Source: Eledone cirrhosa (Eukaryota). Taken from it: a stretch of 64,000 bases of DNA. How positions within the stretch are numbered: the stretch's first letter is position 1; each line of letters opens with the position of its first letter. Positions 1 through 64,000 of the stretch are shown here, in pieces. The stretch is taken from NCBI GenBank assembly GCA_964016885.1, contig OZ024743.1, forward strand, positions 197,966,001-198,030,000, read 5' to 3'. A program made the position numbers and the translations under genes. The notes under the pieces are model-generated. The model was not told where the DNA came from and searched no databases. It was given only the letters and a program-made list of their open reading frames with translations.

Positions 1-912
1 GAAAAATACTGAACAACACAGGAAACTTCCACATCAACAGTGACATAGACCGCCTTTACTTGAAACGTAAGCAGGGAGGCAGATGCCTAACATCAGTCCA
101 GACAAAATTTGAATGTCGCATCATATCCCTCCGACAACATCTACGAACCTCGAAACAGATAAGATCATGAGAGTTGGGAAGGAACTCCTCAAGAGATATT
201 CCCTGTGTGATAATCAAAAACTCACACCCAGGTAAGTCGCTCAGCAGTACCGCAGTGAAACCATGGATGAAAAACTGCATGCTTATCAGCAAAAAATCAT
301 GCATGGATATGTTGCCAGTTATGATAACACCTAGTTGTGATAACAAGTGCAGACTGTGCAGAACTAACATCGAAGATGTCACCCATGTCATCATCAGCTG
401 TCCAAAGATGTCATTGCGGTACTATCTACCTATGAGGCATGATGTAGTGACCAAAACACTGTACAATGCAATGCGTAGAAAAGATAGCCCCGATAATAAA
501 CACATTAAAAGCTACAGCAATGTGGAACACATCCATGTACATAATATGAAAGAGTACTGGTGGAATGTTCCAGTAAAAACCCCAATAAAATGCAGGCATA
601 ACAGACTAGATATTATGATATGGGACAGGGAGGAGAAAGCATGCGCAGTGGTGGAAATTAGCTACCCATCAGATGCCAATATAATATCAAAGATTAGCGA
701 AAAGGAGAATATTTATGCAGAACTGATGAGAAATCTGCAGATACTCCACCCTGATTACACCTTCAGATTTATGCCTGTGATTATTGGGGCACTGGGGTAT
801 GTTAGTAACTGCCTCAATACAAATCTTGAGAAGCTAGGCTTCACAGGAATAGAAAGAACACAACTAGTTAGGAAATAACAAGTACAATCCATTAATGGAA
901 CAGTAAAAATAA
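1..912 (+). mobile_element. RLE-type non-LTR retrotransposon 3' fragment (R4/Dong-like): thumb, CCHC knuckle, restriction-like endonuclease
   Basis: ORF 174-878 has CRLC..THVIISC knuckle, RHD motif, NRLDIMIWD..VVEISYP (PD-(D/E)xK-like), EKENIY and PVIIGALG, the typical R4-clade C-terminus; truncated by the window edge. Confidence 0.85.
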
Positions 913-939
913 ACAAATAAATATATAAATAAGCAGACT

Positions 940-1232
940 AAATAAAGATGGCGTAGGCATACAATAGAACGGGAGGAAACATAATAGCACCACTGACGAT
1001 GTTGCAGATGTGCAACGAAAGAACTTTGTTAGACAATATATATATGTGTGTGTCTATATTGTATCTGTAATTTTGACCGTTGGTCAGTCAATGGTAAAAT
1101 TGAGGACCAAATAAATTAAATTAACCGATATAAAAGATACAGAAGCGAAAACCAACCAAACAGTGAGTGTGTTCTGTTATTAATTCTGGCAATATTATTA
1201 CACAAATATGACCCTCCCCAAGTATAACAATA
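940..1232 (+). mobile_element. PLE pseudo-LTR fragment (family A) with degenerate HHR at 989-1030, ending in (AT)n
   Basis: Similar to 49277-49556 and to the reverse complement of 47710-47986; CTGACGA-t-GTTGCA gatg TGCAAC-GAAA. Confidence 0.75.
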
Positions 1233-1241
1233 TATATATAT

Positions 1242-1348
<107 letters not shown>

Positions 1349-1788
1349 GTTGAGTATTGCCCTGGCACGTGCAACCTTATGGTAATTCTCAGTGAATCAG
1401 GGTGATAGGGTGTGTGAGAAGACTGAGCCATCTGCCATACTTACAAACGTTTTCCATTTGCCCATGTTTACTTATAAGTGTTGGCTTGACATGATGCTAT
1501 TGTTAGAGTAATCTACCCATCATGTCGTACAGTAGAATCGAACCTACAATCTCTTGATCGTGAAGCGAGAATGTTAACTGAAGTATAAGTACATACGTAC
1601 ATATCTACATACATATAAAGATACATATATACATGCATTCATACTTTCATACAAGCAGATGTACACACATGCACACATCTATGTTTGCGTGTGTAAATTT
1701 ATGTCTATATATATCTATCTGTATATATTTAAATATATATATGCATATATATATAGATACATATATATATATATATATATATATGCAA

Positions 1789-1869
<81 letters not shown>

Positions 1870-3291
1870 GCATATATATATATATATATATATGTATCTA
1901 TATATATATATATATATATATAATCAAAAGAGGCAAAAAGCTGTGATGTGAACGTCAAAATATGTTAGTGATGATGACAATAGCACGTGAGAGAATGTTA
2001 TAGGGACTTTACAAAGAAAGAGAAGGCAGTAGAGGTTTCTCATAATAAAGGCTTAGGGAAGGGAAAATAAAGAACCAAACATACCCCTGATTCCTTTCAA
2101 CCATGCGCACGTGTTGATTCGGTGGATTAGCACCGGAAGTGCGTAGCTAACCCCAGTACATCACCTGCACTAAACAGCACCATCAGTGTCAGCGTAAATG
2201 TTTAGAGGAGGAGACTGGATAAAAATAAAAGAAAACTATAGGTTACCGACATTCCTAGAAATCTCTAGAAAGAAAAGATGAAAAAATAACAATAACAATA
2301 ATAATGATGAGAGCAACAATATATACACAATGGTGCAAATAAAACGCTGAGAGGATATTTCTAAGCAAATGAGAATAGAAGATTCTTAAAGAACTTTGCA
2401 AAACTAGGTTGCTGAAAGAAAAGAAATTATAATAAAATACAAACGAAAATAAATACAAAGCGAATGAATAAAGAATGAAATAGAAGATGATGAGCAGGAT
2501 CTTCGAGGATAATGGGTTAAATGACCTAAACAGTTTGGGTTTTCAAAACAATTAGTAATTTTTAGGAGAATTTTATGACAATGTGAAAACGGCTAATGTT
2601 TCTTCAGACGGTTTAATGTCAATGACTTCTCTCGGGGAGAAAAACCAAAAGAGAATGGAACAAGTAGTAAAAAAAATACCAACAAGAAGAAAGAGAGAGG
2701 AACAATATAATTCCGTTTTATTTCCACTTCACTATGCTGACTTGAAGAATTCCGGATTGCAGTGTTTAGGAGAAGAAAGAATGTTGCGTTTAGATAGCGA
2801 TCATTTTAGTGAGATATCTTCTTATATTGCCTCTTGATGAAAATCAAGGGGTTGTGACGACGTTTGGAAAGAAAGATAGAGACAAGTAAAAGAGAATGAA
2901 ATGAAGTAAAAATAAATATTTGTATGTTGGAAAATACAATGGGAAAAGAATGGTTACAGTTTGATGTGGAGGCTGGGAACTGTAATATGGTGTCATTTCT
3001 ATGATCTATTGAAGTAAAAAGGAATAATTCAACGTTAGGGAATATTTCAACAATAACAACGTAGTAACACAAATAATACGAAAAATAGAACATCAAGAAG
3101 AAGACGAAAAGAAAGAAGAAAGAAAAAAGGAAAGAAGAATTGGGAGACAATGTCATCTAAGTGAAGCAATTAGACAGAAAATCAACGCCACATTTTGCAA
3201 GAAATGAACAGTTTTTGTTCGGACATTTTAATACACCGACCCATTCAGGCGGGTATCAACATGAATGTATGTTAGTCAATTATATATACTG

Positions 3292-3452
<161 letters not shown>

Positions 3453-3867
3453 ACAGGTAACAATATGTTGTTATAATCTGAAGGCTCCCATCAAATGAGA
3501 AACAGTATGATGGAGTGAATCATAAGCTTGCTATATATATATATATATTTATGCGTGTGTGTGTGTAATATATATGTTATCGTATGGCCGGATTTTTCTG
3601 CTTTGAGTTGTATGTGTTCATGTGCATATGTTTCTGTGTCTATACACGTATATATATTCAGTTAATACATGCAAAATGTCTGAAAAGTTTTACATACATT
3701 TTCATTTCCATTAATGGACCGTACATGCAATTTCCTAACTCTTTCTGGCTGTGTGAAGCACAGCTTCTCAATATTTGTATTGTAGCAGTTAGTAACGCAT
3801 CCTACAGAACCAATAATCACAGATACAAATCTAAAGGTATAGTAAGGGTTTAAAGGTTTAGTTACTG

Positions 3868-4830
3868 AAGATTCCTCATTATTTGAGAATAAATGTTCTC
3901 TTTTTCAGTCTTTTCTATTATATTACATCTGCTGAACAGCTGATTTCCACTACTGTGGATGCCTTCTTTTCGCTGTCCCATATCACTATGTCTGGTTTGT
4001 TGTGTTTGGATTTTATTGGGGTTTTAACATGAGTATTCCTCCAGTACATTTTCATATTTGTATGTATATGTCCTCCCCATTACTGTAAAATTTTATGTTT
4101 ATTGTCGCAGCTATCCTTTATATATGATTGCATTGTATAGTTTTTTGGCAATTACATCATGCCTCCTAGGTATATAGTACCGTAGGCTCATCTTTGGACA
4201 GCTGCTTATGAGAGGGGGTGACATCTTTTATGTTAATATCGCCGAGTCTGCATCTGTTGTCTATTCTAAGTGTTTTGCCTGTATCCTTATCTCTTTTATG
4301 AATCAGGTGTTTTGTAGTTATTTCGTGTTCCTGGATTGCAAAGGCATATCCTTCAAAATGAGAACCAATAGCAGTTGTTGGTCCAAGACAGGCTACTTTT
4401 CTTACCTATGTTACTCTCACTTTGAGCTTCCTGTCATCTTAGCCATGCATAATTTTCTGCTGATAAGCATGCAGGTGTCATCCATGGCATCATTGTGGTA
4501 TTGCTGTGCCATTTCTTTGGGAGTCAATTTTTGCAAGGAGTATTTCCCACGGAGCTCCTTCCCAACTTTCATGGTATTATCTGTCTCGTGTAGACCGACT
4601 TGTTCAATAGATGGTATCAGATGCTTGGTGGTTTGTAGATACTGTTTGGACTGATGTTAAACCCCTGCTTCCTTGTTTACGTTTCTGGTAGAGGGAGTCT
4701 ATGATGCTCTTGATATGGAAATTGCCGGTGTTGGTGAGGATACTTCGGGTTTTAAAATCGATGGCTCGGATATCATCTATCGCCCAATCAAGTATTCTGA
4801 ATGTTGTTGTTAGGATAAACAAAGCCTGGG
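3868..4830 (-). mobile_element. Second degenerate R4/Dong-like fragment
   Basis: The reverse complement matches 1-740 (KTRSILTNTGNFH..LYQKRKQGSRGL; aaaccagacatagtgatatgggac..gtggaaatcagct); frameshifted. Confidence 0.8.
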
Positions 4831-4962
4831 CTTTCCTGATGATTTCCTTCCAATGAATCAGTTCTAGTTCCGTAGATGCCATTTCTATATTAAATTTGTT
4901 GTATACACTCTACTAATGTATTGAGTACCTTACTTACTGTAGTAACCCCCGATTGGACCCAG

Positions 4963-4963
<1 letters not shown>
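4831..4963 (+). mobile_element. PLE pLTR fragment (family H) with decayed HHR
   Basis: Matches 28188-28311, 32726-32850 and the reverse complement of 59165-59295; core CTGATGA at 4836 but GAAA mutated to GAAT. Confidence 0.7.
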
Positions 4964-5061
<98 letters not shown>

Positions 5062-5203
5062 ATATATAGTTTAGAAAAAAAAGCCAGCGTCACAAAATAT
5101 TTACAATATGAATTCAAAGTAGGGAACGCACAGGACAAAGACAATGGAAAATAAGTCAACAACTGGAAATCACTACCCTTTCGGTTGGTTCATTAAGGTT
5201 GTA

Positions 5204-5251
<48 letters not shown>

Positions 5252-5254
<3 letters not shown>

Positions 5255-6456
5255 AAGTATGTATGTATGTATTCGTACATACATATATGTATACAGACGT
5301 ATGTACGTATACATACATATATGTATGTATATGTACATACATATATGTATACAGACGTACAGTAGTATGTATATATATACATACATGCACACACATATAT
5401 ATATATGCACGTATCGGTTTACCGAACATTTATTATAATGCTCGGTTTGTTTGTTTGTAAACAAACAAACAGTCCGAATTACGCCGTACAGTGTTTAGGC
5501 AACCACGTCACCTTTTTGTTCAACACTGACACAGGAACGATGTACTAGTTTTAAGCTTATTAGCTATCGTCAGCATCGTATACCTTCCTGCCAGATGGTT
5601 GAACGTCTGAAAGTATATACCTTCCTTATACATATTAACGGCTGAGCAGCCTAATTTGCATATCGAGTGAGTTCAGTCGGCCGGGCACACCGAAAACGAT
5701 AAATGGAATAGAATGAAACGAAATTTCATTTCTCACTCTTAGTACGGCACAAGGTCACGTGGTTGCCTAAACACCGTACGGCGTAATTCGGGCTGTTTGT
5801 TTGTTTACAAGCAAACAAACCGAGCATTATAATAAATGTTCGGGAAACCGATACGTGCATATATATATGCGTGCATCTATGTATATATATACATACTACT
5901 GTACGTCTGTATACATATATGTATGTACGTATACATACATACATACTTACATTTAAGTAAGTGCCGTACTAAGAGTGAGAAATGAAATTTCGTTTCATTC
6001 TATTCCATTTATCGTGTTCGGTGTGCCCGGCCGACTGAAATCACTCGATATGCAAATTATGCTGCTCAGCCGTTAATATGCATAAGGAAAGTATATACTT
6101 TCAGACGTTCAACCATCTGGCAGGAAGGTATACGATGCTGACGATAGCTAATAAGCTTGAAACTAGTACATCGTTCCTGTGTCAGTGTTGAACAAAAAGG
6201 TGACGTGGTTGCCTAAACACTGTACAGCGTAATTCGGGCTGTTTGTTTGTTTACAAACAAACAAACCGAGCATTATAATAAATGTTCGGTAAACCGATAC
6301 GTGCATATATATATGTGTGTGTGCATGTATGTATATATATACATACTACTGTACGTCTGTATACATATATGTATGTACGTATACATACATACATACTTAC
6401 ATTCAAGTAAGTGCCGTATTAAGAGAGAGAAATGAAATTTCGTTTCATTCTATTCC

Positions 6457-6462
<6 letters not shown>
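5252..6462. mobile_element. Older head-to-head insertion of the HHR repeat family (about 1 unit forward, 1.5 units inverted)
   Basis: Diverged homologue of the 466-bp unit; orientation switches at about 5750; flanked by (AT)n/(GT)n. Confidence 0.85.
6132..6174 (+). ncRNA. Minimal type I hammerhead ribozyme motif
   Basis: ACGATG-CTGACGA-tAGCT aata AGCTt-GAAA-CTAG-TA-CATCGT; stem I 6 Watson-Crick bp, palindromic stem III, GUA site. Confidence 0.85.
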
Positions 6463-6484
<22 letters not shown>

Positions 6485-6487
<3 letters not shown>

Positions 6488-8619
6488 TCGTTTCTGAATT
6501 TGTTTAGCAAGATTCTTTATCTGAAATCGTGTGTTGAAACCGATATTGTTATACTTTGGGAGGGTCATGTTGCCAATAAGAAACACACGCACCAGTTGCT
6601 TTCACTTCAATTTATTATAATAAATTTATAATAAATTTATAATAAATTTATAAATTTATAAATTTCTGGTTGGTTGGTTGGTTCCACAACCAGATAGTTG
6701 TTTATATATCGTCATAGTTCTTTCGTCACACACTCTGTGACCTCTTCAGTGACTGGGGATTCCTTTCTTTGTTTTTGTGCCTCTCCTTTGTTCTGTCCTA
6801 CGCCATTTTGTTTCTGTGTGTGTGTTGTGTGCTCAGTCTGCGCATGCGCCACATCCGGGTGTCTGTGTGTGTTTATGTTTATTTATTTATTTGTGTATTT
6901 ACATGTTACTGGTTGGTTGTTTGTTCTATGTGTGTGTGTGTTTTCATTTTGTCCTTAATTGTAAGTTGTGATGTTGCTGTTCCACTCATATTTTCTATTT
7001 AATTTTGGTTGTAATTCTTTTATGTTTATTGCCTCTGTAATTTGTCTAAACATTGCGTCTTTTCTGTGTGTAGATTCTATTTTTATTTCTATGTTCTATT
7101 TTAGCATGTTGGTAGAGTACAGATGATTCTTTACTATCTTGAAGGTCTCGCCAGTGTTCATTTATCCGTTCCCCTACACTACGAGCTGTCTCACCTATGT
7201 ACACTATATTTTTGTCTCTACATTGTCCTTCAGTTCATCTTATGCTATACACTACATTTCTAGTTTTACAGTTAATATGGGGGCTTATTTTACAGGTTAT
7301 ACATTTCTTATCTATACATGAGGGTCTTTGAAAAGGGTATGTCTTGCTAATAAGTGTTTTTACGGAGGTACCTGGTCTTTCTACTATCTTAATATTGAGT
7401 TTATGTTTATCTAGGGCCCTTCTAAATTTGTTAGCTAATTCACCTCTAGGGGTTGTATCGATGAACATTACACTCTGGTATTTATTGCTATCATACCATG
7501 AGTTTATTCTATTAGCCTTATTCCTAGTTCTTTCTATTCTATTTCAAAATTTGCTCCTATACAAGGGGCAGGTCCCATTTGTGTCATTATTTACCATTTT
7601 TTCCCATTTGGTTCTGGCTCCTCTATACACTCTGATTTTATCTCTCTGATTGTAGCCAGAGAACTGCATACGGTGGATGAAGTGTTGTATGTGTCTTTCT
7701 AGTTCTTCGGGGTTGCACATGCGGGACACGTTTCTCATCACCCGTACCAAATCCGCAATCAGTACGTTGATTTTGGTATGGTCCGAAACGGCCGAGTTTC
7801 GGTGGATCAGATGTTTGGAAGTCATGGGTTTGGCATAATGGGAATGAAGGATTTGTTTTTTGTTATTAATGGTATCTAACCAGAGCTCTGTGTCTAGTAC
7901 AGGTAATCGATGGTTGGGGTGTTTACTTGGGTAGTCTATAGTAACTCTAATGCTCTGGTGGATGGAGTTAGCTATTTGCTGGATGCTTTCCATTGTGTTT
8001 TTCTCTAGTTCCTGACTGTTTTATAGTGGGGGTGTCTTAACTACGATGTTTATATCATCAACGTAGCGGGAGTACATTATCAGGGTTAAGGGGTCTTCTA
8101 ATTGTTCTTTAAGTTTAAGTTTAAGTCTACTGTCCCACCATACCATGAATAAGTTAGCTATGTCGCCTACAATGCTAACACCAATGGCTGCTCCTTCCTC
8201 TTGGGCATATGTTTTTCCATTAAATTTGAACATATGTTCCTTAAGGGTTAGTTTTCGGCTGGCCCCTACCGCATGTGCAATCATTTTCTTCAGTTCATCG
8301 TGGTTTTCGGGTGTCCGTATGGCTCTGGTCCACCCGTTCCATCTATCTGTGTGGGTTTTCTTGGCCATTGAGGTAATGGTAGGTGGTCTGCCTCTTGCTG
8401 GTCTTGTAGGGCACAGGTTGCTAAGGTCATATGTGTCTAGGTAATTATTACTATAGGTAAGTTTAAGTAGGAGTCCCAGCTCACTGGTATCAATCCCACG
8501 GAACTCAACATTGCTCTCAATGATCATTTCTACGCATTTCTCCACAGCAAAATCCACGTCAATAGATGGATACAGGGACACAACATCCATACTACCTATT
8601 ATGCAGTTTGTTAGGTCCC

Positions 8620-8620
<1 letters not shown>
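6485..8620 (-). mobile_element. 5'-truncated Penelope-like element (RT, thumb, Cys linker, GIY-YIG, 3' pLTR family B), frameshifted
   Basis: [26 protein letters not shown] (8021-8620); LPVLD..HSHYAKP (7544-7993); CIDKKCITC..NVVYSI linker/EN start (7235-7468); (AT)n at both ends. Confidence 0.9.
6711..6753 (-). ncRNA. HHR motif in PLE pLTR (family B)
   Basis: GTCA-CTGAAGA-gGTCACA gagtg TGTGAC-GAAA-GAAC-TA-TGAC. Confidence 0.75.
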
Positions 8621-8688
<68 letters not shown>

Positions 8689-8699
8689 CTGTGTGTGTG

Positions 8700-8740
<41 letters not shown>

Positions 8741-8753
8741 TAAACATACATAA

Positions 8754-8837
<84 letters not shown>

Positions 8838-8855
8838 TTACATAAACATACATAA

Positions 8856-8940
<85 letters not shown>

Positions 8941-10403
8941 CTACCACAGACGTAAAATTTTTCGAATTATTGTTTGATATCTATTAAAATATATTTGGAT
9001 TCTGAAAAAAGATTTAGAAACTTTTATTGATTTTGATTTGCACGTTTTGTGATTATATTTCGTATTCAGTGACTTATAACAAATATCAACAACCCTGTGT
9101 CAACGCTACATACCTGCAACGCAGGCTGAACAGTATGTTTAGCAGATAGTCTCGGTTAATTTCGATCAATTAACCAATGACCTAATAATCAGATTTGGTT
9201 CGAGTCTTTGCTTCAGTTGTTATCTGACACTGATGAGTTGTAATTCTCTACAACGCATGTCAGACAAGATACCACACCATCACACTGAGAAGGTCATTAA
9301 ATTAATTTATTTATTCGCTGAAAAAAAAACAATTTTGCTATACGGGTCAAATATGACCTCACACTGTGTCTTATCGAGTGTCAAACTACGATATTATTTT
9401 TTTTATATTCACGTTGCTTCAGTATATTCAGCTGAAAATAACTATCAGCAATAGCTGCGGGTTTAACCCTACGATGGACTGGCGTACTGTCCCTGGGAAG
9501 TGTTGCACCCTCGGTTTCTGTTAAAGACACGTGATCGAATTGCGTCCCATCCGTGACAATTTCGTCTGATTGTAGTCATAGAGCAGCTGCTTCTGGTCAA
9601 CTTCGTCAGTGTTCGATGATCTCACTGAGACGTTAATTTCTTAATTCTTCACAACTGACTTCTTTCCAAACAGCGCCTTTTGTGACTGATTAGTCATATG
9701 TGCGCTCAACCTGGATCCTCATAATACCCTCAATAGAACATTGTTCAGGCATTTGTCTCTACCACAGTGGAGAACTTCACTCTTTATTTTGCATTAACAT
9801 CACTTTAGATGCGTGAATGTTCAAAGTCTTTGACACCTCTATGGACAGCTGATCCCCAGTTGCCACTGTCATTTGCTGTAGCTACACTATTATTATCCAA
9901 TGTTTTTTTTAATGAATATCTATTACTACGTTATCAAATGTGTTATCCCATGTGTAAAATTTGTCTTGAGAGAATTTTAGCTGCTATTTTTAGAGCGACT
10001 ATATAAAAGCTATCCAGCTAGGTCTGTTGGATGGTCAACGACTCTGACTTATAATATCATTTACAGATTTTGGTAGAAAATACAAATGAATATACGTGTT
10101 GAAAAACACGATTTTATATATGTGTTTATGGACATTACACACAATAAGCCTATATGCTTATGTAATATAGGTGCAAAATAGTTTTGAATAACCTTTAATT
10201 TAACAGTTCTCATGGACCCAGGTTACAATCCTGTATTTTCGATCCCAGATTTTCCCCATCCAATTCTCCGCTGAGCACCATATTAACATGATCAACTTTT
10301 TCAAACCTCAACAATTTTATAGGCCCAAACGAGATTAAGTCTGAAGTCACGGTTGTTTTGTAAATTGATAATTCGTGTCACGCTTATGATTCGTTATATT
10401 TCT

Positions 10404-10621
10404 ATTTCATGTGATATACACACAATGTACAGTAGAGTTGTATATATTGCTATTTCATGTGATATACTCACAATGTACAGTATAGTTGGACATATTTCTA
10501 TTTCACTTGATACATATACGATGTACACTGTAGTTGGGTATATTAGTATATCACTTGGGTATAATGTATACTATAGTTAGGTATATTGACATTTCACTTA
10601 ATACATACACAATGTACACTA
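10404..10621. repeat. About 48-bp degenerate minisatellite, 4-5 copies
   Basis: Repeated atttca(t/c)..gata.ac.c.caatgtaca.tatagttg. Confidence 0.75.
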
Positions 10622-12229
10622 TTCTTTTCCAGTTTGAATTCCTTTGGTAATTAACAATCCTCCTTAAAATTCCTTCGTTGGATAAAATTTCTCCACTGAG
10701 AGCTAAGAGCCTTCCGTTTGAGAATCGTTGTTTTGGGCCATGAAGATCTACTTTACAAGCTTCTGTCGGCCATTGATTCATTTCACTGAAAAACATTTAC
10801 AGTGACATTGATTAAATATTTCTGGAATTCAAAGAATCTGGCTAAAGGTAACACAGTTCCAAGGAGACAAATGTGACAAGTAAGCTTCAGTCGGTAATAC
10901 AGGTCAATAACATAACAAGATAACATTCCAAAGCCACTTAGCAGTGTCGAAAAACAAACTCCATTTTTCTGAACTATGCCTATAAGATATTTTTTATTAT
11001 TATTTTGGACACCATTATTGTAATGGCAGCTTTTTAGAGCAAAACGAAAATCCTACCTGGGTAATGGCTGAAATAAAAAAAGAAAAAATATATAAATATA
11101 AACGTAGAGCATTAAGTATTTATCTAAAAACGGCATAAAACAGCACGGGAAAATGAAATATAAATATTACAATCTTTTGTAAACAGCTTAACTATAAAAG
11201 AAGCAACAGTGCCGCCTACACGCTGGCAGGGGTCGTAAAAACTTGCTTAATGTAAGCTAAATGCTGCGAAGGAGTCAAGAGAACTTTGTTAATTCCCCTT
11301 GCCAAACATGATTCTTATGGCGGCAGGAAATAAAACAACAGTTTATACCTTGTTAGCGTAGATTACACTTCTAAAACTGCTTCTATTATGTGTTTTGTTG
11401 TTTATCTCTATTGTTTTATATATATAGACGCATGTATGTACATACACATACATTCATACATACATACATACATACCTACATACATACATACATACATACA
11501 TACATACATACATACATACATACATACATACATGCATACATGCATATATACATGCATATGTACATATACATACATACTTACATGCATATATACATACACA
11601 CATACATATATACATACATACAAACACACATACATATATACATACACATATAAATATATACATGCACACAAATATTCATTAGTGGTATAGTAAAGATTTG
11701 TAGTGCATTTAAAAAATCCTAAAATTAAGTTCCCTGAAATGCACATAAAACAATCATATTTATGCATACGTCATACTCACGCACATATAAAGAGGTATTA
11801 CACAATAAAAATAAAGTGCTTACATACACACACGCACATTCACACACACAGATATATATATATACTTGTCACATTTGTCTCCTTGGAACTGTGTTACCTT
11901 TAGCCAGATTCATTGAATTCCACGGAGTGCAAGTAAAATATCCACTGAGTGCAAGTATATCTCTATATATACCTTCAAATGTGCACACAATAATGCACTC
12001 ATATGTTCAGAAATGTCTGAAACTATCATGAGTCTAACGTAAAAGCAATGTTATTTCATTGTCAGTGACTGGCTTGAATTCTGCGAACAGAGCGAACGAA
12101 ATAATTGTATTACATTTATTTTACTTAATATCACAATTATTTATAATACATCAGAATTATCATATATCTCAATTAACAGCACTATAGCAATGTTATACTC
12201 TCCAAAGCACAAGACCGGGAGTAATCACC

Positions 12230-12405
12230 CATACATGTCAGTCTCCCCTCTCCTCGCTACCAATGTTGTCAAAAGGAAAGGCAATGGCCGATACAACTTG
12301 GCACCAGTGATTTTGCAACTCATTTCTACAGCTGAGTAGACTGGAGCAATGTGAAATAAAGTGTCTTGCTCAAGAATACAACGCATCACCCGGTCCGCGA
12401 TACGG
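12230..12405 (-). mobile_element. CORE-like SINE fragment
   Basis: Reverse complement gcgttgtattcttgagcaagacactttatttcac resembles the CORE-domain start. Confidence 0.55.
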
Positions 12406-13342
12406 AATTACAAAGAAAACCTCGACTTTGAACAGTAAGAAGTGTTTCCTAATTTTACTGATTCTAAATAGAAGACCACCCGGCTGGGATTTCCGTACCC
12501 TATAGAGAAATATAAATACGTTTGGCTCATTTCTTAGATGCTTAGTTACTGTTGTTGCTGCTTGTTGTTGTTACTGTTAATGTAGGGTAATTTTAAAGCT
12601 TCCACTGTATATTTTGTGAAGTACCGAACAGTAGACAATTGTCGACAGGATATAGTTAGAAAGATGCAAAGTAAAAACACTACTTAGAACGAGACACAAG
12701 CAGTAATTTGAAAGGAAATAGATGCGAACGTCACATGTGACAGGAAACTCTATTTATGTATACGAAACGGAACCGATAAAACCATAAACACAAAGAATGA
12801 TACTCCAGGGGGTTTCAGGTAGTATTTAAGAAGGCAAGCTGGCGATTCTGCTGTTGATAAATGCACATAAAAGAACAAGGGTTATTTGCAGCTGGTCGTA
12901 TTAAGGTGTATCAACATTTCACAAGTATTAGTTTTTGTTCTGAATATCATTCCCAAGAGTACCTTCAAATAATGCAGCATTATTTAGAGAAGGAGTCTCT
13001 TTTAATAGAAGCTGTGTGGCAACTGGAATATATTTTGTACAGCAATCAATCAGTAAAATCTTGACCAGAGAGTGAGAGAGAGAGGGAGAGAGAGGGGGTG
13101 ATAGAAAGAGAGATGAGAGAGAGAAATGAGAAAGGTGTGCGAATGGCAGGATTATTTGCTTGTATTGTTGAAAATATAATGAAACTATTCTTTTGAATCT
13201 AATCTTTTACTACTGTTAGTTAAAACCTTTAAAATATTGGTCAACTTTTTAGTCATACTACAGAGTTACTTACAAAAGAATAAGCCACCATGCAATAGCT
13301 ATTATCTGCAAACGAAAAGAGGAGTGTATTATTGAGTGATAA

Positions 13343-13381
<39 letters not shown>

Positions 13382-13387
<6 letters not shown>

Positions 13388-13677
13388 GATAAGAAAGGAG
13401 AATACTGCCTGATTTGCACATGGGTTACATATGATAAAAATAGTCCTTCGTCAGTGATTTTCCAACCATCATTGGTATTTCATGTTTGTTTACTTGTCTC
13501 GCTCGCTTTACGCGATTTACTTGTCCCAATCACTTTATTTAGCTATTGCTCGCACCAACTGGAGGTATATGATTTTTAATGCGATGAAATACCAATGAAG
13601 GATGGAAAATCACTGATGAAGGACCATTTTTATCATATGTAACCCATGTGCAACCACACAGTATTCATTCTTCTCAT

Positions 13678-13681
<4 letters not shown>
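13382..13681. mobile_element. Fold-back insertion in (AT)n (about 100-bp arms), GAAATACCAATG family
   Basis: Arms 13382-13483 and 13584-13681 are reverse complements; the spacer resembles 39118-39232. Confidence 0.75.
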
Positions 13682-13716
<35 letters not shown>

Positions 13717-14018
13717 GTGGGAGGGGAGGTAGAGAGAGTGGGTGAAAGCTAACAGAAGGAATGACGTACATCTGTTGAACAAGAATCTTGTATGTATATA
13801 TGAATGAACCTCTAACTCCTGGTGAAGTCCTAAGGGAGCCGTAAGGTCATACACCGTTTTATGGCCATTTTCTAAACTTGATGGAGCCCAATTTCTCTCC
13901 AAATGAAGAAGGACCTCAGCAAAGTGAAAACATGTAAATCATTCCTTTTTAAGCAAACATTTGAAAATGTAGCAGTCCTAAAGAGAAAATGAATTTAACA
14001 ACACCCTATCACCATAAA

Positions 14019-14308
14019 TAATTGTTTTTACTTTAGGCACAAGGCCAGCAATACCCAGTACATTACTGGTACTTTATTTTATCGACCCCGTAAGGATGAA
14101 AGGCAAAGTTTACCTCGGTGGGATTTGATCTCAGATCGTAAAGGGACGTAACTACGCTGGAAAGCATGTCCGACCCTCTACCGATACACAATTCACCATA
14201 AATAATTGTTTCTACTTTTGGCACAAGGCCAGCAATTACCCAGTACATTACTGGTACTTTATTTTATCGACCCGGTAAGGATGAAAGGAAAAGTTGACCT
14301 CGACGGGA
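14019..14308 (-). mobile_element. tRNA-derived Nin-domain SINE plus tandem partial copy
   Basis: Reverse complement gcctttcatccttacggggtcgataaaataaagtacc present twice. Confidence 0.85.
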
Positions 14309-15899
14309 CATAAATAATAGTTGATAACGAGAGACGGAAAACTTTGGACAGAAGCGCTTACGAGTAATTTATTTCACACAGACACACACATATATATATA
14401 GATATGTGTGTGTGCGTGTGTGTGTGCGTGTGTGTGTGTGTGTGGGGGGGGTGTATGTGGGAGTGCGTGTGTGTGTATATGTGTGTAACTGCGTCAAGCG
14501 AAATACATTGTTAGGCAACCATGGTATTGAGCACTCTTTGTTTCGTTCATTATTACTTACACATAATATATCTATGAGTGTATGAACGAGAGAAAGGAAG
14601 AGTGGGACAAACAGAGACAGACTGGCAAAACAGTGAACAAATTATTTTATATCCCTGCCAAAGAATAGATAGAGTGTTATATTAAACGAAATCTCATTTT
14701 AAAAGATTCATAATTACGAATATGTTTTAACATAATATCAATAAATATTGTATTATATTCTATTATAAGAGGGCGTTGGATTGCCTGTATTTTCCCAGAT
14801 AGTTCTGAAATCACATTTGTCCACGAGTAAAATCAATCGCGCTGATCTCAACGGTTTTTGTGAATCTGCATAGATCGTGGGCACAGCAGTTTTCTTCAAA
14901 TCAAACCACTTTAAAGAATAACGAAAAAGGAGGCGAAATAGCTGCCATATTATTGCACAACGAAATGCATACTGTACTGCTTCAAGTTTTATAGTTCTCA
15001 GCTCTCATTTAAAACCTCGCTAGGATTATATTTGTCTTTCATCCTTTAGTTAGCGATAAAGTAGTTACCAGTAATACACCATAAACGATTCTATCGTACT
15101 TACTATACATCTCACCTATAGAGATCAGCTTCGTTCGTTGTCAAAAGGATTCCATATTATCATATATGCTAAATCTTCGTCATTTGTTTTTATTTTGCTT
15201 TGTTTTGTTTATGTAAAACATGATGCATCAAAGTGAATAGAACATTAAAAGCATACACGCAAACATACTCTCACATACACACACATATCCCAAGGCATTC
15301 TTGCGTTGAGATTGTTCTTTCAAATGTGTCACATTAACTTTATTCACTGATGTAAGCCATCAAACATTGAGCGCACATAAACAACAATCGACGACAACAA
15401 TTTGACGTTCAGTCATTGTACATTCATTAAAATCTTTGCATATCATTAACTAAGCAATGAAAGTAGATATAAAAGTGAAAGTAGGATTGATTTAAATGTC
15501 GTTTATCTACTATTTAATGTTAATTCTACATAAATATCAACCTGTTCTGCCGATGTTGCCTTATCCTACAATTCTGATGTGATTGCCATGGTTTTACAAC
15601 ATTTGCTCGTTTGCGGGAGAACAGTTGAAGCTATTAAAAAGGGAAGATTTTCTTTTGTACATATTTGAAATTATTTGTGTACACAGCTCATTAAATTAAC
15701 GTACCGTAGCTCACGTCTTCATTATAGCATTATAATGATCTATAATACACACACATACACAAGCATGACGTGTGTATGTGTGTCAGCATATATATAATAT
15801 ATATATATATGTATCTGTTTGTATATATATATATATATATATATACATATATATAGTATATGTATCTATTTGTATATATATATACTATATGTATCTGTT

Positions 15900-15972
<73 letters not shown>

Positions 15973-16472
15973 ATATAAGTAGATAGTTAGATAAAGAGAT
16001 TGAGAAATAAATGTATATATATAAAGTCTCTGCGAAATAGCGAAATATTCGAGCTGCACATTCAATCAATATATTATGCAAATTTAAACACCAGAATTCA
16101 TATAAAATAAAACATCTATTTTAATTGTGTTTTTTTTCTTAATGGTCAGAAAGAAATAGTTTAAATCTCTTTCTATGGACCATAAGTATCTTTCTGATAT
16201 CAAAATTTAATGTTGTAATATACCATTGAAATCTCATGAAATAAAGTCTTCATGAATAAGGAATAAGGTCGCTTTGAAAACGAGAAATTTCTGTTAGGAC
16301 CCATAGTCTTCGATAATGATTCTCTGATGAATAATTCAAATGTTAGTTTCGATTTTACATTTATTTACCAGCCTGTTAATGGTCGTTTCTTCAGTTAGTT
16401 TCTTGTAACGCCATACCATACAATATACTGATGTTAGACGTCCTTGTCTCTTTTATACCACATAGTTGTGCC

Positions 16473-17090
<618 letters not shown>

Positions 17091-17339
17091 ATGTTAGTGG
17101 ATGAGAAGTTGCTGTTCTTCAAAGAGCATTTGCAAAGAATATGTTCTTATTTGTTTAATAAAAAGTAGTGATTTACTAGATAAGGGGTACTGAACTCTTG
17201 GAGTAATCGTACGTGTGCCACCCTAGGACAAGGTGTGTCATGGGGCATATAAAACCTAGTAGAAACCATCCCTCTCCAGGTCGGAACACAGCCGATCTCT
17301 TCCAGACAGTTTAGATGTGTCTTTACACATATAAGCCCA

Positions 17340-17426
17340 CATATCTGACGAGATGTCGAAAAAGAGTCGGGCCTCGTCACCTTGATTGTACCCTCAGGAG
17401 ATCAATATGGAAACAATTGTAATATG
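17340..17426 (+). ncRNA. HHR motif with long domain II
   Basis: CATAT-CTGACGA-(58 nt)-GAAA-CAATTG-TA-ATATG, followed by AATAAA. Confidence 0.65.
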
Positions 17427-17573
17427 CAAATAAAGTTTGTACATATGTCGCAACATTGTCTTCGACTCTTTTAAATCTATTTATACTCTGCACACTGCAG
17501 CCGTAGCACTAGAATACAACTCAAACGAAACGGACCTCATGACAACATTGAGTGCTTCGAACGCTGATTATAT

Positions 17574-17757
17574 AATTATTGTTTCTACGTTAGGCACAAG
17601 ACCAGCAATTACCCAGTGCATTACTGGTTCTTTATTTTATCGACCCCGTAAGCATGAAAGGCAAATTTAACCTTGAACTCAGACCATAAAGGGCTGTAGC
17701 TCTGTGCTGCAAAGCATGCCGCCATACCCTCTACCGATACTGCCAATCCACCGCCTC
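17574..17757 (-). mobile_element. Nin-domain SINE
   Basis: Matches the family consensus at 27523-27709. Confidence 0.85.
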
Positions 17758-17987
17758 ATAAGTGAATAATGATGATATCATAATAATATTATTAATATTC
17801 GATTCGTTTGCAAAAAAATAGCCTCATAACACCATATGTTCTTGACGACTAACGTCATTTTGTTCCAGCGGTTGCAGAGAGAAGCACTGTACAATTTTTT
17901 TCGAGGTTATTGACCCTTATCATGATTGTCTATCTCTCTCTTTTCTGCTACACTCTGTAGCTCTTCTGAATATATAGTATCCTCTAA

Positions 17988-18285
17988 AGCAGGGGCAACA
18001 GGTGGCCCGCGGGCCACAATCCAGCCCGCCAGACTAGTTAGAGTGGCCCGCGATGACCCTTTTTAATTTTTACCTTGTATGCTTATTTAGAATTTTTATC
18101 GTAACCGTAATACAATTTTCTGCTAGTTGACCTATACTAAAGGGCTTCACTAATGGAGTTATGTGTGTTATAATTTCCCAGTTCCATGTTATGGAAAGAA
18201 GTTGTGGCGGATCTTTAAAATAGAGATTAATAAATATTAATGGCCCTAATAGCTGTTCCAAAGTTCAAAAGTGGCCCGCCAATGG
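17988..18285 (+). mobile_element. Possible hAT (Charlie/SPIN-like) non-autonomous remnant
   Basis: cagggg start and repeated tggcccgc subterminal motifs; right TIR not found. Confidence 0.45.
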
Positions 18286-18584
18286 AATATGTTGCTCATG
18301 GAGAGCGCCCGTTGATTAAGCGATAGAGTTAATGGCAGGTCGATATTACACTGTGCAGCCACTGTGAAAAACGAGTTACAGATACACTCATCTGACCAGT
18401 CAACATTGTGAAAACCATGGTTCGGAAACATATGCAACTGAATTCATTACAAATAACCCTTGGTAAGTACTCTGAGTACGGTTTGGTACGATTAATACGT
18501 TTAAATCTTGTTTCGTTGAGTGTGTAATGAGAGTAACGTGGTAGTAGGGAATATGTTTTCCCTGTAGTCCTGTTTTAACTATAT

Positions 18585-18645
<61 letters not shown>

Positions 18646-18648
<3 letters not shown>

Positions 18649-18917
18649 AAAAAAAGATGAAATCGAAAATGCAACTGGAGTCTTATTTTAAAAAAATATA
18701 TATATATTTATTTGGTTCCTTTACCCGTTTCGCAATTCTTCTGTTTTTCAAAAGATGGAGGGTCTGTGGTTTTTCTCACATGTGAGAAAAACCACAGACC
18801 CTCCATCTCAACTCTACTTTTGAAAAGCAGAAGAATTGTGAAACCGGTAAAGGAACCAAATAAATATATATTTAAAAGAAAAAAGACTCCAGTTGCAATT
18901 ATGATTTCATCTTTTTT

Positions 18918-18922
<5 letters not shown>
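18646..18922. mobile_element. Fold-back pLTR insertion in (AT)n with U3:A8 HHR variant (18817-18852)
   Basis: Inverted arms centred on ctcacatgtgag (18780/18781); CTT-TTGAAAA-GCA gaagaat TGT-GAAA-CCGG-TA-AAG. Confidence 0.75.
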
Positions 18923-18953
<31 letters not shown>

Positions 18954-19250
18954 TGAAACAAAATGAAAACGAAATTTCATTTCTCACTCTTAGTATGGCA
19001 CTTACTTAAATGTAAGTATGCATGTATACGTACATACATATATGTATACAGACGTACAGTAGCATGCACATATATATATATATATACATATATACATACA
19101 TATGCATACAGGTACACATACATATATGCACGTATCAGTTTAGCGGCGCTAACGTCGCTTTGTTCGTTTGTAAACAAACTGAACAGCCTGAATTTATGCC
19201 ATACGGTGTTAAAGCAACCACGTCACCTTTTTGTTCAACACTGACACAGG

Positions 19251-19295
19251 AACGATGTACTAGTTTCAAGCTTGTTAGCTATCATCAGCACCGTT
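19251..19295 (-). ncRNA. HHR, left arm (identical copies at 19717-19761, 20183-20227, 20649-20693)
   Basis: Reverse complement AACGGTG-CTGATGA-tAGCT aaca AGCTt-GAAA-CTAG-TA-CATCGTT. Confidence 0.88.
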
Positions 19296-21236
19296 TACCC
19301 ATCTGCCAGATAGTTGAACGTTCGAAAGTATATACTTTCCTTATGAAAATTAACGGCTGAGCAGCCTAATTTGCATATTGAGTGAGTTAAATCGGTCAGG
19401 CATACCGAAAACGATAAATTGAAACAAAATGAAAACGAAATTTCATTTCTCACTCTTAGTATGGCACTTACTTAAATGTAAGTATGCATGTATACGTACA
19501 TACATATATGTATACAGACGTACAGTAGCATGCACATATATATATATATATACATATATACATACATATGCATACAGGTACACATACATATATGCACGTA
19601 TCAGTTTAGCGGCGCTAACGTCGCTTTGTTCGTTTGTAAACAAACTGAACAGCCTGAATTTATGCCATACGGTGTTAAAGCAACCACGTCACCTTTTTGT
19701 TCAACACTGACACAGGAACGATGTACTAGTTTCAAGCTTGTTAGCTATCATCAGCACCGTTTACCCATCTGCCAGATAGTTGAACGTTCGAAAGTATATA
19801 CTTTCCTTATGAAAATTAACGGCTGAGCAGCCTAATTTGCATATTGAGTGAGTTAAATCGGTCAGGCATACCGAAAACGATAAATTGAAACAAAATGAAA
19901 ACGAAATTTCATTTCTCACTCTTAGTATGGCACTTACTTAAATGTAAGTATGCATGTATACGTACATACATATATGTATACAGACGTACAGTAGCATGCA
20001 CATATATATATATATATACATATATACATACATATGCATACAGGTACACATACATATATGCACGTATCAGTTTAGCGGCGCTAACGTCGCTTTGTTCGTT
20101 TGTAAACAAACTGAACAGCCTGAATTTATGCCATACGGTGTTAAAGCAACCACGTCACCTTTTTGTTCAACACTGACACAGGAACGATGTACTAGTTTCA
20201 AGCTTGTTAGCTATCATCAGCACCGTTTACCCATCTGCCAGATAGTTGAACGTTCGAAAGTATATACTTTCCTTATGAAAATTAACGGCTGAGCAGCCTA
20301 ATTTGCATATTGAGTGAGTTAAATCGGTCAGGCATACCGAAAACGATAAATTGAAACAAAATGAAAACGAAATTTCATTTCTCACTCTTAGTATGGCACT
20401 TACTTAAATGTAAGTATGCATGTATACGTACATACATATATGTATACAGACGTACAGTAGCATGCACATATATATATATATATACATATATACATACATA
20501 TGCATACAGGTACACATACATATATGCACGTATCAGTTTAGCGGCGCTAACGTCGCTTTGTTCGTTTGTAAACAAACTGAACAGCCTGAATTTATGCCAT
20601 ACGGTGTTAAAGCAACCACGTCACCTTTTTGTTCAACACTGACACAGGAACGATGTACTAGTTTCAAGCTTGTTAGCTATCATCAGCACCGTTTACCCAT
20701 CTGCCAGATAGTTGAACGTTCGAAAGTATATACTTTCCTTATGAAAATTAACGGCTGAGCAGCCTAATTTGCATATTGAGTGAGTTAAATCGGTCAGGCA
20801 TACCGAAAACGATAAATTGAAACAAAATGAAAACGAAATTTCATTTCTCACTCTTAGTATGGCACTTACTTAAATGTAAGTATGCATGTATACGTACATA
20901 CATATATGTATACATATATGTATGTACCTGATACGTGCATATATGTATGTGTACCTGTATGCATATGTATGTATATATGTATATATATATATATATGTGC
21001 ATGCTACTGTACGTCTGTATACATATATGTATGTACGTATACATGCATACTTACATTTAAGTAAGTGCCATACTAAGAGTGAGAAATGAAATTTCGTTTT
21101 CATTTTGTTTCAATTTATCGTTTTCGGTATGCCTGACCGATTTAACTCACTCAATATGCAAATTAGGCTGCTCAGCCGTTAATTTTCATAAGGAAAGTAT
21201 ATACTTTCGAACGTTCAACTATCTGGCAGATGGGTA

Positions 21237-21281
21237 AACGGTGCTGATGATAGCTAACAAGCTTGAAACTAGTACATCGTT
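21237..21281 (+). ncRNA. HHR, right arm (copies start at 21703, 22169, 22635, 23102, 23568, 24034); predicted cleavage after 21274
   Basis: Stem I AACGGTG/CATCGTT, core CTGATGA 21244-21250, stem II AGCT/AGCT, GAAA 21265-21268, palindromic ACTAGT, GUA triplet. Confidence 0.88.
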
Positions 21282-24200
21282 CCTGTGTCAGTGTTGAACA
21301 AAAAGGTGACGTGGTTGCTTTAACACCGTATGGCATAAATTCAGGCTGTTCAGTTTGTTTACAAACGAACAAAGCGACGTTAGCGCCGCTAAACTGATAC
21401 GTGCATATATGTATGTGTACCTGTATGCATATGTATGTATATATGTATATATATATATATATGTGCATGCTACTGTACGTCTGTATACATATATGTATGT
21501 ACGTATACATGCATACTTACATTTAAGTAAGTGCCATACTAAGAGTGAGAAATGAAATTTCGTTTTCATTTTGTTTCAATTTATCGTTTTCGGTATGCCT
21601 GACCGATTTAACTCACTCAATATGCAAATTAGGCTGCTCAGCCGTTAATTTTCATAAGGAAAGTATATACTTTCGAACGTTCAACTATCTGGCAGATGGG
21701 TAAACGGTGCTGATGATAGCTAACAAGCTTGAAACTAGTACATCGTTCCTGTGTCAGTGTTGAACAAAAAGGTGACGTGGTTGCTTTAACACCGTATGGC
21801 ATAAATTCAGGCTGTTCAGTTTGTTTACAAACGAACAAAGCGACGTTAGCGCCGCTAAACTGATACGTGCATATATGTATGTGTACCTGTATGCATATGT
21901 ATGTATATATGTATATATATATATATATGTGCATGCTACTGTACGTCTGTATACATATATGTATGTACGTATACATGCATACTTACATTTAAGTAAGTGC
22001 CATACTAAGAGTGAGAAATGAAATTTCGTTTTCATTTTGTTTCAATTTATCGTTTTCGGTATGCCTGACCGATTTAACTCACTCAATATGCAAATTAGGC
22101 TGCTCAGCCGTTAATTTTCATAAGGAAAGTATATACTTTCGAACGTTCAACTATCTGGCAGATGGGTAAACGGTGCTGATGATAGCTAACAAGCTTGAAA
22201 CTAGTACATCGTTCCTGTGTCAGTGTTGAACAAAAAGGTGACGTGGTTGCTTTAACACCGTATGGCATAAATTCAGGCTGTTCAGTTTGTTTACAAACGA
22301 ACAAAGCGACGTTAGCGCCGCTAAACTGATACGTGCATATATGTATGTGTACCTGTATGCATATGTATGTATATATGTATATATATATATATATGTGCAT
22401 GCTACTGTACGTCTGTATACATATATGTATGTACGTATACATGCATACTTACATTTAAGTAAGTGCCATACTAAGAGTGAGAAATGAAATTTCGTTTTCA
22501 TTTTGTTTCAATTTATCGTTTTCGGTATGCCTGACCGATTTAACTCACTCAATATGCAAATTAGGCTGCTCAGCCGTTAATTTTCATAAGGAAAGTATAT
22601 ACTTTCGAACGTTCAACTATCTGGCAGATGGGTAAACGGTGCTGATGATAGCTAACAAGCTTGAAACTAGTACATCGTTCCTGTGTCAGTGTTGAACAAA
22701 AAAGGTGACGTGGTTGCTTTAACACCGTATGGCATAAATTCAGGCTGTTCAGTTTGTTTACAAACGAACAAAGCGACGTTAGCGCCGCTAAACTGATACG
22801 TGCATATATGTATGTGTACCTGTATGCATATGTATGTATATATGTATATATATATATATATGTGCATGCTACTGTACGTCTGTATACATATATGTATGTA
22901 CGTATACATGCATACTTACATTTAAGTAAGTGCCATACTAAGAGTGAGAAATGAAATTTCGTTTTCATTTTGTTTCAATTTATCGTTTTCGGTATGCCTG
23001 ACCGATTTAACTCACTCAATATGCAAATTAGGCTGCTCAGCCGTTAATTTTCATAAGGAAAGTATATACTTTCGAACGTTCAACTATCTGGCAGATGGGT
23101 AAACGGTGCTGATGATAGCTAACAAGCTTGAAACTAGTACATCGTTCCTGTGTCAGTGTTGAACAAAAAGGTGACGTGGTTGCTTTAACACCGTATGGCA
23201 TAAATTCAGGCTGTTCAGTTTGTTTACAAACGAACAAAGCGACGTTAGCGCCGCTAAACTGATACGTGCATATATGTATGTGTACCTGTATGCATATGTA
23301 TGTATATATGTATATATATATATATATGTGCATGCTACTGTACGTCTGTATACATATATGTATGTACGTATACATGCATACTTACATTTAAGTAAGTGCC
23401 ATACTAAGAGTGAGAAATGAAATTTCGTTTTCATTTTGTTTCAATTTATCGTTTTCGGTATGCCTGACCGATTTAACTCACTCAATATGCAAATTAGGCT
23501 GCTCAGCCGTTAATTTTCATAAGGAAAGTATATACTTTCGAACGTTCAACTATCTGGCAGATGGGTAAACGGTGCTGATGATAGCTAACAAGCTTGAAAC
23601 TAGTACATCGTTCCTGTGTCAGTGTTGAACAAAAAGGTGACGTGGTTGCTTTAACACCGTATGGCATAAATTCAGGCTGTTCAGTTTGTTTACAAACGAA
23701 CAAAGCGACGTTAGCGCCGCTAAACTGATACGTGCATATATGTATGTGTACCTGTATGCATATGTATGTATATATGTATATATATATATATATGTGCATG
23801 CTACTGTACGTCTGTATACATATATGTATGTACGTATACATGCATACTTACATTTAAGTAAGTGCCATACTAAGAGTGAGAAATGAAATTTCGTTTTCAT
23901 TTTGTTTCAATTTATCGTTTTCGGTATGCCTGACCGATTTAACTCACTCAATATGCAAATTAGGCTGCTCAGCCGTTAATTTTCATAAGGAAAGTATATA
24001 CTTTCGAACGTTCAACTATCTGGCAGATGGGTAAACGGTGCTGATGATAGCTAACAAGCTTGAAACTAGTACATCGTTCCTGTGTCAGTGTTGAACAAAA
24101 AGGTGACGTGGTTGCTTTAACACCGTATGGCATAAATTCAGGCTGTTCAGTTTGTTTACAAACGAACAAAGCGACGTTAGCGCCGCTAAACTGATACGTG

Positions 24201-24314
24201 CATATATGTATGTGTACCTGTATGCATATGTATGTATATATGTATATATATATATATATGTGCATGCTACTGTACGTCTGTATACATATATGTATGTACG
24301 TATACATGCATACT

Positions 24315-24349
<35 letters not shown>

Positions 24350-24537
24350 AGGGAGTAAGGTTCTATACACAACAAGGGTTTGAGAGAAAAAGTGGAATTA
24401 GAAATAGCACGGAAAATATATTTAAGGATCTGTTTTTCTTTTTTCTTCTTTGATTCATCAATGTGACATTATTGAAATAATGAGAGGAATACTTCTTTTA
24501 AAATAAAGGAGTTTTATAATGTATATAACATATGTAA

Positions 24538-24585
24538 AATATAACCGGTTTCGATGTGTCAGTGTAAACCATCTTATCAAATGTT
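24538..24585 (-). ncRNA. HHR motif, U3:A8 variant
   Basis: AACAT-TTGATAA-GATG..CATC-GAAA-CCGG-TT-ATATT; one stem I mismatch. Confidence 0.65.
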
Positions 24586-25220
24586 GAATATTAAAATTAA
24601 AAACAATTAAAAACAATTAATAAGAATTAAAAATGAAAAGTTTAAACTTGAGTGTTGAAAAGGTCTGTTCATCTTTCTTGTTGCGAAGACTGGGTTTAAA
24701 ATGGAACCTTATATATATAGAGATTTAGTCATAGTACTAGTAGTAGAAGTAGTGTTAGTAGTTGTGTCTTTTCCCAAAACAAAATTAATTTTTGGAATAG
24801 TCTCAATTGCGTTGAAGAATTGGTCAAGAGTTCAGATGGGGGTGGCGAAGGGGGGAAATGTAAGCTAGAGACAATTGTTATAGGAGAGAGAGTTAAATGA
24901 GAGAGGCAAATAGGATTGTCAAAAGAAATTCTATTTTAGGAATATGGTTTTAGGGAGTATGAGTGTGTATGTCTAGGTGTTTATATAAACATATGTGTGT
25001 GTGTGTTATTGTAAGTGTGATGGGATGAAAACTTCGGGAAATATTTTTGGGGACATGTATATATACATAAATATATATATTTGTTTGTTTTTGTAGTGGT
25101 GTGTGTATGTACGTGAGAGAGAGAAAGTGAGAAAGAGAGAGAGAGAGAGAGCATGTGTGTATATACACACACACACACACGCGTGCTAGTATGTGTGCAG
25201 ATGTATCGATGAATAATCTA

Positions 25221-25379
25221 TGAATGTGACGAAAATAGGCGAGTTACAGAGACGTTATATTTTTAAAGGGTGTCCCCAAAAATATATACACACTTCAATT
25301 AGAATGCTGTTGAAGTGTGTATACATTTTTGGGATCCCTCCCTCTCTCCTTGTTATATACACACACACACACACATATG

Positions 25380-25444
<65 letters not shown>

Positions 25445-25563
25445 GGTGTCCCAAAAAGGTATACACACTTCAACAGTATTCTAATCAAAGTGTGTTCATA
25501 TTTTTTGGGTACACCCTTTATATATATGACGTCTCTGTAACTCACCTATTTTCGTCACATTCA
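25221..25563. mobile_element. Inverted repeat containing two tiny Tc1/mariner-like MITE hairpins
   Basis: TA|CAGGGTGTCCCAAAAA terminus at 25440; arms 25221-25338 and 25443-25563 are reverse complements. Confidence 0.6.
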
Positions 25564-26002
25564 CGTTTGCTCTGTGTCTGCACAATAACAACATCAAACT
25601 GTTTAACAATATAGTGTAAACATATATTTACCATAAAATCTTAGTTTACTTATTACACCAAAAACTTGGTAGTGTCAACATTTTATTATCCAGACTATTG
25701 TATAAAACCTACCTTATCTTTGTTTAAACAAAAACTGAACAATTTAATCAATGTTTGCTATTTTCAACAGCAGAATGAAGGTATAAATGTGTGAGATCAT
25801 ATTTCAGGCAAAGTCAAAACAAAGTGGCAAAGATATTCCAAACTGTTGATATAAAGTGCTAAGGTAGGAAAGAAAATATTGACAGAATGCTTGTGTTATA
25901 GTGTTAAATACATATCGAAACGTCAGTAAAAAATCTAGAGTTCGATGCCCGAGAGTAACTCACGTTTTATTCACCGTGTTAAAAAAAGTTATGCACAAAC
26001 AC

Positions 26003-26087
<85 letters not shown>

Positions 26088-26108
26088 TGTTTGTGCATAT
26101 ATATATAT

Positions 26109-26270
26109 ACTATAAGGATATGGAACAAGGATTCAATGTTGCATCATACCATATTTAATAACATATTACATATGTTTCTCTATCGATCAGCTCGAGGAGA
26201 GAAACATATGTAATATGTTATTAAATATGGTATGATGCAACATTGAATCGTTGTTCCTTATCCTTATAGT
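26109..26270. repeat. Fold-back element in (AT)n carrying only the HHR 3' half (GAAA-CATATG-TA)
   Basis: About 73-bp near-perfect arms. Confidence 0.8.
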
Positions 26271-26392
26271 ATTATACTCTGCTCTGCGCGAGCATCGAGT
26301 GCTTAACCGGCATACCGCCTACGGACGCATTTTGTGTGTGTGTGAGTGTGTGTGCGTGTGTGTGTGTGTGTGCGCGTGTGTGTGTAAACGTA

Positions 26393-27375
<983 letters not shown>

Positions 27376-27378
27376 GAA

Positions 27379-27497
27379 GTTCCGATGAGCCGCTCTGTCT
27401 TTAACTATGTTAATTATTTTCAACTGAACTAGATCACTAATGATATATAGTCATTTGATCCAGAAATATTATATAGAGTAGCGAAACAATTGTAAAC
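27379..27497 (+). ncRNA. HHR-like motif, U4C core, long stem II
   Basis: GTT-CCGATGA-GCCGCTCTGT..ATAGAGTAGC-GAAA-CAATTG-TA-AAC. Confidence 0.55.
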
Positions 27498-27522
27498 GGG
27501 CATTATTATTATTAATATTATA

Positions 27523-27709
27523 GGCGGTGGATTGGCAGTATTGGTAGAGTGTCGGATGCCATGCTTTGGCGCATAGAGTTACGGCCCTTGCCATTCTGAG
27601 TTCAAATCCCGCCGAAGTTAACTTTGCCTTTCATCCTTACGGGGTCGATAAAATAAAGTACCAGTAATACACTGGGTAATTTGCTGGCCTTGTGCCTAAT
27701 GTAGAAACA
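27523..27709 (+). mobile_element. Full-length Nin-domain SINE with 18-bp TSD
   Basis: A-box-like tggcagtattgg, B-box-like gagttcaaatccc, Nin core; attattattaatattata at 27505-27522 and 27710-27727. Confidence 0.9.
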
Positions 27710-28017
27710 ATTATTATTAATATTATAATTATTATTCTCTACATTCCTTACATCAAACTAAAATATGTTGACAATCTTTTAATAATGTCTTCCTTGTGAA
27801 ATTTGTGGTGTTGTTTGGCTTAACTAATGAATATTTCCAGCTCTGCGCGCCTAACTTCTGCATGAACCCAGCCACCTAGCTGCCTTCCACTGCATATTGC
27901 ACAATGAGCACATGCCTTTACGCTTTGGCTTCTAACTAATTCACCAATCTCTCTTCTCCTATATCCTCTCCTATCTCCATCTCTCTCTTTAAGATTGGTT
28001 ACTCTTGAACTGTGTTT

Positions 28018-28060
<43 letters not shown>

Positions 28061-28069
28061 CACACACAC

Positions 28070-28133
<64 letters not shown>

Positions 28134-28136
<3 letters not shown>

Positions 28137-28310
28137 TGAGATTCTACAGGACTAGAACTGTTTCATTCATTAGAAATCATCAGGAATTGATTTCTAATGA
28201 ATGAAACAGTTCTAGTCCTGTAGAATCTCATCTATATTAAAACTGTTATACTCTGCTATGTATTGAGTACCTTACTTACTGTGGTTACCTCCGATTCAAC
28301 CCGGAATAAC

Positions 28311-28311
<1 letters not shown>
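28134..28311. mobile_element. Fold-back pLTR (family H) with intact HHR on the minus strand, 28141-28187
   Basis: ATTC-CTGATGA-tTTC taat GAAt-GAAA-CAG ttctagtc CTG-TA-GAAT; (AT)n on both sides. Confidence 0.8.
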
Positions 28312-28374
<63 letters not shown>

Positions 28375-28439
28375 ACATTATAGTAAGCCGGGTTTAAAGA
28401 AAAGGTAAGTTAGGCGTAGGGACAGTACATCTACTTCGT

Positions 28440-28860
28440 GAAAAGACGCATTCACCACAGAAACTAAATCCTGAAAATCTGGCATGCGATCACGGCACCA
28501 ATTCAACATATGTTGAATATGACTGTTCCGGATCAAAGCCATAAGAATATCCGGATACTGACTACTAAAGTCTTCCATGCCAAACAAACCACAAACATCA
28601 CTACTTGGAATATACAACCTTTCTATCAAAGCCGAAAGCTTGTCCTTGACGTTAAAAAAATGACCAAATACATACTGGGCTTGACCAAAATGTGATGGAC
28701 AGGGACTAGCAAGCTTAACCATAAAGAAATAACCATTAGGTCATGTAGAATATCACCGAATGGGTATTAGTATTCTACCGAGGAAAGAAGCTGCTGAAGC
28801 AGTCAATGGATTCATACCTATAAACAAAAGATCATAACATCCCGTTTACAGACCATCTTC
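28440..28860 (+). pseudogene. Degenerate LINE (RTE-like) APE endonuclease N-terminus
   Basis: NITTWNI..ILGLTKM*WTG resembles APE TWNV..LG.SE.RW.G motifs. Confidence 0.55.
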
Positions 28861-28972
28861 TTCTAATTGGTAAAATACAAGTGAAATTAAAAAAGCTTTC
28901 CCCCCAAAAGGGTCAACATCTACTCACTTCTTTTCAATCGTATCGAGAATGCAACAAGAATGCAAATTTTCT

Positions 28973-29078
28973 CGTGTCCGAAGGAACTTGCAGCCGTAGA
29001 ATCAGCCAGATCCATGCAGTTATCATGTCTCGAGCTACCTGCAGTTATCATGTCTGCCGGCGAAACAATTGTAACACG
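28973..29078 (+). ncRNA. HHR-like motif, CCGAAGG core, long domain II
   Basis: CGTGT-CCGAAGG..GGC-GAAA-CAATTG-TA-ACACG then AATAAA. Confidence 0.5.
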
Positions 29079-29225
29079 CAATAAACTAAGTCCAGATGCA
29101 TCACTGATTTTTCGTTTTATACTATCCACACTCTACTCTGTATGAATATTGAGTGCTAATTTTGGCATACCGCCTATGGAAGCACCATAGCTACCATTAT
29201 ACACAAGTATATATATATATGTATA

Positions 29226-29450
29226 AAGAAAGTGCTCAAGCGCAGAAATGCAATAAAGGGAGCTTATAAAATAGGATGAAGACCCTTATAAGATGAAAAA
29301 AGGCGTTGCCATCGACGGCTGTGAGAATCTGGGGGATGTGGGGTTCAAAACCTCAGAGTAGCCGTAAGCAACGTCTTTTTCCGCCTTTCAAGGGCGTTCA
29401 CCCTATTTTATAATCTATCTTTATAGCATTTCTGCGCTTGAGCACTTTTT
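29226..29450. repeat. Imperfect fold-back element; another arm copy at 50681-50770
   Basis: aagtgctcaagcgcagaaatgc / gcatttctgcgcttgagcactt arms. Confidence 0.75.
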
Positions 29451-30226
29451 TTAATACTTATGTAAATATATATACATATATACTTAGCACTTCGAAAACC
29501 GAAAATTTGGCTTCGTACATTGTGTATATATAGTCAAATTCCAATACAAATACATACATGCAGATGTTTCTATATATGCCTGTAGTAACCCACATTGAGC
29601 CGAATATGACTCAACTAGGGTTTATGGAGATATATATCTGGAATTTTTAAATTCTGTATAACATTTTTATGATTCAAAGGATGAAAATTTACATTTTTTT
29701 CTTTTCTTTACAACCGTGCCACCAGGGAGGTGGCCGGTAAAAAATGACAAAAAAAAACAAAAACAAAACAAACTCGAAATCAAGAGAAAGAGACAGAAGT
29801 TACACGAAACAGGGGAACGGAAGCTGGGGATGGGTGAGAAAACTTGACAAAGAATTGTTCGAAAAAGGAAATAAAAGAAATGTATCGAAATAATGTTGGG
29901 GCTAGAAGTAAAGATAAAATGTGGTGGGAGAGGAAAGTGATGTCTGTAGTGATTATAGAGCAAGACGATGAGGAAAGAAAGAGAGATAGACTGAAGATTA
30001 ACGTCTTAAGGGAATGGGAGCTATTCTACAGAGGAGAAGGGGAGACAAAGCTGCAAAACTAATTGTTATGCGATAAGTTTGACTATGTGCACACATACGC
30101 ACACACATACACACATATATATATATATGTATATATATATGTATATATATATATATACATATATGTAATTATATATATATATATATATATATATAGACAA
30201 ACATACATACATACATCCATTCATAC

Positions 30227-30288
<62 letters not shown>

Positions 30289-30693
30289 ATATATGTATAT
30301 ATATATATACACACGCAAGTAAATAGGCAAATAATGTATTGAAAGAGACAGAGTGGGTTAGAAAGATATACAGAGAAACCAGAATGGTGAGGAGGAGGTT
30401 AAAACAGAAGAAAGTGTGACACCAATGTCGTTAGACATTAGAATAAGAACTACATAAGAAAATAATATAATGTTTAGTGTTAGTGGTAGTGATGATTTCG
30501 AGGGTGATGGGAAGAGATAATGTGTAATAGATAGTTGCTCCTCAGAGATGAAAAGATAAGGAATGAGAGATGTCCCTTCCCATCTTCCAATAGAAAAACC
30601 AGTAGCAGAATTAAGGGGTGGGGTGTTTACAATTATTTGATATTAATTAGTTTATATTTGACAGACGTTGGTTGTTTTAGATTACAATGTCAA

Positions 30694-30990
30694 CACACAT
30701 CTACATATATCTATATAACATGTATAGAGACATACACCCACATTCTTATATCCATGGCCAGACACACACATTTAATACACATCTATATATATCTACATTA
30801 TATGCATATACATACACAGTCACATTCTTATATCAATGCCCAGACACCCACATTTAATACACATCTACATATATCTACATAACATGTATAGAGACACACA
30901 CATTCTGATTTCCATGTCCAGACACACATATTTAATACACATCTACATATACCTACATAACATGTATACACATACACACATTCTTATATA
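30694..30990. repeat. About 80-bp minisatellite, 3-4 copies
   Basis: Repeated ccagacac.cacatttaatacacatcta. Confidence 0.75.
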
Positions 30991-31103
30991 CATGCATAAT
31001 TACGCAAACATATACAAATGTTTCTTCGGATTTATTGAACTGTATGCATATATATATATGTATATTTTGATGTTTATATGACTTAGTATAAATACGTTAT
31101 ATG

Positions 31104-31491
31104 GCTGACTCCAAAATCAGTGTTTTGATAATTTGCCTGGTATAAACTGTATTTAAAACCGAATTTCACAATAACATTGTTGACAGCGATTTTAAGACGC
31201 AATTAATTACATACTAGGCAATGGAACATATGTTAATGCTGAAGTAAAATCCTTTTGCATAGCTTATCGTTGATAATCTTCATTCACTCGTTATATATAT
31301 ATAACGAGTGAATGAAGATTATCAACGATAAGCTATGCAAAAGGATTTTACTTCAGCATTAACATATGTTCCATTGCCTAGTATGTAATTAATTGCGTCT
31401 TAAAATCGCTGTCAACAATGTTATTGTGAAATTCGGTTTTAAATACAGTTTATACCAGGCAAATTATCAAAACACTGATTTTGGAGTCAGC
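31104..31491. repeat. 388-bp apparently perfect palindrome centred on (TA)n
   Basis: gctgactccaaaatc...cgttatatatatataacg...gattttggagtcagc; centre 31297/31298. Confidence 0.92.
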
Positions 31492-32477
31492 GATATATAT
31501 ATATTACATTATTTTTCTAATGACACCCCTCTAAATATATTTTTTTTTAAATGTAGATTGATAATCTTTAATTGACATTCTGAAAATGTATCCTCTTTAC
31601 GATAGTTCTTCGAAAAGCACATTACGTTTTTCCTCTCTTTTTGATATTCAAACATTCACACATCTTTCGACTAAAATAATTAATCTCACACAAAATAATA
31701 TATAATTTTCCCTATATATTTTTGAGTAAATAACTCATCAAATTTAACGGTTAACAAATAAAATTGGAGTTATCTTTCCTTTCTCAATCGTGCAAACACA
31801 AACATATTATGTATGATAATCTATATAACTTCGCTAAATTAACAATATTCTGAAAACAGTTTCAATGTTGAACAAAATATTCGAATCTACAAATTGTTCT
31901 CCTCTCACATCTTGAAACACCTATTTGTTTATGTAAAATACAAAATCAACATCCTTCGTAACTCATATTAGAAATATAAACAACTAATAATTGTAAATTA
32001 TTTCTATTTCTATAATACTAATACATACGCAATTATTAATCTATATAGATATTTATATACATATAACCTATTGTAATGTAATAAGATAAAAATACTTACA
32101 AACATAATTCTTCATATAATCTAATTGAATATATATATAATATTATAACTCATAATATAGGTAAATAAATTTAAATTTAAACTCTGGAATCATATTCCAC
32201 CTTTTCCCCCAAATTAACGTAAATACAAGCTCTTCTTCCTTTTTCTTCTTTCCTACGCATACAAACACATATCAGAATTATTAAAATTCTCCATAGCGTC
32301 AAAAATAACGTTTTTTCAGCACTTTACCTCAAGCTCATTTGCATACTCATTTGCATACTCATCTTAACAATTTGAAATATCTGATTTTTCTTCTCTTATC
32401 CCTTCACTATCCAAGGAAAACTTGAACCGTTAAGGTATTTTCCTTGGTTATGTCAAAATTTATAAAACACACTTCGT

Positions 32478-32536
32478 ATTTTATCTGATGAAAGCTTACC
32501 AAAGATTTGGTACCCTTGAAATATATATAATAGAAT
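32478..32536 (+). ncRNA. HHR motif at a pLTR-like end upstream of (AT)n
   Basis: ATTTTAT-CTGATGA-AAG..TACCAAA ga TTTGGTA..CTT-GAAA-TATATA-TA-ATAGAAT. Confidence 0.75.
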
Positions 32537-32576
32537 AAATATGGTTTTATAAATATAGTTACCATTTATTTAATAT

Positions 32577-32661
<85 letters not shown>

Positions 32662-32670
32662 TATATATAT

Positions 32671-32850
32671 AAATGGTTTCTACGGGACTAGAACTGTTTA
32701 ATTCGGGAGAAATCACCCGGAAGCCCTGATGATTTCTCCCGAATGAAACAGATCTAGTCCTGTAGAAGCCATTTCTATATTAAATATTTATACTCTGCTA
32801 TGTATTGAGTACATTACATACTGTAGTTACCTCCGATTGAACCCGGGATA
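32671..32850. mobile_element. Fold-back pLTR (family H), HHR core at 32726
   Basis: Homologous to 28134-28311. Confidence 0.8.
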
Positions 32851-34001
32851 TGTATATATATATATATATATATATTTGTGCGTGCAGGTTTGTGTGTATG
32901 TGTGTGTGTGTGTATCGTTCAAGAATAGACAAGACAAACACAGAGAATCAAAAATCAATATCGACTATGCATATTAGTTGTTACTATAAAACAATATCCA
33001 TAACATCACAGATATTATCATAATAGAAAAGATGTTAATATCTACCACAGATTAGCAGTTCAGAATACACCTCTAGAGGCTGTAATTGTTGATGCTCAAT
33101 CGAAAACCTCTGTATGAAAATTTTTCACGTTTTTAGGGCATACAAATAATCATATGAAATGCTGTCTAGTCTGTTGCAAGATGCCAGTGTACGATTCGAG
33201 AATTTTTGTCCAACAGTTCTCTTCGTTAGACATAAGTTATGGTAGATTTTGGATTTTCTCGTAGCTCTGTCTGAAGAGAAGGCACGTGGCCTAGTGTGTT
33301 TCGATTGTTGGACCGGGTAGTGCGTTGTGTTTTCGTGCTTGATGATTTGTACTGTTCTATAATATAAAAGTACTGATTCTTTCATAAACTGATTTGTTTT
33401 GGTGTAAAACGTAAACAAAACTTATAATATTGCGGTAGTTGAGCTAGCTTTCGAGATCAAATCACGCAAAATCAACTTTTACTTGCATCCTCCTGGTGTT
33501 GAGTAATAGGGTTGGTTAAATCAATTTACCCTTCCCAAAAATTTGCTGGTTTTATCCTTAAATTTGAAATCAATATTTACCAAGGCGAAGGTATATTTAC
33601 GTGATCTTGTTCTCATCGTCTAAAAACATAAGTCACGCTTCATACACACTTAGAAATTTCCAACAGGGAAGATCAGTTAAGTGTATCTCTATTTGGAGAG
33701 AGTTTGTCTTTCAAGAGCTCTAGTTGAGAAAGTCATTTGTAACACGATGATGGCAATGTTCTATTAGGCTGATATATATAGAGAAAAGGGGAGTTAAAGA
33801 AGACAGACAGAGAAAGAGAAGAAAGGGAGACGAATAGACAACCGGCCAAAGACAAATAATACATACATATATATGCTATCTCTCTCTCTACCTTTCTCCA
33901 CACACGCACACACACACATACACACACATATACATAAATATATACATACATATGCGTCTGTGTGTGTGTATATATGTACATATATATGTATCATATATAT
34001 T

Positions 34002-34046
<45 letters not shown>

Positions 34047-34229
34047 AAATCCATCTTGTTGCGTGGTTCATATGCTCGTATCTTTAGAGTGTTCAACATG
34101 CTGGTCTAAAGGAAGCTTCAAATAAATTGTATCCTGAGTTTGGTTCTAGCTGTGGTAGACATGTTTCAGAGAGAGAGAGAGAGAGGGGGGGAGAAAGATA
34201 GATAGATAGATAGATAAGAGAGTGAGAGA

Positions 34230-34305
34230 GATTATTGATTATTTAATTAATTCGTCATTGAGCCACGGTGTGGCTCAATGACGAATTAATTAAAAATCAA
34301 TAATC
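34230..34305. repeat. Short near-perfect hairpin
   Basis: taattaattcgtcattgagccac ggt gtggctcaatgacgaattaatta. Confidence 0.85.
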
Positions 34306-34551
34306 AGAGCAATATATAAAATTGTAAGTCCAAAGAATCATTATATAAAATATATACAGTATTTCCTCTCCCAATCAGTATAAATCAACCACACAAAAAA
34401 ATCATTTAAAGGCTATAAGTTTAGAGGCCATAAGTTTAAAATGTACTTATGAAGAAATAATAGACAAATGATAAAGCTTCTTTTCCACGATGTACGGCCA
34501 TATGATATTTACCTAATATTACTTTTAGCCTGTAGAAATTGACTAAACACA

Positions 34552-34591
<40 letters not shown>

Positions 34592-34599
<8 letters not shown>

Positions 34600-34712
34600 G
34601 TAAAGTTTAAGCCAAGAATCGCTGCCTTCACCCTTTTACGGGATCTTCTGATTACAGAGGATCCCGTAAAAGGGCGAAGCACCGATTCTTTGCTTAAACT
34701 TTAATCTGTATA
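34592..34712. mobile_element. Fold-back pLTR fragment in (AT)n, same family as 41597-41652
   Basis: atcgctgccttcacccttttacgggatc arms; matches the inverted segment upstream of the 41.7 kb PLE. Confidence 0.75.
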
Positions 34713-34769
<57 letters not shown>

Positions 34770-35137
34770 GTACACGTAAATTTACACACAATTCATGCGT
34801 ATGGCGCATGGCTATTTAGTTACTGACACTCACGCACATATACATATACACTAAGATTTATATATATATGAAAATAATATACACATGCGTATATATATAT
34901 ATATATATATACACACTTATATATACACATACACACGTATACACACTTATATATATATATATACTATAAAGTATGTCCATAGAATCATTTGATAATATAT
35001 ATACACCATTTCCTCTCCCAGTATATATATATATATATAAGTGTATATAATTTATAAATATATATAATATGTATATATGTATGTATATATATATATGTGT
35101 GTGTGTATATATATATATATGTACATATATATATATG

Positions 35138-35236
<99 letters not shown>

Positions 35237-35312
35237 CGAAGGAAATGTGGTAAGGAACCAGGTGGACCATAACGCACCAAAGTACTCAATACTTGAGGTA
35301 GTAGAGTGGGTA

Positions 35313-35403
35313 ATAGGAACCAGTAAAACCCCGACAGCTGAGCTCAAGCCGATTCGACGGCTAATTCTGGACGACTAAAAAATGGGGTCTTACTGGTTCC
35401 TAT
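35313..35403. repeat. Small fold-back element related to 47541-47646
   Basis: ataggaaccagtaa/ttactggttcctat ends; shared ccccgac.gctgagctc. Confidence 0.65.
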
Positions 35404-35557
35404 ATATATATATATATATATACAATTAAGTTAAAAATCAGTCATACAAAAGTGAGTTACAAACGAAACGAAATTTAATTTCGTTTCGTTATTTGTTTTT
35501 ATATATATATATATATATACATATATATGTATATATGTATATATGTATATATATGTA

Positions 35558-35597
<40 letters not shown>

Positions 35598-35799
35598 TAC
35601 ATATATACACACATATGCGCACATCTATAGACATAGATAGACGACAGATTAACAATAAAGATATGTATATTCTTAAGCTGACAACAGTGAAATAACAGAC
35701 GCTATTGTTGTTATTCTTGTTGGCGTTACTGCTGTTTGTCATAATAGCCATCCCTGTGAAATACCAACCCTCATAGTTGACACATCTCGCCTGCCTCCT

Positions 35800-35831
35800 G
35801 CCACCCCATCACCACCAACACCATCACCACC

Positions 35832-35863
<32 letters not shown>

Positions 35864-36430
35864 CAATAACGACAACGTCACCGCCGCAACCGTCACCACC
35901 GTCACCGCCAACATCACCACCAACACAACTCTACATCACGAACCCCATGAAGCATCACCGCTGCCGCCACTACAGACATCACCATCACCACCACCACCAC
36001 CACCACCACCACCACCACCACGGGCCTCAACACTCGCACCCGCACCCACCACCAACGACACCATCATCACTGGCAACACCACGGCGGGCTCCACCACTCG
36101 CACCAGCACCAGAAAAAGCAGCATCATCGCCACCGCCACCGCCACCACCACCACCATGAGCACCACCACTCCCACCGGCACCACCACCACCACCACCGCC
36201 TCCGCCATGGGCACTACTACCACCACCACTCTCCCCGACACTACTAGCAGAAGCAGCACCACCACTACAACCACCACCATAGATCCCACCAATCTCCGCG
36301 ACACTACTAGCAACAGTAGCACCACCACCACCACTACCACCAACACTACCCCCACCTCCACGGCACAATCATCACCAGCACTATTACCACCACGGGTACC
36401 ACCACCACCACCAACACCGGCACCACCCTG
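35800..36430. repeat. (CAC)n-derived low-complexity tract
   Basis: Direct reading. Confidence 0.85.
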
Positions 36431-37666
36431 TTACACCTCAGTACCCAGCAATTCTCTTTGATAACAAAATATCAGAGCACAATAACATGACCTTCACTGT
36501 ACACATCCCATCAAGTATAACAACAGAAACAACATCAAGAACAGCAACAACAAACCACATCTACAATAGCTCAACTCGTTCTTTCTCTCCGCCCCCCCCC
36601 TCTCTCTCTTGCTCCCTATCTCTCTCTCTATCTGTTACACTAACACACTTTCACCCCTACTCTCCTGTATGTAGTCTTCCTATCTACCATGTCACCGAAT
36701 AATGTCAACACGTTATGCACTGTTTCAACGCGTACTCATCACCCTGATGCAAAAGAAAGAACAGAAGAAAGGAAGGAAGGAAGGAAGAAAGACAAAAAGA
36801 AAGAAAGAATGAAAACAAGTTAAAGAAACAGATGGAAAAACAAAGAACAGCACCACCACCAACAACATCAACGATACTAAACCGAAGCCGAAGAGCAAGA
36901 AAAAAAAAAATGATATTTTATCCTATCTCTCCTCATTCTTTTCCCTATTCACACCTAATTCATTGTCTTCCCCTTTCCAAATTTATCCTCTTTTTTTCTT
37001 GTACTATTTTTGTCATTTTATCAACGTTTTTTTTAATATATATTTCTATTCCAAGCCAACCTAATTCTTGTTATTGTTTCTCATACCACCCGCCTGCCCG
37101 GCCATGCCCGGCCCTCACCATCATCTCTGACCCACGTCACTCCACCGTCCTATCAGCTCCTCCTGCTCCCCCTGCTCCCCCTCCTCCTCTTCATCCACAT
37201 CCTCCTCCTTCTCCGCCTTCTCCACTACTACCAACACCATCATTCCATTGCCGTTGAAAACGTTTAAATTAACTCACAGATTAATAGTGTTTTCATCTTA
37301 TCTTGGTGTGTCTGCTTTGTTGGTCGCCTTTTTAAATGAGATAGCAGCAGATAAGTGATAAGTTACAGTTAATGACATCTGCGAGCCTTGTTTGTTTGGA
37401 GCTTTGTTGTCTACACAGGAATTTTTTGCATCGACTAAATTTAGAAAGAAAACAAACAAAAACAACATACAGAAAAACAAAGGAACAACAACAATGCAAA
37501 AAAAAAAAATATTTATCCTTTCATTTATTTGCCACAAGAGTTCATAAAAGTCCTTACAAGATACGAAGTGATTTTCACACACACACAGACACACATACAC
37601 AGACACACAGACACACACACACATACGCACATACACAGACACACACACACATACACACAGACACAT

Positions 37667-37698
<32 letters not shown>

Positions 37699-37931
37699 TA
37701 ACTGAGGAAGAAAAAAACGCTATATAATATATATTACGATACTTAAGAAATGCATGTCAAATACGAGTAATAGATATATATATAGAGAGATTTTTCTCCT
37801 CATGCCTGAACGAAGGGCATGTTTAAAAGTGTCTCCTTCATTATATAGTGGTGGCCATGGCTAGACCCCGAAACCAATGGTAACACATACATGTTAAGTG
37901 TATGGAACTTTGTTTATATTATATATATAAA

Positions 37932-38555
37932 CTAGCCGAATTACCATTTTTTGTAAGAAAATGATGATTGATTTTAAATCAGTGATATAATTTATGGGGA
38001 AAAACTCTGCATTTCAATATTACTCAATGTAAGATGTAATACATGAAAAATTGGAAAACATTATTTTTTGTAATATATCAAATCAAAATTACATCATTAA
38101 ATCTTATTTTGTTTCTTGTAAATAATTTTTTTGAAAATATGAATTCAAAACTTTTGTGAATAGGCATCATGTGTTGTCATTTACATAAGGTTTAAATTTC
38201 ATATAAATCGAAGGGAAATAATTTTCAGCGGGGGTTGTGCCTCCAGCAAACCCTAATAGGAGGTTTAACCCCCATTAGGATGTCTTAACATTATTGAAAT
38301 TTGCTGACATTTTGTGAATAGGCATCATATCTTGTCTTTTACCAATGGTTTAAATTTCATATAAAACGAAGGGAAAACATTTTCAGTGGGGGTTTGTGCT
38401 CCCGGGGACCCTTTGATTAAAATGAAATAGACTTATCCAAGTACCCTGTACTTTCAGAATATATATGGTTATGGGGGTCCATCTCCAAAACCATAGGAGT
38501 AGTTCGTGAACAAACAAACAAACAGACAGGAATACAACTTTATATATATATAAGA
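37932..38555 (-). mobile_element. Probable non-autonomous Helitron (Lep1-like organisation)
   Basis: Minus strand starts TC-TTATATATATATAAAG, then (GTTT)n, has an internal duplication (38152-38240 / 38310-38400) and ends CTAG before T. Confidence 0.6.
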
Positions 38556-39287
38556 AGTGAGAGAGGGGGAGTAGCAGAGAGTGAGTGAGTGAAATTGTAT
38601 GAGGAAGAGGCCAGCCGAGAGAGTTTGTGGCCAGCAGAGGGGGTGAAAGAAAGCAAGAGGTACAAGGAGAGAGAAGGGGGAGAGAGAAAGAGGATAGCAG
38701 TAAGGTGATAGAAAAAATATCAACCACAGCAAGTGGAAAAAAATGATATGAGAATGAAAAAATGGCGTGCTGCGTTCATTTTTTCATTCACATATCATTT
38801 TTTCCCCTTGCTGTGGTTCGTATTTTTTCTATCACCTTACTGCTATCCTCTTTCTCTCTCCCCCTTCTCTCTCCTTGTACCTCTTGCTTTCTTTCACCCC
38901 CTCTGCTAGCCTCTTCCTCACGCACTTTCACTCACTCACTCTCTGCTACTCCCCCTCTCTCACTTCTTCCCGTCTGACTTGTGTGAAATCCTTTTCTCTC
39001 TCACTTTTCGCGTGGTTCAGACGTGTCTGCCTCTTCTCGTCGATTGATTTGTTCGGACTTAAGTCCACGAGATTCATTGACTTGTCTCTCTTTTCCTATC
39101 TTTACGTTGCATTACTACCATGTTGTTTGTTTACTTTCCTCTTTCAATTCGCTCTGTCCCGATAACTTATTTTAGTTATCGCTCGCTCTGATTTTGAGGT
39201 ATCTGTTCTTTAATGCGAAGAAATACCAATGATAATCAGCAGACTACTGATGTTTGACAGTCCTGTTTCTCTGTCTATTTTCATTCA
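38553..39287. mobile_element. Element with about 200-bp inverted arms (38553-38968) continuing to a GAAATACCAATG-type end at (AT)n
   Basis: GA-rich and CT-rich arms are reverse complements; 39118-39232 resembles 13482-13597. Confidence 0.7.
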
Positions 39288-39302
39288 TATATATATATAT
39301 AT

Positions 39303-39530
39303 ATAAATGTAAGTATGTATGTATACGTACATACATATATGTATACAGACGTACAGTAGTATGTATATATATACATACATGCACACATATATATATATAT
39401 GTACGTATCTGTTTACCGAACATTTATTATAATGCTCGGTTTGTTTGTAAACGTATACATACATACATACTTACATTTAAGTAACTGCCGTACTAAGAGT
39501 GAGAAATGAAATTTCGTTTCATTCTATTCC

Positions 39531-39535
<5 letters not shown>
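39303..39535. mobile_element. Third, short head-to-head remnant of the 466-bp family (no HHR retained)
   Basis: Matches 5252-5462 forward and 6378-6462; (AT)n flanks. Confidence 0.85.
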
Positions 39536-39600
<65 letters not shown>

Positions 39601-40170
39601 TGAGAGAGAGATAGACACACACACACACACACACATACACACACACACAAACATATGTACAGATACACACACATACACGGAAATACGTGTACACACACAT
39701 ATCTATATATGTATATGGGCAACCCATTATAGCGACAGACTATTGAGAAAACCACCAACGTTATATCAGTGTATTCCCCGAAATCAACCAGCTTTTGGTA
39801 TCGTATTAATATGTAATACTTCTGAAGTGCCCATGAACATCTTTCTTGTCGGACCAGATGACAAGGATCTCACTTCCACAGGGTAGTTGCACTTTAGCTA
39901 TGTATAGACCCCTAATCAGCAATCTATTATTCAAATTTTCCAAAATTCGTTCCATATCTCTTCTTTTATATATATATATATATATACTGGTATACATCTG
40001 TTTGTGGTTGGACCGATAACGTTGTTCGAACTCAATGCAGCCTTGAAGAGATAGTTTCAACGAGATTAGGCTGTGGGAACTATAGGTTGTGCAATAAGCG
40101 CTCATCGCATAAGGTTCCATCGAAGATCTACTTTCTACTCGAACTACAGTTTAATTTCTCTCTCTCTCTC

Positions 40171-40271
<101 letters not shown>

Positions 40272-40442
40272 ATAAGAATAATTATATTTATATATGTTTC
40301 ATACAACTATAAATATGGAAGGTAGTATTAAGTACTAGCCGGGTACCGGTATAATAAAAGGCTCAATGCAAATTTTCAAGTGTTTTACAGAGCCGAGATA
40401 CAAAGTGTTAAAACGATCAAATTTTAGTTTAGAACATTTATT

Positions 40443-40489
40443 TGCTGACAATTGTTTCTTCCAGAGAGAAGTCTGGGTTCATCGGAGCA
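40443..40489 (-). ncRNA. HHR-like motif, U4C core
   Basis: TGCT-CCGATGA-acCCAGA cttctc TCTGGaa-GAAA-CAATTG-TC-AGCA then AATAAA. Confidence 0.6.
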
Positions 40490-41256
40490 TAAGGAATGTC
40501 GAAACAAGTTACTAAAATCCTAGTCATTTAGAACATTTAAGGTACATAATTGTTGTTAGTGTCATAGGCATCATGTGGAGAGTCAGGAGTTAAAAAGATG
40601 TGCAGCTTGAAAGAACACAATTACAGGCAGCACTGGTTGAAAGTGATAAGTAAAAAGCACAAGCAAAAAAATACAGGCAAAGAAGTTATAAGCTAGTAAA
40701 ATTGGTGTACAATGCAGGAGTCAATACAGTCAATAAGGCATGTATGAGGAAAGAGTTATAATGGAGTTGAAATAAACATATTATGTGTGGGGTGTTAAAG
40801 CATGTTACAATTGTTATAAATGTTTAAGATTGTGTGCAATTTGTTAGAGAGGCATGTGGTGATAATGTGGGTATTTGTTATATAAGGTGTAATGCAAAGC
40901 ACGTGATAGAGTTGGATATGTGATTTTCATTTAAGTGTTTCTGTGTTGTAGTTCGTATTTATGTGTATGTGTTGTTTGTTACTCACAGCTATTAACCATG
41001 GGATTATTTTGAGTCATTTATAGCCAATAGGTGTTTGTTTGTTAAATGTAAATTCCACCGAATTACTGGCCATGTTGTTATTGTAGGTATATTATCTTAT
41101 GCATTTTTTATCTACAAATTATCTTTTCTATGGTTTGTATTAACCGTTATTAGGCTGTTGGTAAACCTTTAGGTTGCTTAATTTATTTTTTGCAATTTTC
41201 AACTGTGAAAAGTGGTGACAGTTGAAAATTGCAAACTTGATTGTCAGCACTGAATA

Positions 41257-41295
41257 TGAACCTGAAGATTGCGAAAGCATGAAAGTACTTGTTCA
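41257..41295 (+). ncRNA. HHR motif in pLTR family C (element 41190-41435)
   Basis: TGAAC-CTGAAGA-tTGC gaaa GCAt-GAAA-GTAC-TT-GTTCA. Confidence 0.8.
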
Positions 41296-41435
41296 ATTAA
41301 CATTTAACATTTAATATTCTACCATACTATTTCATTATAATATCATTATAATTTTAAAGGATTGTAAATAAAACGAGTAAATCAGACAAAGTTGGAATTC
41401 CTTTTATTAATATAATCTTCTATACAAAATCATAC

Positions 41436-41483
<48 letters not shown>

Positions 41484-41488
<5 letters not shown>

Positions 41489-43800
41489 AATAATTATAAA
41501 TGTGAAGACTAAAATCCAAAGAGGGCTCGATAAGGATACATATATATCAAATATATAAGAACCCTAGTGCAATAGTGCAAATATTTATTAAAATAACAGA
41601 TTAAAGTGTAAGCAAAGCATCGCTGCTTTCACCCTTAACGGGATCATCTGAAACTAAATATTTCGAAAAACGTTGCAACCCAAGGAAAACAGGAAGACGA
41701 TACTTTGGTTCCAACACCTGAATATTTCTACAAAGAACATACCCGTACCTAGCAGGAAGACATATTTAAAACTTATACAAAAAACGGATTCGTTCTTTAA
41801 ACGGTTGCGTTGGCGCGCTTTTTATTTCGATAACCAGGAAAAAAGCGGACAATAAACAGGATAAATTTGGGTTTAAAACTTACAATAACCCCCCGTGTAA
41901 CCCAACTTTGCTTCCCTTCGAAAACGATGTCTTCGAACTCATACGGAGTATCAAATTTCGGAACAGGAGTAATTCCTTCCAACAGGACCTGAAGAATAGA
42001 ATTCGTTATATTAAGGATTCTAATGCCGTGCACGTCCACTGCGACAAAACTGGCAATCTATATCAAGTGGAGCGCAGTACTTACCATCAACTGTTACATA
42101 ATGCTGTAACCTGGATTACCGGAAAACCAATCGGAGTGTCTTTAAGGACATCAACGATGCTGGGTTTAAAATCACTTCTGAACTCAAAATCCTGGACCGG
42201 ACCGAACCTCTGGACCCTCTTCCTCCCCACTTTACCCTGAAGAATCACAAACCCAATTTCGCTAACAACCCGTCTATTTGGCTAATTAACCCTACGAAGT
42301 CTGATTTAGGTAGACTTAGTAAAAGGATTTTAGATGAATTATACCTGAAATTAGAAGCTTGGCTCCCCTTGCACCGTGGAATAATTCTTTCGCCGTGATT
42401 GATTGGTTCAATGGCATTTGTAACAAGGAACATTGCCGTTTTATCCAATTCGACATCAACAACTACTACTCCTCCATCACTTTACCACTTTTTCTTAGAG
42501 CTATCAATTTCGCTAAAACGCTCACGGTGGTTAAGGATTTCGAAATTCATGTCATTCTCAATGCCTGTAATTCGGTGATTAATTTCGACGACTCTATTTG
42601 GATGAAAAGATCTAATAGTAACCCATTCAACGTGAGTATGGGCGCCAACGATTCGGTGGAGGTTACAGATCTTATCGGCCTTTTCCTTCTTTTCTCTATC
42701 AATGAAGAATTTCCTAATGTGGGCAGTGGTTTGTTCCGCGATGACGGTCTTTGAGCATGACAAAGTGCGGTCCCCGCGCTTGCGACAGGTTTAGAAAAGA
42801 ACTCACAGCCTTCTTTAAAGGATTCAACCCCTCCATACAGGTTGAGGCCAACCTTTCGGTCGTAAACTACCTCGACGTTACCATCAATTTGTCGAATGGC
42901 TTTCACTACCCGTATAGAAAGCCGAATGCTACGCTTAATTACATCAGTAAGCATTCTAACCATCTTGCCAGCATAACCAAGAACCTGGTAAGAAATGTTT
43001 CTTTGGGGCTTTCCCGTCTATTTACAAACGATCATATTTTTACCGACCATTCCACAATGAAGCTTTTGCTCGGAGTAGATTTGTCGATAAGGTAGCATAT
43101 ACTAAGTATGAGCATAAAGCTAGGAAAAATAGATCCCGACGCATTATATGGTATAATCCACCATATAATATGGAGGCGCCACACCATTAGCTAAGATCTT
43201 TCTCCCCCTTATTAAGAAGCATTTCCCCTCAGCACATAAATATAATGAAATTTTTAATAGAAATATCATTAAAATATCTTACTCTACGACTCCCAACTTT
43301 GCACATAACATCACTGCTTCAAATTTAGCTAAATTACCTAGCGGTAGGAACACGTGCAACGCTGTAACTAGTACTAACTGTAATTGTAGGAATCGAGTTG
43401 ACTGTCTCTATCCGGGAAATGCCTCTCCAGTAACATTGTCTACAAATGTAAGGTCAAAATGCTCACATCTAGTAGGGCCTACATAGGGTTAACCGCCAAT
43501 AGATTCAAGCAGCGTCTTTACATGCACACCCATTCTTTTCTTAACCCTTTAAGAAGGAATATGACGTCACTTTCAACTTATATCTGGAGTCAAAAAGACA
43601 AGCACACCCAATATAGGTTAACCTGGGAGATCCTAGCTAAAACTAGATCGTACAACGGAAATAAAAGACCATGCGATATTTGCGCCGCTGAAGCCCTGGA
43701 AATACTCTACGCCAATGATCACATCAATTTCGGCTTGTAAACACAAATTGCATAAAACTTTCCTGCATTACAGCCCCACATTATACCCTAACGGATAGTA
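41484..43800 (+). mobile_element. Near full-length degenerate Penelope-like element (RT + C-terminal GIY-YIG; CxCx5C linker, Hydra-clade-like)
   Basis: KRLRWRA, DKTGNLY, INPTKSDLG, FIQFDINNYYSSI, SMGAND, GLFRDDGL, NYLDVT..YRKPN, WYNPPY, CNCRNRVDC, YIGLTA..CDIC; several frameshifts; inverted pLTR piece at the 5' end. Confidence 0.9.
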
Positions 43801-44180
43801 CGAACAATACTCGGATAATTTACGTCTTGATGTGGTAGCTAAGAATATTTTGTTTATACCATTACTTATTTGTATAGGTAAATATACCTTATCCGTATGT
43901 TTTGTGGAGCTACGTATACTTTCTCGTATGTATATATGCTTGTAATTGTTATATATACTGGTACATGGTTATGTGTATATGGTTATGGGTATATGTGTAT
44001 TTTGTGTTTGAGTGTGTATGCGTGTTTGCACGTATGTAAGGTGCGTATATGTGTACATTGAGTTTTGGTATATGTACGTTTGGTGAACTTATATGTATTT
44101 ACCTGTAGGTATGCGTGTGTGAGCATTATATACGTATTTATGTGTGTATATTTATATACGTTTATATAATTATAGGTATG

Positions 44181-44211
<31 letters not shown>

Positions 44212-44775
44212 ACAAACACACATATGTTTTATGTATATTTGGTGTATACGTTCGTATGTGTGCGGTTACATGTGTCGTGCAGGTTTATGTACGTGTGGGC
44301 GTGTTTATGTGTACGTGCATGTATATGTATGCATGGCGGGTCTTTTCGCGTATGTACGTGTATAGATGTGTTTGTATTTAATTATCACTACTTTTATGAT
44401 TCTAATAACCTCTGTCATTTTCGTTCTTCTGATTTATACACATTATTCTTAACTCCGAAGCCGAGAATCATTCAGTTTCCTTAATAGAATATTAGTCTAC
44501 GACTCCATTTATACCATTAAGGTGGTTTTGTCTTTGCGTGTTATTGTTCTCAACGCCCCACATAACGACGTATTATCTTCGCTTTTTTCTTCATTGCCAG
44601 GGAACGTCTACACGAATCAAAGTATCGTTTTCCTGTTTTCCTTCAGTTGCAACGTTTTTCGAAATATTTACTTATGAGGAAATAATAGACAAAATCTGCC
44701 TATTTTTTCATCAATGATCCGACTGCATACACACACACACACATATACACACAGACAGACACACTCACACACACA

Positions 44776-44852
<77 letters not shown>

Positions 44853-45652
44853 GTATATATATATATGTATATATATATATGTATATATATATATGTGTGG
44901 TGGGGGGAACGAAAAATGAAAGTAGGACAAAAGTCGAAGATAGTTTCTTAAATTAGTTTATTGGTTTACGATCGTTTCAGAGAGTTTACTGATGTAAATC
45001 GATATATTAACTAATAGGTGGTGCTTATGACACCTACTTCTAGTCTCTCTCTATGTCCCTCTTTCTATATATATATATATATATATATCAGTATGTATGA
45101 GTGCGCGCGCGCGCGTGTGTGTGTGTGTGTGTGTATGAATGTGTGCGTGTCCATATGATAGGTTATTTGATATATAAAAATATGAGCTTTATATGTTGCA
45201 AGATTAGAAAGTGTGACATACAAAATCAGTTTAATTCCTTCAAGGAGTAGAAAGTGTAACGTTTCAAGCTTTAGCTTTTATTATGATGAAGAGAAAGTAG
45301 CGACTACGTTTGACTTTCTTCTCCTCAAACACTGAAACCTATTCTAAATACCGCCAACTTCAATTCCTATTAATTTGCTCCCGACACAGTCCTTAATCTG
45401 TTGTTTTTAGTATTCATATATGTTACAAAGTTTCAGCTTTAACATACACACAACATTTCATGTATCGAAAACGTTTAATTCTCATTTACATAATCACGCA
45501 GGTAAATGTTCTATCATCTTTGAAATAGGCTTTCAATTCCTTCCTCATATCCTCCTTATATCTTTATATCTGGTCGTTTTTTGTTTTTTAGTCATAATCA
45601 ACCATCTATGAAACTGTTTTGATATTCTAACTAAACTTGCATTACTGACTGA

Positions 45653-45717
45653 ATTCTTCTTCTTCTTCTTCTTCTTCTTCTTCTTCTTCTTCTTCTTCTT
45701 CTTCTTCTTCTTCTTCT
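45653..45717. repeat. (TTC)n microsatellite
   Basis: Direct reading. Confidence 0.95.
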
Positions 45718-46228
45718 CCTGACTACTCTTTCTAAAAAGTGAAAAGTGAAAATAACGATAGGAATCTTCTCATCAACAATAACGAACCCAACAACAACAA
45801 CAACATCGTCAACAATAATGAAGGCAATAACAACAACAAAATACCTCAGCAAACACAACACAACAGAAGTATTATACACAGTGTTATATGCATGTTAGTG
45901 GCAAGGAATCTGATTGCGATATAACCAGTTTACGGCAAAGTCCTTTAGAAATATTACAGCAATAAGAAAGTGAGATCAACGAAATGGTTATATCATTTTA
46001 AAGCAGTCATTAGCATAGAGTAGTGACGCAGAGAGATCAAAGCACGTTTCAACACTTTCCACATGGAAAAGGAAAAGGATTAAATGAACGTTCATATAAA
46101 AGTTGACAGTCTTAATGCACATGGGAACATGCTGGAAGAAACAAAAACAGAATGCTCGTACATAGACACAAACACGGGCTCACATCCACCCTCTCTCTCT
46201 CGCACACCTACACATATGCACATATATA

Positions 46229-46270
<42 letters not shown>

Positions 46271-46363
46271 AATATGGATATACGCATATGAGCATGCACG
46301 TGGAGGGTGTGGGTAGATGTTTGCATGAATGTGTATTATGTGCGTCGCTGGTGTGTGTGTGTG

Positions 46364-46558
<195 letters not shown>

Positions 46559-46635
46559 GTATGTATATATATATGTATATATATATAATATATATGTATG
46601 TTTATGTATATATATATATATAATATATATGTATG

Positions 46636-46692
<57 letters not shown>

Positions 46693-46714
46693 GTATATAT
46701 ATATATACACATAC

Positions 46715-46804
<90 letters not shown>

Positions 46805-46805
46805 A

Positions 46806-46873
<68 letters not shown>

Positions 46874-46911
46874 AAGTATATATATGTGTGTGTATATATA
46901 TATATATGTGT

Positions 46912-47097
46912 ATGTACAAACAGACACATATGTATGTATATATATGTTCACATGACAATATGTATGTACAAACAGACACATATGTATGTATATATATGTT
47001 CACATGACAATGTGTATGTACAAACAGACACATATGTATGTATATGCTCACATGTCAATATGTATGTACAAACAGACACATATGTATGTATACAAAC
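46912..47097. repeat. About 50-bp minisatellite, 3-4 copies, after a long (AT)n tract
   Basis: Repeated atgtacaaacagacacatatgtatgtat. Confidence 0.8.
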
Positions 47098-47540
47098 ATG
47101 TATACATGTGTGAAAAATGTGAAATACGTAAAATAAGTTCGATTGAGGTATAAAGAATTTTAAAGCTTTTGTAAAGAGCAGGATGGTAACATGGATAAAT
47201 GTTGTGTAAATAATTTTGCAGATGATACGCTTTTCGATATGATGATGTAAGCATAAAAAGATACTTGTGTGTTAAAGGCATGATTAAAGCAAATACATAG
47301 TAGTAATGCATATATACACACACACTCTCTCTCTCTTTCTGACACTCTCCATCTCTCCCTCTTTTTTCTCTTTCTCTCTCTTCCTTTCTTTCTCTCCCTC
47401 TCTCCTTCTCTCTCTCGCTTTCTCTTTCTGTTTCTTTCTTTCTCTCTCACTCTCTCTCTCGATTTATCTATCTCTCTCTCTATATATATACAACGTACCG
47501 TCATAACGTACACGATACTGTGTAGTAGAGTGTGTAATAG

Positions 47541-47646
47541 GAAAAGAGTCAGGACCCCGACGGCTGAGCTCCGACCGTTTCGACAGTTAGGTCTGACTAG
47601 CTGTCGAAACGGCCGGAGCTCAACACTCCGGGTCCTGACTATTTTC
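47541..47646. repeat. Fold-back element
   Basis: agtcaggacccc..gagctccgaccgtttcgacag / ctgtcgaaacggccggagctc..gggtcctgact. Confidence 0.8.
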
Positions 47647-47662
47647 ATATATATATATATAT

Positions 47663-49550
47663 ATTAATTTTGCGAGGTTTTTTATATGAAATCGTGTGTC
47701 GAAACAAATATTGTTATAGTTGGGGAGGGTCATATTTGTGTAATATTGCCAGAATTAATAACAGAACACACTCACTGTTTGGTTGGTTTTCGCTTTTCGC
47801 TTCTGTGTCTTTTATATCGGTAATCTAACTTACTCGGTCCTCAATGTTGCCATTGACTGACCGACGGTCAAAAATAATACAGATACAATATAGACACAAA
47901 CACATATATATAGTTTATCATAAATCTTTCGTTGCACATCTGCAACATCGTCAGTGGTGCTATTGTTTCCTCCTGTTGAATTGTATGGCACATGCAATAG
48001 GGGCTAGTATCAAAACTACCCTCAAGATCTACACCCAAAATGAAGGAACAGCCATTGGCGTCAGTATAGCTGGTGATGTTGCCAACCTTTTCATGGTATG
48101 GTGGGAAAGGAGACTTAAAGATCTCCTTAATGAGAGCTCCATAGACCACATCATGTACTCTCGTTATGTAGACGATATCAATATAGTTATAAGAACATCC
48201 CCACTAGAGAGCACTAACAAGTTTGATTTAGAACGTAGCACAATGGAAAGCATCCAGCAGATAGCTAATTCCATACACCAGAGTATAACTGTAACTATCG
48301 ACTTCCCTTCCAAACACCCTAACAATAGACTACCTGTATTAGACACAGAACTATGGATTAACACTATAGACGAGAGAGCCCAAATTCTCCACTCACACTA
48401 TGCTAAACCCATGGCCTCCAAATACCTGATACTCAAAAACTCAGCAATGTCCAGTAGTGCTAATTTTAATATTCTGATCGCAGATTTGGTACGAGTGATG
48501 AAGAATGTGTCCCGCATGTGCGACCCAACAGAAATGGAAAGACACATCCAACACTTAAAAATTAAGGTGGTAGAAAAGCCAGGAACCACCATAAAATCCC
48601 TGATCAGCAAAACCTACCCTTTTAAGAAAACTCACTGTACCAATAGGAAATGTATCGTATGTAAGGTAAACACCCGGATAAACTGTAAAACTAGAAACGT
48701 AGTCTATAGCATAAGATGTACAGAGGGTACCTGCAGAAACATGACAACAACATACATAGGTGAGACAGCTCGTAGCAGAGGTGAAAGGATAGACCAACAC
48801 TGGGGGGAACTAAAAGGACGAAAAAACGGGTCAGTACTATACGAACATGCCAGACAACAACATGACGGTAACATAGACAACATAGAAATTAGAATAATAT
48901 CTAAACATAGAAATGACCCAGCAGATAGGCAAATCAGAGAGGCCAGTGAAATAGAACTTAGAAGACCAAAACTAAACAGAAAGAATGAATGGAATAACAA
49001 CAACACCCAAACAAACAACACTGACCCAAGATAAGTATAAATAAGTAAATAAAATAAAACAAAATAAAATAAATAAATAAATAAATAAATACATACACAA
49101 GCACAATAACAACAAACACATAAACACACATTAGTCACCCAATCACGAACACACATCACACATCAAACAAAACACTATACACACACGCAAACGCATGCGC
49201 ACAGAAGACAAAATAAAATAAACAAACAAGCAAATAAATAAATAAATATATAGACAGATTGAATAAAAATGGCCTAGCCATACAATTCAACAGGAGGAAA
49301 CAATAGCACCACTGACGATGTTGCAGATGTGCAAAGAAAGATTTATGATAAACTATATATATGTGTTTGTGTCTATATTGTATGTATATTATTTTTGACC
49401 ATCGGTCAGTCAATGGCAACATTGAGGACCGAGTATATTAGATTACCGATATAAAAGACACAGAAGCGAAAAGCGACAACCAACCAAACAGTGAGTGTGT
49501 TCTGTTATTAATTCTGGCAATATTACACAAATATGACCCTCCCCAAGCAT

Positions 49551-49556
<6 letters not shown>
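47663..49556 (+). mobile_element. 5'-inverted Penelope-like insertion: antisense pLTR (47663-47986), internally deleted RT/EN ORF (about 47984-49034), sense pLTR (49277-49556)
   Basis: GTAIG, YSRYVDD, LPVLD, CTNRKCIVC, VVYSIRC..YIGETAR..HWG..EH..H..REASEI..PKLN; the pLTRs are reverse complements; HHR-like motifs at 47917-47958 (-) and 49308-49349 (+). Confidence 0.92.
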
Positions 49557-49616
<60 letters not shown>

Positions 49617-49654
49617 GTATATATATATATATATATATATACATATATACACAC

Positions 49655-49690
<36 letters not shown>

Positions 49691-49695
<5 letters not shown>

Positions 49696-50117
49696 TAAAA
49701 GGAATTCCAACTTTGTCTGACTTATTCATTTTATTTACAATCCTTTAAAATTATAATGGTATTAGAATGAAATAGTATGGTAGAATATTAAATCTTAAGT
49801 GTTAATTGAACAAGTACTTTCATGCTTTCGCAATCTTCAGGTTCATATTCTGTAGTGACAGTCAAGTTTTCAATTTTCAACTGTGAAATTTTCACAGTTG
49901 AAAATTGAAAACTTGACTGTCACCACAGAATATGACCCTGAAGATTGCGAAAGCATGAAAGTACTTGTTCAATTAACACTTAAGATTTAATATTCTACCA
50001 TACTATTTCATTCTAATACCATTATAATTTTAGAGGATTGTAAATAAAACGAGTAAATCAGACAAAGTTGGAATTCCTTTTATTAATAACATCTTCTATA
50101 CACAATCATACACACAA

Positions 50118-50118
<1 letters not shown>
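49691..50118. mobile_element. Fold-back pLTR (family C) with two HHRs: 49807-49845 (-) and 49933-49971 (+)
   Basis: About 195-bp arms centred near 49889; same HHR as 41257. Confidence 0.88.
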
Positions 50119-50159
<41 letters not shown>

Positions 50160-50490
50160 GTGTGTATGTATGTGTGTGTAGTGGCGTTTAGGACAAGAAG
50201 GTATTCTTTATTCAAATATAGCGATCACCAACAACTATCGTTCGTCCCCCATTCATCTGAACATATTTTGCACATGTAATACAAACACACACCTAAACAC
50301 ATGCACACACACTCCTACCCATACACACACATATAGTGTGGTGGACTGGCAAGTTCATCAGCTTGACCGATGACAAGTGGTCCCCTTGGGAGCCCACCTT
50401 ACTACTTTAGGGGCCAATATATATAACGATGCTTTGAAAGAAAATTATAGAAGCCCTCGAGAAAAAATAAAATATTATGAAAATAACAAA

Positions 50491-50590
50491 TACCACAATT
50501 AAGCATACTAGGTTCGACTTTTACACGAGATCGAGTATATTCATACTCGATCTCATGTAAAAGTCGAACATAGTATGCTTAACTGTGGTA
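50491..50590. repeat. Short fold-back element
   Basis: taccacaattaagcatact..gagatcgagtat / atactcgatctc..agtatgcttaactgtggta. Confidence 0.85.
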
Positions 50591-50814
50591 TAATTTATAT
50601 ATATATATATATATAAACAATGTACGAAGCCGAATCTTCTGCTTTTAAAGCGTTGAGAATATATGTAATTATAGAAGTATAAAGAAAGTACTTAAGCGCA
50701 GAAATGCTGTAAAGATAGCTTATGAAATAGGGTGAATATCCTTTAAACACGGAAAAAGATATGCCAATGACCCCTATGAGGAATTAAACCCCATATTTCC
50801 AGATAGTGACAAGA

Positions 50815-50864
<50 letters not shown>

Positions 50865-50895
50865 TTAGTTGATTGTAGGTGGAAATATGAAAATA

Positions 50896-51040
50896 AATAA
50901 TTGTTTCTACTTTTGGCACAAGGCCAGCAATTATCCCAGTGTAATACTGGCACTTTATTTTATCGACCCCGTAAGGATGAAAGGCAAAGTTAACCTCGGC
51001 GGGAATTGAACTCATAAATGGCCGTAACTCTTTGCTACAC
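50896..51040 (-). mobile_element. Nin-domain SINE, 5'-truncated
   Basis: Family match. Confidence 0.85.
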
Positions 51041-51572
51041 AAATAATATTAGAAGGATTGTCTGACAAATGATAGAATAAACGAAGCCGGTATGGAAGGA
51101 TAGTATATAGATATTTAATGAAATCCATGAAGGAGGAAAGACGATAAATATTTCAGAGATGAATGCTTAGAATATGAGTTAAAAAAAAAAGAAATGGTAG
51201 TTTATTTTGTCAATCCCGGAGCACAATTTGAACTGGACGATCTATTAAGTTATGCAATCTGATGTTGAGAGGATATGGTGGGGGTAATAAATTTTTCAGT
51301 ATTTTCGTTATTAGAAACTAGGCTTATTTAACTTAGCCATCGTATTTCGATAATCTATAAAAAAATGTTCGGTATATTATGTCTACTCAGGGTAGAGATA
51401 GATATTTTGATTTTTTTTCCAGTTACTAAAAGTGATATTGTGAGATTTCGTTAGGTTTTCAAGGAAACTTGCTTCCAGTTGCAAAGTAGGGCTAAAATGC
51501 AAGGGGGAAGGAGATGATGTATATGTATATTTTCATTTTTAACTGTACACACACACACACATACCCCCCCCC

Positions 51573-51654
<82 letters not shown>

Positions 51655-52464
51655 TGAGAGAGAATTACTTATTTGTACAGATAAAAATGAAAATAATGAT
51701 ATAAATAAAAGTTAATTTTCGTCTTTAATAATTGATAGAATAACCGAATCCGGTATCCAACGATGTAAAATTCTTCAGTAAAGTAGGTAAGACCATAAAC
51801 ATTTCAAAGGTTAATATTTACAATATAACTTCTAAAAATAGCTTACATCCCGTACAGTCTCGTTGGTTGAGTGTTACAACTGCTCCTTTTATTTGGCAAC
51901 GACTGTTCTGAGTTCAATCATCACCTCGAGCCCGAAGCAAGTTAGGTAATTTTTAATATATTCTATAATCCGTATTTTTATTTTGCAATTTTACGGTCAA
52001 TTGCATACACAGAAATAGAGAGGATTTAAAAATAAAATTGTTTATTCGATATTAAAATTAAATGATAGTATTGTAGTTGTGTGTGGGTCTCTTTGTCTCT
52101 TCCTGGCAACTAATATTTTAGATCCAGTCCGCCAATATATATATATATATATAATAAATGTGTGAATGTGTATATGTAAGCATGAGTAGAGAAATGTACT
52201 AGCTAAGCATGTATTTTGCAACTCCTCGTCTTTCCACGAACATATACATATAGCTTTACAGCCATCTCTCCCTCTCACCTTCACTCACTCTTTATCTTCC
52301 GTCTATGATTCACATCATTAAGGTCGTGTAACTCTTGAGAGAGTCGTAGGGACGCCGTATTGACACACGGTGTTTCCTTGGCATTTTAAGTCTGGCCTGG
52401 GTACAGCAGATTTCTTCCAGAGAGTGATAGAAATTGAGATAGTGGAAATGGGAAAGAGATATAC

Positions 52465-52632
52465 AAGACGAATCGACCCCAGCACTAGACTGGTACTTTT
52501 TTATCGACCTCGAAAGGATAAAAAGGCAACGTTGACCTAGGCGGGATTTGAACTCTGAGAGCAGGGAGTCCGAACGAATAACATAAAGCATTCCATCCGA
52601 CGTTCTAATCATTCTGGAAATTCGCCGCCGCG
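52465..52632 (-). mobile_element. Divergent Nin-domain SINE
   Basis: ctggtacttttttatcgacctcgaaaggataaaaaggc..gggatttgaactc. Confidence 0.75.
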
Positions 52633-54951
52633 GTATTTATTTAGTTATGTTAAATTACTGTTTTAGTTGAAATTCCAGTTGTGTTTATAAAAGTCAAGAA
52701 GTAACGGGTGACACTTCAGAATGACAAAGTGTGAACACATGATCATGGTGGAACTATATTTTTCTCTGCGAAAGAATCCTCACATTCCATATACGATTGA
52801 TTGTTTACAGAAATGATATCGAAAATTAATTACAGCAAATATTCAATAGACTTCTCTGTCGAGCAGATTTGATAGGTCTTTTAATACAAGTAGCAGATAA
52901 ACTAAGAAGAATATCATTGTGTAGTCAAATGTGTAAAACAAACTATTTTAGAATGAAAACAATAATGTGTTATGACAACCTGTATATAAAGAAACAACAT
53001 TGTAGGAATGATAGACTGTGTTTTGAAATAAAGGGCTCGCTAGCATAACAGCACTTTCTAAATAAATAGGATTGCTTTACATAAACAATTGCTTATAATA
53101 CTTAAAATTGTTCCATACTGATAATTTAACCTTTTCTCTAATTTAATAGATCAGTAATAACTTCATAAGTTAATTTATTTGACATTGATTTTTATTTATT
53201 TATAAATCATGGTAATAATACAACATTTAGAAAGACTGAGTCAGACATGTGATGCTAACAAAATAATGGCATTGTAAATTGTCAAATACAAGAAGACGAT
53301 CGGATTGTAACAAAATCCAACTTACAGAAATTTCTCTTTACATTTTAGAGCCGCCATATTTGCGCTATATGCTGCCCTAAAACATGTCATAATAATTGAA
53401 GTGGCAAATTATATATATCAACACTATTGTGGAGTCTATAAAAGGGTTCTATACTCGAGTGAAATCAATTTATCTCACGAACAGAATTTATATCATTATG
53501 AAAAATTCGGTAGATTAAATCATTCTGCTCTCCCAAAGAGCGTTGTGGTTTCGTATTAAACAACACAAATGAGTCAATCAGGTAGCCTCTACGCAATTGC
53601 TGGAACATCGAGAATCAGCAGTCAAATACCCTTCAAATCAAACCCGAATACCTTGAAAGAGAAAACATTAAATTCAACTCTAGTTAACCCGGAAACGCGG
53701 GGATGGCTACGGCCTACTTGGTCACGTGTGATATAAAGATAAATAACAACAATGGAAACATAAATTCTCATGCAAGATATTGATTGTTATGATATCCCTG
53801 AATCTCAACTCATAAGATGTTCAATCTCTATATTTAAGTTAAAGAACTGTTTGTCAATTTTACAGCTTCTCCCGCACCATGCTGTAGTACTTTAACACAG
53901 CTGATGTAAGTTAAATATAGTTGCTAAGGATTTAGAGCAATGATTGTAAAGAATCCAAACCACCTACTGTTGAACGTTCTTTAGACAAATCGTCTAATGT
54001 GACAGCTATTGAGTTCTTTTCAGGTACGATTAAAATTAAGCCATTGAAATCTATACTTTATTTAGATTATATTGCAAGCATTTAAAATAAATACACCAGG
54101 TATGAAGCATTTGATTTTAATTTTTATTACACATTGCTTATTTTAATATAATGATTATGTGAAGAGTGTTCCGCATTTTCTTTTTTTTTTCAAAATTGTA
54201 TTACATTAACAATGTTTATCTTTCAGCCCATTAACCAACAGAGAAAGAACGTGGGAAGCTACAGTACTGTTACATTGTAATACCATCCTGATTCTAAAAA
54301 TGTATATATTTTCAGCTACAGAAAGTTTGTATTAAATCTTCCGATGAATAAGCAAATCTATAGTGAGATTTTTTCAGTAGTCAGCACTCATATTTGACCT
54401 AGTGAAGCTCGAACAAAACAAAATGAAAATAGGAGCTTCAGAGAAAAGGGGGAGAAAACAGGAAGAAAGTAAAATAAAAATAAATGTCAAATAAATAAAT
54501 TGATAGATAAAGATGATAAGGTTTCAAATTTCAAGTGGGCTCTTAACGAAAATCATTCGTTGACATTTTTATGAGTATCTTTTGTTTGTAGTTGTCATAA
54601 TAATTGTTGAAAATAAATACGTTTTAGAAAGTAGCAAACGGCAAAGGAATCATGCGTAATATAATGTGAATGCTGTTTTAACGCTATTCTGTTGACTTAC
54701 AGTGCTAACCGGAGATGAGTAGGGAGCTAATACAAAAGTGAAGAATTATAATCCAGCATATTTGATATTTGCTTTCAATTGTGAGAAATGATCTATTTAC
54801 AAAAACATGATGTAGTTGACGATTTTTCTCTTGACAATCACTTTAGATGTTCTTGAAGAAAAATGGAAGAGATATGCCGACAATAAAAGAGAACAAACGA
54901 TGATATGGTGACGAGATGTCGACTAGCCTCTTTCACAAACCTAATACGTTG

Positions 54952-55037
<86 letters not shown>

Positions 55038-55044
<7 letters not shown>

Positions 55045-55547
55045 ATACTTTGGGAGGGCCATGCTGCCAATAAGAAACACACGCACCAGTTGCTTTCACT
55101 TCAATTTATTATATATTTATAAATTTATAAATTTACAAATTTACAAACCTATAAATTTCTGGTTGGTTGGTTGGTTCCACAACCAGATAGTTGTTTATAT
55201 ATATAGTCATAGTCCTTTCACAGAAACAAAATGGCGTAGGATAGAAGAAAGGAAAGGCACAGAAACAAAGAAAGGAATCCCCAGTCACTGAAGAGGTCAC
55301 AGAGTGTGTGACGAAAGGACTATGACTATATATATAAACAACTATCTGGTTGTGGAATCAACCAACCAACCAGAAATTTATAGGTTTGTAAATTTGTAAA
55401 TTTATAAATTTATAAATATATAATAAATTGAAGTGAAAGCAACTGGTGCGTGTGTTTCTTATTGGCAGCATGGCCCTCCCAAAGTATAACAATATCGGTT
55501 TCAACACACTATTTCAGATAAAGAATCTTGCTAAACAAATTCAGAAA

Positions 55548-55551
<4 letters not shown>
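55038..55551. mobile_element. Fold-back pLTR (family B) with HHR at 55283-55327 (+)
   Basis: AGTCA-CTGAAGA-gGTCACA gagtg TGTGAC-GAAA-GGAC-TA-TGACT; arms match 6485-6815. Confidence 0.88.
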
Positions 55552-55609
<58 letters not shown>

Positions 55610-55667
55610 CATTATAAAGAAAGAAGAAACATTAGATATAATTAATAAGATATACCATACCCAAATT

Positions 55668-55716
<49 letters not shown>

Positions 55717-55976
55717 GGCAATTATATATGTATATGTATGTCTATGAAGAAATCAGCCAAATGAAACAATACAGTACAATGGTGATATATATTAGTTTAA
55801 TGCTTGATATGATAGGGAAATAATCTCAAATTTTCAGAACTGAGACCTTCATTGGAAGATAGAATGAGAGACAGAAGAAGAAATAGAAATATAGACGAGA
55901 ATAAAAAAACAAACAAAGCATATGCGTGTATGTGCGTGCAAAGCATGTACGTGCGCTTGTACACGGGCACACACGC

Positions 55977-56056
<80 letters not shown>

Positions 56057-56150
56057 GATCTTATAAACTCATATATACATATATGTGTACACATATATAT
56101 GATAATTATATACTCGTATTAGCGTCTGAAGAAAGGTAATTATTTTGATG

Positions 56151-56343
56151 CCTCAAGGGTGGTGGATTGGCAGTATCGGTAGAGGGTCGGACACCATGCT
56201 TTGCAGCAAAGAGTTATGGCCCTTTATGGTCTGAGTTCAAATCCCGCCGAGATTAATTTTGCCCTTCATCCTTTTGGGGTCAATAAAATAAAGTACCAGT
56301 AATACACTGGGATAATTGCTGGCCTTGTGCCAAAAGTAGAAAC
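56151..56343 (+). mobile_element. Nin-domain SINE with 13-bp TSD
   Basis: aattattttgatg at 56138-56150 and 56344-56356. Confidence 0.9.
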
Positions 56344-56569
56344 AATTATTTTGATGGTTCTTGTTTTCTGGAGGAATGGTCAAATTTAAGGCTTGGAACC
56401 TTGGGTAGAACAAAATCTTGTTGCCATAGAGTTCTGACAGAATTGGTAGCGGAACTAAGCTGGTTTCTTTTACGTTTTATATAAGCCTAATTATTCTGCT
56501 CGACAAACATTAAGCATATTTGATATCAGATGTCTCGTTAGGAACGGAAAATATATGCACATTATTAGA

Positions 56570-57100
56570 AAAACACAAGTACTATCCACCAGACATTTCC
56601 ATCAAGGAGGAAAAGATGAATGCTGTGCATCAGTTCTGCTATCTTGGGAGTGTCAATTCTGATGACACTAGAATTGATAAGGAATTAGACAAAAGACTAG
56701 CCAAAGCCAGTAGCGCCTTCAGGAGACTAAAGAAGAGGGTTTGGAGAAACAATGACCTCAAAACAGAGAAAAAATTCAGAGTCTACAGGGCCATAGTCCT
56801 TACCACTGTCTTATACGGCTCCGAGACATGGGTCTTGTATCGCTGTCTCACCCGTCTCCAGGAAAGATTGCACCAATGCTGTCTGCGCAGCATACTAAAC
56901 ATTCACTGTAAAGAACATGTCACCAACGGAGAGGTGCTTGAGAGAGCCAAGACGGCCAGTTTCGAGGTTACACTTATGAACACATAGCTGTGCTCTATAG
57001 CGCATGTCTCCAGAATGGCAATTGTGTTCTAGGCAGGATTGTCTTCTGGCAGTCGTAACAGTGGTGTGCCAAAGAAGCGGTATAAAGATATGTTAAAAAA
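56570..57100 (+). mobile_element. RTE-clade LINE 3' fragment
   Basis: FCYLGS..DKELDKRLAKASSAFRRL..YRAIVLTTVLYGSETW..HQCCLRSILNI..VTNGEVL. Confidence 0.88.
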
Positions 57101-57339
57101 TTCTACTGTCAGTTTTCTTACAACTTGGCATCTTTCTTACAAATTGACTAATGTCACCTGTGACTTTCCTTTACTCTCTACCCTTCTCTGAAAGAAATCT
57201 GTTTTATTCTGACATGGAGAGTAGATGGGTTCTGCCAGGATTTTAAAAAATGCCATAGAGTCGCCGTATGTCCATACGGGACCACCATGACTCCAGCGGG
57301 AGTTATGGGACCATACATACACAGACACGCAAATGTATG

Positions 57340-57465
<126 letters not shown>

Positions 57466-57574
57466 TATATATATATATATATATATAATGAAAAATTGAA
57501 CAGGGACAGAACAGAGAGGCAGTACGACAAATGTTTATTAAATTCACGCTCAGGAGAGTGGGGGGTAGGTGGAG

Positions 57575-57608
57575 GACGACGTTTCGGGCATAAGCCCTTC
57601 TTCAGGTG
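57575..57608 (-). ncRNA. Minimal HHR motif (weak stem I)
   Basis: CTGAAGA-aGGGC ttat GCCC-GAAA-CG-TC; palindromic ACGT stem III. Confidence 0.6.
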
Positions 57609-58161
57609 AGAGTTCAAAAGGTGTGTAGGGGAGTGGTGGAGAGACATATAGCGAAAGGAAACGGTGCGAATGAAAAATTAACAAATAAAGACAAAAATAT
57701 AATAAATAATAAATAATAAATAATAAATAAAAACTATATAATAATAAATAATAAATAATAAATAATAAACTATATAATAATAAATAATAAATAATAAATA
57801 ATAAATAATAAATAATAAATAAAAACTATATATATATATAGTTATATATATATATATATTAATATGTGTAGAAGTAAACACAGTAAACCCGTGTCTAAAA
57901 TTACGAGCGTAGATTATACCACAAATGTTATAAATCATTCAACCTGAATCATATGGGATCTTACAAGATTTCTTACAAGATTTCTCATACATACCATATC
58001 AATAACCATATCAATAACCATATCAATAACCATACAAATAACTATATCAATAACCCTATCAATAACCTTGCAAATAAAATATAGAGTTATTAACTCATAT
58101 AGATACCCTGCAATTAATAAGCTCAAAGTATAAATACTGAGCATTATTTGTAAAGGCAGTA

Positions 58162-58352
58162 TGGTGGTGGATTGGCAGTATCGGTAGAGGGTCGGACGCC
58201 ATGCTTTGACGCATAGAGTTACGGCCCTTGCCATTCTGAGTTCAAATCCCGCCGAGGTTAACTTTGCCTTTCATCCTTACGGGGTCGATAAAACGAAGTA
58301 CCAGTAATACACTGGGTAATTGCTGGCCTTGTGCCTAACGTAGAAACAATTA
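58162..58352 (+). mobile_element. Nin-domain SINE
   Basis: Family match. Confidence 0.9.
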
Positions 58353-58508
58353 TTTGTATTTCGGCTCCTTATCTGTTGAGCTAATAAAAATGAGTGTAAA
58401 TAGGCTATTATTTCTAGCATAACCACTCGCACCGCATATGACTTTCAACGCACGAGGTGTAAATTTTAGTGAGTTTATTGTTATAGGTGTTATGTAACAT
58501 TTACTCTT

Positions 58509-58600
58509 ATCTCCTGCTGACGAAATGCCTACGGATTATTTGTTACAAACACGATTCATTCAGGGCGAAACAGATTAAATCTTTAGTCTGTCCGGGAGAT
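58509..58600 (+). ncRNA. Type I HHR with long stems I and III
   Basis: ATCTCCTG-CTGACGA-..GCC..GGC-GAAA-CAGATTAAA tc TTTAGTCTG-TC-CGGGAGAT. Confidence 0.75.
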
Positions 58601-58765
58601 GAAATGGTTATTGATATGGTACGTATGAGAAATCTTGTAAGAAATCTTGTAATATCCCATATGATTCAGGTTGAATGATATATAACATTTGTGGTGTAAT
58701 CTACCCTCGTAATTTTAGACACGGGTTTACTGTGTTTACTTCTACACATTAATATAATGCTCAGT

Positions 58766-58946
58766 TGGATTGGCAGTATCGGTAGAGAGTAGGACGCCAT
58801 GCTTTCCAGCATAGTTACGTCCCTTTACGGACTGAGTTCAAATCCTGCCGAGGTTAACTTTGCCTTTCATCCTTTCGGGGTCGATAAAATAAAGTACCAG
58901 TAATGTACTGGGTATTTGCTGGCCTTGTGTCAAAAGTAGAAACAAT
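58766..58946 (+). mobile_element. Nin-domain SINE with 16-bp TSD
   Basis: taatataat(g/t)ctcagt at 58750-58765 and 58947-58962. Confidence 0.9.
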
Positions 58947-59038
58947 TAATATAATTCTCAGTATTTATACTTTGAGCTTGATAATTGCAGGGTATCTATA
59001 TGAGTTAATAACTCTATATTTTATTTGTATATATATAT

Positions 59039-59088
<50 letters not shown>

Positions 59089-59091
59089 AAG

Positions 59092-59129
<38 letters not shown>

Positions 59130-59164
59130 AAGTTTTTTATATATACACATACACTTATATATAA

Positions 59165-59341
59165 GTTTATCCCGGTTCAATCGTCGGTAACAACAGTAAG
59201 TAAGATACTCAATACATAGCAGAGTATATATATTTAATATAGAAATGGTTTCTACAAGAGTAGAACTGTTTCATTCGGGAGAAATCATCAGGAAGGCCTG
59301 ATGATTTCTCCCGAATGAAACAGTTCTAGTCCTGAAGAAGC
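59165..59341. mobile_element. Fold-back pLTR (family H), HHR 59249-59295 (-) and core at 59298 (+)
   Basis: Homologous to 28134-28311 and 32671-32850. Confidence 0.8.
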
Positions 59342-59804
59342 TATATATATATATATATATATATATTTAAAGGTTAAACAAGATTCAATGAATAAATCAA
59401 AGAATGAGTTTTACTTTTTGCATCATCTAATTATACGCTATTTATCCACGACAATACAAATCTCCCTCCCTATGGTTTACACTATAAAAATTATTCCTCC
59501 TTGTCTCTCTATCCTTGATTAATTCTCTTTTGCTTTCTATACTTCTAGTAACTATCTTTTTCCTCATCTGTTTCTCTCTGTCTTTCTTCTTTCTTCAATA
59601 ATTTAAATTATTTGAATCTCTAACAGTTATGTAAATTGCTATTATGTATTTTTAAGCTTTCTCACACGCACCCTCTGTATTATATGTAATTTTTTCATGT
59701 CTCAATCTTAAGGTATATAACTATTGAGTTTTGTCATATCTTATTCACTACCATGACTGAATCTTAACCATCTACTAAGTCAGGGTATGTCATGCATCAT
59801 CTTA

Positions 59805-59867
59805 TTTTATCTGATGAGGATGTACTGTTGAAGATAGCTCAGTACCTCTGAAATATGTATAATAAAA
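59805..59867 (+). ncRNA. HHR motif near the end of a pLTR-like segment (59368-59912)
   Basis: TTTTAT-CTGATGA-GGAtGTACTG..CAGTACcTCT-GAAA-TATGTA-TA-ATAAAA. Confidence 0.75.
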
Positions 59868-59913
59868 CATACTTGATCACACGAATGTCTATTTTTGTTA
59901 ATATTTTGAATTA

Positions 59914-59959
<46 letters not shown>

Positions 59960-60043
59960 TCGTGTGTGTGTGTGTGCGTGTGTGTGTGCGTGTGTGTGTT
60001 CGTGTGTGTGTGTTCGTGTGTGTGTGTGTGTGTGCGTGTGTGT

Positions 60044-60133
<90 letters not shown>

Positions 60134-60260
60134 GTGTGTGTGTGTGTTTGTATGAGTTTCCCTTCAGGAATTGAGATGCATATGCATCGTTGAGATATAT
60201 TCGGCAGGAAGATATACGGTAAGATCCACTTTTTATGGTATTGTCTTTGTTGCACAGAAC

Positions 60261-60371
60261 ATAAAGTAATATTGTTGAACTATGTTCAACAATATTACTT
60301 TATAAAATTTACTTTATAAGAATTACTTTATAAGAAACAGATATATTTAATGAACATATCTGTTTCTTATA
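60261..60371. repeat. Two adjacent short hairpins
   Basis: ataaagtaatattgttgaac tat gttcaacaatattactttat; tataagaaacagatat..atatctgtttcttata. Confidence 0.75.
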
Positions 60372-60532
60372 TACTAATTTTGGACAACACCAAAGAAAGC
60401 CGATATCTTCAAATTGCAAGTATAATTCCAGCTCACATTTCATCTATGTATAGTTGTTGATGGATATGTGTGTATATATGTGCATATGTATATTGATACA
60501 TATGTATGTATGTATTTATGCATGTATGTATG

Positions 60533-61325
60533 CATACAGCTCTGAGTTTTTCATCCTCAGTGTATACTGATTAATGTTCAGAGACATCCTCAGCATTCTC
60601 GTGTAGCACCCATCCACCATCTGAGTGAGTTTCCTGGTCAGTGTCCAAGTCTCAGACCCATACAGCAGCACAGACTCCACTACAGCAATGAAGAGGCGGA
60701 TTTTCAGGTCTCTACGAAGGTCCGACTTCGACACCGATCTCAAGCTGTGGCACGCCGCCCAGGCCTTGCTCTTCCTCTCAACCACATCATCTTCCGTATT
60801 CCGAATCTTTGCTCCCAAATACAGGAGGCCCTCAACCAATTCTAGCGGCTTCCCGCCTACATTAGTGATCCCCTCTGGCTTCTCAACATTCTCTACCAGA
60901 TATTTTGTTTTAGTCTCATTCATTCTCAGCCCCACATTCATCGACACAGTCTCAACCTCCCGCATCAAATCCTCTGCCTCCTTCACTGTATTTGTCACCA
61001 AAACTATGTCGTCGGCAAATTCAGCATCCGATATTCAGAGCTGTATGGGAGCATCCCACAAGTCAGCTCAAAAGTGACACAGAGGAGACTGAGGTGAGCT
61101 GGACATTCTCAGACATCCAGAGTTGACATTGCACTCAGTACTCCTTTGGGAGCCCCTACATGGACACACTAGAAGAGGAAGACCAAGGTTAACGTATGTT
61201 GATACCCTAAGGACAGACACTGGTCTGTTGGAGACGCAGGACATGGCAGCGATGATGAGGGACAGAGACCGCTGGAGAGAACTCGTCCATGGATCTCGGG
61301 AATTTTATCCGCCTTAGAGAGTATG
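60533..61325. mobile_element. RTE/RTEX-like LINE with 5' inversion (60533-61030 minus, 61031-61325 plus) and 16-bp TSD
   Basis: FADD, YLGA, VESVLLYGSETW on minus; HGHTRRGRPRLTYVD..DRDRW on plus; tatgcatgtatgtatg at 60517-60532 and 61326-61341. Confidence 0.88.
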
Positions 61326-61521
61326 TATGCATGTATGTATGTCTGTATGTATATATGTGCACAGTCTTTCCTCACTTTAGAAAATATCTTCACGCACAGG
61401 CATTGCACGATAGAATTAATTAATAATTATTAATAATGGTATATCGTGCAATGGCCATGCTCGATAACGAGGGGGCAGCCATCATCATGTATATATGTAT
61501 GTATGTATGTTTGTATAAATG

Positions 61522-61557
<36 letters not shown>

Positions 61558-61653
61558 TGCATACAGACGTGCACACAGGCACATATATATATAGATAGAT
61601 ACGCGCATAAGAAATATGTAAGGATATATATATATATGTATGTGTGTATATAT

Positions 61654-61761
<108 letters not shown>

Positions 61762-61924
61762 AACGTACCGGGTGCACAAGTGGTAAATATCTGTGGAATT
61801 AATTAATTTCAATGTGAATTACCAATCCACAGACGTGAGTTATCTGTGAAAAATGTTGTGTCATAGAGAAACGAAGAGCGTTAATTGGGAAGTGGGGATG
61901 TGTAAGAAGGAAAGTGAGAGAGAG

Positions 61925-61955
<31 letters not shown>

Positions 61956-62641
61956 GGGAAAGAGAGAGAAAGTGAGAGTGAAGGAGAGAGAGAGATGTTG
62001 AGAGTGTGAGGGGGGAGAGAGGGAGGCGGGAAAAAGAGCATCTAAGAATGTGCTTGGGTAAATATATAAAGAATGCGAAGGTGACAAGTTTTTGTATGTG
62101 GCGAGGCATCGAGATGAAACCGAAGAACAAAGTATAATAATAATAATAACAATAATGATAATAAAAATAATAATAACAACAACAACAACAATAATAATAA
62201 TGATAATACTACTACTACTAATAATAATAACAAAGAAGAAGAAGAAGAAAAAAGATAGTAAATATGAATAATTGAACTGACTGATAACTTACGAAGGAAG
62301 TGTGAAGAAGATGTACTTTGTAGAGGCTGTGGTGGCAAATTTTGAGGTAACGATAGACGAGAGAAATCGTCGGGGTGTGGGTTCATGTGGGATTAAAATA
62401 AGAACTGAAATTGATATAGAGATCAAGTTGAATAAAATAACAACAACAAGAAATTGAGAAAGATATTTCAGGAGATATTTTGTGTAACATCCTGAATATG
62501 GTGTAGTATGGGAGTAAAGAGTGCCAAGTGACTTGACATCGGTCTGTAAATAGATAACAGCCGAAGCAGACAAGGCAAAGTGTGTTATGTCTGACACAGA
62601 GTATAGAATGGATAAGAAAATAATGGTAATATAAATATGCA

Positions 62642-62710
<69 letters not shown>

Positions 62711-62713
<3 letters not shown>

Positions 62714-62741
62714 TACACTTTGATCTTAGCCAAAAGGCCGA
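62711..62741 (-). pseudogene. U2 snRNA 5' fragment
   Basis: TCGGCCTTTTGGCTAAGATCAAAGTGTAGTA matches U2 stem I and the branch-point recognition region, then (TA)n. Confidence 0.85.
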
Positions 62742-62789
62742 TATTCTGATGTCTGAATATATCCGTCTGTGTATAATGTATATGATGAT

Positions 62790-63245
62790 AATAATTGTTT
62801 CTACTATTGGCACAAGGCCAGCAATTACCCAGTACATTACAGGTACTTTATTTTATCGATCCCGTAAGGATGAAAGTCAAAGTTAACCTCGGCGGGATTT
62901 GAACTCAGAATGGCAAGGGCCGTAACTCTATGCGTCAAAGCAAGGCGTGCGACCCTCTCATGGTTTCTTATATAGGAACAAGGCCAGTAATTTTGGGAGA
63001 GGAGAAAGTCGAATAAATCGACCTCAGTTTGTCACTGGTACCTTATTTTATCGACCCCGTAAGGATGAAAGACAAAGTTAACATCGGCGGGATTTGAACT
63101 CAGACCGGAAAGGGACATGAACTGCAATTTTGGAGAAGGTGAACGTCCATTAAATCGACACCAGTGTGTGACTCTTACTTTATTTTAATTACCCCGTAAG
63201 GATGAAAAGCAAAGCTAGCCTCGGTGGCATTTGAAATCAGAACTA
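62790..63245 (-). mobile_element. Three tandem Nin-domain SINE copies or fragments
   Basis: cccgtaaggatgaaa core at about 62861, 63056 and 63193. Confidence 0.85.
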
Positions 63246-63609
63246 ATGCTATTCTGGAATGTATATTAGATTCCCACTTGTCAGGAGCCACTATCACCCG
63301 TTGCTGGTTGGTGAGAACCCACGGGGATTTTGTATACCAGTACTTATCAAAATTTGACAGTTATGTATGTGGATGTTCATTTGAAGTAGAATTTAAAAAG
63401 ATTACACAACTTATATATATTTATATTTTTTATTTTCTATTCGTCTGTTGGAACACAGAACAAGCTAAAAAGAAAGAGTGTGTGTGTGTGTAGGAGGGTG
63501 GGTGGGTGTATACATTTAAAAATATAATTATGGTTTCTTGAATGCTGCCTTATTATATTACTAGTAATTTAATGCTGCGTTTCAACATGAAATAGATCCC
63601 TACCTCTGA

Positions 63610-64000
63610 CCTAAGGATTTCTTAGGAGCCCCAGCAAATCTAAACTATCATCCTCTACTACAGCATCCAAGGAGGGCGCCCTATCTCTAAACTCTCCAGC
63701 CTACAGGCGCATGGTCGGGATAGGCCATCCTCGCTACAATGAACTACATTGTAACAAATGTACTGGTGGGCAACACTTCGCTCTCTACGATCAACTTCCT
63801 TTATAACTGGAACTTGAAGAAAATGATGATGGCATAGATGAAGAAGAATGTGTCTTTCTTCGGTCCGTTCAGCAATGTCCACCAATCAACTTCTTTCACT
63901 ACAGCCACCAGGCAAAGAAGAATGCAACTGTGTTGGGCGATTTTCACGATGGTCTCAATCGCTAGCCGGATCCGTCCTACACGTAATAAGAGCTGTTCGA
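63610..64000 (-). mobile_element. Probable L1/Tx1-like LINE ORF2 C-terminal remnant
   Basis: Degenerate frame EQLLLRVGRIRL..LCLVAVVKEVDWWT..FFKFQL*RKLIVER resembles L1/Tx1 C-termini; recognised by resemblance only. Confidence 0.5.

Follow-up and report, generated by a model that had tools for sequence, protein, structure and literature searches.

An older subfamily of a probable non-LTR retrozyme in Eledone cirrhosa, with a predicted hammerhead ribozyme and Penelope-like insertion anatomy

The kind of element described here, its link to Penelope-like elements and the shape of its insertions are already published. Metazoan non-LTR retrozymes, as the accessible part of PMC7229834 presents them, carry one type I hammerhead ribozyme per unit, form short tandem repeats of low GC content and reach thousands of copies. 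The same holds for the family to which positions 5252-6462 of our window belong, the window being the whole stretch of 64,000 nucleotides that was analysed. The retrozymes of that paper have no ORF, LTR, PBS or PPT, and the present unit may lack them as well. The axolotl hammerhead HHR_Amex2 from the same source likewise has a 2-bp stem III and a stem II with U.U at its base. With 420-490 bp the unit lies at the upper end of the 150-450 bp stated there for metazoan retrozymes. Inverted arms are present here and find no mention in the accessible text of PMC7229834; cleavage and circular RNA were demonstrated for the retrozymes of that paper, whereas for the present family both are predictions.

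On the side of the Penelope-like elements, the consulted part of PMC8557442 describes a tail, a copy that is inverted and truncated, and insertion into TA targets. The tail has been tied to two start sites of reverse transcription with extension on both strands, and a Penelope element with a mutated ribozyme was still able to insert in vitro (PMC11167929). In the available text of Li et al. (bioRxiv 10.64898/2026.07.22.740005) eight of nine Xenopus dimers did not cleave. A constraint on the hammerhead matters against this background of mutants that insert in vitro and of vertebrate retrozymes that mostly stayed uncleaved when tested.

The locus and its hammerhead

The stretch 5252-6462 is a single head-to-head insertion of a non-LTR retrozyme of ~450 bp set in (TA)n (Table 1). 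The tandem-plus-inverted layout claimed in the first-pass annotation is confirmed: a minus-strand left arm of 1.1 units meets a plus-strand right arm of 1.6 units at 5750/5751, the arms are 97% complementary (5317-5750 versus 5961-6394), the direct repeats are spaced at 446/450, and the outer ends of both arms (5252, 6462) abut TA repeats. Frames overlapping the right end are only short and microsatellite-derived. Just left of the insertion, window positions 4500-4900 may hold, on the minus strand, part of an ORF from a different retroelement, and a third, short head-to-head insertion of the same subfamily (S25/F56) lies at 39304-39536, with 96-99% identity to the unit and an end before the hammerhead.

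Table 1. Features of the insertion at 5252-6462 and of its borders (positions of the window).
Feature	Positions	Strand	Remark
(TA)n/(TG)n microsatellite, target site	5202..5251	.	left end
Left arm, inverted unit	5252..5750	-	"no-tail" end at 5252
Period-58 repeat in left arm	5277-5404		TRF; short local duplication, microsatellite-like segment
Left-arm hammerhead	5537..5579	-	G12->A at 5552, predicted inactive
Head-to-head junction	5750..5751	.	joins two 5'-truncated arms at unit positions 1 and 237
Right-arm partial unit	5751..5960	+	without hammerhead
Full 450-bp retrozyme unit	5961..6410	+	subfamily S25/F56
TATGCAAATT block	6049..6058	+	contains octamer motif, invariant in 11/11 consensuses
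Extended stem I around hammerhead	6107..6193	+	fold z -2.5
Type I hammerhead, core intact	6132..6174	+	predicted cut after 6168
~60-nt "tail"	6402..6462	+	at right end only
(TA)n, right end	6463..6486	.	common to neighbouring Penelope-like insertion

In the plus copy stem I is formed by 6132-6137 and 6169-6174, followed inwards by the core CUGACGA (6138-6144), stem II (6145-6149/6154-6158, with a U.U at its base), GAAA (6159-6162) and a stem III of 2 bp that lies inside the palindrome ACUAGU (6162-6167). Positions 6138-6168 match the type I core throughout (C3 U4 G5 A6 N7 G8 A9, G12 A13 A14, A15.1-U16.1, H17), and the minus copy departs from it at G12, a catalytic residue of the hammerhead. 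This change in the GAAA of the minus copy, noted earlier, is real, as G stands at this position in the plus copy and also in the consensus of the subfamily. The plus hammerhead had been said to differ from the young 466-bp array of the window only at tolerant positions, and within its 43 nt we find three differences and no more: a stem I pair (6135, A-U versus G.U), N7 (6142, C versus T) and loop II (6152).

No Rfam model, those of hammerheads included, matched the window at gathering thresholds. The motif alone (53-64 nt) folds no better than shuffled sequence (z -0.2 to -0.8), and the fold reaches z -2.5 if the extended stem I is included; one deep family (L273) has an equivalent long stem of different sequence with z -6.4. 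The palindrome forms no hairpin, and pairing between two copies of it amounts to -4.8 kcal/mol. In the consulted part of PMC4209133 such a palindromic stem III is called the dimer type. The ribozyme may be of low activity, given the U.U of stem II and a stem III that would be too short in a monomer. The insertion holds at most one intact hammerhead per strand and would therefore not release a unit itself.

The longest run that is invariant over all 11 consensuses (see below) is TATGCAAATT, which exceeds the run GAAACTAGT of the ribozyme and lies within a predicted stem. A passage on newt satellite 2 in the accessible part of PMC2220036, together with the invariant octamer, prompted a reading of this block as a promoter of snRNA type, which we reject: the octamer occurs within 320 bp in none of 16 distinct U1/U2 upstream regions examined, and a matrix of the -60 element built from nine promoters scores the units like shuffles (35 to 199 of 200 shuffles score as high). 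The host U1/U2 genes (L371-L392, L401-L420) themselves have in common a TATA-like run around -30, a TCAGT element around -57 and, further out near -260, a motif resembling CCTCCCTT; the octamer is missing from their 320 bp.

Family size, age and conservation

A 31-nt pattern of the hammerhead at 6132-6174 has 25,528 exact matches in the 3.0 Gb of genome searched and none if reversed, so that the motif is no chance occurrence, while a looser pattern has 39,819 matches and 44 in the reversed control. Diagnostic 23-mers from the flanks match 485 times for S25/F56 and 7,330 times for the young subfamily. The family is of high copy number, with at least 25,000 hammerhead copies and many subfamilies. 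Its units of a few hundred bp stand head to tail, each with a type I hammerhead, and are dispersed over many loci; arrays of 11 to more than 30 such units occur with no ORF between the units, and 11 of the 69 sites of S25/F56 hold at least two hammerheads on the same strand.

We sampled 420 loci, including 42 U1/U2 genes, and one must keep in mind that this sample is small and mixed, being made up of the best matches to three units (two from the window, one deep) and, for several patterns, of the places that come first on contig 1. By clustering we obtained nine shallow consensuses that differ by 2-18% and two deep ones at a distance of 38-41%; these 11 leave aside clusters of fewer than four loci, and the one named "Fold" was grouped by hand from five copies 7-12% apart. 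Three pattern matches (L261, L263, L284) without similarity to the retrozyme unit were excluded. In a tree without a resolved root S25/F56 sits on a terminal branch of near-zero length. The deep sister families (L273, L291-L333, e.g. G000:C1:5738325-5752445) are ~39% diverged. Their cut sites are GUC or GUU, their stem II begins with a canonical G-C, and some of their arrays are young and exceed 30 units. A further array (L080, G000:C4:212924000-212933999) counts at least 20 units with a higher-order repeat of ~2.1 kb, which suggests a later duplication at the DNA level or a multimeric template. The young-array unit at window positions 21532-21880 lost the TTATAATAA block kept by all nine shallow consensuses and still reached at least one other chromosome (L040/L078).

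Copies within one insertion begin identical, so that their divergence dates the insertion. It averages 4.9% in S25/F56 (29 insertions) and 0.9% in the young subfamily (30 insertions), and multi-copy insertions with less than 0.5% internal divergence number 0 of 29 against 15 of 30 (Mann-Whitney p=1e-9), which bears out the description of S25/F56 as an older subfamily. The insertion at 5252-6462 stands at 3.2% and the young array at 0%. The plus, minus and partial units each differ from the consensus at four places, and none of these 12 differences is common to them. Decay after insertion is thereby supported, and the change of G12 to A at 5552 arose after insertion.

Once inserted, the core decays as well: in 115 copies of S25/F56 we counted 16 core changes where 22 are expected from flank rates (P=0.12). 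With eight subfamilies pooled the numbers are 35 observed and 51 expected (P=0.011), and changes within insertions are rarer in the core than in the flanks (0.74% versus 1.21%, p=0.016); lower mutability or unresolved subfamilies may therefore add to any contrast between core and flank. A change of C3 to U is found in three copies of the small S1 group, whose first consensus carried C3U and which falls below the four-locus cut of the consensus set; at two of these loci (L068 and L082) another copy in the same insertion retains C.

The claim that the ribozyme was kept while its flanks diverged holds across subfamilies for the core and the pairing, and it is not significant for the two subfamilies of the window from which it was drawn. 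Their consensuses differ by 3/43 substitutions in the motif and 30/257 in the flanks (p=0.44), and the longest identical run between the two window units, 6153-6212, has 38 nt of its length 3' of the 43-nt motif. Over all 11 consensuses, up to 41% apart, 0 of 11 core columns are variable compared to 124 of 244 in the flank (p=0.0008). With the nine shallow consensuses alone the flank count is 60/244 against the same zero in the core (p=0.07), or 83/244 if indels are counted (p=0.018). If the 43-nt motif is regarded simply as sequence, its conservation does not clearly exceed that of the flanks (15/43, p=0.07), and 24 of 288 windows are as conserved. Against the deep families this plain comparison fails (14/43 versus 101/251 in the flanks, p=0.40), so that of the proposed check of hammerhead against flank the part on the catalytic core and the part on pairing stand.

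For the pairing we compared 12 real copies, in which 7 of 13 stem pairs are changed on both sides and 93.8% of cells are paired, and most of the unpaired ones belong to the basal U.U of stem II; none of 500 shuffles and no slid control came near this value. The deep families rewrite three pairs in stem I and three in stem II. In two shallow subfamilies an A-U became U.G. Only A, C and U occur at position 17. These compensatory changes go back to a few events along lineages and should not be counted as 17 independent ones. Since hammerhead patterns served to find the deep families, the invariance of core and stem III in them is partly ascertained; the patterns left stem II free and fixed stem I at most at its closing pair. 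The covariation supports a three-helix hammerhead with open stem I, whose stem III is invariant and fixed by the search patterns. Among loci found by a flank-only pattern, written after seeing the loci, 14 of 15 have the core motif and one has a deletion.

A tree-based comparison of propagated and private changes (235 copies, 140 sites) gave 0/21 in the core versus 104/773 in the flank for changes at five or more sites (p=0.16), and 1/21 (p=0.34) and 3/21 (p=0.60) in the core for at least three and at least two sites; the direction is as expected without reaching significance, and parsimony on polytomies inflated some counts. In 2,777 contigs from one public run of the same organism seven variants with at least 1% of depth are listed for 6095-6235, none of them in the core, from a list that is incomplete in that the common variant 6179 G>T is absent. 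Runs X5 and X6, from other organisms, gave six and seven low-depth contigs with the same subfamily variants, which we take as trace DNA and not as a cross-species test. A search of titles and abstract openings, in itself weak evidence of absence, returned no report that sets core against flank over the subfamilies of a retrozyme.

Selection on the ribozyme in propagating lineages, as the first-pass annotation proposed, is thus supported by the deep families and the compensatory pairs and not by the window pair it cited. We infer self-cleavage to be the selected property. At population level this is evidence that, in an animal retrozyme, the hammerhead is constrained only during spread.

Insertion anatomy and the neighbouring Penelope-like element

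Grouping by coordinates gave 171 complete sites, of which 101 are head-to-head, 69 one-directional and one a compound of two subfamilies; none is tail-to-tail. At the head-to-head sites one ~60-nt tail is present in 82 cases, two tails in none and no tail in six, with 13 unclassified. The absence of two-tailed cases among 88 classifiable ones has P about 4e-10 under independent choice of ends. Tail ends meet the TA run within 8 nt in 87 of 93 cases, and 64 of 103 untailed ends score for the (TA)n target by a strict motif. A family 39% diverged follows the same rule (16 of 26 head-to-head, 14 of these 16 one-tailed), which together with the missing tail-to-tail sites is an argument that the architecture belongs to the mechanism and is no assembly error, as had been suggested.

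Truncation of the 5' end at the cut site occurs in 6 of 118 cases, the junctions being scattered along the unit with no pile-up. Since both arms at 5252-6462 also run through the cut site, a circular or multimeric template is indicated. The inverted 5'-truncated copy, the tail at one end and the microsatellite target (TA)n are traits of Penelope-mobilised sequences, and as this anatomy equals the published Penelope-like signature, a Penelope enzyme likely copies the retrozyme RNA.

Such an element adjoins the locus. Window positions 6484-8622 (minus strand) hold a 5'-truncated, broken Penelope-like element (RT, CxxxxCxxC linker, GIY-YIG) in the same TA run, with its RT and GIY-YIG as weak Pfam matches below cut-off and a hammerhead-like motif of its own near 6700-6755 that has a 6-bp stem II. 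A remnant of its family at 55037-55554 is head-to-head, one-tailed and set in (TA)n, and element and remnant have the same ends as the retrozyme. As parent of the retrozyme the element was rejected: there is no homology, and in comparisons with its 3' end the score of the unit is equalled by 11 to 61 shuffles out of 100. Sequence common to the pLTR of an autonomous partner was likewise not found with this neighbour as the one element compared.

Proposed origin and relation to known systems

We consider it likely that 5252-6462 represents an older, high-copy, non-coding non-LTR retrozyme, cut by its own predicted type I hammerhead and copied into (TA)n in a Penelope-like manner. In tandem transcripts two hammerheads would pair via the palindromic stem III and excise RNA of unit length, which probably circularises. 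A Penelope protein would then nick both strands of a TA run, and reverse transcription would begin at two fixed sites ~60 nt apart, one per strand, leading to two diverging arms. Continued spread would be open only to lineages with a working ribozyme.

The units might instead be 5'-truncated pseudo-LTRs of an autonomous Penelope-like element, the ribozyme being selected there rather than in a small RNA of its own. The adjoining coding element does have the same tail, inversion and TA target, hammerhead-bearing truncated pLTRs are called common in the consulted part of PMC4209133, and Li et al. derive retrozymes from pLTRs in the available text (bioRxiv 10.64898/2026.07.22.740005). The long arrays without ORF, the few matches to the proteins of the neighbouring element in about 380 loci and the lack of likeness to its 3' end make this origin unlikely. 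Amplification of a satellite at the DNA level or assembly artefacts, with conservation due to chance and ascertainment, could be read from the non-significant window pair and from young arrays that are 100% identical; this account is highly improbable and largely refuted by the fixed 3' ends, variable 5' junctions and strict head-to-head polarity (197 sites), by opposite-strand joints that are present in contigs of public runs too, and by the 3% difference between the arms at 5252-6462, which is not expected from a collapsed or duplicated read.

A further alternative concerns what is conserved. It seems quite improbable to us that an overall RNA fold, such as a compact structure or a protein-binding site, is kept and the core merely rides along, as invariance falls on the unpaired catalytic letters and covariation on the paired ones, and position 17 is limited to what cleavage allows. 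Invariant blocks and hairpins in the flanks, a circular unit that folds at z -8 (partly from the microsatellite palindrome), the equally conserved windows elsewhere in the unit and the insertion of ribozyme mutants in vitro (PMC11167929) speak for a fold. Returning to the retrozyme reading, we put forward an extension of it tentatively, as possible though short of probable: one RNA circle would be copied from both strands of the TA break from obligatorily different start sites ~60 nt apart, a rule kept across families diverged by 40%, with the constrained dimer hammerhead needed only upstream, for the circle. If this two-site rule is true, the graded subfamilies would record, by natural mutagenesis, which properties a Penelope enzyme needs in a borrowed RNA.

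The family fits the Penelope-dependence proposed by Li, Clavereau and Pollet (2026, bioRxiv 10.64898/2026.07.22.740005), as far as the accessible text sets it out. Their retrozymes also occur as monomers, dimers and multimers and together with Penelope-like elements; the link is drawn from pLTR homology in Xenopus and from insertion anatomy here, and the conservation of core versus flank that we report is absent from the consulted main text of their work. With EN+ Penelope-like elements the present family shares the inverted 5'-truncated copy, the often one-ended tail and TA targets (PMC8557442 and PMC4209133, in the parts consulted; PMC11167929), two adjacent RT starts with extension on both strands (PMC11167929) and the palindromic stem III as a dimer ribozyme (PMC4209133). 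Unlike them, as the same sources depict them, the retrozyme probably encodes no protein, and its tail measures ~60 nt and not 30-40. For twin priming by Penelope enzymes the one-tail rule makes a sharp prediction that can be tested. The strict pairing seen here (82 of 88 classifiable sites, 0 two-tailed) differs from an in vitro reaction in which the strands do not differ in start site (PMC11167929).

Follow-up and report, generated by a model that had tools for sequence, protein, structure and literature searches.

Structure of the Array

The window, a stretch of 64,000 nucleotides of Eledone cirrhosa contig OZ024743.1 (assembly GCA_964016885.1, positions 197,966,001 to 198,030,000), contains an array of 466-bp units organized as two arms. 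TRF reported a period of 466 for each arm, at 18948-20914 (4.2 copies, 100% matches) and at 20928-24319 (7.3 copies, 99%). The first arm lies on the minus strand and includes four exact copies of a 45-nt hammerhead ribozyme (HHR), at 19251, 19717, 20183, and 20649; the second, on the plus strand, includes seven, at 21237, 21703, 22169, 22635, 23102, 23568, and 24034. The arms are head-to-head and diverge from a junction bearing a 13-nt insert (20915-20927, plus strand). An earlier sequence-only reading had described 11 near-identical units, four minus and seven plus, pointing away from an inversion, and the TRF periods together with the exact HHR positions bear this out. In the assembly the 11 units are identical, down to an internal (AT)8, with the sole difference being an extra A in the A run near 22700.

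One cleavage-to-cleavage monomer of 466 nt occupies 21275-21740 (plus strand), and phase 0 of the unit is taken as the base after the HHR cleavage site. On this scale the minus arm is 5'-truncated at phase 207 and has its 3' end at 18948 (phase 309), the long or "tail" end. The 62-nt tail itself (phases 248-309; 18948-19009, minus strand) is absent from the other outer end, where the plus arm, 5'-truncated at phase 119, finishes at the short end (phase 247). The 13-nt insert reads as a snap-back copy of phases 215-227, derived from a short palindrome at the 5' end of the minus arm. As the earlier reading had noted, (AT)n flanks the array on both sides (left tract 18921-18947, right tract 24320-24345), and any target-site duplication would be masked within these tracts. 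The left and right flanks show no similarity to each other, which excludes a fold-back of the whole locus. No credible open reading frame (ORF) is present in the array, again in agreement with the earlier reading: the longest ATG-ORF is 132 aa and of low complexity, and the RT plus GIY-YIG ORF of an autonomous Penelope-like element (PLE) is missing.

The Family in the Genome

The exact HHR core is found 23,679 times in the genome. A reversed control pattern is found 0 times, so these matches are beyond chance. A young subfamily accounts for 3,947 units. The window itself holds an older copy of the same family at 5257-6462, ~83% identical, likewise head-to-head and in (AT)n, with a junction at about 5750/5751, the short end on the minus arm and the tail end on the plus arm. 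Neither this second copy nor the great abundance of the family had been noticed in the earlier reading. The family is dispersed and multi-copy, without an LTR or tRNA part; searches found no tRNA and no ordered Pol III A/B boxes, and no promoter for array transcription was found. Its non-coding units stand in tandem, at least two in a row, and every one bears a type I HHR. This makes the family a non-LTR retrozyme and as such a non-autonomous PLE; the class first assigned to it from the window is supported. The window array is a very young insertion of this common non-coding element.

In four public sequencing runs, the unit matched 4,177 contigs, 6 contigs, one contig in a poor partial match, and none, respectively. 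No public-run contig spans the array stretch and the unit number rests on the assembly, which is what could be said for an assembly or library fold-back artefact. This explanation is nonetheless extremely improbable: the flanks are unrelated, the unit is found in independent public runs, and 29 loci, as well as autonomous PLEs (see below), repeat this architecture with junctions of their own and a strict rule for the ends.

Hammerhead Ribozyme and RNA Fold

The HHR at 21237-21281 (plus strand), which repeats at steps of +466 and is also present on the minus arm, consists of a 7-bp helix I, CUGAUGA, a helix II of 4 bp above a U·U, GAAA, and a helix III of 1-2 bp with a palindromic loop, with cleavage predicted after 21274. 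The type I core (CUGANGA / GAAA / UH, with helices I-III) was found in 11 units. The earlier description of a minimal type I HHR with a tiny palindromic stem III stands as regards the type and the weak palindromic helix III, but the element is not a min-HHR as found in PLEs (PMC4209133). The min-HHRs of PLEs are without helix III and are defined by a helix II of 7-8 bp and a G10.1-C11.1 pair, whereas the Eledone family has a helix III of 1-2 bp, a helix II of 4 bp, and U·U in place of G10.1-C11.1. The proposed likeness to newt ribozymes holds: the motif is of the newt/axolotl type, with U·U instead of G-C as the basal pair of helix II. An Rfam search at the gathering score gave 0 matches; Hammerhead_HH9 aligned at the expected position with a score of 18.5 bits (E 0.093), far under its cut-off of 52. 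Rfam microRNA matches at a relaxed threshold fell on an AT-rich hairpin, were all below the cut-off, and were rejected.

The 466-nt monomer is predicted to be strongly self-paired (-153.3 kcal/mol, z -8.08) and the AT-rich hairpin just mentioned lies inside it, at about 21394-21520. The minimum-energy structure computed for the circular form mispairs the HHR core. The helix III palindrome has a computed homoduplex energy of -4.8 kcal/mol. The HHR is retained in a set of 15 diverse copies, where helix I carries a change on both sides of a pair; across subfamilies, 7 of 60 pairs are altered on both sides, one of them in helix I. Cells with two-sided change numbered 29, compared to 11.9 in shuffles, for a structure drawn from the same alignment and with few subfamily-level events. 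By analogy, HHR activity in the retrozyme/PLE class is doubtful: only 1 of 9 Xenopus HHR dimers was cleaved (bioRxiv 10.64898/2026.07.22.740005), and mutating the HHR left the in vitro insertion activity of the Poseidon protein unchanged (PMC11167929). The U·U at 10.1-11.1 and the low Rfam score also count against the mechanism favored below.

Ends and Junctions of the Insertions

The 3' ends of the family are discrete. Among 35 arms of 20 young loci (hand count), 18 ended at phase 286-310 and 16 at ~243-250, while the remaining arm extended beyond the sequence examined; the tail end lies ~62 nt past the short end. One short and one tail end were seen in 27 of 29 head-to-head insertions, with no tail/tail case (p about 8e-7). 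Autonomous PLE pairs in the genome kept to the same rule in 8 of 8 cases (2/2 in family P, 6/6 in family N2). The head-to-head arrangement is a rule for the family and for autonomous PLEs of this genome, rather than a peculiarity of this locus. The 5' junction phases, on the other hand, are scattered from 18 to 439, and 16 junctions comprised 12 with an overlap of 0-6 nt, one with an overlap of 11 nt, and three with inserts. Together, 5' truncation, an inverted arm, a tail at one end, and a microsatellite target make up the signature of PLE insertion, and the autonomous PLEs of this genome show the same signature. This signature and the 27/29 end rule support the earlier suggestion of mobilization by PLE machinery, and it is very likely, judging from these sequence features, that the element is mobilized by a PLE as a retrozyme.

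Experiments with a Poseidon PLE offer a precedent for the two ends. In vitro, both strands were cut and extended at AT-rich DNA, two start sites defined the tail, and a dimer was predicted (PMC11167929). Priming at both ends on one RNA, or on RNA of one source locus, is the probable origin of the Eledone arrays. Self-priming, in which one cDNA or an antisense template folds back and one arm copies the other, has been proposed for bdelloid PLEs, and palindromic junctions have been reported (PMC3846280). Such a fold-back would account for a haplotype common to both arms, and the 13-nt snap-back insert at the window junction is in keeping with it. However, most junctions in the family are non-palindromic and the two 5' phases are unequal; in autonomous pairs, moreover, each arm may hold sequence missing from the other. 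In two cases, family P (C2:359.51 Mb) and the N2 copy within the window, the arm with the short end exceeds the other in length, so neither arm was copied from the other, and a fold-back is hard to hold for the family P insertion. As an origin of the inversion it is very improbable.

Clonality and the Template of the Arrays

All 11 units of the window array, in both arms, carry T where the family has C (21319, plus strand). The fixation of this variant supports the view, already put forward in the sequence-only reading, of a single recent event from one monomer haplotype. The window haplotype occurs 13 times genome-wide, 11 times in this array and twice as a lone unit, once apiece in two other arrays. 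No multi-unit parent array of this haplotype is present in the assembly; a homogeneous parent may lie beyond this one assembly. An RT error hotspot was considered for the window variant, as single units in many arrays carried it, and was rejected, since the query carried the variant and the pattern is due to ascertainment. In the wider family, where phase 162 is split roughly 50:50, the arms of a locus match each other at this site in all 13 loci that could be scored, and a further substitution is fixed in all scoreable units at 10 of 24 loci (both hand counts).

The mechanism that we favor on balance is that two RTs, acting as a dimer, start synthesis from the two ends of a break in (AT)n and copy one RNA repeatedly. 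A multi-unit array would first be transcribed. By analogy with the newt, axolotl, and mussel retrozymes, neighboring HHRs may pair via the palindromic helix III and release 466-nt monomers, which a host ligase could circularize. An EN+ PLE protein, acting in trans as a dimer, would cut both strands of (AT)n; here the target is observed and the enzyme is a candidate. Two RT sites, one per DNA end, would start ~62 nt apart on the same RNA, the end rule being observed and the dimer presumed. Each RT would then copy the same monomer for several rounds by strand displacement and stop at a random phase; random 5' ends and clonality are observed, and the rolling circle is a proposed explanation. The cDNA ends would finally be joined through microhomology or a short templated insert, as the observed junctions suggest, to give a head-to-head array. 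A monomer circle is a somewhat better than even candidate for the template of the window array. The full picture, in which the arrays are the footprint of twin-primed rolling-circle RT on a ribozyme-made RNA circle held by a PLE RT dimer, is put forward tentatively.

Two-ended PLE priming could also have used an uncleaved linear multimer or a multimer circle as template, with a homogeneous parent array as the source and the HHR as a weakly active passenger. At locus L125, the minus arm shows one run of 445T, plain, and an 8-nt deletion, and the plus arm shows two runs in the same order; such ordered variants in both arms suggest a multimeric template or later conversion. Loci L119 and L203 have a three-variant haplotype in common, which has been counted in favor of a multimer and fits the monomer-circle route as well; L203, which is homogeneous, was rejected as a single-unit parent of L119 and is a two-unit sister. 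Unprocessed RNA was the main substrate of the Poseidon protein in vitro (PMC11167929), and most of the Xenopus dimers tested were left uncleaved (bioRxiv 10.64898/2026.07.22.740005). A multimer is nevertheless an unlikely template for the window array: the assembly is without the multi-unit parent, multimer copying alone cannot fix a new variant in an 11-unit array, and the HHR core and helix I are retained among subfamilies that are 81-94% alike.

Growth at the DNA level was also considered, with a PLE-type insertion of one or two units followed by satellite-like expansion and conversion between arms. Local amplification was favored in a recent study (bioRxiv 10.64898/2026.07.22.740005), and block duplications do occur in old long arrays, including one of 28 units at C2:379.86 Mb and another at C4:212.92 Mb, where 54 units lie in a 28-kb stretch whose two ends are both open. 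However, the arrays of the window (11 HHR units) and of C3 (22) show no change of length in the mutable (AT)8 and so are long yet almost unmutated, and each arm would have needed to grow separately. It is improbable that the young arrays arose in this way, and repeated copying of one RNA from both ends of the break is preferred.

Search for the Partner PLE

Among the PLE families sampled, no autonomous element showed pLTR homology to the unit, with N1, N2, and P scoring at shuffle level, and the Neptune-like N1, N2, and family P were set aside as relatives of the unit, with which they share no sequence similarity. N2 is the first candidate for the partner: it is young, it has 222 nt between HHR and short end where the unit has 247, and its tail measures 60 nt where that of the unit measures 62. 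A further 45 GIY-YIG/N2 loci yielded only neighboring retrozyme copies and no homologous pLTR. A retrozyme lies near 4 of 30 N1 loci, a proximity put down to their shared target. A small ORF starting in the tail was rejected as a lead: it is not conserved between subfamilies, and none of the 150 matches scored (of 16,519 candidates) lay in a long frame. At 20 older loci, no ORF was consistently joined upstream of the HHR. The PLE ORF beside array L032/L041 was likewise rejected as a partner, as it belongs to an unrelated PLE with its own ends, inserted into the internal (AT)n of a unit.

Significance

The origin of tandem and inverted PLE insertions has been named as unsolved (PMC8557442), and the insertion of retrozymes from a circular template is a published idea that lacks direct evidence (PMC4209133, PMC7229834). 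The Eledone family supplies near-identical young units by the thousand, which opens both questions to tests on genome data. The rule of one short and one tail end, together with the haplotype shared by the arms, constrains the possible mechanisms, and array-fixed variants serve as lineage marks for single RNA templates, so that the shape of these insertions gives unusually clear clues to how PLEs copy RNA into chromosomes. Its insertions place inverted repeats of kilobase size within (AT)n tracts, and more than 23,000 copies of its HHR are missed by Rfam. If twin-primed rolling-circle copying were true, one mechanism would explain the tandem, inverted, and one-sided-tail structures of PLEs, retrozyme circles would really serve as insertion templates, and an RNA parasite would recruit an RT by structure, without pLTR sequence homology.

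Relation to Known Systems

The element type is already known, and its class, the PLE link, and the idea of a circular template have been published (PMC4209133, PMC7229834, bioRxiv 10.64898/2026.07.22.740005). The counted one-tail rule and the clonality of the arrays go beyond this literature; searches on PLEs, hammerheads, retrozymes, and priming turned up no description of the family and no counted one-tail rule. Like metazoan non-LTR retrozymes (PMC7229834; bioRxiv 10.64898/2026.07.22.740005), the Eledone family is built of non-coding tandem units, every unit bearing one type I HHR, and the 466-bp unit falls inside their range of 51-972 bp. Low GC and a self-paired monomer are common to it and to these elements, among them newt satellite 2 and axolotl Rtz331/353; its weak palindromic helix III resembles that of HHR_Amex1, and its basal U·U in helix II that of HHR_Amex2. 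Dispersed arrays and co-occurrence with PLEs are further likenesses. The main texts of the same two studies make no mention of head-to-head arms, the one-tail rule, or targeting of (AT)n. In Xenopus, 24 of 57 families matched known TEs, nearly all of them PLEs (PMC7229834; bioRxiv 10.64898/2026.07.22.740005), whereas the Eledone family showed no pLTR homology to the autonomous PLEs sampled.

The resemblance to described PLE insertions is also close, with 5' truncation, tandem copies, an inverted 5'-truncated arm, a tail at one end, (TA)n targets, and an HHR upstream of the 3' end. Unlike these, the Eledone insertions are without an ORF and contain up to tens of full units each. The tail is about 62 nt, in contrast to 30-40 nt in described PLEs; within this genome, tails measure 58-60 nt in the N1 and N2 families and 41 nt in family P. 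A similar case is found among Chlamys elements, where non-autonomous PLEs such as MRC1 also form multicopy head-to-tail insertions (PMC8557442).

Structure of the array and its family

The array (18948-24319) consists of two arms with a 466-bp period, 18948-20914 (4.2 copies) and 20928-24319 (7.3 copies) by TRF, separated by a 13-nt insert. Phases are counted from the first base beyond the predicted cleavage position (phase 0, 21275). On this scale the minus arm (18948-20914) starts in phase 207 at the junction and reaches phase 309 at 18948, and the plus arm (20928 to ~24319) starts in phase 119 and reaches phase 247 at ~24319. The sequence-only reading had described eleven essentially identical head-to-head units, four minus and seven plus, with (AT)n at both ends and no credible ORF, and each element of that description was borne out: the 45-nt hammerhead (HHR) recurs without a mismatch in four minus-strand and seven plus-strand units, the sole difference among units is an additional A near 22700, (AT)n abuts both outer ends, and no ATG-ORF exceeds 132 aa, the longest being low-complexity. 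The outer end of each arm corresponds to a 3' end of the ribozyme-sense strand, and the left and right flanks are unrelated to each other. Immediately left of the array, between two (TA)n tracts, lies a 275-bp palindromic element (18647-18921) that matches its reverse complement at 85% identity and has copies at eight other loci examined; because its ends are symmetric, a MITE-like DNA element is suggested.

Across the 3.0-Gb assembly (1,796 contigs), exact matches to a 33-place HHR pattern number 23,679, against none for its reversed control, and a 77-nt marker of the young subfamily has 3,947 matches with at most one mismatch. The window element is ordinary for its class, one of thousands in the genome. 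A second, older copy (~83% identical), also head-to-head, lies at ~5250-6462. Contigs matching the unit numbered 4,177 in one public run of unrecorded kind and six in another, with one poor partial match in a third and none in a fourth. HHR-like motifs of other families occur in the window at 32485 (+), 41262 (+), 49840 (-), 55288 (+) and 59811 (+), that of 41262/49840 recurring downstream of a GIY-YIG frame in locus L187. Further short HHR families were seen at L048:9663 and 9973 (minus), L053:834 and L058:3620, one of them a 310-bp tandem, suggesting several more putative retrozyme families (non-coding HHR-bearing elements) in this genome.

The hammerhead ribozyme

In the array HHR, helix I comprises 7 bp plus a bulged extension, helix II 4 bp over a U·U, and helix III 1-2 bp with a palindromic loop. 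No Rfam model matched it at gathering score; Hammerhead_HH9 scores 18.5 bits, against a cut-off of 52, at the correct position. Clustering of 239 segments gave 17 representatives, of which 15 were aligned; in this alignment 97.4% of cells are paired. Two-sided changes occur in 7 of 60 pairs, including a helix I pair (G·U, U·G, A-U, U-A), with 29 two-sided-change cells observed versus 11.9 in shuffles. Because these counts represent few subfamily-level events and the structure was derived from the same alignment, the covariation offers moderate evidence for selection on the RNA. The predicted monomer fold has an energy of -153.3 kcal/mol (z -8.08), to which an AT-rich hairpin contributes part.

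Ends of the arms

Arms end either short (~phase 247) or with a tail of ~62 nt more (~phase 309). Among 35 arms at 20 young loci (the first 18 listed on contig C1 in positional order, the window and an array on contig C3), the end falls at phase 286-310 in 18 and at ~243-250 in 16, and one ran off its stretch (hand count). Head-to-head pairs called over 69 regions of all ages numbered 29, comprising 27 short/tail, two short/short and no tail/tail pairs (binomial p 8e-7). Any end lacking the tail motif was scored as short, which puts damaged ends in this class too. One of the two exceptions continues into masked bases beyond its short end.

The one-tail rule extends to autonomous Penelope-like elements (PLEs) of the same genome, holding in 2/2 pairs of family P (RT plus GIY-YIG; 41-nt tail) and 6/6 pairs of family N2, which has a tail of up to 60 nt and many identical-scoring copies. 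In a P pair on contig C2 the short-ended arm measures 2,770 bp versus ~2,310 bp for the tail-ended arm. The head-to-head N2 copy in the window (~47,700-49,560) pairs a tail end with a short end and carries an HHR-like core in its 3' UTR; here too the short-ended arm is the longer. In each of these two insertions both arms hold sequence absent from the other; both were therefore copied from RNA.

Sixteen loci have an HHR in both arms; their 5' phases are spread between 18 and 439, with junction overlaps of 0-6 nt at 12 loci and 11 nt at one, and inserts of 8, 13 and 59 nt at the other three. This fits random stopping of two cDNAs followed by end joining.

Origin of the units

At 21319 the array units carry T, where nearly the whole family has C (572,736 of 572,808 depth units of one public run, X2). 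The assembly contains 13 exact instances of the array's 77-nt haplotype: 11 in the array itself, one among the 22 units of the C3 array and one among the three units of a C2 array. These two outside units have a different base at phase 162, and hence the haplotype search found no exact parent in the assembly. Hand counts showed a substitution other than phase 162 fixed in all scoreable units at 10 of 24 loci, and agreement of the two arms at phase 162 in 13/13 scoreable loci (A at six, G at seven), three with indels over the site being left out. An older array has three variants common to 13/13 units across both arms. Genome-wide privacy of variants was assessed for the window and L119.

A monomer circle is, by a slight preference, our candidate template for the window array. 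Three findings count against a purely monomeric model: an ordered three-unit pattern repeated in both arms of L125, a homogeneous sister (L203) of the L119 haplotype, and block duplications in two old arrays, one of 28 units and one of at least 54; the duplications show that DNA-level growth does occur later. Old arrays of this family at C4:212.916-212.944 Mb (L045, L021, L046) and C2:379.86-379.87 Mb (L039, L047) have expanded into satellite-like blocks with higher-order repeats.

Candidate partner elements

No partner PLE was found for the retrozyme family among the families and loci compared. P, N1 and N2 resemble the unit in their 3' regions only at shuffle level, no linked ORF appeared at 45 further loci or at 20 older retrozyme loci, and of 16,519 candidates for a small tail ORF the 150 that were scored had frames no longer than 62 aa. 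A PLE adjoining array L032 was rejected because it sits inside a unit's (AT)n. N2 is the best match in geometry and youth, which is only a hint. N1 and N2 are presumably Neptune-like, judging by their motifs.

A 5'-truncated N1 copy lies in the window at ~6490-8440 (minus; 88-93% in amino acids to L043 frames), its tail end sharing an (AT)n tract with the older retrozyme copy at ~5250-6462; the N1 protein query gave 40,275 first-look candidates. Family P, at L041:4715-9610 (minus; assembly G000 C6:28.47 Mb), is very young, with many copies 100% identical in amino acids. A ~3.87-kb unit repeated five times in tandem at G000 C2:359.517-359.535 Mb (L110-L112) combines parts of a P head-to-head insertion with an HHR of another family. 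Decayed RT fragments lie in the window at 42650-43053 and 60519-61034, one resembling a PLE frame of L042 and one a weak RVT_1 match.

Mechanism and comparison with known systems

Directly visible at the loci are the target, a pair of fixed 3' ends of which each arm uses one, random 5' ends, a shared haplotype and clonal units. The window element is very probably a PLE-mobilised retrozyme, and two-ended priming from one RNA or one source locus is the likely route. Transcription of an array would lead to dimeric HHR cleavage and ligation of the cleaved RNA; an RT dimer would start at two sites of one RNA, with strand-displacing rounds of copying on a circle.

Several components have precedents in the accessible parts of the literature. 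Circle-templated tandem cDNA has been proposed (PMC7229834), also for PLEs in the work that defined the minimal HHR (PMC4209133). Another study describes both DNA strands cut and extended, two start sites, a predicted dimer, and an HHR that is protein-assisted and dispensable for insertion (PMC11167929), and another a tail on one inverted pseudo-LTR (pLTR), with a self-priming model (PMC3846280). Retrozyme families of 51-972 bp, PLE pLTR homology in Xenopus and cleavage of one of nine dimers are reported in bioRxiv 10.64898/2026.07.22.740005. The literature covered, lying mostly outside subscription papers, holds no account of this family and no one-tail count, and the PMC7229834 supplement may show inverted examples. 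A descriptor search found no hammerhead in the 3' region of family P, although HHRs are described as universal in C-terminal EN+ PLEs (PMC8557442). Through the end rule and the clonality of the arms, an open question about how PLEs and retrozymes are mobilised can be put to a direct test. The array family is an already known kind of element, the family itself being newly met.
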